Origin: a virus
Reading direction: 5' to 3' (one strand)
IMG/VR virus record: IMGVR_UViG_3300044449_000227
Length of the DNA stretch: 64,000 nt
Under the pieces are notes generated by a model, which was not told the origin of the DNA, did no database searches, and saw only the letters and a program-made list of their open reading frames with translations. Of this stretch, positions 1 through 64,000 are shown one piece after another (the stretch's first letter is position 1; the number at the start of each line of letters is the position of its first letter). Position numbers and translations under genes: made by a program.

Positions 1-450
1 GGGCTGACCTGGGTGAAGACCCAGAAGCGCCTGACCACGAGCGACCTTTTCGGGCTGCGGCCCGAGCACGTCTTCAAGGGCCTCGGCTACTGGTCGCGCG
101 GCAATCCCGAATGGGCCTTGCTGGCGACCCGCGGCAAGCCCGCGCGGCGGGCGGGGGCGACCAACGTCGACGAGCTGCTCTTCGCCCCGCGCCGCGCGCA
201 CAGTCAGAAGCCCGACGAAGCGGCGGCGCGCTTCGCCGCCCTGGTCGCTGGCCCCTGCGTCGAGCTGTTCGCGCGCCGCCGCCGGACCGACGCGGACACC
301 TGGGGCAACCAGCTCGACCGCTTCGACGCCTTTCGGCCCCCGATCTACTGCGCCCCGGCGGAGACGACCCGGGAGGAAGCCGACCGGCTGCGGATCGAGC
401 GGCTCTTCGGTGCCGGCGGTGCTGGAAAGTCCGGGGAGGATGCCGCGTGA
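1..450 (+). CDS. MT-A70 family adenine methyltransferase, 5' truncated by window edge
   Basis: Frame open from base 1 (GLTWVKT); GLGYWSRGNPEWALLATRGKP, HSQKP, CVELFARR and WGNQ are the C-terminal MT-A70 motifs. Confidence 0.85.
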   Translation, partial: GLTWVKTQKRLTTSDLFGLRPEHVFKGLGYWSRGNPEWALLATRGKPARRAGATNVDELLFAPRRAHSQKPDEAAARFAALVAGPCVELFARRRRTDADTWGNQLDRFDAFRPPIYCAPAETTREEADRLRIERLFGAGGAGKSGEDAA

Positions 451-716
451 GCCGCCTGCCGCTCTCCCGCCGCACGTCCGCGCCCGTGGAGGTTCACGCC
501 TGCGCGCACGAGGGCTGCCGGGCGCGCGTGCGCGCCGCGTGGATGTTCTGCCCGGAGCACTTCCGGGCGCTCGACCTGCAGCGCCGGGCCGCCGTGGTCC
601 AGGCGGTGGCGGCCGGCCGCGACTCCTCGCGCTGGCACGAGACGGCCGCGGCCTGCAGCGCCTTCCTGCGCCTCCAGGCGCAGCCCGCCTTCGGGCAGCG
701 GAGCCTGGAGCTGTGA
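447..716 (+). CDS. Small phage protein with Cys/His (Zn-binding-like) motif
   Basis: GTGA overlap with upstream stop; CAHEGC...FCPEH motif. Confidence 0.6.
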   Translation: MSRLPLSRRTSAPVEVHACAHEGCRARVRAAWMFCPEHFRALDLQRRAAVVQAVAAGRDSSRWHETAAACSAFLRLQAQPAFGQRSLEL

Positions 717-745
717 CCCCGGAGCCCGAGACGGAGGACCCGACG

Positions 746-1237
746 ATGTCGGACCGAAACCTGTTGGAGGAGGCGACCGAGCCGGAGGTGCCCGCCTCCG
801 GCCTGATCCCGCTTTTCGCCGGGTGGGAGGAACTGAGCGAGGTGATGGCGGTCGGCGAACTCGACGGCGGGCCGCAGGCGATCGAAGGGCTGCCCGACGA
901 TCCGGAGGCGGCCGAGTCCCTGGTCCGCCGCTGGCTGACCGAGAATGCCGTGGTGCGCCGGTCCTGGAAGTGCCTGGCGCTGCTGCCGCAGGACTGGCCG
1001 GACAGCGCGGCCCGAAGCGACAGGGAGGGCGACCGGCGGCGGATCGATCCGGCGGACCCGCACAAGATCCCGGACGGGTGGGACGCCGAGCTGGCCGTCT
1101 ACCAGACCTGCGATGCGGACGACCCGCTGGCGACCGAGGTCACGCTGCTGGCGTGGCCCGGCTGGGACGGCCTCGAAGACTGGCTGGCGAACGAGAGCCG
1201 GCAGGGCGAGGTGGCCGGGCAGGGGAGCTTCGTCTGA
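746..1237 (+). CDS. Hypothetical phage protein
   Basis: GGAGG RBS before ATG 746; acidic sequence; stop overlaps the next start. Confidence 0.65.
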   Translation: MSDRNLLEEATEPEVPASGLIPLFAGWEELSEVMAVGELDGGPQAIEGLPDDPEAAESLVRRWLTENAVVRRSWKCLALLPQDWPDSAARSDREGDRRRIDPADPHKIPDGWDAELAVYQTCDADDPLATEVTLLAWPGWDGLEDWLANESRQGEVAGQGSFV

Positions 1238-1497
1238 TGGCGGCCAAGGCGAGCGGGCCGCCGAAGGCGCGGCCGGAGACCGAGGCGGAGCGGCTGCGAC
1301 GCTGCGGCCTGATGGCGCTGGCCGAGCTGCTGGAGCTGGCGGACCGGACGGAGGGGCGGCCCGGCGCGGACGCCGCCTATGTCGCCGCCCGGCGGGCGGC
1401 GGCCGAGCTGTCCGACTGGCTGGAGGGCGCGGAGCGCGCTGGCCCGAATGTGCGCGCGGAGCGCGACGCAGCGGCGGAGGGGCAGGCTGCCGCATGA
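1237..1497 (+). CDS. Hypothetical phage protein
   Basis: TGATG coupling upstream and ATGA coupling downstream. Confidence 0.6.
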   Translation: MAAKASGPPKARPETEAERLRRCGLMALAELLELADRTEGRPGADAAYVAARRAAAELSDWLEGAERAGPNVRAERDAAAEGQAAA

Positions 1498-1976
1498 GCT
1501 GGACGCCGGAGCAGATCGAGAACCTGCGCTTCTATTGGGGGCGCGGCACCAGCGCGGCCTCGATCGGGCTGATCGTCGGCAAGTCGAAGAATGCGGTGGT
1601 CGGCAAGGCGCATCGCCTCGGCCTGACAGGCCGGGACTGGCCGATCGCGGCGCCCGTCAGCGCCGAGACGAAGGCCGCGCGGGCGCGCAAGAAGGCGGCC
1701 AAGAGCAACCGCAGGCCGCCCAAGACCTTCCGTCCAATGGAGGTCGCGCGCGAGCCGAAGCGGCCGGGCGCCCCGTGCCTCTGGCCGGCGGACATGGACG
1801 GCGGGCCGTCGCGCGATGCCGCCGGCAACCTCGTCGTCTGCGGACAACCTCGGCACGGCGACAAGCCCTACTGCGCCGCGCACTGTCGGCGCGCCTACGT
1901 GCGGAAGCGCGGCGAGCGCGTGACGCCCTGGTCGCCGGGCTTGGAAGGCGCCGCCGGCGCCGAGGAGGCGGCGTGA
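1494..1976 (+). CDS. gcrA: GcrA family cell-cycle regulator homologue
   Basis: MSWTPEQIENLR...SAASIG...SKNAVVGKAHRLGL N-terminal HTH and C-terminal CLWP...VCG...YCAAHCRRAY. Confidence 0.9.
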   Translation: MSWTPEQIENLRFYWGRGTSAASIGLIVGKSKNAVVGKAHRLGLTGRDWPIAAPVSAETKAARARKKAAKSNRRPPKTFRPMEVAREPKRPGAPCLWPADMDGGPSRDAAGNLVVCGQPRHGDKPYCAAHCRRAYVRKRGERVTPWSPGLEGAAGAEEAA

Positions 1977-2857
1977 GCAGGCTCAAGTCGGCCCTTCGGT
2001 ACTATGGCGGGAAGGCGGCTCTGGCGCCGCGCATCATTGCCGAGTTGCCCGAGCATCGTGTCTATGTCGAGCCCTTCGGCGGCGGCGCCTCGGTGCTGTT
2101 GGCGAAGACACCGGCGCCCTATCGCGAAGTCTTCAACGACCTCGATGGGGAGGTGGTCGACTTCTTCCGGGTGCTGCGTGACCCGCTTCTTGCAGCGGAG
2201 CTGGAGCGGCTGCTGCGTCTGACCCCCTACGCCCGCGCGGAGTTCCTGGCGGCGTACGAGTCGGTCGAAGGCACCGGGCCGGACGCGCGACTGGAGCGGG
2301 CGCGACGGCTCGTTGTGCGGAGCTTTCAGGGCTACGGCTCGGGGGGGGTGTTCAGCAAGACCGGCTTTCGCAGCGGAAACCGCAGAACCTCGGTCGACAG
2401 CACGCGATCTTGGGCCGCCTACCCGGACCGCCTCGCCGCGCTCTCGGCGCGCCTCCAGGGGGTCTGCATCGAGGAAATGGATGCATCGGCGCTGATCCGC
2501 CGCGAAGACGGACCCGAAACCCTCTTCTACGTCGATCCGCCCTACGTGCACGAGACGCGCAATGGCGGCGCTCCCGGCGGTGCTGTCGGCAACCCGTATT
2601 GCCGAAAGGGCTACAGGCACGAGCTGAGCGATGCCGACCACGAGCGACTGGCGTCCGTGCTGCGCGAGTGCGAGGGCATGGTCGCATTGTCCGGCTACCG
2701 CTCGGCGCTCTACGACCGGCTTTTCCACGCTTGGCCCCGGCTGGAGCTCTCCGCCTTTGCGGACGGCGCGTCGGCCCGTACCGAGGTGCTGTGGTTCAAC
2801 CCGGCCGCCTGGGCCCGCCGCGGCGTCTTCTTCAACTGGCTGGGAGGCGCCGCATGA
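1973..2857 (+). CDS. D12-class N6-adenine DNA methyltransferase (Dam-like)
   Basis: YYGGK, YVEPFGGGASV, FNDLD and FYVDPPY motifs; GTGA start overlap. Confidence 0.92.
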   Translation: MSRLKSALRYYGGKAALAPRIIAELPEHRVYVEPFGGGASVLLAKTPAPYREVFNDLDGEVVDFFRVLRDPLLAAELERLLRLTPYARAEFLAAYESVEGTGPDARLERARRLVVRSFQGYGSGGVFSKTGFRSGNRRTSVDSTRSWAAYPDRLAALSARLQGVCIEEMDASALIRREDGPETLFYVDPPYVHETRNGGAPGGAVGNPYCRKGYRHELSDADHERLASVLRECEGMVALSGYRSALYDRLFHAWPRLELSAFADGASARTEVLWFNPAAWARRGVFFNWLGGAA

Positions 2858-2895
2858 GCGGTGGGCCGTACCGGCTGGTGGCCGGCAGATCTTCA

Positions 2896-4050
2896 TCAGG
2901 TGAGCTGCAATTCGCGCAGCGCGTGGTCTATGTGCCCAGCAGCGGATCGGTAGTGGCCAACGGCGTCACGAAGGCGCTCATCGACCTCATCGGCCGAGAC
3001 TGGTGCTTGGTTCCGCCCGTTGGCGCGTATCGCGTTCCTGACCATCGCCTTGGCGTCTTGTGCTCGTTTGATGCCTCTCTGGCTCTCTTCGCGCGCACTC
3101 TGCAGGCTCTTGGCCACGTGGTCTTCCAGGGTCAACTTTGCCAGATCCGGCGTCGTGCACAGTCTCAGTTGTTCTATGATCGGTGTGTACATTGTGCTGA
3201 TGCGACTTTCGGCCCGCTGAAGCCCAGCTTCGCTCGGGTTTCCCGCGTTGGCCGCAAGAATTTCGGAAACTTCGTCAGGTCGTCCCTCACTATTCCGAAG
3301 TCGATTGGCCATTCTTTGCCAGTCGTTCGCGACATCCCGCATGGCGCGCTGGGCGGTCTCGAAGCGTTGCCGTTTCTGTTTGGCGTGCCCGTGGAAATGG
3401 TGCCACGTCGGGATGCCGGCCGCGATGGCGATGGCCAGGATGGAAAACACCGCCTGCACGGCCGCCCAGGTCTCCGCCCGCGTGCTGGGAAGAAGCGCCC
3501 CGAAGCCGGGCCAACCTGTTCCGGTGCTAGCCCATATGCCGCGGCGCGCGTCATAGGCCTCGCGTTCGGCGGCGGCGTAGGTCGCGGCGAGGCTCTGGTC
3601 TCCGTCGCGCGGGTCTCGGGTGAAGGTCCGGTATTCGCTGGCCAGGCCGGCCGCGACGACGGCCAGGGCGAGATCGGCCCCGGCGAGGGTGCGACACACG
3701 GCGACCAGGCGGCTCTTGTGCTTGTCGCGCGGCGCGCAGCGGATCGTTGGCAGCTCTGCGCCCGGCTCGAAGCCGAGTGCCAGGTCGAGCGCCATGCGCG
3801 AGGGCCAGCCTTCGCTCGCGTCGCGCATCTCGGGTGCGGAGATACCCCAGAGCCTGACCCGGATGCCGCCGCCGGCGAGGTCGGCCGGCTCGGTGACCTC
3901 GAGCCACAGCGTGTCGCCATCCCACGCCACGGCGCGGCCTTCGACGACCGGCAGGTCGAGGAGCTGATCCGGCTTCAGCGTCTTGGCGGTCGCTGGCGGA
4001 GCGAGCCCGAAAGCGCCGACCACGGCGAGGACTGCAATCAATGCGCGCAT
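2896..4050 (-). CDS. Thermonuclease (SNase-like) protein with signal peptide, internal TM helix and C-terminal helical domain
   Basis: Hydrophobic N-terminus; WDGDTL, VRLWGISAPE, RLVAVC, VAAGLA and AEREAYDARRGIW are SNase motifs; WAAVQAVFSILAIAIAAGIPTW is a TM segment. Confidence 0.8.
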   Translation of the reverse strand: MRALIAVLAVVGAFGLAPPATAKTLKPDQLLDLPVVEGRAVAWDGDTLWLEVTEPADLAGGGIRVRLWGISAPEMRDASEGWPSRMALDLALGFEPGAELPTIRCAPRDKHKSRLVAVCRTLAGADLALAVVAAGLASEYRTFTRDPRDGDQSLAATYAAAEREAYDARRGIWASTGTGWPGFGALLPSTRAETWAAVQAVFSILAIAIAAGIPTWHHFHGHAKQKRQRFETAQRAMRDVANDWQRMANRLRNSEGRPDEVSEILAANAGNPSEAGLQRAESRISTMYTPIIEQLRLCTTPDLAKLTLEDHVAKSLQSAREESQRGIKRAQDAKAMVRNAIRANGRNQAPVSADEVDERLRDAVGHYRSAAGHIDHALRELQLT

Positions 4051-4107
4051 GACGGGAAGTCTGCCCGAGGCGGTCGCGAGTGTCGACGGCCGTTACGCGC
4101 GACCGGT

Positions 4108-4647
4108 TTAGGCGACGTCGGGCAGCAGCAGCTCCAGGTCGACCTGCAGGGCCTCGGCCAGGGCGCGCCAGGCGTCCAGGCTGCCCTTTCGGGTGCCGGC
4201 GGCGAGCTGGGAGACGTAGGCCTGGGAGAGGCCGGCGCGCGCCGCCAGATCCTTCTGGGTCATGTCGCGCGCCGGAGGCAGGACCGCCAGGGGCGACTCG
4301 CCGGCGACCAGGCGGGCCATGACCTCGGCCGGCAAGTCCGCCTCGCGCGGCGCGGCGAGCGCGGCGCGGGCGTCCCGGACATCCTGGGCGGCGGCCTGGG
4401 CATCGGCCTCGGCGTCGTCGTCATGGGGGGCGCCGGCCGCAGGGGCGGCGTGCGCCAGGCGGTTGCGCAGGCGTGCGGGCAGCTCGTCGAGGGCGAAGAG
4501 CGCGTAGGCGCGCGGCCCCTCGCCCAGGTCGAGGGTCAGGACGCCGCTCGGGTCGGGCAGGCCGGCCTTGCGGGGCGCGGTCTTCGGGGGGGCGGTCTTG
4601 CGGGGCGCGTACTTCTGAGGCGCGTTCTTCGGGGCCATGGTGGTCAT
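4108..4647 (-). CDS. XRE-family HTH antitoxin (HigA-like)
   Basis: MTQKDLAARAGLSQAYVSQLAAGTRKGS HTH; lies directly downstream of a RelE-family gene. Confidence 0.85.
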   Translation of the reverse strand: MTTMAPKNAPQKYAPRKTAPPKTAPRKAGLPDPSGVLTLDLGEGPRAYALFALDELPARLRNRLAHAAPAAGAPHDDDAEADAQAAAQDVRDARAALAAPREADLPAEVMARLVAGESPLAVLPPARDMTQKDLAARAGLSQAYVSQLAAGTRKGSLDAWRALAEALQVDLELLLPDVA

Positions 4648-4695
4648 CTTCCGTCTTCGCTCTCCGCTAACTCGGGATATGGGGCCGGCGCTGGC

Positions 4696-4953
4696 CTAGC
4701 GGTAGACCTCGCGCCGGTGCGCCACCTTGGCGACGCGGAGCGTGTCGCCCTCTTGGGCATAGACGACCCGGTAGTCGCCGACGCGCAGCCGGTAGAGCTT
4801 CGGATCGCTGTTCTGCAGCGCCTTCACCTGGGTCGCCAGGGACTGCGGGTCTGCGGCGAGCTGGTCGAGCTTGGCGAGGATCGCCTGCGCGACCTGACGC
4901 GGCAGCTTGCGCAGTTGCTTGGCGGCGGCGGGGGTGAAAGCGATCTGCGTCAT
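4696..4953 (-). CDS. relE: RelE/ParE family type II toxin
   Basis: IAFTPAAAKQLRKL...YRLRVGDYRVVY...VAHRREVYR. Confidence 0.92.
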   Translation of the reverse strand: MTQIAFTPAAAKQLRKLPRQVAQAILAKLDQLAADPQSLATQVKALQNSDPKLYRLRVGDYRVVYAQEGDTLRVAKVAHRREVYR

Positions 4954-4958
4954 GCCTT

Positions 4959-4981
4959 GAATATAGCTATTTGCTATATTC
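4959..4981. promoter_or_regulatory. Palindromic operator of the toxin-antitoxin operon
   Basis: GAATATAGC-TATTT-GCTATATTC, a perfect 9-bp inverted repeat 5 nt upstream of the toxin start. Confidence 0.7.
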
Positions 4982-5048
4982 GACGCAAGGAAAAACTTTG
5001 CAATCCGCTAATTTTCTACGCGCGCCGGCCGGCGCCGGGAGGTGCCGC

Positions 5049-5936
5049 GTGCGCGAACTGATCGTCGACTCGTTTGCCGGCGAAGTGGCTTCGCCGTATG
5101 CGCTTCCTGATGGCCCCGTCGCCATCCAGTTCTCGGGTGGGCGCACCTCCGCCTACATGCTCCGGCACATCCTGGATGCGCACGACGGTCAACTTCCGCC
5201 CGACTGCCACGTCCTGTTCCAGAATACCGGCCGCGAAATGCCGGAGACGCTCGATTTCGTGCAGGAGTGCGGGACCCGCTGGGGTGTGCGGATCGTCTGG
5301 ATCGAGTACCGGGACAAAGCCGAGGTGGCGAGCGGATACGAGGTTGTCAGCCACAACTCGGCCAGCCGCAACGGCGAGCCCTTCGCCGCGCTGATCCGCA
5401 AACGGAAGTTCCTCCCCAACCAGCAGGCTCGATTTTGCACGCAGGAACTGAAGGTCATCCCGGCGAAGCGCTGGTTGCTTGATCGAGGCTACCAGCATTG
5501 GTCCGCGGCGATCGGCATTCGAGCGGATGAAAGACGCCGCGCAAAGGCGACAGCCGATCCGACCCACACCTGCTTCTGGCCGCTGATCGACGCGGGCGTG
5601 TCGAAGCGGGATGTGGGGGCCTGGTGGTCCGCCCAGCCCTTCGATCTCAATCTCCCGAACGTCAACGGCTCGACCCCGCTCGGCAACTGCGACGGCTGTT
5701 TCCTGCGATCGGAAAGGGTTCGCGCATTCCTGGCGCGCTACTACCCGCAACGCGCCGCGTGGTGGGACGGCTTTGAACAAGAGATCGGGGCAGAAACGCC
5801 CAACGGCTACGCGCGCTTCGACCGCCGCATGTCCTGGTCAGCGCTCATCGCGCACGCAGAGCAGCAGGCCGATTGGGTCTTCGACGAAGGCGCGGGCATG
5901 TACTGCGAGACCGGGTTCGGGGGCTGCCATGACTAA
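5049..5936 (+). CDS. PAPS-reductase family (adenine nucleotide alpha-hydrolase) phage protein
   Basis: FSGGRTSAYML PP-loop, NTGREMPETLDF, RFCTQELK, GIRADE and GNCDGCF. Confidence 0.85.
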   Translation: MRELIVDSFAGEVASPYALPDGPVAIQFSGGRTSAYMLRHILDAHDGQLPPDCHVLFQNTGREMPETLDFVQECGTRWGVRIVWIEYRDKAEVASGYEVVSHNSASRNGEPFAALIRKRKFLPNQQARFCTQELKVIPAKRWLLDRGYQHWSAAIGIRADERRRAKATADPTHTCFWPLIDAGVSKRDVGAWWSAQPFDLNLPNVNGSTPLGNCDGCFLRSERVRAFLARYYPQRAAWWDGFEQEIGAETPNGYARFDRRMSWSALIAHAEQQADWVFDEGAGMYCETGFGGCHD

Positions 5937-6033
5937 GCACAGATCTCGCATCTGCGTGGCGGCCCGCGCGCCGGAACCCGGGCGCGGTCGAGCGTCCGCG
6001 CCGCGGACCGACGTCGGGGGAGACGCCTAGAGC

Positions 6034-7701
6034 ATGGGGGTGCCAGTGGAAAGCGACGGTGACAACGTCGTCCACCTGAAGGAAGCCGAGGCGCCGCCGC
6101 CGTCCGACCTGGAGCTGGCGGGGCTGGACCGGAACGACCTGGGCAACGGGCGGCGCCTGGTCGCGCGCTTCGGCGACGACGTGCTGGTCGTCAACGAAGA
6201 GTACGACCCGGGCGGCAAGGGCCACGGCTGGCGCGTGTGGGACGGCCGCCGCTGGGCGGAGGAGGGGGCTTGGGCCCGCATGCGGGACTACGCCGCGCGC
6301 ACGGCCGAGGCGATCCACGGCGAGTACGACGCGCTCGCCAAGGCGGACCCGGAGCCGGACGTCGCCGAGCTGGTCGCCCAGGGGCACACGAAGACGGATG
6401 CCAAGGAGCTGCACGCCGCCTGGAAACGCCGGGTCGGCAACCACAAGGCCTGGGCGATCTCCTCCGGCATGTCGGCGCGCCTGTCCGGCATGGTGGCGGC
6501 GGCGGCGCCGGCGCTGGCCGTCTCGCGCGACGCGCTGGACCGCGACCCGCTGCTGGTCAACACGCCGAGCGGCGTCCTGCGGCTAGGCTGGCGCGGGACG
6601 ATCGGCGGTCGGGAGACCTTGGGCGAAGAGCCCGGCGAGCCCTTCGTGCAACTGCTGCCGCACGCCCGCGGCCTGCGCCTGACCTACCTGGCCGGCTCCG
6701 GCCCGCCGCTCGACGCCGCCGGGGAGGGCGGCCCGCTCGGGCGCTGGCGGGAGCTGGCCCCGCGCTTCGCCGCCTACCTGGACGAGGTGCAGCCCGACCC
6801 GGCGATCCGCGCCTTCCTGCAGCGCTGGGCGGGCTACTGCCTGACCGGCCTGACCGGCGAGCAGAAGATCGTCTGCTTTCACGGCGAGGGCGCCAACGGC
6901 AAGTCGACCTTCGTCAACCTGCTGCACGGCCTGTTGGGCGAGTACGCGCGCACGCTGCCCTTCGACTCTTTGGGGTTCACCATCGGGGCGCGGGGCGGGC
7001 AGCCGCAGCCGGAGATCGCGCGCCTGCCCGGCAGCCGGGCGGTCATCGCGAGCGAGCCGAAGATCGGGCTGAAGCTGGCGGAGGACGTGATCAAGATGCA
7101 CACGGGCGGCGAGCCGGTGCTGGTGCGCGGCCTCTACAGCGACCCCTTCGAGTTCGTCGCGACCCACAAGCTGATCCTCTCCTTCAACAACAAGCCGAAG
7201 ATCGTGGCGCAGGACCACGGCACCTGGCGGCGCATCCTGATGGTGCCGTGGGAGACGATCGTGCCCGAGGAGCGGCAGGTGAAGCATCTGGAGAAGACGC
7301 TGCTGGCCGAGGAGGGGGCGGGGATCTGGCATTGGCTGCTGGACGGCTTCCGCGACTACGTCGAGCGCGGCCTGTCGCCGCCGGACCGGGTGCGCGCGGC
7401 GACCGACGCCTATCGCGCCGAGGGCGACCCGCTGGCCGACTTCCTCGAGAGCGGCTGGGTGATGCTCCGGCCGGAGGCGACGGTGACCGCCCGGCGCCTC
7501 TACCAGGCCTATCAGCTCTGGTGCCAGGACAACGCGCGGGAGCCGGTGAGCGAGACCCGCTTCGGCAAGCGCATGCCCGAGATCGAGGGCATCGAGCGCG
7601 AGAAGCAGGGCGTCATGGTCTACACGGGCATCGAGCTGGAGCCCGAGGCCATCGTGCGCATCGAGAAGCGCGAGCACTTCGGAGAGGGGGAGGGACCATG
7701 A
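6034..7701 (+). CDS. P4-family/D5-like SF3 helicase (phage/plasmid primase-helicase C-terminal part)
   Basis: D5-N region (NDLGNGRRL...WDGRRW), Walker A GEGANGKST, HTGGE and FNNKP, GTWRRI, C-terminal winged helix. Confidence 0.92.
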   Translation: MGVPVESDGDNVVHLKEAEAPPPSDLELAGLDRNDLGNGRRLVARFGDDVLVVNEEYDPGGKGHGWRVWDGRRWAEEGAWARMRDYAARTAEAIHGEYDALAKADPEPDVAELVAQGHTKTDAKELHAAWKRRVGNHKAWAISSGMSARLSGMVAAAAPALAVSRDALDRDPLLVNTPSGVLRLGWRGTIGGRETLGEEPGEPFVQLLPHARGLRLTYLAGSGPPLDAAGEGGPLGRWRELAPRFAAYLDEVQPDPAIRAFLQRWAGYCLTGLTGEQKIVCFHGEGANGKSTFVNLLHGLLGEYARTLPFDSLGFTIGARGGQPQPEIARLPGSRAVIASEPKIGLKLAEDVIKMHTGGEPVLVRGLYSDPFEFVATHKLILSFNNKPKIVAQDHGTWRRILMVPWETIVPEERQVKHLEKTLLAEEGAGIWHWLLDGFRDYVERGLSPPDRVRAATDAYRAEGDPLADFLESGWVMLRPEATVTARRLYQAYQLWCQDNAREPVSETRFGKRMPEIEGIEREKQGVMVYTGIELEPEAIVRIEKREHFGEGEGP

Positions 7702-8072
7702 GCGCACGAGGCCATGCGCTGGAGGCTTGGAGGCCGCCGACCCCTCCCGCTGAACAGCCTGCACGGGCGTGCCCGCATTGCCTCGGCGAAGGCTTCGTGC
7801 AGCGGTGGTGCGGGGCGCTCGATGCCTGCCCGGACTGTGCGGCCGCGGCCGAGGCGCGCTTCGCGCTGCGGCCCGGCCGGGCGGCGCCTGGAGGGCTGGA
7901 GGCCGCCGACCCTCCCCTTGAGAGCAAGACCGGCGGCGCCGGCGGCAAGGACTGGCGTCCTCCCTGGCGGCCGCGGGGCGGCGGGGCGTTCGCGACGGGT
8001 TCGCGAAATCCGGAGGGTTTGGAGGGTTCTGGAGGGTTGATCGCAAACCCTCCAGCGGCGCTAAGCCGTTGA
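7698..8072 (+). CDS. Small Zn-finger protein
   Basis: ATGA coupling; CPHC...CPDC; 3' end runs into the repeat array. Confidence 0.5.
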   Translation: MSARGHALEAWRPPTPPAEQPARACPHCLGEGFVQRWCGALDACPDCAAAAEARFALRPGRAAPGGLEAADPPLESKTGGAGGKDWRPPWRPRGGGAFATGSRNPEGLEGSGGLIANPPAALSR

Positions 8073-8297
8073 AATTCATGCGCGTCTAGGCGCGCCTGGA
8101 GGGTCTGGAGGGTTCGGGGCGCGCGGCGCGCACAGAGGGAAAGTCTGTCCGGAATTTCCTTCACGTGCACCCGACCCTTTCAACTCTCCAACCCTCCAAG
8201 AAGAAGGGGGAAAGAGAAAAAGGCATTGAAAGACAGGAGGTTGCGGCGGCTGGAGGGTTTGAGACCAACCCTCCAGAACCCTCCAAACCCTCCGGAT
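8008..8297. repeat. Iteron-like array with 49-bp inverted repeats (putative replication origin)
   Basis: About 12 GGAGGGTT/AACCCTCC units in both orientations; 8008-8056 and 8249-8297 are reverse complements with 2 mismatches. Confidence 0.8.
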
Positions 8298-8339
8298 CGG
8301 CGATTGGTCTCTGGCGATCAGCGAGCGGGAGTGAAGCAG

Positions 8340-8864
8340 ATGGGCAAGATAAACAAGCGCGTAGGGCTCGGTCCTACGAAGGAACGTGCAGCGAAGGGCA
8401 CCTTCGTCGATACCGGCCGGACGGCGGACGGGCGGATCGTGGCGATGAAGGCTACGGACAGCCTGACCGATCTTCGTCGCCGCGGGACCATCACCGAGGT
8501 GCAGCTTCGCGCGGGCCTCGAGTTCCGCGAGGACTTCGAGCGTCTGGAGGCGGCCTTGGCCGTGCCGGCCGCCGACTGGACGCGGCTTCGCGTCGACGGA
8601 GGGTCCGGTGCGCACGCGCACCTGCCGCGCAGCGCGGGCCAGGGCGCGTGGGACGTGCTGAGCGGGATCGGCGGCCTCCACTCCCTCGGCGGCGCGTGCC
8701 TGGTGAGGATTGCCGCCGAGGGCATGAGCCTGTCGGAGTTCGCGCGGACGGGAGGCGCCGGCGGGTCGCCCCTCAGCGTGCACGCGGTGAAGGGCGCGTT
8801 GCTGGTCGCGCTCGACGTGGCGACGGTGGTGTACGGCGTCAGGGTGGACCGGACCGGCACTTGA
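8340..8864 (+). CDS. DUF6456-like protein (putative late-gene regulator)
   Basis: DSLTDLRRRGTITEVQLRAGLEFREDF pattern and position between replication genes and terminase. Confidence 0.7.
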   Translation: MGKINKRVGLGPTKERAAKGTFVDTGRTADGRIVAMKATDSLTDLRRRGTITEVQLRAGLEFREDFERLEAALAVPAADWTRLRVDGGSGAHAHLPRSAGQGAWDVLSGIGGLHSLGGACLVRIAAEGMSLSEFARTGGAGGSPLSVHAVKGALLVALDVATVVYGVRVDRTGT

Positions 8865-8890
8865 CGGCGCGTGTCACGTAGGAGTAGCTT
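8861..8890 (+). promoter_or_regulatory. Putative late promoter
   Basis: TTGACG at 8861-8866, then GTAGCT/TAGCTT at 17-18 bp spacing. Confidence 0.45.
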
Positions 8891-8916
8891 CCCGTTCAAG
8901 GTCGCTAGCTGCGGCC

Positions 8917-8952
8917 AAAGCCCGCCCGGCGCCGCCGCGGCGGGCTTTTCGT
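8917..8952 (+). terminator. Intrinsic terminator upstream of the packaging genes
   Basis: AAAGCCCGCC/GGCGGGCTTT stem followed by a short T-rich tail. Confidence 0.7.
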
Positions 8953-9019
8953 TGGTCGGTTGCGCCGAGCGCCCCTTCCAGGCGTCGGCAACCCAAGCCG
9001 AGACGGCGCGGCCTCCCGC

Positions 9020-9143
9020 GGGTCCTTCTCCGGCCCCTCGCCGCGCGCGGGCAAAAGCGCGCGGAAAACGGCCAGTTTGTCTGGGTTTCAAAGCACCTGA
9101 CACGCCTGACATTTTCGGGCGCTCGCCTGACACTTCGCCTGAC
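9020..9143 (+). other. Putative cos site (cosQ-like, cosN-like dyad, cosB-like repeats)
   Basis: GGGTCCT at 9020-9026; dyad CCGCGCGC-N8-GCGCGCGG at 9041-9064; CCTGAC(A) at 9096, 9105, 9126 and 9138, just before the small terminase. Confidence 0.6.
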
Positions 9144-9153
9144 GGACACGGAC

Positions 9154-9831
9154 ATGAGCACGCTTTTCGACACGGCTACGGCCGCGCCGAGCGCCGGCGC
9201 GCGTCCGGTCCAGCGCGAGATCATCTCGCAGGCGGAGTTCGCCCGACGGGTCGAGCGGTCGCGCCAGGCGGTCAACGAAGCCATCGCCAAGGATCGGCTG
9301 CCCGCGACCGTGCGGCAGGGCAAGAAGCTGGTCTGGCCGGACGCCTGGCACGCCTGGCAGGACCTGCGCGACCCGCAGCAGGACCACGCCGTGACGACCG
9401 AGGCGCGGTCGGCGCCGGCCCCCTCGCCGGCGAGTTCCGATGGGAAGCGGACCGCGGGCGAGGAACTCGACGCGGTCGTGCAGTCCCGCGCGAAGGACGG
9501 CGAAGAGCCCGACAGTCTGCGCGTGGCGCGAACCGAGCAGGCCAAGATCGACGCCGAGATCGCCCGCCTGAAGCTGATGCGGGAGCAGGATCGGCTGCGG
9601 GACCGCGGCGAGGTCGAGCGCGAGATGGCGGCTGCGGGCGTCGCCGTCGTGCAGGAGATCCGCGGCCTGGAGGCGCACGCCGAGGAGCTGGCGCGCATCG
9701 GCGACCCGCAGGAGATGCGCCGCCGCCTCAAGGCGCTCGGCGTCGAGCTGCGAACCGGGATCGCGGAGGCGCTGGGGCGCCTGGCGCGCGAGGGGGAAGG
9801 CGAGGAGAACGGCCATGCGCTCGACTCGTAG
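9154..9831 (+). CDS. Terminase small subunit (Nu1-like)
   Basis: N-terminal HTH (ISQAEFARRVERSRQAV), coiled coil, directly upstream of GpA. Confidence 0.8.
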   Translation: MSTLFDTATAAPSAGARPVQREIISQAEFARRVERSRQAVNEAIAKDRLPATVRQGKKLVWPDAWHAWQDLRDPQQDHAVTTEARSAPAPSPASSDGKRTAGEELDAVVQSRAKDGEEPDSLRVARTEQAKIDAEIARLKLMREQDRLRDRGEVEREMAAAGVAVVQEIRGLEAHAEELARIGDPQEMRRRLKALGVELRTGIAEALGRLAREGEGEENGHALDS

Positions 9832-11770
9832 CATCGTCTTCCTGGCGCTGGCGGCCGCCGTCGCGGCGCCTCCGGCGGTCGCCCCGTCGGCCTGGTCCGC
9901 AGAGCACATCGTCCAGCCGGACGGCGACCGCGCGGGCCAGACCTGGTCGGCCGAGCTGACCCCCTACCTGGTCGAGATCCTCGACCGCCAGGGCCCGGAC
10001 GATCCCGGCTCCATGACCGCGGTGCGGAAGTCGTCGCAGGTCGGCTTCACGGCGGTCGGGCAGAACTGGATTCTCTCGATCCCGGAACTCGACCCGGGCA
10101 ACGCCATGGTCCTGATGCCGACCTTCAAGGCGGTGCAGGACTTCGAGCGCGACAAGCTCGGCGCCACCATCGCCGCCTCGCCCAAGCTCAAGGGGCTGAT
10201 CGCCGGGCAGCGCTCCCGCTCGGAGCGGGGCAGCACCTCGCTGCGCAAGGTCTTCCCCGGCGGCTCCATCGTCCTGACCGGCGCCAACTCCGCCGCCGAC
10301 CTGCGCTCGCGCACCGTGCGGCATCTTCTCGCCGACGAGGTCGACGAGTACGACGCGGACCTGGAGGGACAGGGCGATCCGCTCCTGCTGGCCTTCAAGC
10401 GGCAGTCCGGCTACGAGGCGTCCGGCAACTTCAAGCGGCTGGTCGGGTCGACGCCGACCATCCAGGGCGAATCCCGGATCGACCGCTTCTTCGAGAACGG
10501 CGACCGGCGCCTCTGGCACGTGCCCTGCCCGCACTGCGGCCACGAGCAGCCGCTGGTCTGGGAGAACCTGCGCTACAGCGAGACCTGGCCGCACAACGCC
10601 GCCTACGAGTGCGCCGACTGCCATGCGCTGATCGAGCACGCCGACAAGCGGGCGATGGTGGCACAGGGACGCTGGGTCGCGACCAACCCGGAGGGGCGCT
10701 ACTACTCCTACCACCTCGACTGCCTCATCAGTCCCTTCACGACGTGGGACATCCTGGTCGAGGAGTTCGTGGCGGCGGGCAACGACGAGGCCGCGCTCAA
10801 GGTCTTCGAGAACACGCGGCTCGGACGCTCCTATCAGGTCAAGGGCGAAGCGCCGAAGACCGACGCTCTGCGTGTGCGCGCCCTCAGCCTCGAAAGCCAC
10901 GGCCCGGCTCTGACCTCGGCGGTGCCGGCGGCGGCGCTCTTCCTCACGGCCGGCTGCGACGTGCAGGCGGACCGCCTGGAGATCTCGCTGTGGGGCTTCG
11001 GCGTCGGCAAGACGCGGTGGCAGCTCGACCACATCGTGCTCGACGGGGACACCAACGACCTGCCGGTCTGGGCGAAGCTCGCCGAGCTGCTGGCGCGCGA
11101 CTTCCCGACCGACGTCGAGGGGCAGGTGCGCCGGATCGAACTGACGGCCATCGACTCCGGTTATCGGGCCGAGCGGGTCTACGACTTCGCGCGCGGCCGG
11201 CACAACGTCGTGGTCGTCAAGGGCAGCTCGACGCGCATGGGGTTCCCGATCGGCCGGCCGAAGCGTATCGGCTACACGCCGAAGGGAACCCAGGACAAGC
11301 GCACGGTCCAGGTCTGGCAGGTCGACACGCACATGCTGAAGAGCGAGATCTTCGGCGCGCTGCAGCTCGACTGGACACCGTCCGCCGAGACGCCGAGCGC
11401 GCCGACCGGCTTCGTGCACCTGCCGACCGCCACGAGCGGACACGACCTCTCGGAGGCGCTCGACCAGCTCACCGCCGAGGTGCTGGTGCAGATCCCGCAG
11501 CGCAACGGTCTCGTGAAGCACGAGTTCCGCAAGGTCCGGCAGCGCAACGAGGCGCTGGACTGCGCGGTATACGCGCTCTCGGCGGCCTATCACCCGACGA
11601 TCAACATGGCGTCCCTCACGCCCGACCGCTGGGCGGCGCTGGCGGCCGAGCGCGGGGCGCCGGTGGAGGCCGACCAGCTCGACCTTCTGCGCAGCGTGAC
11701 CGGTGGCGCGCCCCGCGCCGCCAAGAGCGCGCGCCGGTCCGGCGCGAAGCTGGCCAAGTTGAACCGCTAG
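9815..11770 (+). CDS. terL: Terminase large subunit, GpA family
   Basis: RKSSQVGFT, LLADEVDEY, VGSTPT, CPHCG, TAGCDVQ, TAIDSG and NEALDCAVYA. Confidence 0.95.
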   Translation: MRSTRSIVFLALAAAVAAPPAVAPSAWSAEHIVQPDGDRAGQTWSAELTPYLVEILDRQGPDDPGSMTAVRKSSQVGFTAVGQNWILSIPELDPGNAMVLMPTFKAVQDFERDKLGATIAASPKLKGLIAGQRSRSERGSTSLRKVFPGGSIVLTGANSAADLRSRTVRHLLADEVDEYDADLEGQGDPLLLAFKRQSGYEASGNFKRLVGSTPTIQGESRIDRFFENGDRRLWHVPCPHCGHEQPLVWENLRYSETWPHNAAYECADCHALIEHADKRAMVAQGRWVATNPEGRYYSYHLDCLISPFTTWDILVEEFVAAGNDEAALKVFENTRLGRSYQVKGEAPKTDALRVRALSLESHGPALTSAVPAAALFLTAGCDVQADRLEISLWGFGVGKTRWQLDHIVLDGDTNDLPVWAKLAELLARDFPTDVEGQVRRIELTAIDSGYRAERVYDFARGRHNVVVVKGSSTRMGFPIGRPKRIGYTPKGTQDKRTVQVWQVDTHMLKSEIFGALQLDWTPSAETPSAPTGFVHLPTATSGHDLSEALDQLTAEVLVQIPQRNGLVKHEFRKVRQRNEALDCAVYALSAAYHPTINMASLTPDRWAALAAERGAPVEADQLDLLRSVTGGAPRAAKSARRSGAKLAKLNR

Positions 11771-11779
11771 GAGGCCACG

Positions 11780-11998
11780 ATGGCGACCGCAGCAGAGATG
11801 CAGGCCGAGCTGACGGCGCTGCAGGCGGCCTACGACAAGATCCTGCGCGGGGAGTCCGTGAGCAGCGTGCGCCTGCCGGACGGCCGGGAGGTCCGCTACG
11901 CGAACTTCGAGGGCGACCGGCAGCGCCTGCAGGCGCGCATCGCCGAGCTGAAGATGGCCCTCAAGAGCGGCCGCCGGCCGATCTACTTCTCGGCGTGA
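11780..11998 (+). CDS. Head-tail joining protein (gpW-like)
   Basis: 72 aa between terminase and portal; GESVSSV...DGREVRY. Confidence 0.75.
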   Translation: MATAAEMQAELTALQAAYDKILRGESVSSVRLPDGREVRYANFEGDRQRLQARIAELKMALKSGRRPIYFSA

Positions 11999-12011
11999 GC
12001 GGGGGCGCGGC

Positions 12012-13598
12012 ATGGCGGGCGAGGTGACGATCTACGGGCCGGACGGCCGGGCGCTGCCGGGGCCGCAGGAGCGGCAGAAGCTGGCGGCCTATCAGGCGGC
12101 CGAGCGGCGCGGCATGGAACTGGCCGACTGGATGGCGTCGCGCGGCTCGGCCGACGCCGACCTGCTGCCGGAGCGCGAGGAGCTGGCGGCCAAGGCGCGC
12201 GACATGGCGCGCAACGAGGGCTGGGTCTCGGGCGGCCTGCAGAAGCTGCTCGACACCGCCGTCGGCGCCGGCTGGACGCTGTCGGCCCTGCCGGACTGGC
12301 GGGCGCTCGGCCTCGACCGCGAGTGGGCGAGCGAGGCGGCGCGCACCATCGAGGCGCTGTGGCGCGACTATGCCGAGGACCCGGGCTTCTACTGCGACGC
12401 CGAGCGCCAGGGCGGCGCCGGCTCGCTGATCGGACGCGCCTTCCGCCAGGTGCTGGAAATGGGGGAGGCGATCGCGACCCTGGTATGGGAGCCCGATCGC
12501 GGCGGCACCTTCGCGACGACCCTGCAGCTCATCGATCCGGATCGCCTGTCCAACCCCTACGGCCGGCTGGACAGCGACATGCTGCGCGCCGGCGTCGAGC
12601 GCGACGTGTACGGCGCAGCCGAGGCCTACTGGTTTCAGACGCGGCATCCCTACGAGTACGTCAGTTGGCAGTCGGAGCCGATCCGCTGGACCCGCGTGCC
12701 GCGCGAGCTGGAGTGGGGCCGGCCGCAGGTCATCCACTACTTCGATCCGTCCCGAGCGCGGCCGGGCCAGACCCGAGGCGCGTCGCACCTGGCGCCGGCG
12801 CTCAAGCGCATGCGCATGCTCATGCGCTACGACGAGGCGGAGCTGCAGGCGGCCCTGATCAACGCCATCTACGTCGCCGCCGTCGAGAGCCCCTACGACC
12901 CGGAGATGGTGCAGCAAGGCCTGGGCGGGAACGAGATGTCCGCCTATCAGCAGATGCGCGGCGAGTTCCACGAGGAGTCCCGCCTGAAGCTCGCCAACGG
13001 GGCCCGCTTCGCGCACCTGTTTCCGGGCGAGAAGATGAACTTCCTGACGGCGTCCCGGCCGGTCTCGGCCTTCGCCGACTTCGAGCGGGCGGTGCTGCGC
13101 AACCTCGCGACGGGCCTTGGGCTGTCCTACGAGCAGCTCACCATGGACTGGTCGGGGACGAACTACAGCTCGGGCCGTATGGCGTTGCTGGAGGTTTGGC
13201 GCTTCATCGCCGCACGCGCCAAGCTCTTCGGCTCCGGGTTCGTCGGCCCGTGGTACGCCGCGTGGCTGGAGGAAGTCTTCGACCGCGGGCTGATCGATCT
13301 GCCGCCGGGCGCGCCGGACTTCTACGAGGCCCGCACTGCCTATTGCCGCGCCAAGTGGCGCCTGCCGCCCCGCGGCTGGGTCGATCCGGTCAAGGAAGCG
13401 CAGGCCGCCGGCGAGCGCATCAAGAACCGCCTTTCGACCCTCGAGGACGAGGCCGCCGAGCAGGGCAAGGACTGGGAGGACGTGGCCGACCAGCTCGCGC
13501 GCGAAGACGCCCGGCTCAAGGAACTCGGCCTCGGCGGCCTGCCGACCGCGCCCGACGGCGTGGTCGCGCGCACCGACATGGAACCGGAGGGCGCCTAG
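12012..13598 (+). CDS. Portal protein, lambda family
   Basis: ARDMARNEGW, QTRGASHL, DWSGTNYSSGRMAL and GWVDPVKE. Confidence 0.95.
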   Translation: MAGEVTIYGPDGRALPGPQERQKLAAYQAAERRGMELADWMASRGSADADLLPEREELAAKARDMARNEGWVSGGLQKLLDTAVGAGWTLSALPDWRALGLDREWASEAARTIEALWRDYAEDPGFYCDAERQGGAGSLIGRAFRQVLEMGEAIATLVWEPDRGGTFATTLQLIDPDRLSNPYGRLDSDMLRAGVERDVYGAAEAYWFQTRHPYEYVSWQSEPIRWTRVPRELEWGRPQVIHYFDPSRARPGQTRGASHLAPALKRMRMLMRYDEAELQAALINAIYVAAVESPYDPEMVQQGLGGNEMSAYQQMRGEFHEESRLKLANGARFAHLFPGEKMNFLTASRPVSAFADFERAVLRNLATGLGLSYEQLTMDWSGTNYSSGRMALLEVWRFIAARAKLFGSGFVGPWYAAWLEEVFDRGLIDLPPGAPDFYEARTAYCRAKWRLPPRGWVDPVKEAQAAGERIKNRLSTLEDEAAEQGKDWEDVADQLAREDARLKELGLGGLPTAPDGVVARTDMEPEGA

Positions 13599-14500
13599 TG
13601 CCGCAGATCCTACTCGTCGACCTGGCGCGCCGCGCCTTCAACCAGCCGCTCGCCATCGCCCAGGGCGTCGCCGAGCAGGCCGTCGTGATCGAGGCGGCAC
13701 TCGCCGGCCTCCCGAGCGTCTCGTTCGACGGGCGCGAAGCCATGCCCCTGCGCACGGCGGCGAGCGACGAGGCGAGCCTGCGCACGCAGCTCGCCGCCGG
13801 CTCGCAAGGGTCCGGGCCGCTCTACCTGCTGCCCGACCGGGACAGCGGCATCGCCGTCATCCCCGTCATGGGCAGCCTCTGGCACCGCTGGGGATACGGC
13901 TACGCCGCGATGCGCTCGGCCCTGCGCCAGGCGCTGGCGGCGCCGGAGGTCAAGGGCGTCCTCTTCGAGATCGACTCGCCGGGCGGCGAGGCGCACGGGT
14001 GCTTCGACCTGGTCGACGAGATCTACGCGGCCCGCGCCGTGAAGCCGGTCTGGGCGATCGCGAACGAGGCGGCGATGTCGGCGGCCTATGCGATCGGCAG
14101 CGCGGCGGAGGTCTTCGTGGCACCGCGCACCGCCAGCGTGGGGTCGATCGGCGTGATCACGATGCTGATGGACTGCAGCGGCTTCCTGGCGGAAATGGGC
14201 CTGCAGATCCGCATCGTGAAGGGCGGCGCCCTGAAGGACCAGGGCCACCCCTTCGGCCCGCCGGAAGACGCGGCGCTCGCCGCCATTCAGCGCCGGGTCG
14301 ACGCCGACTATCGCCTCTTCGCCGAGCTGGTCGCCCGCAACCGTGGCCTGGCGGCGGACGCGGTGATGGCGACCGAGGCCGACGTCTTCACCGGGGTCGA
14401 GGCGCGCGAGCGCGGCCTGGTCACGGCGACCGCCTCGCACGCCGAGACGGTCGAAACCTTCGCCGAGATCCTGCGCGAGCGGGCGGCGCTTCCGGCCTGA
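13598..14500 (+). CDS. S49 family head maturation protease (gpC-like)
   Basis: IDSPGGE, AMSAAYAIGSAA and VGSIGV. Confidence 0.92.
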   Translation: MPQILLVDLARRAFNQPLAIAQGVAEQAVVIEAALAGLPSVSFDGREAMPLRTAASDEASLRTQLAAGSQGSGPLYLLPDRDSGIAVIPVMGSLWHRWGYGYAAMRSALRQALAAPEVKGVLFEIDSPGGEAHGCFDLVDEIYAARAVKPVWAIANEAAMSAAYAIGSAAEVFVAPRTASVGSIGVITMLMDCSGFLAEMGLQIRIVKGGALKDQGHPFGPPEDAALAAIQRRVDADYRLFAELVARNRGLAADAVMATEADVFTGVEARERGLVTATASHAETVETFAEILRERAALPA

Positions 14501-14531
14501 CGGCCACCCTTCAGCACGAAAGGCAGCACTC

Positions 14532-15209
14532 ATGTCCCTCAAGCAGACGCTTGCGGGCGGCACCGCCGTGCCCGCACCCCCGACCAACGCCGCCACCGGG
14601 ACCTCGCCTGCGCCGGCGACCCAGGCCTCCGCCGCAGGGGCGCCGCGCAAGCCCGCCGGCAAGACGAAGACCAAGGCGCCGGCCGGCCGGCAGGCCGCCG
14701 CTGCCGAGACCGAAGAGGAGACCGCCGAGGGCGAGGAGCCCGAGGAGGAGGCCGAGGCCGGGGAAGACGAGAGCGCGGCCGAGAGCGAGACGCCCGAGGA
14801 GGAGACCGAGGGCGAGGGCGAGGACGACGAGGAGGAGACGCCGATGGCCGAGGAGGACGCGCAGGCGCGCGCCGCCCGCGGCCGGGAGCGCAAGCGCATC
14901 GCCGCCATCCTCGGCTCGCCGGAGGCCAAGGGCCGTGCCGGGCTGGCGCAGCACCTGGCGTTCGATACCGACCTGCCGTCCTCGGCGGCGGTGGCCACGC
15001 TGAAGGTCTCGCCCAAGCAGTCGGCCGGCAGCGGGCAACTCGCCGCCCGCATGTCGGGCGAGCGCAACCCGGCAGTCGGGCCGGGCGGCTCGCTGTCGCC
15101 GGACGCGGGCGCCGGCGAGGCGGGTGGCGCCCCGGACGGCGTGAGCGCCGACGCGGCCTTCATCCTCGCCGCCGGCGCGAAGCTCGGCCTGCAGTCCCGC
15201 AAGGGCTGA
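14532..15209 (+). CDS. Capsid scaffolding protein (Nu3-like)
   Basis: Acidic low-complexity tract, then ERKRIAAILGSPEAKGR; position after the protease. Confidence 0.7.
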   Translation: MSLKQTLAGGTAVPAPPTNAATGTSPAPATQASAAGAPRKPAGKTKTKAPAGRQAAAAETEEETAEGEEPEEEAEAGEDESAAESETPEEETEGEGEDDEEETPMAEEDAQARAARGRERKRIAAILGSPEAKGRAGLAQHLAFDTDLPSSAAVATLKVSPKQSAGSGQLAARMSGERNPAVGPGGSLSPDAGAGEAGGAPDGVSADAAFILAAGAKLGLQSRKG

Positions 15210-15321
15210 CCGCGGCCGCCCGTTCCTTCCATCGCGGCTGACGCGCGGGCCGGCCGCTCCCCAACGGTCCGCACCCTGGCGCCTCGCATCGGCGACGCGC
15301 GAACCCCGAGAGGAGAGGGCC

Positions 15322-15702
15322 ATGCCCGACTTCACCCCCAGCTACAGCACCGAGGCTTACACCCCGGACCGGCTGATCGCCGGCCACGCGGACCTGATCA
15401 CCCGCGAGATCGTCGTCGTTTCCGGCGAGGGCGTCCTGGCGCGCGGCGCCGTGCTCGGCAAGGTCACCGCGAGCGGCAAGTACGCCCTGTCGGACGACGG
15501 TGCCAGCGACGGCTCCCAGACGCCGGCGGTGATCCTCGGCATCGACGTCGACGCCACCTCCGGCGACGTCACGGCCTTCGGCTACGAGGCCGGGGAGTTC
15601 AACGAGGACGCCCTGACCTTCGGCGGCTCTCACACGGCGGACACCACCCGCGACGCCCTGGGCGCCCGGGGCATCTACCTCAAGAAGCCGCTTTCGGCCT
15701 GA
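15322..15702 (+). CDS. Head decoration protein (gpD-like)
   Basis: GEGVLARGAVLGKVTASGKY...GEFNEDAL...LGARGIYL. Confidence 0.9.
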   Translation: MPDFTPSYSTEAYTPDRLIAGHADLITREIVVVSGEGVLARGAVLGKVTASGKYALSDDGASDGSQTPAVILGIDVDATSGDVTAFGYEAGEFNEDALTFGGSHTADTTRDALGARGIYLKKPLSA

Positions 15703-15778
15703 CGCCGGCTCCGCCGGCGCTCGCCGCTTCCCTTCCCGAGACCCGCCGGCGGCGCCGGCAAACAAGGAGTCCATCCCC

Positions 15779-16804
15779 ATGCCCCGTGATCTCTATTCGA
15801 CCGCGACGCTGGTGCAGGTCGTCGAGAGCCTGTTCCGCCCGCAGTCCTTCCTGCTCGACACCTTCTTCACCGAGGAGGTGCGCTCCGACGACGAAGAGGT
15901 CGCCGTCGACATCGAGGTCGGCAACCGCCGCCTCTCCCCGCTGGTGCATCCGATGATGCAGGGACAGGTGGTCGAGGGGCTCGCCTACCGCACCGCCACC
16001 ATCAAGCCCGGCTACGTCAAGGACAAGCGCCCCATCGACCCGACGAAGCCGGTGCGGCGCGCCATCGGCGAGCGCATCGGCGGCGGACAGATGACCGGCG
16101 AGGAGCGCGAGGCGGCCGTCATCAATCGCGAGCTGCAGGACCAGCTCGACATGCTGCAGCGGCGCATGGAGTTCATGGCCGTGGACGGCCTGCTCGACGG
16201 TGCGCTCACCATGGACATCAAGGGCCGCGGTTCGGTGAGCGTGGACTTCGGGCGCGCGGCCAGCCTGACGAAGGCGCTGCTGACGACGGCCCGTTGGGGC
16301 GAGGACGGCGTCTCGCCGAAGGCCGACGTGGAGGCCTGGGCGATGGAGGTGCTGAAGGAGTCCGGCGCGCAGGTGACCGACGTGGTCTTCAGCCCGGAGG
16401 CCTGGGATCTCTATACCGCCGACCCGAAGGTGCAGCGGATGCTGGACCTGATGCGCGCCACGGGCGGGCAGATGGACCTGGGTAGCTCGGCGAAGACCGG
16501 CGCGGTCTTCAAGGGCGACGACGGCCAGTTCCGCCTCTGGGTCTACAACGAGTGGTACGAGGACGAGGACGGCAACACGCAGCGGATGATGCCGGCGCAC
16601 AGCGTGATCCTCGGCTCCCGCCAGATGCGCGGCACGCGGGCCTTCGGGATGATCATGGACCCGAAGGCCGGCTACATGCCCATGCAGTACTTCCCGAAGT
16701 CCTGGGTCGAGGACGATCCGCCCGTGCGCTTCCTGATGCTGCAGGCGGCGCCGATCGTCTATCCGGCGCGCCCGAACGCCTGCCTCGCGGCGACCGTCCG
16801 CTAG
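15779..16804 (+). CDS. Major capsid protein E family
   Basis: FLLDTFF, PGYVKDK, PKSWVEDDP and MLQAAP. Confidence 0.93.
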   Translation: MPRDLYSTATLVQVVESLFRPQSFLLDTFFTEEVRSDDEEVAVDIEVGNRRLSPLVHPMMQGQVVEGLAYRTATIKPGYVKDKRPIDPTKPVRRAIGERIGGGQMTGEEREAAVINRELQDQLDMLQRRMEFMAVDGLLDGALTMDIKGRGSVSVDFGRAASLTKALLTTARWGEDGVSPKADVEAWAMEVLKESGAQVTDVVFSPEAWDLYTADPKVQRMLDLMRATGGQMDLGSSAKTGAVFKGDDGQFRLWVYNEWYEDEDGNTQRMMPAHSVILGSRQMRGTRAFGMIMDPKAGYMPMQYFPKSWVEDDPPVRFLMLQAAPIVYPARPNACLAATVR

Positions 16805-16891
16805 CCGCCGGCTCGATCCCAGCCCACGACGGCGGCCGGCGCGCGCCGGCCGCTGCGCCCTCCCACGGGAGGTCAGTCAGGAGACACGCTC

Positions 16892-17284
16892 ATGTCCAAG
16901 TCGCAGACCAAGACCGGCTATGCGCTGGTCACCCTCATGCCGGCCAAGGGCGCCGAGCCGGTTGCGCCCGGCGGCAAGATCGAGGTGCTGTCCGGCGAGT
17001 TCGACGACCTCGTCGCCCGGGGCTTCGTCTCGCCGCGGCCGCCGACCTCGGCCGAGCCGCTCGCCGAAGAGCCCAAGGCGGCGCCCAAGCCGAGCGGCAA
17101 GCAGCTCGACCAGGCCATCGCCGAGGCCATCGCCCAGCTCGACCCCAAGGTCGAGGAGGCCTGGACGGGCTCGGGCAAGCCGAACGTGCACGCCTTGGAG
17201 AAGCTGCTCGGCTTCGACATCGACGGCGCCGACCGCGACCGCGTGTGGGCCGAGGTTCAGAAGGGCGGCGGGCTGCTGAAGTAG
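16892..17284 (+). CDS. Virion accessory/head-tail protein
   Basis: RBS present; C-terminal GKPNVHALEKLLGFDIDGADRDRVW domain typical of post-capsid genes. Confidence 0.7.
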   Translation: MSKSQTKTGYALVTLMPAKGAEPVAPGGKIEVLSGEFDDLVARGFVSPRPPTSAEPLAEEPKAAPKPSGKQLDQAIAEAIAQLDPKVEEAWTGSGKPNVHALEKLLGFDIDGADRDRVWAEVQKGGGLLK

Positions 17285-17312
17285 CCCATCGGGTCGACGG
17301 AGCGGCGCGGGC

Positions 17313-17966
17313 ATGGCGACCTTCACCAAGTACCGCGACCCGCGGGGCGGGCGCAGCGACGTCGTCTTCGGGACGGCGGAGCTGGCCCGCACCCTGACCG
17401 CCCTGGAGCGCGAGGTTCTGCCCCAGGCGACGGCGCGGGCGATGAACCGGACCGTGGTCACGGTGCGCAAGGTCGCGACCAAGCGCGTGCGCCAGCGTCT
17501 CGGCGTGAAGGCCAAGGTGGTGCGGTCGCGCATCGCCATCTTCCGCGCCTCCAAGGACAACCTGCGGGTCATCCTGCGGGGCCGGGGGCGGGGGCTCTCC
17601 TACATGGCGTTCCGGCCGCGCCAGACGAAGCGCGGCGTCTCGGTGCGGCTGCCGGGCGAACCGGGCGGATCGCCGCGCCGCCACGTCGAGCGCGGCGCCT
17701 TCATCGCGCGCATGCCCAACGGAGCGCTCGGGGTCTTCGAGCGCATCCCGGGCAAGTACATGGCCTCCCGGAAGGGACAGACGAAACACAGCCAGGCTAT
17801 CCGCAAGCTCTACGGTCCCGGCGTGGCGCCGGTGCTCGCCGACGCGGACATCCAGGCGGACATGCAGGAGGTCTGGGTCCGGGAGCTGCCGCCGCGCGTG
17901 GCGCGGGAGCTGGACTACTACGTCGGCCGCCTCGCCGCGCGCAGCGGCCGCCGGCGGGCGGCGTGA
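17313..17966 (+). CDS. Minor tail protein (gpZ-like)
   Basis: ARAMNRT, basic composition, IRKLYGPGV. Confidence 0.8.
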   Translation: MATFTKYRDPRGGRSDVVFGTAELARTLTALEREVLPQATARAMNRTVVTVRKVATKRVRQRLGVKAKVVRSRIAIFRASKDNLRVILRGRGRGLSYMAFRPRQTKRGVSVRLPGEPGGSPRRHVERGAFIARMPNGALGVFERIPGKYMASRKGQTKHSQAIRKLYGPGVAPVLADADIQADMQEVWVRELPPRVARELDYYVGRLAARSGRRRAA

Positions 17967-17979
17967 GGGACGCCGGGGC

Positions 17980-18330
17980 ATGAGCATCTTCGACGCGGCC
18001 AACGCCGCCATTCTGTCGCACCCGGCATTCGCGGAGACGGTGACCTACCGGGCCGGCGCCGGGGGTAACCCGGCCGCCGGGACGCCGCACGAGATCTCGG
18101 GCGTGCCGCAGCGCGACGCCGGGCTCGAGCCGGGGGCGCTGATGCCGCTGCAGCACGGCGGCGTCGCGCTCACGCTGCACGTTCTGGTCTCGACCCTGAC
18201 GGCGGCCGGCATCGCGGCGCCCCTCCGGGGCGATGTTGTCGTCACCGACGGCGGCACCTACGCGGTCGCCTACGTGCCCGAGGCGCCGGAACACGGCGCC
18301 TGGACCCTGCCGCTGCAGCGGCTCGACTGA
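17980..18330 (+). CDS. Head-tail joining protein (gpFII-like)
   Basis: FAETVTYR...PLRGDVVVTDGGTYAV; synteny. Confidence 0.7.
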   Translation: MSIFDAANAAILSHPAFAETVTYRAGAGGNPAAGTPHEISGVPQRDAGLEPGALMPLQHGGVALTLHVLVSTLTAAGIAAPLRGDVVVTDGGTYAVAYVPEAPEHGAWTLPLQRLD

Positions 18331-18340
18331 GGACGGCCCT

Positions 18341-18814
18341 ATGAGCGGGACGCGCACCGAGATCCGGCAGGCCGCCGTGGCCGCTCTGGAGGCCGCCGGC
18401 CTGGAGGTCGGCGGCCGGGCCTGCCGCGTCGATACCGGCCGCTACCTGCCCTACGGCAAGGACGACTTTCCCCTGGTCCTGGTGCACACGCGCCAGAGCT
18501 CGGAGGAGGTCGAGGACCACGACGGCGTCTATGCCGCCGTGACCGAGCTGACCGTCGAGGCCGCCGTGGCGATCGGCGCCATGCCCGGCGACGACGCCGC
18601 GGGCGAGACGGCCGTCGAGGCGCTGCTGGCGGCCGTGCGGGCGGCGGTCTTCGCGGACGCCGCGCTGGCCGCGCTGGTGCGCCAGATCCCGCGGGTGACC
18701 AGCACCATCGACGACCCGGAGATGTTCCTGCCGGACGGCCAGCCCCGCTTCGAGCGGCCGGTCCGCGAGGCGGTCATCGTCTTCGAGGTCGAGCACGAGA
18801 TCCCGGCCGACTGA
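18341..18814 (+). CDS. Tail terminator (gpU-like)
   Basis: RTEIRQAAVAAL...FPLVLVHT; directly before the tail tube gene. Confidence 0.7.
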   Translation: MSGTRTEIRQAAVAALEAAGLEVGGRACRVDTGRYLPYGKDDFPLVLVHTRQSSEEVEDHDGVYAAVTELTVEAAVAIGAMPGDDAAGETAVEALLAAVRAAVFADAALAALVRQIPRVTSTIDDPEMFLPDGQPRFERPVREAVIVFEVEHEIPAD

Positions 18815-18870
18815 GTCGCGCCTTCCCCCTGGCGCATCCGATGCGCCGCAAGCGAGAGGAGTAGAGGTCC

Positions 18871-19290
18871 ATGGCCAAGGAAAAGGGCCTGAACGTCCTG
18901 CTGAAGGTCGGCGACGGCGACGAGATGTCCGAGACCTTCACCACGCTCGACGGCCAGCGCAACACCACCTTCGCCGGCTCGTCGACGACGGCGAACACGA
19001 CCGACAAGAACAACGGCGGCTGGGAGACCGAGGAGCAGCTTACGCGCTCCGGCCAGGTCACCAGCGACGGGCAGTGCGTCTGGGGGGACACGCCCCTGCA
19101 GGATCTCCTGACCGCCTGGCGCACCGGCGCGCGGATCAACTGCGAGCTGGTGCTGAACGCCGCGGGCGACAAGTACGCCGGCAGCTTCAGCGTCACCAAC
19201 GCGCAGATCAGCGGGCCCTACAACGACATGACGAGCTACAGCTTCACGCTGTCGCCGACCGGGGCCCTGACTTTCACCGAAGGCGCCTGA
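18871..19290 (+). CDS. Major tail tube protein, TP901-1/GTA-like family
   Basis: KGLNVLLKVGDG, TTDKNNGGW and YSFTLSPTGAL. Confidence 0.9.
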   Translation: MAKEKGLNVLLKVGDGDEMSETFTTLDGQRNTTFAGSSTTANTTDKNNGGWETEEQLTRSGQVTSDGQCVWGDTPLQDLLTAWRTGARINCELVLNAAGDKYAGSFSVTNAQISGPYNDMTSYSFTLSPTGALTFTEGA

Positions 19291-19299
19291 GGCTAGCCC

Positions 19300-19713
19300 A
19301 TGACCGATGCACCGGAGGACCTGCCGGCGGCCAATCCGGCGAGGGGCGAGGCGCGCGTGTCGCTGCGCGGCGAAGGCGGCGGGCGGGTGAACATCCTGCT
19401 GCGGCCGACCTGGGGGCGCATCGTCGCCATCGAGGAAGAGACCGGGCGGGGCATCGTCGAGGTGGCCCGCGAGCTGCTGACCGGCGAGCCCAGCTTCCGG
19501 ACTTGCCTCGCGGTGCTGCGGCGCGCCCAGCACCCGGACGGCCACCGCAGCGTCGAGACGCTGGGCGCGCTGCTGCTGGCCAACGGCGTGCAGGACACCG
19601 AGCTTCTGCGAGGCCTGTCCACGGTGGCCCTGGCGGCGATCAACGGCGACCGCCGGACGCCCGGCGGGACGGGCGCCGGCGACGACCCGGGAAAAGCGAC
19701 GGCGGACGGCTAG
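19300..19713 (+). CDS. Tail assembly chaperone (G, GTA-gp10-like)
   Basis: NPARGEARV...LRPTWGRIVAIEE; ends just after the slippery G GGA AAA. Confidence 0.8.
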   Translation: MTDAPEDLPAANPARGEARVSLRGEGGGRVNILLRPTWGRIVAIEEETGRGIVEVARELLTGEPSFRTCLAVLRRAQHPDGHRSVETLGALLLANGVQDTELLRGLSTVALAAINGDRRTPGGTGAGDDPGKATADG

Positions 19714-19916
19714 ACCGCCACCCCGTCCGCCGCTACGCGCACATGGCGGCCAAGGCGCTGTCCTGGACGCCGGCCACCTTCTGGGCGTCGACGCCGACGG
19801 AGTTCTTCGACGCGCTGGTCGGGCCCGGCGACGAACCCGAGTGGGGCCGCGATCCCGACGGCACCGAGGACTTCGCGGCGTTCCGGGAGAGGCTGGAGCG
19901 TGCGGGCGTGGCCTAA
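19689..19916 (+). CDS. Tail assembly chaperone T segment (-1 frameshift extension)
   Basis: The -1 frame is open from the slippery site; ALSWTPATFWASTPTEF. Confidence 0.75.
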   Translation, partial: GKSDGGRLDRHPVRRYAHMAAKALSWTPATFWASTPTEFFDALVGPGDEPEWGRDPDGTEDFAAFRERLERAGVA

Positions 19917-20143
19917 GGCTTGCGGAGGCGGACGCCGGGGCCGCCGCCGTTCTCGGCGATGAAGGCCACGCCAGCGGCTTCGAGCGCGGATTGAATTGCC
20001 CGAACCGTGTTGGCGTGTCCGCCGCTGTGGGAGTTCTCGAACCGCGTGATCGTCATGGCGGAAACGCCAGCCAAGTTCGCAAGGTCGCGCACCCCTAGGC
20101 GCAGCGCGGCACGCGCCATTCGGCACTGGTCGGGTGTAATCAC
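19913..20143 (-). CDS. XRE-family HTH repressor
   Basis: ITPDQCRMARAALRLGVRDLANLAGVSAMTITRFE...LEAAGVAFIAENGGGPGVRL. Confidence 0.9.
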   Translation of the reverse strand: MITPDQCRMARAALRLGVRDLANLAGVSAMTITRFENSHSGGHANTVRAIQSALEAAGVAFIAENGGGPGVRLRKP

Positions 20144-20202
20144 CGTAAACAATCCTGTTGACGTGGTATCGATATTTAATCATGTTATCACCGTCAACAG
20201 AT
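20137..20202. promoter_or_regulatory. Divergent promoter/operator region
   Basis: AT-rich; inverted CTGTTGACG (20155-20163) / CGTCAACAG (20192-20200); direct repeat ATCACCGTMAACA. Confidence 0.6.
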
Positions 20203-20222
20203 TGGTGCACGGGGTTATCGCA

Positions 20223-20627
20223 ATGCTGAGCGCACACGACATGACGCGGCCTTCGACCTCTTCACCGGGCGCGGCGGCCTCCGCCTTGGGAGTGCACGGG
20301 CCGGCTTCGGCCGAGGTGCCGCGCCTGGCGGCGCGGCACGAGACGGCGCTGTGGCGCTTCGAGGCGGCGCGCGGCGCGAGCGACGCGGAGGTCGAGCGGC
20401 TGGCGGCCGGCGCCGAGCGGAGCCTGGCGGCGCTGCTGGCGGCGCTGGACGCGGGGGAGCCGGGCGACCCGGAGAGCGCGGCGCGCTGCCTGCGGCTGGC
20501 GGCCTTCTATGCCGCCGAGGCGCAGGACGCCGAGGCCGGCTTCGCGGACCGGCGCGACCTGCGCCTGATCGCGGCGGTGGCGCGCTGGCTGGAGACGGCG
20601 GCGGAGCAGAGGGGAGACGAGCGATGA
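20223..20627 (+). CDS. Hypothetical protein
   Basis: ORF divergent from the HTH gene; ATGA coupling to the antirepressor. Confidence 0.55.
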   Translation: MLSAHDMTRPSTSSPGAAASALGVHGPASAEVPRLAARHETALWRFEAARGASDAEVERLAAGAERSLAALLAALDAGEPGDPESAARCLRLAAFYAAEAQDAEAGFADRRDLRLIAAVARWLETAAEQRGDER

Positions 20628-21391
20628 GCGCGGTGGAGACGGAACTGGTCCCGGTGGCCTTTCACGGAGACACGGTCTGGGCGGTGGAGGACGCGGACGG
20701 CGTGTTCGTGCCGCTCAAGCCGATCTGCGAGAACCTGGGACTCAACTGGCGTTCGCAGTGGAACCGCCTTCGGCGTGATGAGGTGTTGTCCGAAGGTGTC
20801 GTCGTCATGACGACACCTTCACCCGGCGGGGCGCAAGAATCGACCTGCCTGCCGCTCGAGCTGCTGCCCGGCTGGCTGTTCGGGGTGGACGTCAACCGGG
20901 TCAAGCCGGAGATCCGGGACAAGCTGCGGACCTACCGGGCCGAGTGCTTCAAGGTGCTGTGGGCGCACTTCCGCGGCCGGGTCGAGACGGCGGCCGAGGT
21001 GGCCGCCGGCGAGCGGCCGGCGGCTGTGGCGAGCGACTACGGCAACGAGGCGGAGTGGCGCCTCTGGCTGGAGGTGGTGCGCACGGCGCAGCGGGTGCGC
21101 GGCCGCCGGGCGGCGAAGGCGATCTGGGACCGCTCGCCCCTGCCGCGCGAGCCGGGCGCCGCCGCCGTGCAGGACGTCAGCGACGTGGCGCGCTTCGTGC
21201 GCGAGGCCGTGCGTGCCGAGGCGGGGGCGCGGGTTCAGGCGAGCGACCTCTACGCCGCCTACTGCGCCTGGTGCGCGGGCCAGGACGAAACCCCGGCCAC
21301 GCAGGCCGGCTTCGGCCGGGCGCTCGGCGAGCTCGGCGTCGGCAAGGTCAAGGCCGGCGGCCGGATGGTCTACGAGGGCGTGGCGGTCTAG
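20624..21391 (+). CDS. P22 Ant-N-type antirepressor with C-terminal D5/P4-type winged helix
   Basis: VPLKPICENLGLNW...CLPLELLPGWLFGVDVNRVKPEIR; C-terminal VQASDLYAAYCAWC...FGRAL...MVYEG. Confidence 0.85.
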   Translation: MSAVETELVPVAFHGDTVWAVEDADGVFVPLKPICENLGLNWRSQWNRLRRDEVLSEGVVVMTTPSPGGAQESTCLPLELLPGWLFGVDVNRVKPEIRDKLRTYRAECFKVLWAHFRGRVETAAEVAAGERPAAVASDYGNEAEWRLWLEVVRTAQRVRGRRAAKAIWDRSPLPREPGAAAVQDVSDVARFVREAVRAEAGARVQASDLYAAYCAWCAGQDETPATQAGFGRALGELGVGKVKAGGRMVYEGVAV

Positions 21392-22008
21392 GAGTCCGCC
21401 TTGCGTTCTGCGAGGTGGACGACCTCGCGCACAAGCACCTTGTACATGGGGTCCCGCTCGACAGGATCGTCCGGGTCGTCGCGGGCGGCCCGGTCCGCGA
21501 TCTCGGTAAAGGCCTCGTCCTCCAGGACGAGCGCGAGCACCGGCCGGACGGCGCTCGGTCCCGGGCGCTCCCACGCGAATTCGTCCTTCAACAGGCGCTC
21601 GGCGAAGAGGTAGCGGCCGATCAGGCGGCTTGCTTCTTCCTTGCTCGCATCGTTGCCGACCGCGACACCATGGCTCTCAAGGAAGGCGGCTTGTCGCGGC
21701 GTCATGGTGCCGGGCCGGCCAATGCGGCCTGTCGGGAAAGACTTTCGAGAGTCACTGGGCGGCGGTAGTGGCGCTACCGCTGCGGCCGACCTCGACCTTG
21801 CGGTGGCCCTAGATTCCATCTCTTGCCGAGCGGCGTCCTCCCGCCGCTGTTTCTCGGCGAGATCCTCCATGACCAGCACGGCAAGCAAGGCGAAGACGCC
21901 GAAGATCAGGCCCAACAGGAACCACGCGCCGCCGCTGCGGCCGCGCTTGTTGGCGGCGAGCGCGGCGAGGATCGCACACGCGAACCACACGAAGACGAAC
22001 AAACCCAT
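21388..22008 (-). CDS. Membrane protein (two N-terminal TM helices)
   Basis: GGAGG RBS; FVFVWFACAILAALAANKRGRSGGAWFLLGLIFGVFALLAVLV. Confidence 0.8.
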   Translation of the reverse strand: MGLFVFVWFACAILAALAANKRGRSGGAWFLLGLIFGVFALLAVLVMEDLAEKQRREDAARQEMESRATARSRSAAAVAPLPPPSDSRKSFPTGRIGRPGTMTPRQAAFLESHGVAVGNDASKEEASRLIGRYLFAERLLKDEFAWERPGPSAVRPVLALVLEDEAFTEIADRAARDDPDDPVERDPMYKVLVREVVHLAERKADS

Positions 22009-22069
22009 CAATGCCTCCCCTGGTTGATCGGCGGGAGCATACGACAACAGCAGGTTTGAAGAGAACGGC

Positions 22070-24196
22070 ATGGCGCGCAAGGAAATCGCCGAGCTGCTCG
22101 TTCGCCTGGACGCGCAGACGCAGGAGCTGAACGCCGGGCTGTCGTCGGCCCGGCGTGAACTCCGGGAGTTCGACCGCAACGTCGAGCGCGACCTGGGCTC
22201 GATCCGCAACCGCTTCGAGCGGACGGGCGAGGTCATCCGCAAGTCCATGCTGATCTTCAGCGCCGCGGGCGGTGTGGCGGGGCTTCAGCAGGGCGTGCGC
22301 AACATCGTCGGCGACGCGGCGGCGCTGCAGGACACGGCCGACCAGATCGGGGTGAACGTCGAGGCGCTGCAGCGGCTGCGCTTCGTCGCCTCGCAGAACG
22401 GCAGCTCCGCCCGCGAACTCGACGACGCGCTCCGGCGCCTGACCCGGCGCGCGGGCCTCTTCGCCCAGGACGGCGGCGGCCCGGCCGCCAAGGCCATCGA
22501 GGAGCTGGGGCTGCAGGTGACCGACGCCTCCGGGAAGGTGCGAAGCGCCGAGGCCATCTTCTACGACGCCGTCTCCGCGATGGAGAGCGTCGAGTCACAG
22601 GCCGAACTCTCGGCGCTGGCGTCTCAGCTCTTCGGCGAGGACGCCGGCCCGAAGCTGCTGCAGGTCCTGCGCCTCGGCATCCAGGGCATGCAGGAGAGCG
22701 CCGCCGAGGCGGAGGTGCTGCGCGAGGAGATGACGCGCGCGGCGCAGGAGATCAACGACGACTTCGACGCCCTGATCGACACCATCTCCGTGCGCTTCAA
22801 GTCGGCCGTGCTGGAAACCGTCTCGGCGGTGCGGCAGATCTCCCTGACCGGCGACAGCTACATCTTCGATCCGCGCAAGCTGGAGGAGAACCGGGCGCAG
22901 GTCAAAGCGCTGGAGCAGCAGCTCGCGGCCCTGGACATGCCGGCTGGACGCGCGCGCACGCGCGCGCAGCAAGAAATCCAGGCGCAGATAGATGCGCGGC
23001 GCGCCTTGGATCCGCAAGCCCGGCTGCGGGAAATCGACCGCGAGGTCGAGCGCCTGCAGCGCGGCGGGTCGGGTCAGATGGGCCGCGCATCGCAGTCTGC
23101 CATAGCGCGGCTCGAGGAAGAGGCGCGCGAGCTGCGCGCCGAGTTGGAAAAGGCGCGCCTGGAGCTGGAGTCCATCGAAGGCGCAGCGGCCGCCGGCGGC
23201 GAGAGAACCCGCGGCCAGGCGGCCAAGCGCCTGATCTCGCAGGTGACCGGCGAGGAGGTGGACTCGGGCGACTTCACGGCGACCATCCGGGGCGGCGCCG
23301 AGGAGTCCAAGGCCGCTGCGGCGGCCAAGGACGAACAGGCCGAGGCGACCTGGCGCGCGCTGCGGGCGAGCGAAAAGCACCGCGAGGCCCTGGCGCAGGA
23401 GGCGGAGACGATCCGCAACCAGGTGCTGCTGCCGGTCGAGCGCTACGTCGCCGAGGTCCGCCGGCTGAACGAGTTGCGCGCCGCCGGCGTGATCTCCGAG
23501 CTGGAGCACCAGCGCGCGGTCGCCGAGGCGAAGGAAACCTACGAAGGCGCGGCCAGGGCGGCGGAGACGTTGGCCAAGGAGAGCGGCGCGGCGGACGAGG
23601 CGGCCAAGGCGCTCGGCGACGACCTGCGCACCATCGGCACGATCGCGGCCGACGGCTTCGGCCGGGCGGTGCTGGAGGCGCGCTCGCTGAGCGAGGCCGT
23701 GCAGGACGTCTCGCGCCGCCTCGCCGAGCTGGCGATCGACCGCTCGACGAACGCGCTCTTCGGGGCGCTGTTCAACACCGGGGGCTCGCTGCTGTCCGGG
23801 CTCTTCAGCGGCGGCGGGTCGGCGGGCAGCGGCGTGGTCACGACCGCGGCGACCGTCGGCATCCCGGCCAGCATGCGCGCCGGAGGCGGGCCGGTGCGCG
23901 CGGGCATGCCCTACGTGGTCGGCGAGAAGCGCCCGGAGATCTTCGTGCCGCGCAGCGACGGGACGATCCTGCCCGACGCCGGCGCGGTCGGCCGGGGCGA
24001 GGTGAACGTCACGGTGAACAACTACGGCGACAGTCAGGTCGAGGTGCGCGAGAGCCGGCGCGCGGACGGCGGCGCCGACCTGGAGATCATGGTGGACCGG
24101 GCGGCCGCCAGGGCGGTCAACCGGCCGGCGTCGCAGACCGGGCGGGCCCTGCGCGGGACCTACGGCGCGAGCCGCCGGCTGACGGGACGCGCCTGA
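22070..24196 (+). CDS. Tape measure protein
   Basis: LLVRLDAQT start, long Ala/Glu-rich helical body, C-terminal GGPVRAGMPYVVGEKRPEIFVP. Confidence 0.92.
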   Translation: MARKEIAELLVRLDAQTQELNAGLSSARRELREFDRNVERDLGSIRNRFERTGEVIRKSMLIFSAAGGVAGLQQGVRNIVGDAAALQDTADQIGVNVEALQRLRFVASQNGSSARELDDALRRLTRRAGLFAQDGGGPAAKAIEELGLQVTDASGKVRSAEAIFYDAVSAMESVESQAELSALASQLFGEDAGPKLLQVLRLGIQGMQESAAEAEVLREEMTRAAQEINDDFDALIDTISVRFKSAVLETVSAVRQISLTGDSYIFDPRKLEENRAQVKALEQQLAALDMPAGRARTRAQQEIQAQIDARRALDPQARLREIDREVERLQRGGSGQMGRASQSAIARLEEEARELRAELEKARLELESIEGAAAAGGERTRGQAAKRLISQVTGEEVDSGDFTATIRGGAEESKAAAAAKDEQAEATWRALRASEKHREALAQEAETIRNQVLLPVERYVAEVRRLNELRAAGVISELEHQRAVAEAKETYEGAARAAETLAKESGAADEAAKALGDDLRTIGTIAADGFGRAVLEARSLSEAVQDVSRRLAELAIDRSTNALFGALFNTGGSLLSGLFSGGGSAGSGVVTTAATVGIPASMRAGGGPVRAGMPYVVGEKRPEIFVPRSDGTILPDAGAVGRGEVNVTVNNYGDSQVEVRESRRADGGADLEIMVDRAAARAVNRPASQTGRALRGTYGASRRLTGRA

Positions 24197-24197
24197 C

Positions 24198-24557
24198 ATG
24201 GCCCTGCCGAGCCTCACCTGGCCGGCGTCGCTGCCGGCGCCGCTGCTGGACGGCTATCAGGAAACCGAGCCGGACCTGGTGCTGCGCACCGAGATGGAGG
24301 TCGGCCCGGCCAAGGTCCGCCGCCGCGCGGAGAAGGGCGTCTGGCGGGTGGCCTTCGAGCTGCACCTCACGGCCGCGCAGAAGGGCGCGCTTCGCGACTT
24401 CTACCGCGGCTCCGCCGGCGGCGGGGCCGTGCCCTTCGCCTGGACCGACGTCGAGACCGGGACCGGCTACGCCGCGCGCTTCGTCGGCCCGCCCGTGTTC
24501 CGGCAGCTCGGCGTGCGCTACCGCGCCCAGATCGAGCTGGAGATCCTGCCGCAATGA
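24198..24557 (+). CDS. Distal/minor tail protein (gpM-like)
   Basis: TWPASLP...RTEMEVGPAKVRRR...FAWTD. Confidence 0.8.
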   Translation: MALPSLTWPASLPAPLLDGYQETEPDLVLRTEMEVGPAKVRRRAEKGVWRVAFELHLTAAQKGALRDFYRGSAGGGAVPFAWTDVETGTGYAARFVGPPVFRQLGVRYRAQIELEILPQ

Positions 24558-24605
24558 CCGGCGCCGCAATGACCGGGGCCGCAGTGAGGGGGCCGCAATG
24601 ACCCG
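24548..24605 (+). repeat. Four tandem 14-15-bp repeats GCCGCAATGACCGG
   Basis: Units start at 24548, 24563, 24578 and 24592. Confidence 0.85.
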
Positions 24606-25071
24606 GACGACCTCGGCCGCGGCCGCGGCGGCCATGATGGCGCAGGAGACGGACGAGGGGTTCGTCGTCCTGCTGACCCTCGAGCACGAGGCCCTGTCGG
24701 AGCCCGTCCGCGTGGCGCAGTGGGACGTGGACGTGGTCAGCGCGGGCGAGACCTATATCGCCTTCCCCTTCCGGCTGGAGCTGCCCGACGACACCGAGGA
24801 GGCGACGCCGCGGGCCAGGCTGGAGCTGGACAACGTCGACCGCCGCATCGTGGAGGCCGTGCGCCTGATGAGCAGCCCGGCGCGCGTCACGATCCGCGTG
24901 GTGCTCTGGAGCGACCCGGACAGCGTGGAGGTCGAACAGAGCGGCTTCGTCCTGCGCAACGTCGACTACGACGCGCTGACCGTGCGCGGCGACCTCTACC
25001 TGGAGCACTACGAGGACGAACCCTATCCCGCCGGCATCTTCTCGCCGGGCGGCTTTCCGGGGCTGTTCTGA
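24598..25071 (+). CDS. DUF1833-like tail protein (gpL-like)
   Basis: LLTLEH...YIAFPFRLELP...LDNVDRRI...FSPGGFPGLF. Confidence 0.85.
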   Translation: MTRTTSAAAAAAMMAQETDEGFVVLLTLEHEALSEPVRVAQWDVDVVSAGETYIAFPFRLELPDDTEEATPRARLELDNVDRRIVEAVRLMSSPARVTIRVVLWSDPDSVEVEQSGFVLRNVDYDALTVRGDLYLEHYEDEPYPAGIFSPGGFPGLF

Positions 25072-25072
25072 G

Positions 25073-25561
25073 ATGCCGCGGCGCGCGCAGGAGCGCGACG
25101 TGCCCTCCTGGGTGGCGGACTACCTCGCCATTCCCTTCGCGCACCGGGGGCGCGACCGCTCCGGCTGCGACTGCTGGGGGCTGGCGCGCCTGGTCTGGCG
25201 CGAGCGTTGCGGCCTGGAGCTGCCGGAGGGTGCCGGCTACGCGAGCGCGCACGACGCCGCGCGCGTCGGCGCGGTCATCGAGCGGGGCCTGACGGAGGAC
25301 TGGCAGGCCGTGGCGGCCAGCGCGGAGCGGCCCCTGGACGGCGTGCTGCTGACCGGGATCGTCGGCCAGGGGCGGGCGCTGCAGCGCGCGGCCATGCACG
25401 TCGGCGTGGTGGTCGCGCCCGGATGGCTGCTGCACATCGGCGAGGGCGCCGGGGTGACGGTCGAGGGCTACGGTCCGGGCGGCCGGATGCGCCGCCGGGT
25501 CGTCGGTTTCTACCGGCACCGGGCCCTGGCCGGGTCGCCGGCCGAGGGAGCTTCGGCATGA
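25073..25561 (+). CDS. NlpC/P60 tail-associated peptidase (gpK-like)
   Basis: YLAIPF...GCDCWGL...HVGVV...LLH. Confidence 0.9.
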   Translation: MPRRAQERDVPSWVADYLAIPFAHRGRDRSGCDCWGLARLVWRERCGLELPEGAGYASAHDAARVGAVIERGLTEDWQAVAASAERPLDGVLLTGIVGQGRALQRAAMHVGVVVAPGWLLHIGEGAGVTVEGYGPGGRMRRRVVGFYRHRALAGSPAEGASA

Positions 25562-28500
25562 CGGGTGCGCTTTCGGACCGGGCCTTTTCGGGCGAGATCC
25601 TCGCGCCGGGGGAGGGGGCCGTCGCGGCGACGGTGGTCGCCCGCCCCTTCGCGGCGACGCCGCAGACCCTGGAGTTGCCGGCCGGCCTCAGCCTGCGGGA
25701 GATGCTGGAGCTGACGGTGACCGACGCGGTGGCCCGGCGTCATGCCTGGATCGCGGTCGGCGGCGAGACGGTGCCGCCCGAGGCCTGGTCGCGGGTCCGC
25801 CCGAAGGCCGGCACCTCGGTCGCGATCCGGGTCCTGCCGGCGGGCGGCGGCGGCAGCGGCGGCGGCAAGAGCGTCCTGACTGTGGTGGTCGCCATCGCCG
25901 TCGTCGCGGCCAGCATCGCGCTGCCCGTGCTCCTGCCGGCCGCGCTGCCGGGCGCCCTCGGGGCGGCGGGCCTGACCTGGGGCACGGTCGCCGCCTTCGG
26001 CGTCTCGGTGGTCGGCGGGCTGCTGCTCAACGCCCTGGCGCCGCCGCCGCCGCAGCTCGGCCGCAGCGGGACGCTGGCCGCGTCGAGCGGGCCGGGCGGC
26101 GACCAGACGCCCAGCTACAGCGTCTCGGCCGGGCGCAACGGCTACAGCCTCTACGGCGCGATCCCGCGGGTCTTCGGGCGGCATCGCATCTACCCGCCGG
26201 CGGCGGCGCGCAGCTATACCGAGATCCGCGGCAACGACCAGTTCCTGGTGATGCTGGTCTGTTGGGGATACGGGCCGCTGCAGATCGAGGACCTGCGCAT
26301 CGGCGAGACGCCGGTGGCCGACTACGACGACGTGCAGGTCGAGACGCGGCAGGGGTGGCTGGACGACTCGCCGCTCGGGCTCTTCCGCAACGTGATCCTC
26401 GAGGAGTCGCTCTCGATCGACCTGAACTCCTCCGGCGGGCGCGACGAAACGGGCGACGCCCAGGTGCCGGAGGACATCGCCTGGACCGAGCGCACCACGG
26501 AGCCGGACATCGACGCCATCAGCGTCGACGTCGTCTGTCCGCGCGGCCTCTACTGGGTCGACGCGGAGGGCGACTACCGGCCCGCCCGCCTGGTCGTCTA
26601 CGTCCAGTACCGCGCGCTCGGCGGCGGGTGGCAGTCGGTCGAGAGCTTCAACTTCGGCGAAAACCGCCAGACGGCCGTGCGGCATTCGCGCTCCTGGTCG
26701 GTGCCCCGTGGGCAGTACGAGGTGCGGCTGGCCTGGGCGCAGACGGGGAACCTCGACGAAGGCGAGGTGCGCACCCTGGTCGACACCGCGGTCTGGAGCG
26801 CGCTGCGCAGCGTCCGCAGCGTCAACCCCGTCACCTACAAGGGGCTCGCCCTGACCGCGCTGCGGGTGAAGGCGAGCGAAGAGATCCAGGGCGCCATCGA
26901 CAGCGTCAACGCCGTGGTGACCTCGATCCTGCCGGACTGGGACGGCAGCGCCTGGACCGTCCGCCCGACCCGCAACCCGGCCGCGGCGATGCGGGCCGTG
27001 CTGACGGAGAACCGTCACGGCTCGGTGGCGCCGCCGCGCGCGCGCGCCAACGCGACGCCGGTCCCCGTGGCGCGCGTCGACGACGACAGCCTCACGGCGT
27101 TCCACGAGGCCTGCGCCGACGAAGGCTGGACCTTCGACTACGTGCTGGCCGAGCGCACGAGCGTCTGGTCGATGCTGCGGATGGCCTGCGCCGCCGGGCG
27201 CGCGGCGCCGCAGATCCTCGACAGCCGCTGGCGCGTGGTGATGGACCGGGCCGGCGGCGCGCCGGTCCAGCACTTCACGCCGCGCAACTCCTGGGGCTTT
27301 TCCAGCGAGAAGGCCTTCGCCGACCTGCCGCACGCCTTCCGGGTCCGCTTCGCGAACGAGCTGGAGGACTGGCAGGACGACGAGCGCTTCGTCTACGCGG
27401 ACCACTACGACGCCGACAGCGCCACGATCTTCGAGGAGCTGGACCTGCCGGGCACGACGCACCCGGACAAGGTCTGGCAGCTCGGGCGCTACCACCTCGC
27501 GAGCGCCATCCTGCGGCCGGAGATGTACTCCTGGTACGCCGACGTCGAGCACCTGGTCTGCGTCCGCGGCTCGCTGGTCCGCGTGACCCACGACGCGATG
27601 CTGGCCGGGCAGGGCGCGGCGCGCGTGATCGGCCTGGACCTCGATACCGAGGACCGGGTCACGGCCGTCACGATCGACAACCGGCTGCTGGCGGAGGCGG
27701 GCAAGAGCTACATGCTGGCCCTGCGCGACGCGCAGGGCGAATGCCACACCTTCGGCCTGGCGAACGGGGCCGGCACCTGGGAGGTCCTGACCCTGGCGAC
27801 GCCGGTGCCGCAGGCCTCGGCGCCCGCCGTGGGCGACCTGGTCGCCTATGGCGAGTCCGAGCGCGTGTGGCTGGACCTGCGGGTCCGGGAGATCCGGCCG
27901 GGCAAGGATCTGACGGCGCGCATCCTGGCGGTCGACGACGCGCCGCAGGTGCACGAGGCGCACACCGGCGCGATCCCGCCCTACGACCCGCACCTCTCGC
28001 CGCGGTTGGTCGACCTGACGCCGCCGACGCCGCAGATCGCCGGCATCGAGTCCGGCGAGGCGGTGCTGGTGCGGGACGGCCAGGGCGTGCTGCAGCCGCG
28101 GGTCGTGGTCGCCTACGTCATGCCGAGCGGCTACGTGACCCTGATCACCGACGTCGAGCTGCAGGCGCGCGCGGCGGGGACGGACAGTCCCTTCTTCCGC
28201 GTCCGCGAACTCGTCGGCGACGGCGTCGTCGCCTTCGGCGGCGTGCGCGAGGGCGAGGCCATCGAGCTGCGGCTGCGCTTCCACGCGCCGCGCGGGCCCG
28301 GTCCCTGGACCGCCTGGACCCCGCACACGGTGATCGGCCAGACCAGTCTGCCGCCGGACGTCGCCAGCCTGCGCGTCGAGAACGGCGTGCTGCGCGGCAG
28401 CTACCCGAACCCGCCGCTCGACCTGGCCGGCTTCCGCCTGCGCTTCCGCGCCGGCAACGACCGGCGCTGGGCGGACGCCTCGGCGGCGCACGACGGCCTG

Positions 28501-29373
28501 CTCTCGGCGCCGGAGTTCCCGCTCGCCGAACTGCCGGGCGGGACGCTGGCCTGCCTGATGAAGGCCGTCGACCTGGGCGGCCGGGAGTCCGCCGAGCCGG
28601 CCGTGGCCGTGCTGCGCCTGGGGGACGTGGCGACGGAGAACGTCGTGCGCAGCTACGACCGGCGCGCCGCCGGCTGGCCGGGCGCGGTGACGGGGGGCGA
28701 GGTGCGGCCGGAGGGGCACATCGCGGCCGCCTCGACGGCCGCGGCCTGGCCGGACGACGACAGCGCGCCGGCCTGGCCGGGCGACCCGGACGCGCCGGCG
28801 TGGGACGACCGCTTCGACACCCTGGTCTATCGCGACACGGTGGTGCCGCTGGCGGTCGACCTGCCCTGCGACCTCGTCGTCTCGGCCGAGGTGGTCGGCG
28901 AGCCCTGGCGCATCGACTACCGGACGGGCGGCGCCGCGGCGGCCTGGAGCCAGAGCGACGCCGTGCCGGCCTGGACGGACGACGCGGCGCCGGCCTGGTC
29001 CCCGCCGGACGTCTGGCGGGCCTGGCCCGGCCGGCTGCCGGTCACGCGGCAGAGCTACGAGATCCGCGTGACCACCGGGCCCGGCACGCTGCAGGGCCGC
29101 GTCGAGCAACTGCGCCTGCAGCTCGACGTCGAGGACCGGGTCGAGAGCCTGGACGACGTCGAGGTGCCGCCGGCCGGCGTCCGTCTGCCGATCGCCGGGC
29201 CGTTCCGCTTCATCACCAACGTGCAGCTCACGCTGCAGGACACCGGGACGGGGGCCACGACGGTGCGGGTGCTGGACAAGGACCCGCTCGGCCCGCTGGT
29301 GATGGCCTACGACGCCGCCGGCGACCCGGCGAGCGCGTCGATCGACGCGCTCGTGCAGGGCGCGGCGGCCTGA
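25558..29373 (+). CDS. Tail tip / host specificity protein (gpI-like N-terminus plus gpJ-like hub)
   Basis: YGAIPRVFGRHRIYPP, WGYGPL, TRNPAAAM, QHFTPRNSWGF and FnIII-like C-terminal region. Confidence 0.9.
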   Translation: MTGALSDRAFSGEILAPGEGAVAATVVARPFAATPQTLELPAGLSLREMLELTVTDAVARRHAWIAVGGETVPPEAWSRVRPKAGTSVAIRVLPAGGGGSGGGKSVLTVVVAIAVVAASIALPVLLPAALPGALGAAGLTWGTVAAFGVSVVGGLLLNALAPPPPQLGRSGTLAASSGPGGDQTPSYSVSAGRNGYSLYGAIPRVFGRHRIYPPAAARSYTEIRGNDQFLVMLVCWGYGPLQIEDLRIGETPVADYDDVQVETRQGWLDDSPLGLFRNVILEESLSIDLNSSGGRDETGDAQVPEDIAWTERTTEPDIDAISVDVVCPRGLYWVDAEGDYRPARLVVYVQYRALGGGWQSVESFNFGENRQTAVRHSRSWSVPRGQYEVRLAWAQTGNLDEGEVRTLVDTAVWSALRSVRSVNPVTYKGLALTALRVKASEEIQGAIDSVNAVVTSILPDWDGSAWTVRPTRNPAAAMRAVLTENRHGSVAPPRARANATPVPVARVDDDSLTAFHEACADEGWTFDYVLAERTSVWSMLRMACAAGRAAPQILDSRWRVVMDRAGGAPVQHFTPRNSWGFSSEKAFADLPHAFRVRFANELEDWQDDERFVYADHYDADSATIFEELDLPGTTHPDKVWQLGRYHLASAILRPEMYSWYADVEHLVCVRGSLVRVTHDAMLAGQGAARVIGLDLDTEDRVTAVTIDNRLLAEAGKSYMLALRDAQGECHTFGLANGAGTWEVLTLATPVPQASAPAVGDLVAYGESERVWLDLRVREIRPGKDLTARILAVDDAPQVHEAHTGAIPPYDPHLSPRLVDLTPPTPQIAGIESGEAVLVRDGQGVLQPRVVVAYVMPSGYVTLITDVELQARAAGTDSPFFRVRELVGDGVVAFGGVREGEAIELRLRFHAPRGPGPWTAWTPHTVIGQTSLPPDVASLRVENGVLRGSYPNPPLDLAGFRLRFRAGNDRRWADASAAHDGLLSAPEFPLAELPGGTLACLMKAVDLGGRESAEPAVAVLRLGDVATENVVRSYDRRAAGWPGAVTGGEVRPEGHIAAASTAAAWPDDDSAPAWPGDPDAPAWDDRFDTLVYRDTVVPLAVDLPCDLVVSAEVVGEPWRIDYRTGGAAAAWSQSDAVPAWTDDAAPAWSPPDVWRAWPGRLPVTRQSYEIRVTTGPGTLQGRVEQLRLQLDVEDRVESLDDVEVPPAGVRLPIAGPFRFITNVQLTLQDTGTGATTVRVLDKDPLGPLVMAYDAAGDPASASIDALVQGAAA

Positions 29374-29405
29374 TCTCGACACTCTAGCGCGAAGGGAGGC
29401 CGGGC

Positions 29406-30584
29406 ATGGTGGCCTTGCCCGCATCGGGCGCCTATTCGGGCGCGGAAACGGTCGGCGACAAGAAGGACTGGGGCGAGCAGCTTCGGGACTTCGCCGGGCA
29501 GCTGCTGGGCGGCGGCCCGGCGACGGAGCTGACCATCGCCTCGGGCGCGGTCCTGCCGACCGGCGCCGCGCACACGATCGATACCGAGGACGACGAGGCG
29601 AGCGACACGCTGACGCACATCCAGCTCGACAACCTGCCGGACGGTGCGCTGCTGCTAATCTCGCCGGCCTCGGCGTCGCGCAGCGTCGTCTTCCAGCACG
29701 GCGCCGGCGGCACCGGCCAGATCCTGCTCGAGGGCGCGACGAACCACACCCTCAGCGGGCTGCGTCGGACCATGCTGCTGCAGCGCCGCGGCACCGACGT
29801 CGTGGAACTCATGCGCAGCTCCGCCGGCTTCGACGACGCCCAGGTGGCGCGCCTGCGGGCCTTCGCCGACAGCGGCCGCGGCGGCGTGCCGGTTGGCTCG
29901 GTCTCCGACTTCGCCGGGGTCGTGCCGCCCGACCGCTGGTACTGGGTCAACGGGCAGGCGCTGGGGCGCGCCGCGGAGCCGGCGCTCTTCGCCGCCCTGA
30001 CCTTCACGCGGGGAGGCGGCGCGGTCACCAGCGGCTCGCCCGTCGTCACGCTGGACGACACGAGCGGGCTGGTCGCCGGCCTCGCCGTCGAGATCCCCGG
30101 CATGCTGCCGGGCAGCACCGTGGTCTCGGTGGACAGCGGGACACAGGCGACGCTGTCGCAGAATTCGACAAGCACGGCGAGCGGCCTGACGCTGCGGGCC
30201 TTCCCCTACGGCGCGGGGGACGGCGCCAGCACCTTCACGCTGCCCGACGCCCGCGGCCGCGTGACGGCCGGCCGGGACAACATGGGCGGCGGGGCCGGCG
30301 CGAACCGCCTGACCGGGCAGGCGGGCGGCGTGAACGGCGACGTGCTCGGCGCTGCCGGCGGCGCGGAGAGGCATCAGATCAGCGTCGGTGAAATGCCGCA
30401 ACACAACCACAGCTATCTGGTGCGGAATGGCCTCACGAATATTCAGCAGGGGGGCGGCAGCTTCCAGAACAACGTTTGGTCGGTCGACCAGAATGCAAGC
30501 ACCGGAACGGCTGGCTCAAGTCTACCGCACAACAACGTGCAGCCGACCTTGGTGATGAACAAGATCATCTACGCTGGCGCGTAA
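29406..30584 (+). CDS. Tail fibre protein with tail-collar domain
   Basis: VPVGSVSDFAG...WYWVNGQAL...FTLPDARGRV...HNNVQPTLVMNKIIYAG. Confidence 0.88.
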   Translation: MVALPASGAYSGAETVGDKKDWGEQLRDFAGQLLGGGPATELTIASGAVLPTGAAHTIDTEDDEASDTLTHIQLDNLPDGALLLISPASASRSVVFQHGAGGTGQILLEGATNHTLSGLRRTMLLQRRGTDVVELMRSSAGFDDAQVARLRAFADSGRGGVPVGSVSDFAGVVPPDRWYWVNGQALGRAAEPALFAALTFTRGGGAVTSGSPVVTLDDTSGLVAGLAVEIPGMLPGSTVVSVDSGTQATLSQNSTSTASGLTLRAFPYGAGDGASTFTLPDARGRVTAGRDNMGGGAGANRLTGQAGGVNGDVLGAAGGAERHQISVGEMPQHNHSYLVRNGLTNIQQGGGSFQNNVWSVDQNASTGTAGSSLPHNNVQPTLVMNKIIYAGA

Positions 30585-30901
30585 TCAGTGAGATCGACGT
30601 TGACATGGAGTTTGCGGAGAAACGCTTGCTGCACCGCCACTTCGAGCTCGCGCTCAGCAGGCCCGAGCTTTGACCAGCGTTTGCCGCCTCGGAACCTCCT
30701 GCGAGTTTCATATGCGGCTTCCGCGGCGGCTTCAATCGCGGCGCGCGAGACTTGGCCGCGGTTCGGGGCCGCCTGGACAATGGCTGTGTAAGTTCGCTGG
30801 ACCTCTGCATCGACCACGAACCCCCCTTCAGGTTGGGCCGCGTCGAAATAGGCCTCGATCATATCCGACGTCATGCGGTCGGGAAGGATTACGTCCACCA
30901 A
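30569..30901 (-). CDS. Hypothetical accessory protein between the tail-fibre paralogues
   Basis: GGAGG RBS before TTG/GTG start; lower GC than its flanks. Confidence 0.5.
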   Translation of the reverse strand: MVDVILPDRMTSDMIEAYFDAAQPEGGFVVDAEVQRTYTAIVQAAPNRGQVSRAAIEAAAEAAYETRRRFRGGKRWSKLGPAERELEVAVQQAFLRKLHVNVDLTDYAPA

Positions 30902-31041
30902 GATCGCCTCCGCGCGCTTGGGTTGATGCGTTTGAGCAGCCTATTCGCGCGATCCGGTGCGCGCAATCGACAACCACACCGCTGATCCTGACGCGAGTCG
31001 TCGGGACCACCCCACAGCATCACGACGCGAAGGAGACGGGC

Positions 31042-32148
31042 ATGGTGGCCTTGCCCGCGCCAGGCGCCTATTCGGGCGCCGCGACCGAGGGGGAGCTCAA
31101 GCAGTGGGGCGAGGACATCAGGTCCTTCATCGCCCAGATGCCGGGCGGCCGCGCGGTCGCCGAGCTGACCATCGCCGCGGGCGCCATCCTGCCGACCGGC
31201 GGCGCGCACACGGTCGACACCGAGGGCGACGCGGAAAGCGACACCCTCGGCACGATCCAGCTCGACAACCTGCCGGACGGCGCGCTGCTGGCGATCTCCC
31301 CGGCGTCGGCCGCGCGCGAGGTGATCGTCGCGCACGGCGCCGGCGGCACGGGCCAGATCCTGCTGCGCGACGCCGCGCCGCTCGCCCTGCGCGGGGTCCG
31401 CGAGACCCTGCTGCTGCAGCGGCGCGGCTCCGACATGGTGGAGCTGCTGCGCAACCCGGCGCCGCCGGCGCCCCTCGCCCCGCCCGCGCTCGGCGACGAC
31501 CAGGACGACTGGGCGCCGGAGGGCTTCGGCCGCGGCACCGCATGGCTGCGGGTCGACGCGACCGCCTCGGTCGCCGTCACCGGCCTGGCCGCCGGCTACG
31601 ACGGGCAGGTCGTGCCCTGGACCAACGTCGGCGATCACGACCAGACGCTGAGGCACGAAGACGCGGACTCGGCCGCGGCCAACCGCTTCGCGACCGACTC
31701 GGAGGGCGACGAGACGGTGGCGCCCGGCGCCACGGTTTGGCTGCTGTACGACGGCCAGGCCGCGCGGTGGCGCGTCTTCGCCGGCGGCGGGGGCGTCTAT
31801 ACCGAGCGGTACGAGAGCGCGGTGCAGACGATCACGGCCGGCGGCGGCCTCGCCCTGGCACACGGGCTGAGCGGGAAGCCGAGCGCGAACGACATCGCGG
31901 CGAAGATCGTCTGCCTGACGGCGGAGGCGAACTACAGCGTCGGCCAGGAGGTGCCGGTGCCGATCAACGCCGGCTTCCGCGAAGACGTGGGGCTGACGGT
32001 CCACCCGACCGCGACGCACCTGAACGTGCGCATGGCCACCGGCGCCTCCTCCGGCGGTTCGGTGTTCCGCATCCTCGACCCGACGACCGGCAATGCCGTC
32101 AACCTGACCAACAACCGCTGGGGACTCTCGCTGGGGGCGAAGCTATGA
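31042..32148 (+). CDS. Second tail fibre protein sharing its N-terminus with 29406-30584
   Basis: The first ~137 aa align with the first fibre; the C-terminus differs. Confidence 0.85.
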   Translation: MVALPAPGAYSGAATEGELKQWGEDIRSFIAQMPGGRAVAELTIAAGAILPTGGAHTVDTEGDAESDTLGTIQLDNLPDGALLAISPASAAREVIVAHGAGGTGQILLRDAAPLALRGVRETLLLQRRGSDMVELLRNPAPPAPLAPPALGDDQDDWAPEGFGRGTAWLRVDATASVAVTGLAAGYDGQVVPWTNVGDHDQTLRHEDADSAAANRFATDSEGDETVAPGATVWLLYDGQAARWRVFAGGGGVYTERYESAVQTITAGGGLALAHGLSGKPSANDIAAKIVCLTAEANYSVGQEVPVPINAGFREDVGLTVHPTATHLNVRMATGASSGGSVFRILDPTTGNAVNLTNNRWGLSLGAKL

Positions 32149-32639
32149 GGACGATCAAGGGACGCAAGGCCAAGCACTATGTCGACGCCGACGGCGTCTA
32201 CCTCGGGGGCTTCGACGGCGTCGCCCCGCCGGCCGGGGCGGTGCAGGTCCCGTCCGCGCCCGGGGACGCCCGCCAGACCTGGAGCTTCGGCAGCGGCGAC
32301 TGGTCGGCGGCGCCGGCGCCCGTGCCGGCGGAGATCACGCCCATGCAGTTGCGGGTGCAGGGCGCCGCGGCCGGCTGGATCAGCGAGGCGGAGGCCGAGG
32401 CCTGGCAGGACAGCGGCGCGCTGCCGGGCGTGGTGCAGGGCGTGATCGACGCGCTGCCGGCGGCCGAGCGCTTCGCCGCGCGGATGCGGGTCAAGGGCAT
32501 GACGGTGGTCGAGCGGAGCAACCCCCTGCTGGCCGCGGTCGCGGCGGCCGGCATCGCGGCGCGGGACGGCGGCGCGCCGGACGCCGACGCGGTGCAGGCC
32601 GAGCTGGACGACTTCTTCCGCGCCGCTGCGCTGATCTAG
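32145..32639 (+). CDS. Tail fibre assembly-like protein
   Basis: HYVDADGVYLGGF...VPSAP...VPAEITPMQLR; ATGA coupling. Confidence 0.7.
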   Translation: MRTIKGRKAKHYVDADGVYLGGFDGVAPPAGAVQVPSAPGDARQTWSFGSGDWSAAPAPVPAEITPMQLRVQGAAAGWISEAEAEAWQDSGALPGVVQGVIDALPAAERFAARMRVKGMTVVERSNPLLAAVAAAGIAARDGGAPDADAVQAELDDFFRAAALI

Positions 32640-32643
32640 AGAA

Positions 32644-33063
32644 GTGGATAGCGCGGGCATGCCTGAGTCGTCGGGCGACGCCGATCGGCGCACGGCCGCG
32701 GAAGCGCTGGCGGTCGCACGGGCGGTCGAGAAGGGCCTGCATGTGCATCTCGACCACTCGGCCCGCGCCGCCGGCAGCTTCGCCGAGGAACTCCGGGCGC
32801 TGCGGGAGGCCAACAGCCGCGAGCACGCCGAGGTCCGCCAGGCGAACGCGGCGAACCATGCGGCCGCCATGGCGGCGATCGCCTCCCTGCACCAGACGGT
32901 CAACGAGGCGATCAAGCAGGAGGCCGCGCACCGCGAGGCCTCGGTCTCCCGCCTGCACAGCCGGATCAACAAGGCTCTGTTGGCATTGATCGCGTTTCTC
33001 GCGGCGATCCTGGTCGGCCTGATCGGCTTCATCGCGTCGCGCTTCGTGCCCTGGTCGAGCTGA
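32644..33063 (+). CDS. Holin-like/lysis membrane protein
   Basis: Coiled coil plus C-terminal TM helix, directly before the endolysin; start may be 32659. Confidence 0.6.
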   Translation: MDSAGMPESSGDADRRTAAEALAVARAVEKGLHVHLDHSARAAGSFAEELRALREANSREHAEVRQANAANHAAAMAAIASLHQTVNEAIKQEAAHREASVSRLHSRINKALLALIAFLAAILVGLIGFIASRFVPWSS

Positions 33064-33120
33064 TCGGCTTCGTCGCGCCGCGCGGCCTCTACCCAGCATC
33101 ACACGAAAGGAGAGCGGGCC

Positions 33121-33825
33121 ATGACCTGGCAGCCGCGTTGGTACGTCAAGGCGCTGGAGGAGCTGCACGCCGGCGTGCGGGAGATCGCCGGCGGCAAGCA
33201 CAATCCGCGCATCGTCGCGTATCACCAGGCCACGGGGCTGAAGGCCTCGACCGACGAGGTGCCCTGGTGCGGCGCGTTCGTCGCCTGGGCGATGCAGCAG
33301 GCGGGTGTCGCCTACGGCCGGGCGCGGGCCGCCGCGGCGCGGTCCTGGCTGGAGTTCGGCGAGCCCATGGACAAGCCGGAGCTGGGGGCCATCGCCGTCT
33401 TCTGGCGCGGCCGGAAGGACGGCACGGCCGGGCACGTCGGCTTCTACGCCGGCGAGACCGAGGACGGGCGCATCCTGGTCCTGGGCGGCAACCAGGGCAA
33501 CGCCGTCTCGATCGCCGCCTATCCCAGGGAGCGGCTGCTGGGCTACCGCTGGCCGAACGGCGAGCGCCGCGCCGTGCGCGAGCGCCTGTCGGACTCGCGG
33601 ACGGTCAAGGCGGTGCGCGACGCCGGCGGCGCGCTGACCGCCGGCGTCGGCGTCACGGCCCTCGAGGAGCCGATCCGCGAGGCCGCCGAGGCGATCCGGC
33701 CGCTGGCCGACTACTCCAGCCTGGTGCCCTACGTCCTGCTGCTGCTGGCGCTCGCCTTCGCCGGCGTCAAGCTCTGGCGGATCTTCAAGGCGCGCCAGGA
33801 CGACTGGCGGGAGGGCCGGCGATGA
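33121..33825 (+). CDS. Endolysin, TIGR02594-like (NlpC/P60-type) with C-terminal TM region
   Basis: DEVPWCGAFV, ARSWL, GHVGF and LGGNQGNAV; hydrophobic C-terminus. Confidence 0.88.
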   Translation: MTWQPRWYVKALEELHAGVREIAGGKHNPRIVAYHQATGLKASTDEVPWCGAFVAWAMQQAGVAYGRARAAAARSWLEFGEPMDKPELGAIAVFWRGRKDGTAGHVGFYAGETEDGRILVLGGNQGNAVSIAAYPRERLLGYRWPNGERRAVRERLSDSRTVKAVRDAGGALTAGVGVTALEEPIREAAEAIRPLADYSSLVPYVLLLLALAFAGVKLWRIFKARQDDWREGRR

Positions 33826-34172
33826 TCCCCGGCCTGCTGGCCGCGCTCCCGTCCGGCGTGACCCTGGCGAAGTACGGCGCGGCCGTCGCGGCGGGGGCCG
33901 GCCTGCTGCTGCTGGCCTACTGCCAGGGGCGGGAGCACGAGGCCGCCAAGTGCCAGGAGGCGGAGCTCAAGCGCCAGCTCGTCGAGCAGCGCGAGCAGAC
34001 GCGCATCGCCGAGGAAGCCCTGCAGGTCGAGCGCGGCAGCCGCCTGGCGGCCGAGCGGCTGCGGCGGGAGGCCGAGGCGGCGAGCGAACGGGCGCGCGCG
34101 GCCGGCGCCGAGGCCAACTGGCAGTGCGGCACCGAGGCGGTGCCGGAGGGGGTGTGGCATGAGGTGCGCTAA
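33822..34172 (+). CDS. Rz-like inner-membrane spanin
   Basis: N-terminal TM plus coiled coil after the endolysin. Confidence 0.7.
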   Translation: MIPGLLAALPSGVTLAKYGAAVAAGAGLLLLAYCQGREHEAAKCQEAELKRQLVEQREQTRIAEEALQVERGSRLAAERLRREAEAASERARAAGAEANWQCGTEAVPEGVWHEVR

Positions 34173-34503
34173 GGCCCTGGCCGGGCTGGCGCTGCTGGCC
34201 CTGGCGGGCTGCGCCGGAGATCCGCAGCCGGTGCTGGTGCGGCCGGAGATCCCGCCGTCGCTCTTCGCCTGTCCGCCGGCGCCGGCCAAGCCGTCCGCCG
34301 GTGCGGTCTACGACCTGGTCGCGCGCGCCAACGCCTGGGCGGCGGCCTACGACGCCTGCGCCTGCCGGCTCGGCCTGGTGCAGCGGCTGCTGGACGGCCG
34401 CCCGGTCGGCGACCCGACCCAGGCCTGCCCCACGGTTCCGGCCGAGGGGCAGCGCCAGGCGCCTGCCGGGGCGCCGGAAGATCCGGACCCGCCGCCCGAC
34501 TAG
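34159..34503 (+). CDS. Rz1-like outer-membrane lipoprotein spanin
   Basis: Lipobox LAGC, Pro-rich, overlaps the Rz-like gene. Confidence 0.75.
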   Translation: MRCAKALAGLALLALAGCAGDPQPVLVRPEIPPSLFACPPAPAKPSAGAVYDLVARANAWAAAYDACACRLGLVQRLLDGRPVGDPTQACPTVPAEGQRQAPAGAPEDPDPPPD

Positions 34504-34543
34504 GCGAAGGGTCGCCCTCCCACAGACACGGTCCTCTCCCACT

Positions 34544-34577
34544 TGCCCCGGCGCATCGGATGCGCCGGGGCATTTTT
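34544..34577 (+). terminator. Intrinsic terminator after the lysis cassette
   Basis: TGCCCCGGCGCA/TGCGCCGGGGCA stem plus TTTTT. Confidence 0.85.
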
Positions 34578-34628
34578 CGTTCGCACACCCGCTCGACGGA
34601 CTTTCGCGTTTCGTTCTAGTCTCTGATC

Positions 34629-34910
34629 ATGCCACCGAAACGCCGCCGTCGTGTCGTGCCGCTGTCCCACCATGTCGCCGAGGGGGTCGGGATCTGGTTG
34701 ACCTGCCTGCGCTGCCGGCGCAGCGCGGCGGTCGCGGTCGAGCTGGCGATCGCGCGCTGGGGGCCGGAGGCGACGCTGGACGACGTGCGCGGTCGTTGCA
34801 CCGCCTGCGGCAGCCGCGAGGTCGAGGCGCACCCCGACTGGCGCCGGGCCAAGGGCCAGCCCCAGGGCCCGATCGCCTGGCACGGCCCCAGCCTGTCGCA
34901 GCGGGATTGA
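34629..34910 (+). CDS. Small Zn-ribbon protein
   Basis: CLRC...CTACG; typical small gene at the end of alphaproteobacterial prophages. Confidence 0.75.
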   Translation: MPPKRRRRVVPLSHHVAEGVGIWLTCLRCRRSAAVAVELAIARWGPEATLDDVRGRCTACGSREVEAHPDWRRAKGQPQGPIAWHGPSLSQRD

Positions 34911-34984
34911 GGGGGCGGCGAGGAAAGGGGCGTCCATCGCCTGCCACTTCGTGGAAGGATCGCTGCCGCTACCAGCCGTCCCAA

Positions 34985-35228
34985 GGTGAGTCCATGAGCC
35001 GTTGAAAACCCTTGGATCGCGGCGCCAGATTTCGTGGACTCACCAGTCGCTAATGGCTTGAAATTTACCAAGACTGGCGGCCCGCCCCTGGGCACCACCT
35101 CCCAAAAACACCGTTGATTTAACTGGGTTTTTTGGTCCGCTGTGAGGTGACAGAAAGAATGGGGGCGTTGGGAATGCGGGACTTGGCGGGACAATCCGGG
35201 AAATAACGGGACGGAAATCAAGGCGTTA
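34985..35228. other. att-like recombination region
   Basis: 10-bp inverted repeat, tRNA-3'-like CCCCTGGGCACCA (35085-35097), four CGGGA repeats at 10-bp period (35177-35211), perfect IHF consensus AATCAAGGCGTTA (35216-35228). Confidence 0.5.
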
Positions 35229-35426
35229 GGCCTGCGGGCGCGACGCCTGGCCCGCCCCGTAAATTGCCGGCGCGCGCCACATAAAGTGGGGCAGCCAAAC
35301 CGCGGAAATCCGCCAATTTGATGTCGCGAGGAAGCCCAAGGTGGCACGTTAGGTGCCACTTCGGGCAAGCGACAAAACCGCAGACTTCCGCGATTCCTCA
35401 AATTGGTTAGCTTGGAAAGTGTCACC

Positions 35427-35831
35427 TCACCGCGCTGCAGATTCCGGTTCCTCCGGCTGAACCTCGCGACCGGTTTCCCGGTTCCAGATGTTCACATAGG
35501 CCCGGTCCAACTCCCGGCCCTCGATGCTCACGCTTTCCAGAGTTGCCAGCCCCTCCGACGCGATCGCGAACTGGCACGTCGCCGAGAGCCGGACCTCCGC
35601 CCCCGTAATAGCCTGCCGGTCATAGATCACGAGAATACGACCGGACTTCAGGCTCTCGCCGGCCTCGTGGACCTCGAATGTCGCAGGGGTAAGAACGTGC
35701 TGCCGGACGATGTCCACACAGGCGTCGGCGAGCAGCTGACCTCGGCTTGGCTCGAAGGCGTAGCGCAACTCGTAGGCCGCCAGTCCGACCAGGAAGAGCG
35801 TCGGCAGGATCAGCCAAGCATTCCGGCGCAT
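35427..35831 (-). CDS. Membrane-anchored hypothetical protein at the Mu left end
   Basis: N-terminal hydrophobic helix; lies downstream of the repressor. Confidence 0.7.
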   Translation of the reverse strand: MRRNAWLILPTLFLVGLAAYELRYAFEPSRGQLLADACVDIVRQHVLTPATFEVHEAGESLKSGRILVIYDRQAITGAEVRLSATCQFAIASEGLATLESVSIEGRELDRAYVNIWNRETGREVQPEEPESAAR

Positions 35832-35906
35832 GGTCGCGGTCCATCCATCCCTCGTGCAACGCCGGTGGGACACTACCGCAGCGAGCCGACCAGGGCGATG
35901 TCTATC

Positions 35907-36626
35907 TTACAACTTTCGCTTGACATAGACGACGGCGACGAGGCGGCGCAGGTATGAGCGCTTGACCTCCTCCCGGTAGGGCGACTGGCGCCCGTCCTCG
36001 GGCGGAAGCCACCCTTCGACGACGATCTTGTCCGCCTCCTCCGAGACGAGCCGCTTGAGCGAGGCCGTGCCGTCGCCGCGCTCGACGAAGACGATGTCGC
36101 CGGGCTTACGGCTGGCGCTCGGCGAACAGAAGCAGAGGTACCCCTGCCTGACGCCTTCGGGCCGGAGCGAATCGCCGGCCGCCAGAACGGCGAAGGCCTC
36201 CGGGTCGTTCAGCCGCAGCTCCGCGTCGACGCTCATGTGGTCCTCGGCGAACCATGCGTGAAGACCGCACGAGGCCAGGCCGACGACCGGATAACTGAAA
36301 TTTTCGGATTTCTGTACTTGGAGCTGCTGCAAGGCGGGCTGCCCCGGCTCGGCCGGTTCCACCCCGGTCGCCAGCCAGTCCAGGGAGACTCCGGCGTACT
36401 CGGCGAGCTTTACCGCGTCGCCGAGCCGGATCTCCGACTCGCCGCGCAGGTAGCTGTAGAGCGTGGTCGCGCTGACGCCGAGGGCCGGCGCCACCTTCTT
36501 TGCGCCCCCCGCCTCCTTGACGGTCTGCCTGAGGCGTTCGGCCCGCGCAGCCAAGGCGGGGTCCCACCCCGTTTCCGGTCCCGTCACAAGCGGCGAAAGA
36601 CGGAAATCCGCTCTTGGCACCGCCAT
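35907..36626 (-). CDS. Phage repressor (XRE HTH plus S24 peptidase)
   Basis: LGVSATTLYSYLRGES HTH; GDSL Ser and SLKRL Lys catalytic motifs. Confidence 0.92.
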   Translation of the reverse strand: MAVPRADFRLSPLVTGPETGWDPALAARAERLRQTVKEAGGAKKVAPALGVSATTLYSYLRGESEIRLGDAVKLAEYAGVSLDWLATGVEPAEPGQPALQQLQVQKSENFSYPVVGLASCGLHAWFAEDHMSVDAELRLNDPEAFAVLAAGDSLRPEGVRQGYLCFCSPSASRKPGDIVFVERGDGTASLKRLVSEEADKIVVEGWLPPEDGRQSPYREEVKRSYLRRLVAVVYVKRKL

Positions 36627-36674
36627 AGTACGGATTTCCGCTCATTTTGGGTTGACTGAATTTCAGATTTCCGC
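36600..36674. promoter_or_regulatory. Repressor/ner operator boxes
   Basis: CGGAAATCCG (36601), CGGATTTCCG (36631) and CAGATTTCCG (36664) in the divergent c/ner region. Confidence 0.75.
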
Positions 36675-36752
36675 AATGTCTAGGACGTTCGTTCTGATAG
36701 ACACCCAAGAAAAACCGGCCTGGCGGGGCCGGCAGCGAGCGGAGCGAGGCAC

Positions 36753-37046
36753 TTGGCGAACCGCGTCTGGCATCCGGAGGACATCAAGGCGGCGGTGCGG
36801 AAAACCGGCACCACCCTGAGCCGCCTGGCCCTGGACAGCGGGCTTTGGGACTCCGCCTGCCGCCAAGCCCTGCACGGGCCGCAATACCAAGGCGAGCAGG
36901 CGATCGCCCGCCACCTCGGCATCCCCGCCCAGGAGCTCTGGCCCTCCCGATACGACAGCGACGGCACGCCGAAGCACGCCCGCGCCAGATCCCAGCATCG
37001 GGCGCCCCGCGAGCGCGGTCAACGTCTAAGCGCCAAGGTCGCCTAG
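36753..37046 (+). CDS. ner: Ner/Nlp family DNA-binding protein
   Basis: WHPEDIKAAVRKTGTTLSRLA...GEQAIARHLG...LWPSRY. Confidence 0.93.
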   Translation: MANRVWHPEDIKAAVRKTGTTLSRLALDSGLWDSACRQALHGPQYQGEQAIARHLGIPAQELWPSRYDSDGTPKHARARSQHRAPRERGQRLSAKVA

Positions 37047-37048
37047 GC

Positions 37049-37528
37049 ATGACGAAGCGCGCTCCGCAGACGCAGCAGTTGACGCTGGACGGGTGGCTGG
37101 AAGCGGAGGCCACCCGCACGGCCCGCGGCCGGCCGGACCCGGTGATCGGCGACCGGCTCTGCGGATGGCTGGCGGAGGCGATGGAGCAATCCGGCAAGGA
37201 CCGCTTCCAGCTCGCCGCCGACATGACGCGGATCACGGGCGAGGAGATCGCCAAGACCAGCCTGGACGCCTGGACGGCGACCGCGAAGCGCAAATGGCGC
37301 TTCCCCTTGTCCTATTTGCCGGCGCTGGTCGAAGCGACCGGGGCCTATTGGCTGCTGGACAGAGTCGCCGAGACCGTGGGCTGCAAGGTGCTGGTGGCCC
37401 AGGAACACGTCTACTACCGCCTCGGCAAGCTGCAGGAAGAGCGCCGCCGGTTGGAGGAGCAGGAACGCTACCTGAGCCGCCTCGCACCGCCTCGCGGCAC
37501 CTCGGAAGGCGGGGGTGGCCCGGCATGA
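37049..37528 (+). CDS. Phage regulatory protein (CII-like)
   Basis: SGKDRFQLAADMT...LDAWTA...WRFPLSYLPALVEATG. Confidence 0.7.
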   Translation: MTKRAPQTQQLTLDGWLEAEATRTARGRPDPVIGDRLCGWLAEAMEQSGKDRFQLAADMTRITGEEIAKTSLDAWTATAKRKWRFPLSYLPALVEATGAYWLLDRVAETVGCKVLVAQEHVYYRLGKLQEERRRLEEQERYLSRLAPPRGTSEGGGGPA

Positions 37529-37740
37529 CGCGCGACGAAGCGCTCCGCATCGCCAATGCCGGCAAGCGGCTCGATCGAGCGATCCGGCACGACCGGCTCA
37601 ATCGGGCACGCCTGGTGGCGGTCTTTCGCGAAACCACGCGGCGATCTCTTCCGCAATCTCCTCCGGCGTCGCTGTGGACCACCATTCGAGCAGCGCTGCG
37701 AGCCGCTCGCGGCCGGCGTCCTCTTGGAGGGCGGCCATGA
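37525..37740 (+). CDS. Small hypothetical protein
   Basis: ATGA coupling; overlaps the 3' end of an antisense ORF. Confidence 0.45.
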   Translation: MTRDEALRIANAGKRLDRAIRHDRLNRARLVAVFRETTRRSLPQSPPASLWTTIRAALRAARGRRPLGGRP

Positions 37741-38023
37741 CGATCAGCGCTTTCACCGGATCGAGGCCTGGTTCCTGCCCAAGCGCCTCGATGCGTGCGG
37801 CCGTCGCCTGGACCATACCGGCCACATCGTTCTCGTCGCGCGTCTGCAGCATGGCGATGCCCGAGCCGAAGACGCGCCGCATGCGATCCAGCTTGGCCGA
37901 ACTGTCGATCAGTGACAGGGCCAGAAACGTCAAGGTCCACCGGCTCGCTTCGCGCTCGATCTCCAGCAGCCGCCGAAGCACGCCGACTTCGACCTTGAGC
38001 TCCAGCCAGTGCTCTTCGTCCAT
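37598..38023 (-). CDS. Antisense hypothetical protein in the early operon
   Basis: Strong GAGGAGGGAAGGG RBS before ATG; helical 141-aa product. Confidence 0.65.
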   Translation of the reverse strand: MDEEHWLELKVEVGVLRRLLEIEREASRWTLTFLALSLIDSSAKLDRMRRVFGSGIAMLQTRDENDVAGMVQATAARIEALGQEPGLDPVKALIVMAALQEDAGRERLAALLEWWSTATPEEIAEEIAAWFRERPPPGVPD

Positions 38024-38125
38024 CCCTTCCCTCCTCGGTCGCTTGGCGGCACCGAGTGTAGGGGGCGGCCGGACTGCCGTCATCCGTGCGGTCCGGCCGT
38101 CGCGCGCTACCTGCGGAGGTGGCGC

Positions 38126-40336
38126 ATGAAGACCTGGTGGAGCGCCAAGGAGCTGGCCGAGGCCAAGCTGCCCGGATTGCCCGGGACGAAGTTCCGCGTG
38201 ACCAAACGCGCAGAGGCCGAGGGCTGGCAGCGGCGCGAGATCGAGGCCAAGGGCGGCGTCGCCTACCGGTACCACCTCGCCGACCTGCCCGCAGCGGCGC
38301 GGCTCGAGCTGGCGCTGCGGACACGTGCGGAGCCTGTCGAGGGGGATGTCGCCGAAGCGGCCGCGGACACGGGGGATCGACGCCAGCACGTCGCCGCCCC
38401 CGGCGGCCGGAAGGACAAGGCGGCCGCGCGCGCCTGGCTCGTGCGCGCCTGCGGCGAGCTGGCGGAGGAGGGGCGGCTGTCGCAGCGGGCCGTCCGCGTG
38501 GGCTTCGTCGAGGCCTACAACGCGGGCCGGCTGGCGGCGCCGGCGTGGGTCCGCGGGGCCTATCCGAAGATCTCCGGCAGTTCCGTCGAGCGGTGGCAGG
38601 GCACGGTCCGGGCCGCAGCGGCCGACGCGGTCGGCGACGCCGGGGTCCGCGATGCCGCCGCCGCCCTGGCGGACCGTCGCGGGCGGCACCGCAAGGGGTC
38701 CGGCGTGCTGGACCGCAACCCGCCGATGGCCCGGCTGGTCGAGGGCATGCTGTCCCGCCATCCGCTGGCAGGCCCGGCCGAGGTGATGGAGGCGTTACGG
38801 GCCGATTTCGCCGGCGAAACGCTGCCCTCCTACCGGACGCTGCAGCGCTGGATGTCCGCCTGGAAGGACCGGAACCGGCAGCTGCACGCCTTCGTCGCCG
38901 ACCCGGACGGGCATCGCAGCCGCTTCGGCGCGGCCGCCGGCGACGCGGGCGCCGGGATCGTCCGCGTCAACCAGCTGTGGGAGATGGACTCGACGCCGAC
39001 CGACGTGATGCTCGCCGACGGCCGGCGGCATGCGGTGCTGGGCGTAATCGACGTCTTCTCGCGCCGCAAGCTGATGCTGGTCGCGCGCACCTCGACCGCG
39101 GCCGCGGTCCTAGCCCTGCTGCGCCGGGCCATCCTGGAGTGGGGCGTCCCCGAGACGGTCAAGACCGACAACGGCGCCGACTACGCCTCGCGCGCGGTGG
39201 CCGGAGGGCTGGCGGCGCTGCAGATCCGGCACCTGCTGTGCGACCCCTTCCAGCCCCAGCAGAAGCCCTTCATCGAGCGGGCGCTGGGCACCATGAGCCA
39301 CGGCCTCGTGGAGCTGCTGCCCGGCTACGTCGGGCACGACGTGGCCGAGCGGGAGGCCATCCGCAACCGCGCGGCCTTCGCCAAGCGTCTGATGGACGGC
39401 CGCGGGCGGTCGCAGGACGGGCCGTCCGCCGTCGACGCCAGCCACCTGAGCCCGGCCGAGCTGCAGGACCTGCTCGACCGCTGGTGCGGGCACCTCTACG
39501 CGCACGCGCCACACGGCGGCCTCAAGGGCAAGACCCCCGTGCAGCAAGCCGCCAGCTGCCGCGCGCCGCGCAAGCGCGTCGAGAACGCCGAGGCGCTGGC
39601 CGTCCTGCTGTCGGAGCTGCCCTCGAACGACGGCTGGCGCACGGTCGGCAAGAAGGGCGTCTCGGTCGGCGGCCACTCCTACGGCGCGCCGGAGCTGGGC
39701 GCCTGGATCGGCCGCAAGGTGCGCCTGCGCTACGACGACGCCGACGCCGGCCGTCTTTGGGTCTTCGACGAGGACGAGGCCTTCCTGTGCGTCGCCGAGT
39801 GCCCGGAGCTGAGCGGCGCCGACCGGCGAACGCTGGCGCTGGCGATGAAGGCGGTCCAGCGCCAGCACCTCAAGGACGGCCGCGCGCGGCTGACGGCGGC
39901 CGAGCGCGCCGCCGACGTCGCCAACGTGGTGCCGCGCATCCTGGCGGCCGCCGAGCGCAACCACGGCCACGTGGTCGCCTTCGAGGGCCGCGGCACGGGC
40001 TACAGCTCGCCGGGCCTGGAGGCCGCGGCCGACGCGGCCGCGGCCCGCTCCGCCGGCGGCACGCCGCGCCCCCTGAGCGAGGACGAAGAGGCCGCCGCGG
40101 CCGAGGCCTGGGCCGAGCTGACCGACGAGGGGCCGCACGCCGACAACGTGGTGCCGCTCGGTCCCGCCAGCGAGGGCGAGCGGCCCTTCTTCGAGACGGA
40201 CGAGGCCTTCGTGCTCTGGGTGCTCGCGCACCCGGAGGCGGCTTCCGACGAGGACCGGCGGCACGCGGACCGGCTGCTGACGCCGACCATGCGCCTGCTG
40301 CTGGGCCTGGAGGACTCGGTCCGCGCGACCGGGTGA
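38126..40336 (+). CDS. Mu-like DDE transposase A
   Basis: Mu DNA-binding N-terminus (WWSAKELA...LPGLP); WEMDSTPTD, KTDNGADY and KPFIER catalytic motifs. Confidence 0.95.
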   Translation: MKTWWSAKELAEAKLPGLPGTKFRVTKRAEAEGWQRREIEAKGGVAYRYHLADLPAAARLELALRTRAEPVEGDVAEAAADTGDRRQHVAAPGGRKDKAAARAWLVRACGELAEEGRLSQRAVRVGFVEAYNAGRLAAPAWVRGAYPKISGSSVERWQGTVRAAAADAVGDAGVRDAAAALADRRGRHRKGSGVLDRNPPMARLVEGMLSRHPLAGPAEVMEALRADFAGETLPSYRTLQRWMSAWKDRNRQLHAFVADPDGHRSRFGAAAGDAGAGIVRVNQLWEMDSTPTDVMLADGRRHAVLGVIDVFSRRKLMLVARTSTAAAVLALLRRAILEWGVPETVKTDNGADYASRAVAGGLAALQIRHLLCDPFQPQQKPFIERALGTMSHGLVELLPGYVGHDVAEREAIRNRAAFAKRLMDGRGRSQDGPSAVDASHLSPAELQDLLDRWCGHLYAHAPHGGLKGKTPVQQAASCRAPRKRVENAEALAVLLSELPSNDGWRTVGKKGVSVGGHSYGAPELGAWIGRKVRLRYDDADAGRLWVFDEDEAFLCVAECPELSGADRRTLALAMKAVQRQHLKDGRARLTAAERAADVANVVPRILAAAERNHGHVVAFEGRGTGYSSPGLEAAADAAAARSAGGTPRPLSEDEEAAAAEAWAELTDEGPHADNVVPLGPASEGERPFFETDEAFVLWVLAHPEAASDEDRRHADRLLTPTMRLLLGLEDSVRATG

Positions 40337-40438
40337 CGAGGACCGCCGGCTCCCCCTTTGGGAGGGGCCGGCGGGGACGTGAAATCCGCCCGCACGTGGC
40401 CGAGAGGTCCGCGGGCCGAGAGGGAGAGAGGTGAGACG

Positions 40439-41164
40439 GTGCGTAACCGCTTCGTTCAGACGGAAAACGTGCGCCGCTTCCTGAGTGCGGTGAAGACGCT
40501 GGAGGGGCGCGGCGCGCCCGAGGCCTGCATGGTGCTGGCCACCGGGGACGCCGCGCACGGCAAGACCCGGTGCGGTGCCTGGTATGCCAACCAGACCGAC
40601 GCGATCCTGATCAGGATCAAGTCGGCGGCGACGCCGCACTGGTTCCTGACCGACCTGGTCCGCGCCTGCGGCGAGTCGAAGCCGGCGCACAGCAGCGAGA
40701 AGCTCTTCGCGCAGGCGTTGCAGCACCTCGTCCCGAACCCGCGCCCGATCGTGATCGACGAGGTCGAGAACGCGGTGCGGGACATCAAGGTGATCGAGAC
40801 GATCCGCGACGTCTCCGACGCGTGCGAGACGCCGGTCATCCTGCTCGGCCGGGAGCACGTGGTCGGGCGGCTCAAGCGCGAGCGACAGGTCTGGAGCCGC
40901 ATCCAGGCGCGCGCGGAGTTCCAGCGCTGCAGCCTGGAGGACGTGCGCCTGGCCGCCGAGACGCTCTGCGAAGTGCCGGTCGGCGAAGACGTGCTGGCGC
41001 GCGTGCTGGAGGACAGCGAAGGCTACATCCGCGAGATCGTCAGCGCCTTGGCGCATGTCGAGCGCATCGGCCTGCGCAACAAGGGGGCCTCCGTCACCTC
41101 CGCGATGGTCCAGGACAAGACCCTGGTCCGCGATCACCAGCGCCAGGGACGCGCGGCGGCATGA
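40439..41164 (+). CDS. Transposition AAA+ ATPase (MuB-like)
   Basis: Walker A GDAAHGKT, Walker B IVIDEVE. Confidence 0.92.
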   Translation: MRNRFVQTENVRRFLSAVKTLEGRGAPEACMVLATGDAAHGKTRCGAWYANQTDAILIRIKSAATPHWFLTDLVRACGESKPAHSSEKLFAQALQHLVPNPRPIVIDEVENAVRDIKVIETIRDVSDACETPVILLGREHVVGRLKRERQVWSRIQARAEFQRCSLEDVRLAAETLCEVPVGEDVLARVLEDSEGYIREIVSALAHVERIGLRNKGASVTSAMVQDKTLVRDHQRQGRAAA

Positions 41165-41793
41165 GCGGGCGGCCGAACGCGACCGAACCGAACCAGGCGC
41201 CTCAGCGCCGAACTCTGGCGACCCTGGTCCTGCAGGCACTGCCGGAGGCCGGCGCCTGCGTGACCGTGCCGCAGATCGCCGAGGCGACCGGGATCGAGCG
41301 GCGGGACGTCACCAAGGCCTTGGACGTTCTCCACCGGCGCAAGCTCGCCATTCGCCAGCGGCCAGGCTGCTTCCTGGTCACGGCGGCGGGCGTCGCCGCG
41401 CGCGACGGGGGCACGACGATCACCTGCGGCCCGAAGGGGCGGCACACGGGGCGCCGGAAGGCGGTCCGCCAGACGACCCTGCGGGACAAGGCCTGGCGGA
41501 CCATGCGGTCGCTCGTGGTCTTCACGCTGGGCGACCTGATCGAGCTGGCGGACACCGAGACGCGCGACCCGGAGGGCAACCTCGGTCGGTACGTCCGGGC
41601 CCTGGTCGCCGCCGGCTTCGTGGCTGAGTTGCGGCGGAGGGAGCCGGGCACCGCCCCGACGAGCAACGGGGCGAAGCGCTACCGGCTCATGCGGGACGAC
41701 GGCCCCCAAACGCCGCGCATCAGCCGCGGCGAGCTCTGGGACCCCAACACCGAGACGGCCTATCCGCTCGACGGCGGGGAGGTGCGCCGATGA
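41161..41793 (+). CDS. Winged-helix DNA-binding protein
   Basis: Two wHTH-like segments; RYRLMRDDGP. Confidence 0.75.
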   Translation: MSGRPNATEPNQAPQRRTLATLVLQALPEAGACVTVPQIAEATGIERRDVTKALDVLHRRKLAIRQRPGCFLVTAAGVAARDGGTTITCGPKGRHTGRRKAVRQTTLRDKAWRTMRSLVVFTLGDLIELADTETRDPEGNLGRYVRALVAAGFVAELRRREPGTAPTSNGAKRYRLMRDDGPQTPRISRGELWDPNTETAYPLDGGEVRR

Positions 41794-42179
41794 CCGGGAC
41801 GACCCGCTTCGCCGCCGACTGCCAGGCGGCGTGGAACGGCGAGGCGCCCGACTGGGTGCTGGCGCTCGCCGCCGAGTGCGACCGGCGCGGCACGCCGGGC
41901 AAGGCCGCCAGCGCCTGCGGGATCTCGCGCGCGACGGTCACGCTGTTGATCCGAAACCGCTACGAGCGCGAGGCGCGGAGCGTCGAGGCCAAGGTCCGCG
42001 GTGCCTTGATGGCGGCGACGGTCGATTGCCCGGTCCTCGGCGAACTGCCGCGCGACCGCTGTGTGGCGCACCAGGAGCGCAAGCTGGCCGACGTGGGCAC
42101 CTCGCCGCAACACGTCCGCCTCTACCGCGCCTGCCAGACCTGCCCAAACAACCTCAAGACGGGAGCGAGCGATGCTTAG
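41790..42179 (+). CDS. HTH plus Cys-motif early protein
   Basis: PDWVLALA...GISRATV...CPVLG...RACQTCPN. Confidence 0.8.
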   Translation: MTGTTRFAADCQAAWNGEAPDWVLALAAECDRRGTPGKAASACGISRATVTLLIRNRYEREARSVEAKVRGALMAATVDCPVLGELPRDRCVAHQERKLADVGTSPQHVRLYRACQTCPNNLKTGASDA

Positions 42180-42633
42180 CGCGCACCTCAAGGACTTGGC
42201 CGACATGGCCTCGCAAGAGCTGCAGGGCACCGGCGAGGTCTGGTTTCCGGCCGAGTGGCTCGATCAGCTGCTGGCGCTCCGCGGCCGCGTGGCGGCGCTG
42301 GAAGACCGGCTGGAGATCGTCGGCACGCTGCGCCCCTCGCACAGGCTGAGCAACACGGCCGCGATGCTGACCCAGGCCTTCGCGGCCGGCGAGGCGCACG
42401 GGCCGAAGGTGGCCGAAGGCCTGGCGTACCTCCAGGAGCTGGTCTCCGAGATCCGCGCCCTCGAGGAGCGCGAGCTGGCCGCACCCGTGGTGGTCAGCCT
42501 CGACGCCGAGCGCGCACGTCGCGGCCTGCAGGCCTTCCTGCACGGCCCCGACACGCCGCGCGCCGCACCCGCTTCGCCGCCGCGGCCGCCGGCAGGCCCG
42601 TCCCGCGGCCCGAGCGGCGGAGACGCCGCCTGA
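42172..42633 (+). CDS. Hypothetical protein
   Basis: RBS, overlap with upstream gene, coiled-coil content. Confidence 0.6.
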   Translation: MLSAHLKDLADMASQELQGTGEVWFPAEWLDQLLALRGRVAALEDRLEIVGTLRPSHRLSNTAAMLTQAFAAGEAHGPKVAEGLAYLQELVSEIRALEERELAAPVVVSLDAERARRGLQAFLHGPDTPRAAPASPPRPPAGPSRGPSGGDAA

Positions 42634-42733
42634 TGCGCCGGCCGCTCCGTATCCCCTTCGTCCGCGCGTGCCGCCAGCAGCTGCGCTGGTGGCGGACGCT
42701 GCTGTCCAACCCAGCGACCCTGAGGAGAAGCTG

Positions 42734-43426
42734 ATGTCCGACCAGACCGAGACCGCCGCCGAGGGCGCCGTGCCAGAGCGCGCGCCCAAGCACAGCCTGC
42801 CGACGCCGCCGGTGGCGGTGCCGGCCGGCTTCCTGATGGACGCCAAGGGCCGGTTGGTGCCCGAGGAGATGGTCAAGCCGGCCGAGCTGCTGGAAGACCA
42901 GACGGTGCGGAAGATCATGGGCTACGCCGTCGAGCTGGCGAACCAGGTCGACCGCTTCTTCCACCACACCCAGCTCGACGGGCAGGTCTTCCTGCAGGTC
43001 CTGGCCGAGGAGTACGGCGCGACCAAGCGCGGCGCCGAGGGCAAGGGCAACGTCACGCTCACCAGCTACGACGGCCTGATGAAGGTGCAGTTCGCCGTCG
43101 CCGAGCGCTTCGTCTTCGGACCCGAACTGAAGATCGCCAAGAGCCTGTTCGACGAGTGCCTGTCCGCCTGGTCGGAGGATGCGCGGCCGGAACTGCGCAC
43201 GATCATCACCGACGCCTTCGACGTGGATAAGGAGGGCCACGTCAACCGCGAAGCGGTCTTCCGCCTGCTGCGCCTGCGGATCGCCGACGCGCGCTGGGAG
43301 CAGGCGCAGGCGGCCATCGTCGACGCGGTCCGCATGGTCGGCAGCAAGCGCTATGTCCGCTTCTACGTGCGGCCCTCGCAGGACGCCCGCTGGCAGCCGG
43401 TCCCGATCGACCTGGCGGCGAGCTGA
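42734..43426 (+). CDS. DUF3164 family protein
   Basis: MDAKGRLVP...GNVTLTSYDG...AFDVDKEG...SKRYVRFY. Confidence 0.88.
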   Translation: MSDQTETAAEGAVPERAPKHSLPTPPVAVPAGFLMDAKGRLVPEEMVKPAELLEDQTVRKIMGYAVELANQVDRFFHHTQLDGQVFLQVLAEEYGATKRGAEGKGNVTLTSYDGLMKVQFAVAERFVFGPELKIAKSLFDECLSAWSEDARPELRTIITDAFDVDKEGHVNREAVFRLLRLRIADARWEQAQAAIVDAVRMVGSKRYVRFYVRPSQDARWQPVPIDLAAS

Positions 43427-43430
43427 CGTC

Positions 43431-44081
43431 ATGGCGCTGCAGCTCCACGCCCCTCAGGTCGATCTGCTCGGCCAGCCGCTGCCGGCGCCGCGGTCGCCGC
43501 GACAGCCGCTGGCACCGCCGCCGCCGATCGGGCGGACCTACGGCTGCCTGCTGATCGACCTGCCGTGGACATTCGAGCTGCGCAGCGAGGCCGGCGAGGG
43601 CAAGGCGCCGCAGGCCAAGTACGACTGCTGGTCGTCCGAGGAGCTGGCGACGCTCTGGCCGCGGCACCTCAACATCGACTGGATCTGCCTGCCGGACTGC
43701 GGCGCGGTCTTCTGGACCACCTGGCCGATGCTGCAGCAGTCCTTCCGGGTGATCGAGGGGTGGGGCTTCACCTATTCGACGGGCGGCAGCTGGCACAAGC
43801 GGACGGCCCGCGGAAAGTACCGCGTTGGCCCCGGCTACCGGCTTCGCAGCGCCTCCGAGCCCTTCCTGGTGGCCACCCGCGGGCGGCCGCCGATCAAGTC
43901 GCGGAACGCGCTCAACGCCCTGGACGAGGTGGCGCGGGAGCACAGCCGCAAGCCCGACAAGATCTATGCGCTCTGCGAGGCCCTGTTCGACGGGCCGTAC
44001 CTGGAAATCTGCGCCCGGCAGCAGGCGCCCGGCTGGGACGCCTGGGGCGACCAGGTCGGGCTGTTCGGCTTCGGGAGCTGA
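43431..44081 (+). CDS. MT-A70 family methyltransferase (DLPW variant)
   Basis: LIDLPWTF, WGFTY, GYRLR, EHSRKP, YLEICAR and WGDQ. Confidence 0.88.
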   Translation: MALQLHAPQVDLLGQPLPAPRSPRQPLAPPPPIGRTYGCLLIDLPWTFELRSEAGEGKAPQAKYDCWSSEELATLWPRHLNIDWICLPDCGAVFWTTWPMLQQSFRVIEGWGFTYSTGGSWHKRTARGKYRVGPGYRLRSASEPFLVATRGRPPIKSRNALNALDEVAREHSRKPDKIYALCEALFDGPYLEICARQQAPGWDAWGDQVGLFGFGS

Positions 44082-44095
44082 GGGAGGGCGATGGC

Positions 44096-44287
44096 ATGCC
44101 CTGGTCGCGCGAATTGGAGCTGAAGCTGGCGGAGAGCTGCGCGGAGCGCGCGGCGCTGAGCCACCGGCGCCAAGCCCGCGAGTACCTGGCCTGGCTGCGC
44201 CGCGAGAAGGCGCTGAAGACCGCGGCCGAGCAGGCCGACACCGAGGCGCGGGAGCGACCCGGCTACCGCGCCGACCTGGACGGATGA
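44096..44287 (+). CDS. Small hypothetical protein
   Basis: RBS and ATGA coupling. Confidence 0.5.
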   Translation: MPWSRELELKLAESCAERAALSHRRQAREYLAWLRREKALKTAAEQADTEARERPGYRADLDG

Positions 44288-44523
44288 CGGAGACGAGGAT
44301 GAGCGATCAACAGGAGCTGAACGGCGCGGTGCAGGCGGTCCTCGACCAGGCGCACGCCGAGTGCCGCGACGCCGAGGGCCACGTCGACCCGGCGCGGGTC
44401 GAGGTCTTCCTGGCGGCCACGGTGGTCAACCTGGCGCGCGGATCTTCGCCCGGCTTCCTGCGCCTGGCCGAGGCAGGCGGCGGTCCGCGCAAGGCCCCGC
44501 ATACCCCTGTGTCGGAGATCTGA
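44284..44523 (+). CDS. Small hypothetical protein
   Basis: Coupled ORF in the early operon. Confidence 0.55.
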   Translation: MTETRMSDQQELNGAVQAVLDQAHAECRDAEGHVDPARVEVFLAATVVNLARGSSPGFLRLAEAGGGPRKAPHTPVSEI

Positions 44524-44526
44524 CCC

Positions 44527-44973
44527 ATGCCCTGGACCCCCGTCGATATGAGTCGCCGAAGCCGTGGCGGCCTGGAGGGCGTCAGCCTTTCGGTCTTCAA
44601 GACCGAAGCGATGCACGGCCGCCCGCGCCTGACGCTGAACATCGGGAGCGACGTGCTGAGCGAGCTGAAGTGGAAGCTCGGCGAGCGCGTCGCGCTCTAC
44701 TTGGGCCACGATGAGGACAAGGGGCGTATTCGCTTCGAGCGCGCCGAAGCCGGAGCAAAACTCAGCCGACAGCACAGCAAGAGCGCCTGCGCGACGATCA
44801 CCATCAGCATCGTGAGGCTGGGTCTGGACCGAGCCGACGCGATCAGCGCGCGGTACGTTCGACACGAGATCGCGGATGGCGGATTGAACATCACTCTGCC
44901 GCCGCAGCTGGGCGGGCCGGTGCCCAACTTCCGCACCGAGAAAGTCGAGCCGCAGGCCGGGGGCGCGCAATGA
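44527..44973 (+). CDS. Hypothetical protein
   Basis: ORF filling the operon gap; ATGA coupling to gemA. Confidence 0.6.
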   Translation: MPWTPVDMSRRSRGGLEGVSLSVFKTEAMHGRPRLTLNIGSDVLSELKWKLGERVALYLGHDEDKGRIRFERAEAGAKLSRQHSKSACATITISIVRLGLDRADAISARYVRHEIADGGLNITLPPQLGGPVPNFRTEKVEPQAGGAQ

Positions 44974-46013
44974 GCGCCGCCGCGACGGCCAAGGTCGAGC
45001 GCTCCGAGGCGTGGAAGGGGCTGAACCGCCGCATCCGGGCCTGGCTCCGCGCGGCCGGCATCGACGAGGACGCGGACCAACGCGACCTCTTCGAGCGCGT
45101 GACGGGCCATAACTCCCTCGGCGACTGCAGTGAGGAACAGCTCCGACAGATCTGCGCCGAGCTGCGCGCACTCGACCCCGCCATCGGCGGCACGCCGGCC
45201 CCGTCCGCACGGCGCGAGACGGGCAAGCAGCGCGGCCCCAAGCGGGCCGGTTCGCGCAAGCTCGCCGAGGGTCCGCAGGCCTCGAAGGCGCGGGCGCTGT
45301 GGCTGGCGCTCTACCACCTGGGCGCCGTCCGCGACCCGGCCGAGCGCGCCCTGGACGCCTTCGTGCAGCGCCAGACCGGCGTGGCGAGCCTGGCGTGGGT
45401 CGGGCCGGAGGCGATGAACAGCGCGATCGAGGCCTTGAAGGACTGGTGCGCGCGGGAGGGCTTCGACCCGGCGAACCACGTGCCGGCGATGCGGCCCGAA
45501 CCGGGCACCTCCGTCCACGGCCTCAAGGCGCGCCTGGCAGCCGCGCTCTGGCTGCGCCTGCACCCGGACGAGGCGGCGGCCTTCCGCGGCCTGGCGAAGT
45601 TCGTCGGCACGCTGCACGACCGCGACCTCGGGCACCTCTCGGGCGCCCGGCTGGACGAGCTCGACCGCGCGATCGAGGCGCTGGGCGCCCTGGTCCGCAA
45701 GGCGAAGGAGGGGGGGGGGGCGATGAGTGAGCGAAATCTCTTCGGCGAGTTGGAGAGCGCGCCGGCGCTGAGCGACGCCGGGCGCAAGCGTCGGCAGCGG
45801 CGGCTGCGCGAGCGGCCGCGCGGTCATGCCATGCCGCCCGGTACTGGCCCGGACGGCGAGACGTGCAGGACGTGCCGGCATTCAACCCGCGTCGAGCTGG
45901 CGACAAAGGGCGTGCACAAGTGCGGCGCCAACCGAGCCCGTTGGAGCGCTTCGGTGGTCACCGACATTCGGTTGCGCGATCCCGCCTGCGCGAAGTGGGA
46001 GGCGAGAGACTGA
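44970..46013 (+). CDS. gemA: GemA/gp16 (DUF1018) protein fused in-frame through a G11 tract to a Cys-rich protein starting at 45723
   Basis: QRDLFERVTG...SL...ARALWLAL...ALDAFVQR...AIEALKDW; then G11 and MSERNLF...CRTC. Confidence 0.8.
   Translation: MSAAATAKVERSEAWKGLNRRIRAWLRAAGIDEDADQRDLFERVTGHNSLGDCSEEQLRQICAELRALDPAIGGTPAPSARRETGKQRGPKRAGSRKLAEGPQASKARALWLALYHLGAVRDPAERALDAFVQRQTGVASLAWVGPEAMNSAIEALKDWCAREGFDPANHVPAMRPEPGTSVHGLKARLAAALWLRLHPDEAAAFRGLAKFVGTLHDRDLGHLSGARLDELDRAIEALGALVRKAKEGGGAMSERNLFGELESAPALSDAGRKRRQRRLRERPRGHAMPPGTGPDGETCRTCRHSTRVELATKGVHKCGANRARWSASVVTDIRLRDPACAKWEARD
45710..45720 (+). repeat. G11 homopolymer tract
   Basis: Eleven consecutive G immediately before CGATGAG. 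Confidence 0.95.
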
Positions 46014-46282
46014 TGTCCCGCCATCGCCGCCCCGCCAGGCGCTGGCGGATCGCCAGCATCACCGAGGTCATCGACCGCGACCCGGTGGCCCGTGGCCTCG
46101 ACGGCCGCCTGCTCGCCATCGGCTACACGCGGCAGATCGACAGCACCTCCTGGAGGGCCGGGCCGGACGTGGCCCGCACTGTGATGGTGGGCTATCGCCG
46201 GCACGGCTGCCCGCCGGTGACGCTCACCCTGCGGCTGCTGCCGAGCGACCTGGTCCAGGCGCGGCCGGGCGAGGCCGGCTGA
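46013..46282 (+). CDS. Hypothetical protein
   Basis: TGATG coupling. Confidence 0.5.
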   Translation: MSRHRRPARRWRIASITEVIDRDPVARGLDGRLLAIGYTRQIDSTSWRAGPDVARTVMVGYRRHGCPPVTLTLRLLPSDLVQARPGEAG

Positions 46283-46285
46283 CCC

Positions 46286-46690
46286 GTGGCGGCGCGGCGC
46301 ACAGCCCCGGCGGTCGACTACCGCGAGATCCTGCCCGAGATCCTGGCGCAGGTGGCGGAGGCGGCCGGCCTGGAGGCGGCGCTGCGTCTGCGGCGCGAGC
46401 TGGGCGGCACCCAGGTGCATGTGGCCCGGACGCCGAAGCCGGACACGCTGCTGGTCCGGAAGGGCGGCCCGGAGGCCGCGCGGGCGCTGGCCGACCTGGT
46501 CGGCGGCGAGACGGTGAAGATCCCGAAGGGCAGGCACACCCAGGCCGCCCTGATCGAGCACCTGCTGTCCACGGGCACCGCCGTGCAGGAGATCGCGCGC
46601 CTGGTCGGCTGTGACGCCGAGACGGTGCGCCGCCGGAAGAACGGCCGCGTCGCGGCGACCGCCCAAGGCGACCTCTTCGCCGCCGACTGA
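46286..46690 (+). CDS. Mor/C-like late transcription activator
   Basis: LPEILAQVAEAAGLEAALRL...GGTQVHV...C-terminal HTH; last early gene. Confidence 0.85.
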   Translation: MAARRTAPAVDYREILPEILAQVAEAAGLEAALRLRRELGGTQVHVARTPKPDTLLVRKGGPEAARALADLVGGETVKIPKGRHTQAALIEHLLSTGTAVQEIARLVGCDAETVRRRKNGRVAATAQGDLFAAD

Positions 46691-46797
46691 GGCGGCTTTC
46701 ATCGAGCTCCCGTCAGCCGGATTGACGCCGCCGAAACGACGCCGTCACACTCCCGTACCATGCCCGATCCGGCGCGGCCGCGCAGGCCGCGCCCTGG

Positions 46798-46821
46798 CCC
46801 TTCCCACTCCAGTGGGAAGGG
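46798..46821. promoter_or_regulatory. Late-promoter palindrome 1
   Basis: CCCTTCCCACT-CC-AGTGGGAAGGG upstream of the lysis operon. Confidence 0.7.
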
Positions 46822-46914
46822 AGGCGCCCACCCACGGGGCCTAGTCTTCCTCCCGATCGCACCGCACCCCGAGGCCGACCGACGGCCAGGGGCACCTCGC
46901 ATCGGGAGCCGGCC

Positions 46915-47538
46915 ATGTCGGGCAGCGACGCCCTCCGCCGCATCGAGATCTTCGACCGCGCCGTCGTGGTGCCGGTGCTGGCGCTGCTGGCGCACACCGT
47001 CCACCCCGCCCTCGACAGTCGCTCGGCCCGCGAGCTGCTGCTCGCCACGGCCGTCGCCGAGTCCGACCTGACCGACGGCGTGCAGCTCGGCGGCGGGCCG
47101 GCGCGCAGCCGCTTCCAGGTCGAGGACCGCACGCTGGCGCTGATCGGCGGCTGGCTGCTCGACCGCGACGACGCCGAGGGCTGGCTCGACGCCATCGAGG
47201 AGGTGCTGCCGGGCTGGATCGCCCCCCTGCCGCGCCCCGGCGAGGCCGACTGGCACACCCTGCCGGGCAGCCTGGCCGGGCTGCACGACCACCTGGCGCA
47301 CAACGACTTCCTCGGCGCCGTCATGGCGCGCGCCCTCTACTGGTCGATCCCGCACCCGCTTCCCGCTTCGGGCAACTGGCTGGGTCACGCGGCCTACTGG
47401 AAGAGCTACTACAACTCGCCGTTCGGCGCCGGCACGCCGGCGAAGTTCCTGGCGCGCACCGCCGAGGTGCGACGCCACTTCGACCCCGCCGAGCCCCCCG
47501 GCGAAACCTCCCCCACCACCGCTTCCGGCGACGACTGA
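46915..47538 (+). CDS. Putative lysozyme-like endolysin
   Basis: ELLLATAVAES...QLGGGPARSRFQVE...YWKSYYNS..GAGT; first late gene. Confidence 0.7.
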   Translation: MSGSDALRRIEIFDRAVVVPVLALLAHTVHPALDSRSARELLLATAVAESDLTDGVQLGGGPARSRFQVEDRTLALIGGWLLDRDDAEGWLDAIEEVLPGWIAPLPRPGEADWHTLPGSLAGLHDHLAHNDFLGAVMARALYWSIPHPLPASGNWLGHAAYWKSYYNSPFGAGTPAKFLARTAEVRRHFDPAEPPGETSPTTASGDD

Positions 47539-47550
47539 AGGAGCGCGGCC

Positions 47551-48099
47551 ATGCGCAAGATCCTCGGGACCCTCATCGGCAAGATCATCGGCGAGATCGC
47601 CAAGCCCTCGCCCGGCGGACCGCAGACCAGCGACAAGTCCTGGGCGGCCGGCATCGGCGTCTTCCTGACCTACCTGGCCGCGGCCCTCGGCTTCGCCGAC
47701 TGGCCGTCGATCGGCGACCTGGACATGGCGATCGGGCTGATCGCCAAGACCGCGGCGGAGGGCGCCGGCCTGGCGGTGACCGCCGGCCTGGGCGCCTGGC
47801 TCAAGCGCAACCGCCCCAAGGCCGGCGACGGCGTCAAGCTGGCCGTGCCCTGGCCGGCGGTCCTGGCCGCCCTCGCCCTGGCCGTCTCGCTGTCCGCCTG
47901 CGCCGCCTCCGGCGCCGTGGGCGACGCGGCGAGCAAGGCGGCCGACCGGGCGCTGACCTTCGTGGCCGAGCGGCTCGACGACGCCTGCGACACGCCCGGC
48001 GCGGATCTTCTGCAGGACGCCCTGGTCGCGTCGCTGAACGAGCGCATGGAGCGCAACGAGGTCACCGGCATCGTCTGCGTCCCCAAGGCCTCGGAGTAG
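47551..48099 (+). CDS. Holin-like membrane protein with internal lipobox
   Basis: Two to three hydrophobic segments, then LALAVSLSAC. Confidence 0.6.
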   Translation: MRKILGTLIGKIIGEIAKPSPGGPQTSDKSWAAGIGVFLTYLAAALGFADWPSIGDLDMAIGLIAKTAAEGAGLAVTAGLGAWLKRNRPKAGDGVKLAVPWPAVLAALALAVSLSACAASGAVGDAASKAADRALTFVAERLDDACDTPGADLLQDALVASLNERMERNEVTGIVCVPKASE

Positions 48100-48108
48100 C
48101 GCGGCGGT

Positions 48109-48456
48109 ATGGTGGAGCTGGGCAGCTTGTCCGGCTGGGCGAGCGTCTTCATCGCGCTCGCCTCGCTGGTCGTCTCGGTCTACGCGCTGTGGTGGGCCAG
48201 CCGGCGCAACGACCAGCAAGAGCTGGGAAAGGTCCGCTCCGACGTCGCTGCGCTGCAGACCCGTGTGGCCGCCTGCGAGATTCAGATGCAGTCGCTTCCG
48301 ACGATGCAGGCGGTTCACGACCTGGCGCTCTCGGTGCGCGACCTGGCCGGCGACGTGCGCTCCCTGACCGCGCGCATGGACGGCCTGGACGACATCGTCA
48401 GCCGGGTCGACGACGTGGTGAAGCGCCAGGAGGACTACCTCCGCAGAGAGAAGTGA
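48109..48456 (+). CDS. DUF2730 family (Mu gp25-like)
   Basis: N-terminal TM, coiled coil, C-terminal QEDYL. Confidence 0.8.
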   Translation: MVELGSLSGWASVFIALASLVVSVYALWWASRRNDQQELGKVRSDVAALQTRVAACEIQMQSLPTMQAVHDLALSVRDLAGDVRSLTARMDGLDDIVSRVDDVVKRQEDYLRREK

Positions 48457-48465
48457 AGTAGGGCC

Positions 48466-48759
48466 ATGAGCTACGAGGAAGACCGCCGCGAGCACGTCCG
48501 CCTTTCGATCCTCCGCACGCTGGAGAACGCGCCCGCCTACCGGGCCAACGACAGCGTGATCCGGGACACGCTCGGCCGCTTCGGCCTGGCCTCTTCTCGC
48601 GACGAGATCCGCACCGCCCTGGCCTGGCTCGCCGAGCAGGGCCTGGTCGAGCTGGAGGAGGTCGGCCCCTACGCCGTCGGAACGCTCACGTCGCGCGGCG
48701 CCGACGTTGCCAGCGGCGCGGCGCGCGTGCCGGGAGTGAAGCGCCCGGCCCCCCGCTGA
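48466..48759 (+). CDS. Mu gp26-like winged-helix protein
   Basis: RLSILRTL...RANDSV...LAWLAEQGLV...RVPGVKRP. Confidence 0.88.
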   Translation: MSYEEDRREHVRLSILRTLENAPAYRANDSVIRDTLGRFGLASSRDEIRTALAWLAEQGLVELEEVGPYAVGTLTSRGADVASGAARVPGVKRPAPR

Positions 48760-48770
48760 GGCGAGCGAGC

Positions 48771-49376
48771 ATGCCCAAGCGCAAGCTGATCGACCGCATG
48801 CCCGAGGAGGCGCGCAACAGGATCATCGCGCGCCTGCGCGACGAGGGCGTGCCCACGGTCGACGAGTTCTACGACTTCCTCGCCGAGGTGCTGGCCGCGC
48901 ACGGCATGGGCACGTCGCGCTCGGCGGCGCACCGGGCGATGGACGACTTCGCGGCCCTCGCCGAGGACCTGCGGCGCGAGCGCCTGGTCGCCGAGTCGAT
49001 CGTCGCCGAGTTCGGCGACGAGCCGGACAGCCGCGTCGCCCGCGCCAACATCGAGATGATGCACGCCATCATCTCCAAGTCGATGCGCAACGCCGAGACC
49101 GGCGGCATGGCCGTCTTCGACCCGGAGGAGACGATGTTCCTCGCCAACGCCATGCAGAAGCTGGCGAGCGCCGAGAAGCTGACCGTCGAGCGCATCCGCC
49201 AGCTCGAACACCGCGCCGCCGAGCGGGCGCGGCGCGCGGCGGCCGAGGCGCTCGACGCCGAGGTGGAGAAGGCGCGGTCCGCCGGCGAGAAGGGCTTCTC
49301 GTTCGACACGGTGCTGGCGATCAAGGAGCGGGTGCTGGGGCCGCAGGCCGTCGCCCGCACCGAGGAGGCCGGCTGA
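48771..49376 (+). CDS. DUF3486 / Mu gp27 terminase small subunit
   Basis: KRKLIDRMP...SRSAAHR; precedes the large terminase. Confidence 0.85.
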   Translation: MPKRKLIDRMPEEARNRIIARLRDEGVPTVDEFYDFLAEVLAAHGMGTSRSAAHRAMDDFAALAEDLRRERLVAESIVAEFGDEPDSRVARANIEMMHAIISKSMRNAETGGMAVFDPEETMFLANAMQKLASAEKLTVERIRQLEHRAAERARRAAAEALDAEVEKARSAGEKGFSFDTVLAIKERVLGPQAVARTEEAG

Positions 49377-51037
49377 TGGCCGCCGGAGCCCCCACGTCCG
49401 CGCAGCGGATCGACCCGGTCGACAGCCGGGCCTGGGCCGAGCTGCGGGCGAAGGCGCGCCAGAGCCTGCCCGAGCGGCTCGCGCGCCAGGTCGCCAACGA
49501 CAACCTGCCGGACCTGCTGCTCGGCTATCAGCAGCGGGCGGTCGCGGCGACCGCGCTTCACCAGCTGGTGGTCATCGAGAAGTCCCGGCGCATCGGGATC
49601 ACCTGGGGCATTGCGGCCGACGCGGTGCTGCACGCCGGCGCCGCCCGTTCGGCCGGCGGCATGGACGTGCTCTACATCGGCTACAACCTGGACATGGCGC
49701 GCGAGTTCGTCGACGTCTGCGCCATGTGGGCGCGCGCCTTCTCGCCGGCCTGCTCCGAGGTGCAGGAGTTCCTGTTCGAGGATCTCGACGAGCACGGCGA
49801 CAGCAAGCAGATCCGCGCCTTCCGCATCGCCTTCGCCAGCGGCTTCGAGATCGTCGCCCTGACGTCCAAGCCGCGCTCGCTGCGCGGGCGCCAAGGCTAC
49901 GTGATCTTCGACGAGGCGGCCTTCCACGACGACCTGGACGGCATGCTCAAGGCGGCGATGGCGCTCTTCGTGTGGGGCGGCAAGCTGGTCGTCGTCTCGA
50001 CCCACGACGGCGAGGACAACCCCTTCAACCGGCTGATCGAGGACATCCGGGCCGGCCGGCGCAAGGGGCACGTCGAGCGCATCACCTTCGAGGACGCGCT
50101 GGCGGACGGCCTCTACGAGCGGATCTGCCTGGTCACCGGCAAGACATGGTCGGCCGAGGCCGAGGCGGCCTGGGCGGCCGACATCTACGCCTTCTACGGC
50201 GACGACGCGCGCGAGGAGCTGGACGCCATCCCCTCGAAGGGCGGCGGCGCCTACATCGCCGCCTCGCTGGTGGCGCTGGTCCAGGACCCGGCCGTGCCGC
50301 TGCTGCGCCTCGGCCGCAAGGACGCCTTCGCCGAGATCCCCGAGCCGGCCCGGCGCGTCGAGATCCAGGTCTGGCTCGAGGAGGAGGTCGCGCCGGTCCT
50401 CGACCGGCTCGATCCGCGCGACCTGCACGCGCTGGGCATGGACTTCGCGCGCTCCGGCCACCTCTCGGTCATCGACCTGATGGCGGAGACGCCGACCCTG
50501 ACCTGGCCGACGCGCCTGCAGCTGGAGATGCGCAACATCCCCTTCGCCCAGCAGCGGCAGGTGCTGTTCTTCGTCGCCGAGCGCACCCGGCGCCTGGTCG
50601 GCATGGCCCTGGACGCCAGCGGCAACGGCGAGCAGCTGGCCGAGGACGCGAAGGACCGCTTCGGCGCGAGCCAGGTCCACCAGGTGAAGCTCTCGACCGA
50701 GTGGTACCGGGAGAACATGCCGCGGCTGAAGGCGGGGTTCGAGGACCGGCGCGTCAGCGTGCCGGCCGACCGCGACACGGCCGACGACTACCGCCTGATC
50801 GTCATGGAGAAGGGCGTCGCCAAGCCGGCCGACAAGGAGACCACCGGCGCGGACGGCGGCAAGCGCCACGCCGACGCCGCGATGGCGAAGGCGCTGGGCC
50901 TCTTCGCGCTGGCGGGCCGCACGGCCGCCTACGGCTACGAGGCGGCGACGCCGGCGCGCGGCAGCCTGCACGAAGCGCCCGCCGGCGAGGCCGACGACAA
51001 CGGCGGCCGCATGCGCTTCGGCCGCGGCGCCTGGTAG
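49376..51037 (+). CDS. terL: Mu gp28-like terminase large subunit
   Basis: EKSRRIGITW, LRGRQG, IFDEAAF, GMDFARSG and HADAA. Confidence 0.93.
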   Translation: MAAGAPTSAQRIDPVDSRAWAELRAKARQSLPERLARQVANDNLPDLLLGYQQRAVAATALHQLVVIEKSRRIGITWGIAADAVLHAGAARSAGGMDVLYIGYNLDMAREFVDVCAMWARAFSPACSEVQEFLFEDLDEHGDSKQIRAFRIAFASGFEIVALTSKPRSLRGRQGYVIFDEAAFHDDLDGMLKAAMALFVWGGKLVVVSTHDGEDNPFNRLIEDIRAGRRKGHVERITFEDALADGLYERICLVTGKTWSAEAEAAWAADIYAFYGDDAREELDAIPSKGGGAYIAASLVALVQDPAVPLLRLGRKDAFAEIPEPARRVEIQVWLEEEVAPVLDRLDPRDLHALGMDFARSGHLSVIDLMAETPTLTWPTRLQLEMRNIPFAQQRQVLFFVAERTRRLVGMALDASGNGEQLAEDAKDRFGASQVHQVKLSTEWYRENMPRLKAGFEDRRVSVPADRDTADDYRLIVMEKGVAKPADKETTGADGGKRHADAAMAKALGLFALAGRTAAYGYEAATPARGSLHEAPAGEADDNGGRMRFGRGAW

Positions 51038-51047
51038 GGAGGCGACG

Positions 51048-52619
51048 ATGGCGCGAGACACCGGGCTGCTCGACCAGTGGGGGCGGCCGATTCAGCGCAG
51101 CGCCCTGCGCGGCGAGGAGGCGGCGCCGAGCGTCACCGGCGTGCGCCAGGTCATCGGCGGGCACCCCGACGTCGGCCTGACGCCGCCGCGCCTGGCGCGC
51201 ATCCTGCGCGAGGCCGAGGAGGGCGACCCGACCCGCTACCTGGAGCTGGCCGAGGCGATGGAGGAGAAGGATCTCCACTACGCCTCGGTGCTCGGCACCC
51301 GCAAGCGCCAGGTGGCGCAGCTGAACGTCACGGTGACCCCGGCCGGCGACTCGCCGGAGGAGATGCGGCAGGCCGAGCTGGTCGAGGGCTGGCTGGAGCG
51401 GGACGAGCTGCAGGAGGAGCTGATCGACGTCCTGGACGCGGTCGGCAAGGGCTACAGCCTGACCGAGATCGTCTGGGACACCAGCGAGGGCCAGTGGCTG
51501 CCCGAGCGGCTGGAGTGGCGCGACCCGCGCTGGTTCGAGTTCGACCGGGAGGACGGGCGCACGCCGCTGCTGCGGGACCTGCAGGGCCCGCGGCCCCTGA
51601 CGCCCTTCAAGTACATCTGGCACTGCTCCAAGGCGAAGTCGGGCCTGCCGGTGCGCGGCGGCCTCGCCCGCCTGGCGGCCTGGATGTACCTCTTCAAGAA
51701 CTACGGCGTGAAGGACTGGGTCTCCTTCATGGAGGTCTACGGAATGCCGCTGCGCGTGGGCAAGTACCACGCCGGCGCGACCAAGGAGGAGAAGGAGACC
51801 CTGCTGCGCGCGGTGCGCAACATCGGCACCGACGTGGGCGCGATCATCCCCGAGGGGATGATGCTGGAGTTCATCGACGCGGTCGGCAAGGGCACCAGCT
51901 CCACCGACCTCTACAAGCTCTTCGGCGAGTGGGCCGACGCGCAGATCTCCAAGGGCGTGCTCGGCCAGAACCTGACCACCGAGGTCAAGGGCGGCTCCTT
52001 CGCCGCGGCGCAGGTCCACAACGACGTGCGCGGCGACATCGAGGCGGCCGACGCCAAGCAGGTCTCCGCCGCGCTCAACCGGGACCTGGTGCGCCCGATC
52101 GTCGACCTGAACTTCGGGCCGCAGAAGGCCTACCCCCACCTCTCGGTCGGCCGCGAGGAGGAGCAGGATCTCCGGATGATGCTCGCCAGCGTGAAGACCC
52201 TGGTGCCGATGGGCGCGCGGATCTCGCGCAAGAAGATGCAGGCGGTCTTCCAGCTCCCGGAGGCGGAGGACGAGGAGGACGTGCTGACCGCCGCGCAGGC
52301 GGCCGCGATCCCGGAGCCCGAAGGGGACGGCACGCCGCCGGCGCAGGCCAGGCGCCGGCGCGCCGAGGCGGAAGCGCGGGCGGCGCGCGAGGAAGAGGTC
52401 GCCACCGACCCGACCGTCGACCCGGCGCTGGACGCGGCGCGGCCGAGCGTCGAGGCCCAGCTGGGCGAGCTGCGCCGGCGCCTGCAGGCCGCCGGCAGCT
52501 ACGAGGAGGCCCAGGCCGTCCTGCTGGAGCTGGCGGGCGAGGATCTCGACCCGCGCCTGCCGGAACTGCTGCGCGAGGTGTTGGTGCTGGCCCAGCTGCA
52601 GGGCATGGACGAAAGCTGA
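51048..52619 (+). CDS. DUF935 portal protein (Mu gp29)
   Basis: MEEKD...RKRQV, YGMPLRVGKY, ISKGVLGQ and AQVHNDVR. Confidence 0.95.
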   Translation: MARDTGLLDQWGRPIQRSALRGEEAAPSVTGVRQVIGGHPDVGLTPPRLARILREAEEGDPTRYLELAEAMEEKDLHYASVLGTRKRQVAQLNVTVTPAGDSPEEMRQAELVEGWLERDELQEELIDVLDAVGKGYSLTEIVWDTSEGQWLPERLEWRDPRWFEFDREDGRTPLLRDLQGPRPLTPFKYIWHCSKAKSGLPVRGGLARLAAWMYLFKNYGVKDWVSFMEVYGMPLRVGKYHAGATKEEKETLLRAVRNIGTDVGAIIPEGMMLEFIDAVGKGTSSTDLYKLFGEWADAQISKGVLGQNLTTEVKGGSFAAAQVHNDVRGDIEAADAKQVSAALNRDLVRPIVDLNFGPQKAYPHLSVGREEEQDLRMMLASVKTLVPMGARISRKKMQAVFQLPEAEDEEDVLTAAQAAAIPEPEGDGTPPAQARRRRAEAEARAAREEEVATDPTVDPALDAARPSVEAQLGELRRRLQAAGSYEEAQAVLLELAGEDLDPRLPELLREVLVLAQLQGMDES

Positions 52620-52622
52620 GCC

Positions 52623-53861
52623 GTGGCGGGCCTCGCCGATACCGCGCCCGTCGCCGAGCCCGTCGTCTTCCGCGAGGCGATCGACTTCCTGCGGAACAAG
52701 CTGCGCCTGCCGACGCGCGCCTGGACGGACCTGTGGGGAGAGCAGCACGCCCGCGCCTTCGTCGTCGCCGGCGCCACGCGCGACGCGCTGCTGGCCGACT
52801 TCCAGGGCGCGCTCCTGAAGTCGATGGAGGAGGGCCGGCCCTTCGCCGACTTCCTGGCCGACTTCGACCGCATCGTCGAGACCCACGGCTGGTCCTACCG
52901 CGGCGGCCGCACCTGGCGGGCGCGGACGATCTTCCAGGCCAACCTGCGCTCGGCCCACATGGCCGGCCGTTGGCGCCAGATCCAGCGCACGGCGGCACGC
53001 CGCCCCTATCTGCGCTACGTCCAGGTGCAGCGGGAGACCAAGCGCGAGGCGCACGCCCCCTGGCACGGGCTGATCCTGCCGATCGAGCACCCCTTCTGGC
53101 GGTCCCACTTCCCGCCCAACGGCTGGTACTGCCTCTGCTCGGTCCAGACGGTCAGCGAGCGGGAGCTGCGCCGGCGGGGCTGGAAGGTCTCGGCCGAGGC
53201 GCCGGCCGTCGCCCTGCGCCAGGTCACGCTCAACACGCCGGACGGCCCGGCGACGGTCCAGGTGCCCGAGGGCATCGATCCCGGCTGGGGCCACAACGCC
53301 GGCCTGGCCGCCTACGGCTACGGCAACCAGCGCCTGGCGCTCGCAGGGCACGAGGGCCGCTGGGAGCCGCTGATCGCGCCCAGCCAGGTGGCGGAGGGAG
53401 GAGCCGGCCCGCTCGAGCCGCAGACGCCGCGCGGCCGGGTCCTGCCGCGCAACGACGGCCGCGGCGCCCGCGAGATCCTGCGGGACGTCCTGGGGGGAGA
53501 CGAGGCGACGTTCGAGGACCCGGCCGGCGGCATCGTCTCGGTCGGGCCAGCGCTGGCCGACCACATCGCCCCGCGACCGGACGGCCGCGAACGGTACCTG
53601 CCGCTGCTGCCTGAACTGATCGAAGACCCGCAGGAGATCTGGGTCGGCTTCGCGGTGAATTCCGGGACCGGCCAAGTTGCGCTGCGCCGACGCTACGTCA
53701 AGCTTCTGCAGCTGCGGCGTGACACGGTGCTCGGCCTGGTGGCCGACGCCGACAACGGCAGCTTCAGTGGCCTGACCTTCTTCCGCGGCCAGGTGAGCGG
53801 GGCGCGGCGCCTTCGGTGGGGGCTGCCTGTCTATCAACTGGGTGACGAGGGCCGATCATAA
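52623..53861 (+). CDS. MuF (gp30) head morphogenesis protein with C-terminal PBECR-like nuclease-fold domain
   Basis: FVVAGA, RTIFQAN, PPNGWYCLC and IDPGW; C-terminal RERYLPLLPELIEDPQEIW...RRRYVK...GLTFF. Confidence 0.88.
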   Translation: MAGLADTAPVAEPVVFREAIDFLRNKLRLPTRAWTDLWGEQHARAFVVAGATRDALLADFQGALLKSMEEGRPFADFLADFDRIVETHGWSYRGGRTWRARTIFQANLRSAHMAGRWRQIQRTAARRPYLRYVQVQRETKREAHAPWHGLILPIEHPFWRSHFPPNGWYCLCSVQTVSERELRRRGWKVSAEAPAVALRQVTLNTPDGPATVQVPEGIDPGWGHNAGLAAYGYGNQRLALAGHEGRWEPLIAPSQVAEGGAGPLEPQTPRGRVLPRNDGRGAREILRDVLGGDEATFEDPAGGIVSVGPALADHIAPRPDGRERYLPLLPELIEDPQEIWVGFAVNSGTGQVALRRRYVKLLQLRRDTVLGLVADADNGSFSGLTFFRGQVSGARRLRWGLPVYQLGDEGRS

Positions 53862-53925
53862 TTCCTGACGGGGGCAGCTCTGTAGGGAACGATAGCAGCT
53901 CATGCTGCCCGCCTTAACAACTCGG

Positions 53926-56817
53926 TCATTCAGTATTACTCTTTGACTTCGCCTGATAATAAATACTGTCTAAACTCACAAAATTCGGGCTCCTTATTCG
54001 GAAAATTTCGGCTGCGATCTTTTCGTCACTCATCCCTAAACGCGGAAGTCTATGAGGAGAATGAACAAGACGTGTTGCGATGGCAACCTGCCCCTCCACA
54101 TCAAATTTATCAAGATAATTTCCCCAAGCATACAACATAAAAATAATATTAGTATATCTGTGTAAGACTAAATAAACGAACACGAAGCAAGAAAAAAGGC
54201 CGCTTAAAGCACTAAAAATTATAAAAATGTATTGCATTTTCAAAGAACGGCCTGGAATGTTTATCAATATACTTGCATCTGTCAGTTCTACGCTAATTTC
54301 TAGGTATGAAACCATGGTAAAAATTATTGACATAAAGAAGGAATAAAACATCACTGCCGTTGCATATTTTTGAAATAGACGCATTTTAGTAAAATGCTCT
54401 GAACCAAATCCAAAAATTGATGTTAAATATGCAAAGATTGCAAATCTAGATAACGTGATTTCTAACAAAATAATTATCCTGATATTCATATGTATGAAAA
54501 GACTTTCAATTGGCGTAAGGGTGCGAGGGAATTCTTCGCCGACAATTTGGCAATAAAATTTGCATGCAACGGGAATATTTTTAGTTACAATAAGCGCATT
54601 AGTGCGATTTATTTTCGCTATTGAATCCCAGACCGGATCAGCCTTCTTGATATCAACTAAAGACACTGTCGCTAAAGCAACAAAATATTCAAAAAACTGC
54701 TTGTGCGCAAATCGAAGATAGCCATCTCCAGTAACGGGATCAGGTATTAAAAGTCCTGCGCTGCAAATTTCGTTCGTTATTATTTCAATACGATCAGACA
54801 GTGATTTGTTATTATGCGTATTTTCAAATTCACTTAAAGATATAGAAACATCACGAGCAACATTATTTGATTTTCCGTATTTAAAAAGCGACTCATATAT
54901 ACTTGCAATATATTCAAATATTTCCGATCTAGAAATTGTATTCTGATATCCTTTTTCTGCCATAAGCCATGCGACACCTCCGGTCAGCAATTTTCGTACT
55001 GAGGTATTAAAGAGTAAATATCGCGACGCACTTGGGGCGCCAAATTCTATTTGATCTTTCTGGAGTTCGGCTTCCTTACGCTTAAAGCTCGCGTCAATGT
55101 AAAGCCCAATCAAATTTGCGCCATTTACCCCGATGCCTTCATTTAGTTTTTTCCTGAGCGTAGGCCAGATAGTTGCTACCACGGGCAACATCGAGGGCCG
55201 TGATAAGATCTCTGCAAAGCTTTCGTCAGCCGCAATCAAGGAGACAATACCGGTCCGCACGGTCTCTGGATAATCCCGGCAAGCTCTTCCGATCTGTGCC
55301 CGCGAGAGCGGCTGAAGACGAAAAACTGTTGTAAAGACCCCGCCGTCGCCACCTCGAAGCGGGTGATGCCGCAAAGTTCGGTTGGCTTCAGCGTCGTCAA
55401 TAAAAAAGTTCGGGCGTCCCGTGAAAATAACTTTTACACCGTCGTAAGCAAAGCGCCAAAGTGCGTTAAAATGATTGAAGCGATCGTATTCGCGACCAGC
55501 CCCGCGCAATTCGTCAAAACCTTCAAAGATGACTACTGCGTCACCCGAGCGAATGAGATTGAAGATTTGGCCTGGATTCAACCTATATCGCACGCACCAT
55601 GCGGCCAAGAATGACAAAGGGTCGTTTTCCGTTGGGTTCCGGCCGCGCAGCTCGATCAAAAGTGGCACGCGCTTGCCCTGCGCCTCGCCATTGAGATGCG
55701 CTTTAGCCCACTCGGCGCAGTATTTGAGCATAGCGCTGCTCTTGCCTTGCCCGTATTCGCCGGTTATCGCGAGGTGGCGACGAGAATGTTCGCTTTCCCA
55801 ATCTCTCAAGACCTCAAACAGCGGCCTCGGCTGGGCGTCTCGGTCGCCAGCTTCTATAACGCTTAATTCCACGTAGGATCGAGCCAGTGTCGATAGAGTG
55901 CCGCCGATTGGATCTGATTCAAATGCCGCCAGCAATCGCCTCGCATAGAAATCCAGGTCCAGCGCGTTTTTGACAAGTGAACGCGAGCTAAATATCTGAA
56001 CTTTACGGCCTGCGGCCTGAATTATTAAGTCGTCTTCAACAGCTTCTGATCCGGACGGATAAACTGCAAATATCTGTGTCTCAGGATTTTCCACTTCTCC
56101 ATTAAGCTGCAGCAGACGACCTTGAAGCTCCTCTTTTGTTGGGGCGTCTCTGCAAACCAGTAGTAGAAGCGGTTTAATTTGCCTGCCGGCGCGCTCGGCT
56201 ATATCGCCGACCCACAGATTCGACGCCGCGCGCCAGCCGTCATCGGAAATTGATGCTTCGGAAAAGCGGGCTAGAAACAGATCCCGCATTAGGACCCAGG
56301 TCGGCACAGGACGCGGTACTTCGGGTTCGCGGTTACGCCAATCTGGAATCAGATCGCTAGCAGGTAAGTCTGGAGGTTTGCCCTGAAGCTGCTGCAAGAG
56401 CGTGGCGAACCCGTTGCGCGCAAGAGGTAGTAGCTTGTCGTCTTCCAGGTCTTCTGCGAGCTGCTTCTCCGAGACTCTAAGCGGTGCGTCCCAGTTCTTG
56501 ATCGTGTCTGAGCCGAAGCGGCTGATGCGATAGGCCACGAAGCCGACGAAACCAAAGAGCAGAAGCAACGAACCGAAATCCGGCACGAGGCCATCCGCGG
56601 GCAGGCCAACATACTCAAGCAGGTTTCCCAGAAGGAGTTGTGGAAATCCGACACCCGCGGCGAGCAACCCGGCTGTCACGCAGGTCACGAGTGCGGACAG
56701 CACAGCGAGCGCAAATCGGCTCTTGGACGCACGCATTCGCCAGCGCATCCACAAGACCGCCAAAACCAAAACACTGAAGGCTGCGACGAAGAGCCAGAAG
56801 GCCCAGGCAATACTCAT
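53926..56817 (-). CDS. NACHT/STAND NTPase with N- and C-terminal transmembrane helices
   Basis: Walker A GEYGQGKS, Walker B VIFEGFDE, IFTGRPNFF, SRPSML and LRFAHKQFFEYFVA; about 3 TMs at each end; low GC. Confidence 0.88.
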   Translation of the reverse strand: MSIAWAFWLFVAAFSVLVLAVLWMRWRMRASKSRFALAVLSALVTCVTAGLLAAGVGFPQLLLGNLLEYVGLPADGLVPDFGSLLLLFGFVGFVAYRISRFGSDTIKNWDAPLRVSEKQLAEDLEDDKLLPLARNGFATLLQQLQGKPPDLPASDLIPDWRNREPEVPRPVPTWVLMRDLFLARFSEASISDDGWRAASNLWVGDIAERAGRQIKPLLLLVCRDAPTKEELQGRLLQLNGEVENPETQIFAVYPSGSEAVEDDLIIQAAGRKVQIFSSRSLVKNALDLDFYARRLLAAFESDPIGGTLSTLARSYVELSVIEAGDRDAQPRPLFEVLRDWESEHSRRHLAITGEYGQGKSSAMLKYCAEWAKAHLNGEAQGKRVPLLIELRGRNPTENDPLSFLAAWCVRYRLNPGQIFNLIRSGDAVVIFEGFDELRGAGREYDRFNHFNALWRFAYDGVKVIFTGRPNFFIDDAEANRTLRHHPLRGGDGGVFTTVFRLQPLSRAQIGRACRDYPETVRTGIVSLIAADESFAEILSRPSMLPVVATIWPTLRKKLNEGIGVNGANLIGLYIDASFKRKEAELQKDQIEFGAPSASRYLLFNTSVRKLLTGGVAWLMAEKGYQNTISRSEIFEYIASIYESLFKYGKSNNVARDVSISLSEFENTHNNKSLSDRIEIITNEICSAGLLIPDPVTGDGYLRFAHKQFFEYFVALATVSLVDIKKADPVWDSIAKINRTNALIVTKNIPVACKFYCQIVGEEFPRTLTPIESLFIHMNIRIIILLEITLSRFAIFAYLTSIFGFGSEHFTKMRLFQKYATAVMFYSFFMSIIFTMVSYLEISVELTDASILINIPGRSLKMQYIFIIFSALSGLFSCFVFVYLVLHRYTNIIFMLYAWGNYLDKFDVEGQVAIATRLVHSPHRLPRLGMSDEKIAAEIFRIRSPNFVSLDSIYYQAKSKSNTE

Positions 56818-57269
56818 GAACACGCCCCATCTTCTTGCAGAGACCGCACCTACCGGCGCCTCTTGCAACCAATCATAGAACGTTATCAAAGCATGATGGA
56901 TGAGACTAGACGGCCCGGCCGCCATCCGTCGCACGGGCGCGGCGGCTCTCGGGGACCGGCCCAGCCGCCGCCGGCACGCGATCCAGATTTAGCTCCTCTC
57001 ACTAGCCAAATCCAGAAAGCTCCGAGAACGCTCGCTGACGGCCTCTGAGAGGCCGGCCGCTCCCACCAGGCCGGGCGAGCCCCAGACCGCGTTACAACGG
57101 CCGTTACACCCGAGTCGCGGGGGCGATTTCGCGCGCCCGAACCCCGGCCGCGGCGACCTGGGTGCCGAATGGCGGTCCGAAGACCCGATCCGCAGCAGTT
57201 CAGGGCGAGATCCGGAGGGGCATTCCGGGGGGCCGGGTGCCGCGCGGCAGCCGGCACCTGGCGCCAATA

Positions 57270-57291
57270 CCTTCCCACTGGAGTGGGAAGG
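57270..57291. promoter_or_regulatory. Late-promoter palindrome 2
   Basis: CCTTCCCACT-GG-AGTGGGAAGG upstream of the protease operon; same arms as 46799-46820. Confidence 0.75.
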
Positions 57292-57384
57292 GACCGTCCC
57301 CGCCGCACCCGGCCACTATCCGCCACGACGGCCGGGCGGTCCAGCCCGGCGCAGAGACCCACAAAGCGGGACCCGCGGCGGGCC

Positions 57385-58578
57385 ATGCCACTCGGCGAGA
57401 GCATCCAGACGACGACGGCGCTGTGCGCGTCCCTGCCGCTTGCGGCGGGCGGCGGCGCGCCGGAGTGGGTGCAGCTGATGCCGCGCCCGGCGGACGGGCG
57501 CCTGGAGGCGGCGGACGGCCGCAAGTGGCACCTCGGCGACGCCGCCAAGGTGGTCGCCGCCAGCGGACGGCCGGGTGTCGACCTGGTCTTCGACTACGAG
57601 CACCAGACGCACCTGGCCACCGAGAACGGCCAGCCCGCGCCGGCGGCCGGCTGGATCAAGGAGCTGCAGGCCCGCCAGGACGGGATCTGGGCGCGGGTCG
57701 AGTGGACCGACAAGGCCCGCCGCATGATCGAGGCGCGCGAGTACCGCTACCTCTCGCCGACCTTCTCCCACGCCAAGGACGGCGAGGTGCTGCAGATCCT
57801 CAGCGCCGCGCTGACCAACGACCCCGCGCTGCAGGTGCGCGCCCTCGCGTCGCGGCAGCCCGACCCGCGACCGACCGACCCCTCCCCGAACGGAGACGAG
57901 ACCATGGACAAGCAGCAGCTGGCGGCCCTCTGCAAGGCGCTCGGCCTGAAGGAGGACGCCCAGCCCGACGCCATCGTCAAGGCGGCGAGCGACCAGGCCG
58001 CGGCCGTGAAGACGGCGCAGGAGGCGGCCGAGACCGCGAAGGCCAAGGCGGAGCCCGGCGGCGCGAAGGCCGGCGAGGACGGCGGGGCGCAGGCGGCGAC
58101 CGGGGCCGCGCTGGCGTCGATCGCCAAGGCCGCCGGCCTCGCCGAGGACGCCGAGCCCGAGGCGGTGGCCACCGCCGTGGCGGGCCGCCTCAAGCCCGGC
58201 GCCAGCGTGCCGGCCGAGCAGTACAACGCGCTGGCCAAGCGCCTGGACACGCTGGAGGGCGAGCGCTCGACCGAGAAGGCCGAGGAGGCGGTCGAGGCCG
58301 CGGTGCGCGCCGGCAAGGTCGTGCCCAGCCAGAGGGACTGGGCGCTCGGCTACGCCAAGGCCGACCCGGAGGGCTTCGCTGCCTTCTGCAAGGCGCAGCC
58401 GGCGATCGTGAAGCCCGGCAGCGAGATCACCGGGCGGCCGCCGCGGGAAACCGGCGGTCCGCTCGACCAGGCCCAGGTCGCGCTCTGCCGGCAGCTCGGC
58501 CTCGATCAGGAGGCCTACAAGAAAACCCTGGATGCCGAGGCCAAGGCCGCCGAGGCGCGTGAGCAGGAGATCGCCTGA
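57385..58578 (+). CDS. Mu gp32 protease I with internal scaffold (Z) start at 57904
   Basis: PEWVQLMP, DYEHQT, PAAGWI, EYRYLSP and ALTNDP; internal RBS plus ATG at 57904. Confidence 0.92.
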   Translation: MPLGESIQTTTALCASLPLAAGGGAPEWVQLMPRPADGRLEAADGRKWHLGDAAKVVAASGRPGVDLVFDYEHQTHLATENGQPAPAAGWIKELQARQDGIWARVEWTDKARRMIEAREYRYLSPTFSHAKDGEVLQILSAALTNDPALQVRALASRQPDPRPTDPSPNGDETMDKQQLAALCKALGLKEDAQPDAIVKAASDQAAAVKTAQEAAETAKAKAEPGGAKAGEDGGAQAATGAALASIAKAAGLAEDAEPEAVATAVAGRLKPGASVPAEQYNALAKRLDTLEGERSTEKAEEAVEAAVRAGKVVPSQRDWALGYAKADPEGFAAFCKAQPAIVKPGSEITGRPPRETGGPLDQAQVALCRQLGLDQEAYKKTLDAEAKAAEAREQEIA

Positions 58579-58994
58579 TGGCCGCGCTGACCCAAGACCG
58601 CCGCACGCCCGAGGTACTCAATCCCTCGGTCCTGGAGCTCCCCGTGGCCGCCTCGGTGACGCTCTACGCCGGGGCGCTCGGCGCGCTGGATGCCAACGGC
58701 CGTCTGACGCCTGGCGCCACCGCCACGACGCTCAAGGGCCTGGGGCGGATCGAGGAGACGGTCGACAACAGCGCCGGCGGCGCCGGCGCTGTCACGGCCC
58801 GCGTCAAGCGCGGCGTCTTCCGCTTCGCCAACTCCGCCGCCGCCGACGAGCTGGCCGCCGCGGACATCGGGGCCGACTGCTACATCGTCGACGACCAGAC
58901 CGTGGCCAAGACGGACGGCACCGGCACCCGCAGCGTCGCCGGCAAGGTGTGGAACGTCGATGCCCAGGGTGTCTGGGTCGACACCCGCGCCTAA
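58578..58994 (+). CDS. Capsid cement/decoration protein
   Basis: MAALTQDR...LYAGA...CYIVDDQTV...GVWV. Confidence 0.8.
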   Translation: MAALTQDRRTPEVLNPSVLELPVAASVTLYAGALGALDANGRLTPGATATTLKGLGRIEETVDNSAGGAGAVTARVKRGVFRFANSAAADELAAADIGADCYIVDDQTVAKTDGTGTRSVAGKVWNVDAQGVWVDTRA

Positions 58995-59026
58995 CCGCCG
59001 ACCGCAAGCCGAGAGGACACCGAACC

Positions 59027-59920
59027 ATGATCATCAACCGCGGCAATCTCGCCAACCTGCGGGTCGGCTTCAGCACCGCCTTCCAGCAGGGCAGGGACAT
59101 GGTCGAAGACCAGTCCGGGCGGGTCGCGACCACCGTTCCCTCGACCACGAGCGAGCAGAAGTACGGCTGGCTGGGCAAGGTGCCCAACGTGCGCGAGTGG
59201 GTCGGCGACCGTGTCGTGCAGAACATGGAAGAGCACGACTACGCCATCAAGAACAAGAAGTGGGAGCTGACCATCGGGGTCAACCGCGACCACATCGAAG
59301 ACGACAACCTCGGCATCTACGCGCCGCTGTTCACCGAGATGGGGCGCTCCACCCAGGACCATCGCCAGGAGCTGATCTGGAGCCTTCTGGCCGCGGGCTT
59401 CTCGACCCCCTGCTACGACGGCCAGAACTTCTTCGACACCGACCACCCGGTGCTCGACGAGAACGGCAACGAGATCTCGGTCTCCAACACCGGCGGCGGC
59501 TCCGGCGCGCCCTGGTTCCTGGTGGACGACACCCGCGCCCTGAAGCCCATTCTCTTCCAGGAGCGCTCGGCATTCGACTTCGTCTCCAAGGACTCGCCCG
59601 ACGACGACACCGTCTTCGAGAAGGACGAGTTCCACTACGGCACCCGCGGCCGGCACAACGTCGGCTTCGGCTTCTGGCAGTTCGCCTATGGCTCGAAGGA
59701 TGACCTGAGCCCGGAGAACTACGAGACGGCCCGTGCGGCCCTCCAGAGCATGACGGGCGACTTCGGCCGCAAGATGGGCATCCGGCCGCGCCTGCTGGTG
59801 GTCGGTCCGAGCCGCGAGGGCCAGGGCCGCAAGATCGTCAACGCCGAGAACGACGCCGCCGGCGCCACCAACGTCTGGCGCGGCACCGCCGAGCTGCTCG
59901 TGGTGCCCTGGCTGGCCTGA
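59027..59920 (+). CDS. Mu gpT-like major capsid protein
   Basis: YGWLG...REWVGDR, DDNLGIY, YDGQNFFDTDHP and FWQFAYGS. Confidence 0.95.
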   Translation: MIINRGNLANLRVGFSTAFQQGRDMVEDQSGRVATTVPSTTSEQKYGWLGKVPNVREWVGDRVVQNMEEHDYAIKNKKWELTIGVNRDHIEDDNLGIYAPLFTEMGRSTQDHRQELIWSLLAAGFSTPCYDGQNFFDTDHPVLDENGNEISVSNTGGGSGAPWFLVDDTRALKPILFQERSAFDFVSKDSPDDDTVFEKDEFHYGTRGRHNVGFGFWQFAYGSKDDLSPENYETARAALQSMTGDFGRKMGIRPRLLVVGPSREGQGRKIVNAENDAAGATNVWRGTAELLVVPWLA

Positions 59921-59987
59921 GGCCGGCCCGGCGCCCCGGCGGCCGCCTGACGCCGCACACCGCACCCGCAACGGAGATCCCCGAGCG

Positions 59988-60254
59988 ATGACCGACAGCA
60001 AGAAGACCGAGGCCGCCAAGAGCGAGGCGGCGCAGACCAAGGCGACGGCGACGAAGGCGGCGCCCCGGCCGCGCCTGCAGGTGGCCGCCAAGCGCGCCGG
60101 CTTCCGCCGCGCCGGGCGCGCCTGGCCGGCCGAGCCCACCGTCGTTCCGATCGGCGGCGAGGACGGCCTGAGCGAGGACCAGGTCGCGGCGCTCAAGGGC
60201 GAGCCGAACCTCTTCGTGGTCGAGCTGCCGGCGGCGGCCGCCGCGGCCGACTGA
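59988..60254 (+). CDS. HI1506/gp35-like small virion protein
   Basis: GFRRAGRAWP...LKGEPNLFV. Confidence 0.85.
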   Translation: MTDSKKTEAAKSEAAQTKATATKAAPRPRLQVAAKRAGFRRAGRAWPAEPTVVPIGGEDGLSEDQVAALKGEPNLFVVELPAAAAAAD

Positions 60255-60401
60255 GGAATTCCCAGCGAGCGAAGGCGCCGCAGAGGGCGGGTCCAGGGAC
60301 GGTTGGGCCCGCGCCGACTGGCCAAGCCAGGCGGAGCCGTAGGTCCAAGTCGGGGCGGGACGGAGCCGACCCTCTGTCCCGACCCCGCAGCGAGACACCG
60401 A

Positions 60402-60475
60402 TGCGGGGTGGCGCAGTCCGGTAGCGCGCCTGGCTCATAACCAGGAGGTCGCGGGTTCGAATCCCGCCCCCGCCA
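60402..60475 (+). tRNA. tRNA with CAT anticodon (Met/fMet-like), no encoded CCA
   Basis: Full cloverleaf: GCGGGG/CCCCGC acceptor, D-arm GCGC-AGTCCGGTA-GCGC, CCTGG-CTCATAA-CCAGG, GCGGG-TTCGAAT-CCCGC. Confidence 0.92.
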
Positions 60476-60523
60476 GCCAACACCACCCGGCCCGACACGG
60501 GCCGCAAGCGAGAGCACCCGTCG

Positions 60524-60940
60524 ATGGCCTATGCGACGCAAGCGGATCTGGAGACGCGCTACGGCGCCGACGCCGTGCTGACCGCGGCCGACCGCGACGG
60601 CGACGGCACGGCCGACGCGGCCGCCATCGAGCGCGCGCTCTCCGGCGCCTCGGAGGAGATCGACGGCTATCTCGCCAAGCGCTACGCGCTGCCGCTCGCC
60701 GAAGTGCCCGGCCTGGTCCGGGACCTGTGCGAGCGCCTGGCCTTCGCGCGCCTGCACACCTTCACCGTGCCGGAGGCCGTCCAGGCCGAGGCCGACAAGG
60801 CGCGGCGCACCCTCAAGGACATCTCGGACGGCACGGTCGAGCTGAGCCTGGCCGGCAAGGCGCCGGCCGCCGCCGGCGGCGGTCCCGAGGTCGCCGGCCC
60901 CGACCGGGTCTTCTCCCGCGACACGCTGAAGGGCTTCTGA
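60524..60940 (+). CDS. Mu gp36/gp436 (DUF1320) head-tail adaptor
   Basis: YATQADL...ASEEIDGYLAKRYALPL...VFSRDTLKGF. Confidence 0.92.
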   Translation: MAYATQADLETRYGADAVLTAADRDGDGTADAAAIERALSGASEEIDGYLAKRYALPLAEVPGLVRDLCERLAFARLHTFTVPEAVQAEADKARRTLKDISDGTVELSLAGKAPAAAGGGPEVAGPDRVFSRDTLKGF

Positions 60941-61461
60941 TGGCGGGCGCTTCGGTCAGCTACCACCTCGACGACGACGCGGTCCGTGCGGCGATCGCCG
61001 GCCTGCTGGCCGCGAGCGACGACCTCTCCGGCCCGATGGTCGAGATCGGCGAGGCGCTGGTCAGCTCGACAAACCGGCGCTTCGAGGAGGGCCAGGCGCC
61101 GGACGGCAGCCCCTGGCCGCCCTCGATCCGCGCCCAGCTCACCGGCGGCACGACGCTGGTCGAGAGCGGCCGCCTGCGCGACTCCATCACCTACGAGGCC
61201 GACGCCAGCAGCGTGCGGGTCGGCACCAACGTGCTCTACGCCGCCATCCACCAGTTCGGCGGCACGATCCGGGCGCGCGGCGGCGGTCGCCTGACCTTCC
61301 GGCTGCCCGCCGACCTGGGCTTCGTCTCCCCCGAGTCCGTGCAGATCCCCGCGCGCCCCTTCCTGGGGATATCGGAGGAGGACGAGGCCGAGATCCTCGG
61401 CGTGCTGGAGGACTGGCTGCGCGACGCCTCGGACGGCGCCCTGGAGGGGTCTGCGCCATGA
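60940..61461 (+). CDS. Phage virion morphogenesis protein (Mu gpG-like)
   Basis: RFEEGQAPDGSPW, VGTNVLYAAIHQFGG and IPARPFLG. Confidence 0.92.
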   Translation: MAGASVSYHLDDDAVRAAIAGLLAASDDLSGPMVEIGEALVSSTNRRFEEGQAPDGSPWPPSIRAQLTGGTTLVESGRLRDSITYEADASSVRVGTNVLYAAIHQFGGTIRARGGGRLTFRLPADLGFVSPESVQIPARPFLGISEEDEAEILGVLEDWLRDASDGALEGSAP

Positions 61462-61901
61462 GCCGCGACCTGGTCGAGGACGTGGCCGCCCGCCTGGAGG
61501 CCGGCATGCCGGAGCTCAAGCGCGTCTCCGGCGCGCTGGAGCTGGCCGACCTGGTCAAGCGCAACGCGCTGCCCAACGCCACGCCGGCGGCCTTCGTGGT
61601 GCCCGGCGGCGCCAGCGGCGAGCCGCGGACGAACGCGACCGGGCCGGCCCAGCAGCGCCTCACCGAGCGCGTCAAGGTGCTGCTCTTCGCCCGCGCCAAC
61701 GACGCCGCCGGCGGCACGGCGCGCGACGCGCTCGACGCCCTGCGCCTGGCCGCCCGCGACCTGCTGTTCGGCTGGAGCCCCGACGACCGCGAGGTCGAGC
61801 CCTTCGAGGTCGCCAGCGAACAGATCGCCAGCCTCGGCGGCGGCGCCGGCCTCTACGACCTGACCATGCGCACCCGCTACCGGCTGCGCGCCACCACCTG
61901 A
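61458..61901 (+). CDS. Tail terminator (Mu gp37-like)
   Basis: TPAAFVV...LFGWSP; synteny. Confidence 0.75.
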   Translation: MSRDLVEDVAARLEAGMPELKRVSGALELADLVKRNALPNATPAAFVVPGGASGEPRTNATGPAQQRLTERVKVLLFARANDAAGGTARDALDALRLAARDLLFGWSPDDREVEPFEVASEQIASLGGGAGLYDLTMRTRYRLRATT

Positions 61902-61911
61902 GGAGCCTGCC

Positions 61912-62169
61912 ATGCCCCCTCGTTCCGGCGGGAGCTACACCCGCAGCAAGCCCGGCGCGGCGCCCAAGCGCACCGCCGGGACGCAGCTCCACCCCGAGGG
62001 CGACCGCGCCCGCGCCGCAGACGGCACGCGACTGAACCGGGCGCCCGCCAAGACCCTGCCGGCCGCGGCCGGCGGCAACGCCGGGGTCACGGCCGCGCGC
62101 GTCGCCGACGCCGCCGAGGCGGACGGCAAGGCGGCCGGCGGCGGCAAGCCCAAGACCGAGGAGTCCTGA
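61912..62169 (+). CDS. Small hypothetical protein
   Basis: GGAG RBS; SGGSY motif typical of the gene before the tail tube. Confidence 0.6.
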   Translation: MPPRSGGSYTRSKPGAAPKRTAGTQLHPEGDRARAADGTRLNRAPAKTLPAAAGGNAGVTAARVADAAEADGKAAGGGKPKTEES

Positions 62170-62171
62170 CC

Positions 62172-63101
62172 ATGGCCGAGCGCTACTGGCGCAAGAAGGT
62201 GCTGCTGGCGAAGCAGGAGACCACCTACGGCACCGACCCGACCCCGGACGGCTCGAACGCTATCCTGGCGCACGACATCCGCCTGACGCCGCTGGCCGGC
62301 GACCAGGTCGAGCGGACGCACGACCGCCCCTTCTTCGGCGCGCGGCCGCAGATCCTCACCAACACCCACGTGGGCCTGTCCTTCGGGGTGGAGATCGCCG
62401 GCGCCGGCGCCGCGGGCGACGTCCCCGCCTATGGCGCCCTGCTGCGCGCGGCCGGGCTGGCCGAGACGATCGACGCCGGCGTCGACGTCCAGTACGACCC
62501 GGTCAGCGACGCGCTGGAGAGTGCCGCCCTCTACCTCAACATGGACGGCGTTCTCCACCCGATGCTCGGCTACCGGGCGAACCTCTCGCTGACGATCCGC
62601 CCGTCGCAGCTGCCGGTCTTCGCCTTCGAGGGGCGCGGCCTCTTCGTCGAGCCGACCGACACGGCGGCCGTCACCCCGGACTATTCGGGCTTCGAGATCC
62701 CCGACGAGGTCTCCGACGCCAACACCGACTTCAGCTACGGCGGCAGCACCCTGGTCCTCGAGGAGCTGACGCTGAACTTCAACAACCAGGTTCCGGGGAT
62801 CTTCCGCGTCGGCGAGGAGCGCATCGGCCTGACCGACCGGGGCCTCAGCTTCAGCATGCTGGTGCGGGCCGACACGCTGGCGACCTTCGACCCCTACGAC
62901 CTGGCCACGTCGCGCACCCAGAGCGCGCTGCAGCTCGTCCAGGGCACGGTCGCCGGCAACATCGTGCAGATCGACGCGCCGCGCTGCGAGATCGGCCGCC
63001 CCGAGTACGCCGAGAGCCAGGGCGACGTGATGTACCGCATCCCCGGCCGATGCCTGCCGAGCGACAGCGGCAACGACGAGATCAAGATCACGGTCAAGTA
63101 A
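62172..63101 (+). CDS. Non-contractile tail tube protein
   Basis: LLAKQETTYGTDPTP...EIAGAG...YGALLRAAG...GNDEIKITVK; no sheath gene precedes it. Confidence 0.88.
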   Translation: MAERYWRKKVLLAKQETTYGTDPTPDGSNAILAHDIRLTPLAGDQVERTHDRPFFGARPQILTNTHVGLSFGVEIAGAGAAGDVPAYGALLRAAGLAETIDAGVDVQYDPVSDALESAALYLNMDGVLHPMLGYRANLSLTIRPSQLPVFAFEGRGLFVEPTDTAAVTPDYSGFEIPDEVSDANTDFSYGGSTLVLEELTLNFNNQVPGIFRVGEERIGLTDRGLSFSMLVRADTLATFDPYDLATSRTQSALQLVQGTVAGNIVQIDAPRCEIGRPEYAESQGDVMYRIPGRCLPSDSGNDEIKITVK

Positions 63102-63233
63102 CGGCCCCGTTTCGGCCGCGCGTACGGCCGCGTTTCGGCCGCCCGGCCATCCGCCGGCGGCCCCGACCCTCAGCCTGCCCCTTCCGCGCGCCCGCCGCGC
63201 GGGAGGGGCGCCCCGCGACCCAGGGAGTGAGCC

Positions 63234-63698
63234 ATGCCTTTCGTCCTCGCCGAGCGGCGCCCGCGCTTCAAGTGGACCGTCTCGGTCATGCGGCCCGATG
63301 CCAAGACGCCCGGCAAGCACGTCGCCTCCACCTTCACCGCCGAGTTCGATCCCCTGACGCCCGAGGAGGAGCAGGAGAAGAAGGACCGGGCGATGGCGGT
63401 CCTCGACGAGGGCGAGGCGGAAGTCGCCGAACCCGACGCCCTCGACCGCAACAAGGCCGAGCTGCGCCGGCTGATGGAGCGCCTGCGCGGGGAGCCGGAG
63501 GAGGAGAAGGCGCACCTGCGGCGGGTCTTCGTCGGCTGGGGCCAGGACCTGGTCGACCAGGACAACAAGCCGATCCCCTACTCGGACGAGGTGCGCGAGC
63601 AGCTGCTGGGCTTCCCGGAGATCCGGCGCGCCCTGATGACCGCCTACCAGGCCGCCATGAACCCGGAGAACCCGAAGGGTGCGCGGCGGGGAAACTGA
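63234..63698 (+). CDS. Tail assembly chaperone
   Basis: FKWTVSV...FTAEF...VFVGW...IPYSDE; ends G GGA AAC TGA. Confidence 0.85.
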   Translation: MPFVLAERRPRFKWTVSVMRPDAKTPGKHVASTFTAEFDPLTPEEEQEKKDRAMAVLDEGEAEVAEPDALDRNKAELRRLMERLRGEPEEEKAHLRRVFVGWGQDLVDQDNKPIPYSDEVREQLLGFPEIRRALMTAYQAAMNPENPKGARRGN

Positions 63699-64000
63699 GG
63701 GCGGTCGCCCGGCTGTGGGCCGGCGCCGGCAGCGACCGCTCCCTGGACGCGGAGGCCGAGGCCGACCTGGTGGCCTTCGGCATGCCGCCCGAGCGGGTGG
63801 CGGAGATCTCCGCCCGGCGCTCCGAGGGGCGGTTGCTGGTCTGGCCGGAGAACCGGCGGGCGGTCGAACTCTTCCTCGCCGCCGGCACCGCCTGGCGCTG
63901 GCAGGTGTTGGTCGGGCCCTCCGGCAAGACCCGCACGCTCTGGCAGGGCTTGGACTGGCCGGCCGTCCAGGCCGTCGCCGCGATGGGCGGCTACGCGATC
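63689..64000 (+). CDS. DUF1799-like chaperone extension (-1 frame), truncated by window edge
   Basis: The -1 frame reads VWPENRRAVELFLAAGTAWR...GLDWPAV. Confidence 0.8.

Follow-up and report, generated by a model that had tools for sequence, protein, structure and literature searches.

The window analysed here (the whole stretch of viral DNA, 64,000 nucleotides) contains, within the head-gene block of a Mu-like prophage, a gene for a protein, P0001, that combines membrane helices with a NACHT NTPase. What is such a protein, and could its gene be an anti-phage system carried by the prophage, as had been proposed from a sequence-only reading? That reading started from a single antisense ORF of about 963 aa beginning at the ATG at 56817, and the translation bears it out: the 963-aa translation of 53926-56817 (minus strand) is stop-free, forming one intact ORF in a 2,892-nt frame. 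An alternative in-frame GTG lies upstream at 56934 and would give 1002 aa; homologues of P0001 begin at most a few residues from the ATG position, which favours the ATG. Full-length homologues (104 sequences) are about 920-990 aa long. Coordinates are collected in Table 1.

Table 1. Positions in the window of the P0001 gene, its parts and its surroundings.
Feature	Position	Strand	Basis or remark
Membrane-embedded NACHT protein gene P0001	53926..56817	-	Open frame and translation; complete, 963 aa
Conserved 3-TM module, aa 1-105	56503..56817	-	Hydropathy, column conservation
Helical linker, aa 106-170	56308..56502	-	Conserved W109, L120, D150, P168; AF2 model
Pre-NACHT alpha/beta domain, aa about 171-300	55918..56307	-	PD-(D/E)xK fold, catalytically degenerate
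NACHT module, aa about 335-720	54658..55815	-	Invariant columns, Foldseek PDB
Walker A GEYGQGKS, aa 353-360	55738-55761	-	G353, G356, G358, K359, S360 invariant in 81 sequences
Winged-helix H705	54703-54705	-	Invariant column
Hypervariable C-terminal region, aa 721-963	53926..54657	-	Helices, TM hairpin 819-839 + 866-886, basic tail
Foreign insertion, about 3.06 kb	53840..56910	.	GC step, related prophages without insert
Left neighbour: MuF head protein + C-terminal PBECR2 nuclease-like domain	52623..53861	+	Pfam, PHROGs, BLASTP vs Tistlia
Right neighbour: Mu protease/scaffold I	57169..58578	+	Pfam Mu-like_Pro 5.9e-77; phrog_328

Architecture of P0001

The four motifs named in the sequence-only reading (GEYGQGKS, VIFEGFDE, TGRPNFF and RFAHKQFFEYF) are all present and fall on invariant columns of the family. 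The Walker B motif with its distal acidic pair, VVIFEGFDE (428-436), fits the hhhhD[GAS]hDE pattern, with Glu rather than Asp as the first acidic residue; E432, G433, F434, D435 and E436 are invariant in 81 family sequences, as is R468 of the sensor-1 motif TGRPNFF (466-472). The winged-helix motif FAHKQFFEY (703-711) is FxHxxxQE-like, and its H705, K706 and E710 are invariant. The AF2 model of P0001 (pLDDT 83.3, pTM 0.77) was compared with the PDB by Foldseek: ranks 1-48 were NOD2, NLRC4, NLRP3, NAIP5 and NLRP2/14 (E 4.9e-11 to 2e-5), the top matches being the NACHT modules of NOD2, NLRC4 and NLRP3, and by this comparison the NBD-HD1-WHD fold is nearest to NLR NACHT modules. The Pfam NACHT model (PF05729) scored 21.9 bits on P0001, under its cut-off of 26.7, and many homologues carry a precomputed PF05729 match; the family profile found no PDB sequence at E <= 0.01. 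The earlier assignment as a NACHT/STAND NTPase thus agrees with all four motifs and with the NLR-type fold found by Foldseek, and the model supports the view that P0001 is a true NACHT-fold STAND NTPase. The region after the winged helix is helical in the model, and no TPR, WD40 or LRR was found by Pfam or in the model, as had been noted.

Three N-terminal TM helices had been expected, and hydropathy finds them at 3-21, 35-57 and 77-97; 57 of 74 homologues also have three. The TM1-TM2 loop is basic (WMRWRMRASKSRFA), TM2 is rich in S/T/C/G, and a juxtamembrane motif, IYRFG, is present. This module is conserved at the sequence level, polar residues included, with S31, K32, F35, A36, I98 and F101 conserved at >=90% in the family. 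By the positive-inside rule, the N-terminus would lie outside and the NACHT in the cytoplasm, and the soluble parts of P0001 are all predicted to be cytoplasmic, beside the membrane.

The segment before the NTPase, previously described only as globular, does form a domain, but its nature, an inactive restriction-endonuclease (REase) fold, had been missed. No Pfam model recognises it. With a sub-domain model (pLDDT 88.8), the best 50 VIA-align matches were nearly all REase-fold nucleases (Z 5-7.5 over model residues 62-180); matches of 85-106 residues included NucS, MspJI, FokI, AspBHI, Can2, Card1, HamA and McrC, with moderate Z and a near-uniform list, and the alpha-beta-beta-beta-alpha-beta core of the PD-(D/E)xK type is present in the alignments. 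Similarly, Atlas matches were McrBC, Mrr_cat and PDDEXK, one AFDB match to P0001 is named ‘NACHT-associated inactive REase 1’, and in many AFDB NACHT proteins residue about 5 aligns to P0001 residue about 173. The catalytic D...(D/E)xK is absent from P0001, which has A197, Q213 and K215 and lacks the (D/E)xK lysine (positions mapped through the model's secondary structure rather than by residue-level superposition). The position of A197 is D in 61 of 81 family members, and across these 81 no conserved (D/E)xK was found in strands 2-3. Because P0001 lacks the catalytic residues, we reject an active nuclease effector. With the REase fold dead and no other Pfam match, P0001 is left without an enzymatic effector, so that only the conserved TM module is a candidate for the output.

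At the C-terminus, where about three TM helices had been proposed, hydropathy does give three segments (781-799, 819-839 and 866-886), but the modal count of the family is 3 N-terminal and 2 C-terminal TMs. Since segment 781-799 also carries E and R, it is probably not membrane-spanning, and the C-terminus of P0001 is probably a TM hairpin followed by a cytoplasmic tail. AF2 confidence is low over this region. Residues 1-720 are conserved, and the identity of P0001 to family members is 40-58% in the core vs about 11% in the C-terminal part, which is random level; the C-terminal length (193-274 aa) and the 2 TMs are nevertheless kept across the family. The region diverges far faster than the NACHT even among close relatives, with NACHT/C-terminal identities of 98%/62% and 92%/43% in two close pairs. 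For the C-terminal ~245 aa, P0002 is the only detectably similar protein (26%), and no other relatives were found among 5.8 billion proteins; a C-terminal cassette common to other proteins is thus unsupported. The earlier reading was right that both ends of P0001 are in the membrane but missed the division between a conserved N-terminal TM module and a hypervariable, sensor-like C-terminal part. Fixed length and topology with random-level sequence make this region resemble an NLR sensor in an arms race; the rapid divergence could also reflect relaxed constraint on a membrane anchor.

A foreign gene in the head-gene block

The gene was said to sit between MuF and protease I, and its neighbours are indeed a Mu portal, MuF with PBECR2, and Mu protease I by Pfam and PHROGs (in public gene calls on Logan contigs, protease I starts at about 57385 and has 397 aa). 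The P0001 gene lies on the strand opposite to the late head genes and has a GC content of 47% vs 73% in the flanks, with local values of 0.33-0.61 inside and 0.72-0.78 outside. In the Tistlia prophage, protease I comes about 350 bp after MuF (73% identical over its full length), without an insert, and this spacer aligns to the window from about 56905 to 57168. The F and I genes are adjacent in five related prophages (Tistlia, L008, L013, L014 and L016). The last 7 MuF codons differ from the Tistlia orthologue, so we place the left junction of the insertion at the MuF 3′ end. The proposal that the gene is cargo therefore stands: it is a foreign low-GC gene directly upstream of the protease/scaffold gene and absent from five related F-I junctions. 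The Tistlia orthologue keeps MuF and PBECR2 without a NACHT gene, and we rejected the NACHT gene as a partner of the toxin-like PBECR2 domain.

The lower-GC stretch 56818-56910 probably holds the gene's own promoter, from which it could be expressed in the lysogen because it is antisense to the late head operon; a promoter consensus scan of this stretch gave no match, and no intrinsic terminator was found between the convergent MuF and NACHT genes. Among sequencing runs, the P0001 sequence is found only in DNA runs of mock communities, and in no RNA runs.

RGP G of Pseudomonas Mu-like phages reportedly occupies the position immediately upstream of the protease/scaffold gene. PMC4378225 places low-GC RGP G, with anti-CRISPR genes, in the head-gene block of these phages, and RGP H between the protease-scaffold and major head genes. 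The P0001 insertion resembles RGP G in its low GC and its place among the head genes of a Mu-like phage, and is absent from close relatives; it differs in carrying a single 2.9-kb gene, opposite in strand, where RGP G has small co-oriented anti-defence genes, and in phage lineage and host.

The family and known systems

The family of P0001 comprises at least 369 clusters (50% identity) and keeps to one layout: three TMs, a linker, the inactive REase domain, the NACHT, and then about 250 aa with a TM hairpin. Family genes have a GC content below that of the host in 8 of 8 loci examined and are solitary, in changing contexts. The proposal of a one-gene system holds in that P0001 stands alone and no conserved operon partner was found in 11 homologue loci inspected. 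In a raw tally of these 11 loci, without a background control, neighbours include AbiD, toxin-antitoxin genes with TIR-CHAT, integrase, AlpA, PcfJ, a prophage end with a Dam methylase, and IS200 copies with HipA; two or three of the loci have purely housekeeping surroundings, with no defence gene within 10 kb. A link between the family and known defence genes is anecdotal. No family member was found in 50,697 GenBank phage records, IMG/VR or plasmids, so we rejected a phage-typical gene; the description as prophage-encoded is correct for P0001, whose gene is in a Mu-like prophage, but this is an exception for the family.

PADLOC had been put forward as a check on the defence role; PADLOC-DB v2 returned 0 families for P0001 at E <= 1, so the protein is not recognised by its defence models. 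An anti-phage role of bacterial NACHT proteins has been established by experiment (bioRxiv 10.1101/2022.07.19.500537), and ‘TM regions’ form a predicted bNACHT sensor class, for intramembrane or periplasmic signals (Kibby et al., bioRxiv 10.1101/2022.07.19.500537). P0001 is a form of this catalogued ‘bacterial NACHT with TM regions’, with a layout that none of the tested bNACHTs covered here has. It shares with the category (Kibby et al.; Kaur et al. 2020, PMC7159879) a central NACHT with all motifs and the NLR fold, a single gene, a tripartite layout, and TM helices C-terminal to the NACHT. Unlike these tested bNACHTs, P0001 has membrane at both ends (3 TM + 2 TM), and its N-terminal ‘effector’ position is taken by the conserved TM module and the dead REase fold. 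The family was not found in Kibby Table S1 by organism or architecture strings, and none of its members was seen among the tested genes in part 1 of 3 of Table S2, where bNACHT13, a TM-bearing protein of another family, has no defence entered (bioRxiv 10.1101/2022.07.19.500537). A PD-(D/E)xK fold directly N-terminal to the NACHT, as in P0001, is also found in REase/Mrr_cat + NACHT proteins (clade 2 of Kibby Table S1) and in the Pfam-style ‘NACHT-associated inactive REase’ proteins; P0001 differs in lacking the catalytic Asp and (D/E)xK, in the three TMs and linker that precede the domain, and in that the domain is Pfam-silent.

Avs (AVAST) proteins have a C-terminal TPR-like/helical-repeat sensor and an N-terminal enzymatic effector, and P0001 has neither: it contains no repeats, matches no Avs model, and the one enzyme-like fold it has is degenerate at the catalytic residues. 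Among oligomerisation-driven membrane effectors are the ZAR1-type NLR resistosomes of plants and the TM effectors of CBASS and other abortive infection systems. By analogy, P0001 may follow the logic of this group, in which a nucleotide switch oligomerises, N-terminal helices gather and the membrane is breached. It differs from all of them in having no sequence or fold kinship with them and in helices that are predicted to be constitutively membrane-integral, and a pore in P0001 is purely inferred.

Possible functions of P0001

Our preferred reading, which is plausible and unproven and which we would believe about as readily as doubt, is that the P0001 gene is a one-gene anti-phage system, a moron with its own promoter and a membrane-lesion mechanism. 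The gene would be a horizontally acquired, self-contained moron of the Mu-like prophage, and P0001 an integral inner-membrane switch of the NLR type, consisting of the 3-TM module, linker, dead REase, cytoplasmic NACHT, and fast-evolving TM hairpin with tail. The resting NACHT would hold ADP and be autoinhibited. An infecting phage would supply a cue at or in the inner membrane, to be read by the hypervariable hairpin and tail, possibly with nucleic acid bound by the inactive REase domain during sensing; nucleotide exchange in the NACHT and oligomerisation would follow. The conserved N-terminal TM modules, with a polar S/T/C/G face on TM2, might then cluster into a membrane lesion, so that the membrane potential collapses and the infection is aborted, protecting the lysogen population and the prophage.

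Three other explanations have to be weighed against this one. P0001 may be a membrane signalling or stress-sensing NTPase unrelated to phages (e.g., an envelope monitor) that is in the prophage by chance: the family is mostly chromosomal and has no member in the phage collections, and some of the genes come immediately after priA, polA, uvrB or lepA, in surroundings that lack defence genes. We consider this rather improbable, since the patchy distribution, a GC content below that of every examined host, the absence of conserved neighbours, and the hypervariable C-terminus characterise mobile conflict genes rather than housekeeping sensors. Distinctly unlikely, in our view, is a superinfection-exclusion or entry-blocking factor that, with its dead REase fold just beneath the membrane, senses incoming DNA or the injection apparatus and blocks entry or signals without killing. 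Prophage morons do often exclude other phages, the REase-like domain follows closely after TM3, a structural relative in AFDB is annotated ‘sensor domain’, and the cytoplasmic, membrane-adjacent placement predicted for the soluble parts would suit such a role; however, what is conserved here is the REase fold with the N-terminal module, while arms-race recognition modules usually vary, and when STAND proteins oligomerise the outcome is as a rule destructive.

The composition of the gene itself raises the third explanation, an inert passenger: a recent chimera, still open, whose 5′ part (1.8 kb) came from a mid-GC donor and whose 3′ part (1.1 kb) came from a low-GC one. Within the conserved NACHT module, near codon 600, GC3 drops from 0.5-0.7 to 0.2-0.3, and a step that large is seen in none of seven homologous genes (two have smaller local dips). 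The step points to a recent chimera, which might not be functional; the C-terminal 248 aa, for which P0002 is the only relative detected, point the same way. Against this, the frame is fully open over its whole length, the invariant family residues checked are all kept on both sides of the step, and the model is confident over the junction (pLDDT 78-95 for aa 580-700). No phylogenetic signal for recombination was found at the step: whichever segment is compared, the nearest relative is P0002, and thus the closest homologue is the same for both sides. We regard an inert gene as very unlikely.

A bolder form of the preferred anti-phage reading extends it to the whole family, as integral-membrane bacterial NLRs in which the hypervariable hairpin senses phage and NACHT oligomerisation turns the 3-TM modules into a nucleotide-gated pore; we think this rather unlikely to be right as a whole. 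The events recognised would be injection apparatus, holins or other phage membrane proteins in the inner membrane; the family would go back to a REase-NACHT protein that first gained a TM effector and then lost its nuclease effector by decay, and a transposable phage would have captured the gene to protect its lysogen. The NLR-like proteins known from bacteria sense phage proteins in the cytosol; such a pore would give prokaryotes a constitutively membrane-resident equivalent of the plant resistosomes. The family is large and has a fixed, simple layout with no enzymatic effector and no partner gene; therefore, if it defends, sensor and effector would both be membrane helices. It may thus offer a compact model for studying whether NLRs of prokaryotes detect infection at the membrane and whether they kill by pores, and the Mu-like prophage that captured it at a head-module site would provide a natural setting of lysogen vs superinfecting phage.

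A foreign NACHT gene in a Mu-like prophage

We recovered the intact antisense ORF of ~963 aa that the sequence-only reading had described, and neighbouring gene annotation placed it, as claimed, between the MuF head protein gene (F) and the Mu protease/scaffold gene (I; Table). All four quoted NACHT motifs were found in its product (P0001), each on invariant columns of the 81-sequence family alignment: the Walker A residues G353, G356, G358, K359, and S360; E432-G433-F434-D435-E436; G467-R468-P469; and H705-K706 with E710. With ORF, motifs and neighbours confirmed, that observation was correct; three N-terminal TM helices also stood, but the three proposed at the C-terminus are refined to two, the family norm. 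Kyte-Doolittle windows give hydrophobic segments in P0001 at residues 3-21, 35-57, 77-97, 781-799, 819-839, and 866-886. An upstream in-frame GTG would lengthen the ORF to 1002 aa, unlike the full-length homologues, which start within a few residues of the P0001 ATG.

Table. Features of the NACHT gene region, a related prophage (L016), and loci of family homologues
Feature	Location	Strand	Remarks
Left of NACHT gene		(+)	Mu gp27, large terminase, Mu portal, MuF fused to PBECR2 nuclease-like domain
MuF gene	52623-53861	(+)	PBECR2 domain C-terminal
NACHT gene	53926-56817	(-)	ATG 56817; stop 53926-53928; 963 open codons
Upstream GTG	56934		in frame
GC3 drop	~55017		codon ~600
Insert	~53840-56910
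Near-repeat, left copy	53800-53812		GGGCGCGGCGCCT
Near-repeat, right copy	56935-56947		GGGCGCGGCGGCT
Match to Tistlia F-I spacer	~56905-57168
Right of NACHT gene		(+)	Mu protease/scaffold I, gp36, Phage_tail_S protein
Portal-to-MuF gap	L016:2200-6150		Caulobacteraceae Mu-like prophage; ~4 kb
Homologue locus	L001		Nitrosomonas oligotropha; toxin-antitoxin pair directly upstream; TIR-CHAT-TPR protein 8.5 kb downstream
262-aa ORF	L001:12837-13625		start overlaps homologue stop
Homologue locus	L003		Pseudoalteromonas; AbiD gene directly downstream
Cluster after AbiD	L003:13275-21377		VWA / PP2C phosphatase / 900-aa protein
Homologue locus			prophage end with lysozyme and Dam-type methylase
Homologue locus			integrase close by
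Homologue locus			AlpA and tail-like genes
Homologue locus			PcfJ
Homologue locus			three IS200 transposases and HipA

The NACHT gene is a foreign insertion in the prophage. GC content is 72-78% in the flanks; across the gene it falls from 61% (5′ end) to 33% (3′ end). In the closest related prophage among those retrieved, that of Tistlia consotensis, protease I follows MuF after ~350 bp, with no gene in the spacer, and F adjoins I in four further, more distant Mu-like prophages. The limits of the insert follow from the start of the alignable Tistlia spacer and from the last seven MuF codons, which differ between the two prophages. A direct near-repeat (12/13 nt, copies spaced 3135 bp) flanks the insert, and may be junction microhomology or chance in such GC-rich DNA. 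The identical protein occurs on seven public contigs, from one mock-community run set, all within this prophage.

The Tistlia MuF is 73% identical to that of the window over its entire length, PBECR2 included; since this fusion occurs there without a NACHT gene, we rejected MuF-PBECR2 and NACHT as a functional pair. No immunity gene for the PBECR2 domain is obvious. The portal-to-MuF gap in the Caulobacteraceae prophage is absent from the other prophages, and its GC matches the remainder of that prophage.

The sequence-only reading had also invoked fixed accessory-gene hotspots in Mu-like phages. This idea is reasonable on the view that region RGP G of Pseudomonas Mu-like phages lies directly upstream of the protease/scaffold gene. 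RGP G is a low-GC plasticity region of the head-gene block that holds anti-CRISPR genes, and RGP H separates the protease-scaffold from the major head genes (PMC4378225).

GC3 is 0.72 over codons 1-110 of the NACHT gene, 0.52-0.55 to codon 600, 0.23 over codons 600-720, and 0.32 onward to the end, the drop (from 0.5-0.7 to 0.2-0.3) being abrupt. None of seven homologous genes has a step that large (two show smaller local dips), which suggests that the gene is a recent recombinant of mid-GC and low-GC family members. Phylogenetic evidence for this recombination was not found, the nearest relative (P0002) being the same on either side of the step. The drop falls within the conserved winged-helix region, away from the border of the variable part, and is not suggestive of a simple “sensor swap”.

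NACHT fold and degenerate nuclease domain

The NACHT domain of P0001 is barely visible to sequence methods: its Pfam score (21.9 bits) is under the cut-off of 26.7, NCBIfam and PADLOC searches returned no match, and the family profile matched no PDB chain. Structural comparison bore out the domain. The AlphaFold2 model (81-sequence alignment as input; pLDDT 83.3, pTM 0.77) is weak only past residue ~780, and Foldseek against the PDB placed NOD2, NLRC4, NLRP3, NAIP5, and NLRP2/14 at ranks 1-48 (E down to 4.9e-11).

The segment before the NACHT, previously described as globular, is indeed present, and has a degenerate REase fold that is almost certainly inactive, judging from its model and the family alignment. 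Modelled alone (aa 108-338; pLDDT 88.8), its residues 169-287 matched, in an exhaustive comparison, almost exclusively PD-(D/E)xK nucleases (Z 5-7.5), including NucS, MspJI, FokI, AspBHI, Can2, Card1, HamA, and McrC; yet mapping the model strands onto the family alignment revealed no conserved (D/E)xK, and P0001 has Ala197 where 61 of 81 members have Asp. A shape search of the ESM-Atlas led to McrBC, Mrr_cat, and PDDEXK families, a language-model search gave, as a lead only, an Mrr_cat cluster (0.86), and one AFDB neighbour bears the name [quoted passage not shown]. Table S1 of Kibby et al. lists REase+NACHT and Mrr_cat+NACHT architectures (bioRxiv 10.1101/2022.07.19.500537); this suggests descent of the P0001 family from a protein of that type.

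A widespread family with a hypervariable C-terminus

A word-indexed search retrieved 104 relatives of 920-990 aa (top identity 52%) from Alpha-, Beta-, and Gammaproteobacteria and one Bacteroidota MAG, the most informative annotation being “NACHT domain-containing protein”. Exhaustive HMMER comparison with 1.84 billion cluster representatives gave 1568 matches at E ≤ 1e-3, of which 369 passed E ≤ 1e-30; the matches were almost always restricted to query residues ~10-720. Among 219 retrieved sequences, the main architecture has three TM helices before the NACHT and two after; one sub-branch has four N-terminal helices.

Mean identity to P0001 is 28% in the TM module, 30% in both linker and REase fold, 58% in the NBD, 43% and 40% in the helical and winged-helix parts, and 11%, i.e., random level, in the final 245 residues. 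The C-terminal segment still keeps a length of 193-274 aa and two hydrophobic helices at fixed positions. In close pairs, divergence of the C-terminus greatly outpaces that of the NACHT (NACHT/C-terminal identities of 98%/62%, 92%/43%, and 88%/41%). Because identity declines gradually, whole-cassette exchange is not indicated. Among 5.8 billion proteins, the final 248 residues of P0001 matched P0002 (26%) and no other. In the N-terminal module, conservation extends to details such as a basic loop (W-M-R-W-R-M-x-A-S-K-x-R-F-A), a TM2 face rich in S/T/C/G, and a juxtamembrane I-Y-R-F-G. The positive-inside rule predicts a cytoplasmic location for the loop that follows TM1, the region behind TM3, and the C-terminal tail, which would place the REase fold and NACHT inside the cell. 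Most members carry a weakly conserved motif in this tail, G-x-V-x-F ... F-L-Y-P-A-x-x-F-G (last ~60 alignment columns); P0001 and P0002 lack it, suggesting at least two tail types.

The homologue gene is solitary in all 11 loci, with no neighbour repeating between them (Table; other loci are set among housekeeping genes), and its GC lies 2-26 points under the flanks in 8 of 8 loci measured. No member was found in IMG/VR, in 50,697 GenBank phage records, or in 72,556 plasmids. The family thus resembles a mobile chromosomal gene of xenogeneic origin, and for a prophage to have captured it, as in the window, is unusual. In L004, L023, and L025, members lie directly downstream of, and in the same orientation as, the replication or repair genes priA, polA, and uvrB; lepA is upstream in L006, and uvrA and ssb are within 10 kb in L024. 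This repeated priA/polA/uvrB proximity may reflect an integration preference or chance. The 262-aa ORF in L001 had no Pfam or PADLOC match, and the cluster after AbiD in L003 looks like another conflict system.

Possible function

P0001 contains no enzymatic effector, no partner gene is conserved with the family, and the two ends outside the NACHT both lie in the membrane. Read most economically, this architecture would follow NLR logic: sensing would fall to the hypervariable C-terminal hairpin and tail, the NACHT would be a nucleotide-dependent oligomerisation switch, and the conserved N-terminal TM module would provide the output, presumably a membrane lesion aborting infection. The antisense position within the late operon would fit expression in the lysogen. 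For Kibby et al., the sensing of intramembrane or periplasmic signals by TM regions is a prediction only; their tested-gene table includes a TM-bearing bacterial NACHT of another family, bNACHT13, with no defence recorded (bioRxiv 10.1101/2022.07.19.500537).

We consider an anti-phage defence function of P0001 an evenly balanced proposition. A membrane signalling role outside defence is unlikely, an exclusion or entry-blocking factor is a rather doubtful reading, and an inert chimera would be improbable.

P0001 belongs to a catalogued kind, the bacterial NACHT proteins with TM regions. What is new is the specific, very widespread architecture (3TM, inactive REase, NACHT, TM hairpin), the contrast between membrane parts that are conserved at the N-terminus and hypervariable at the C-terminus, and the occurrence of a family gene as a moron within a Mu-like head module. 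Although no first-rank surprise, the P0001 family is a good candidate for experiments.
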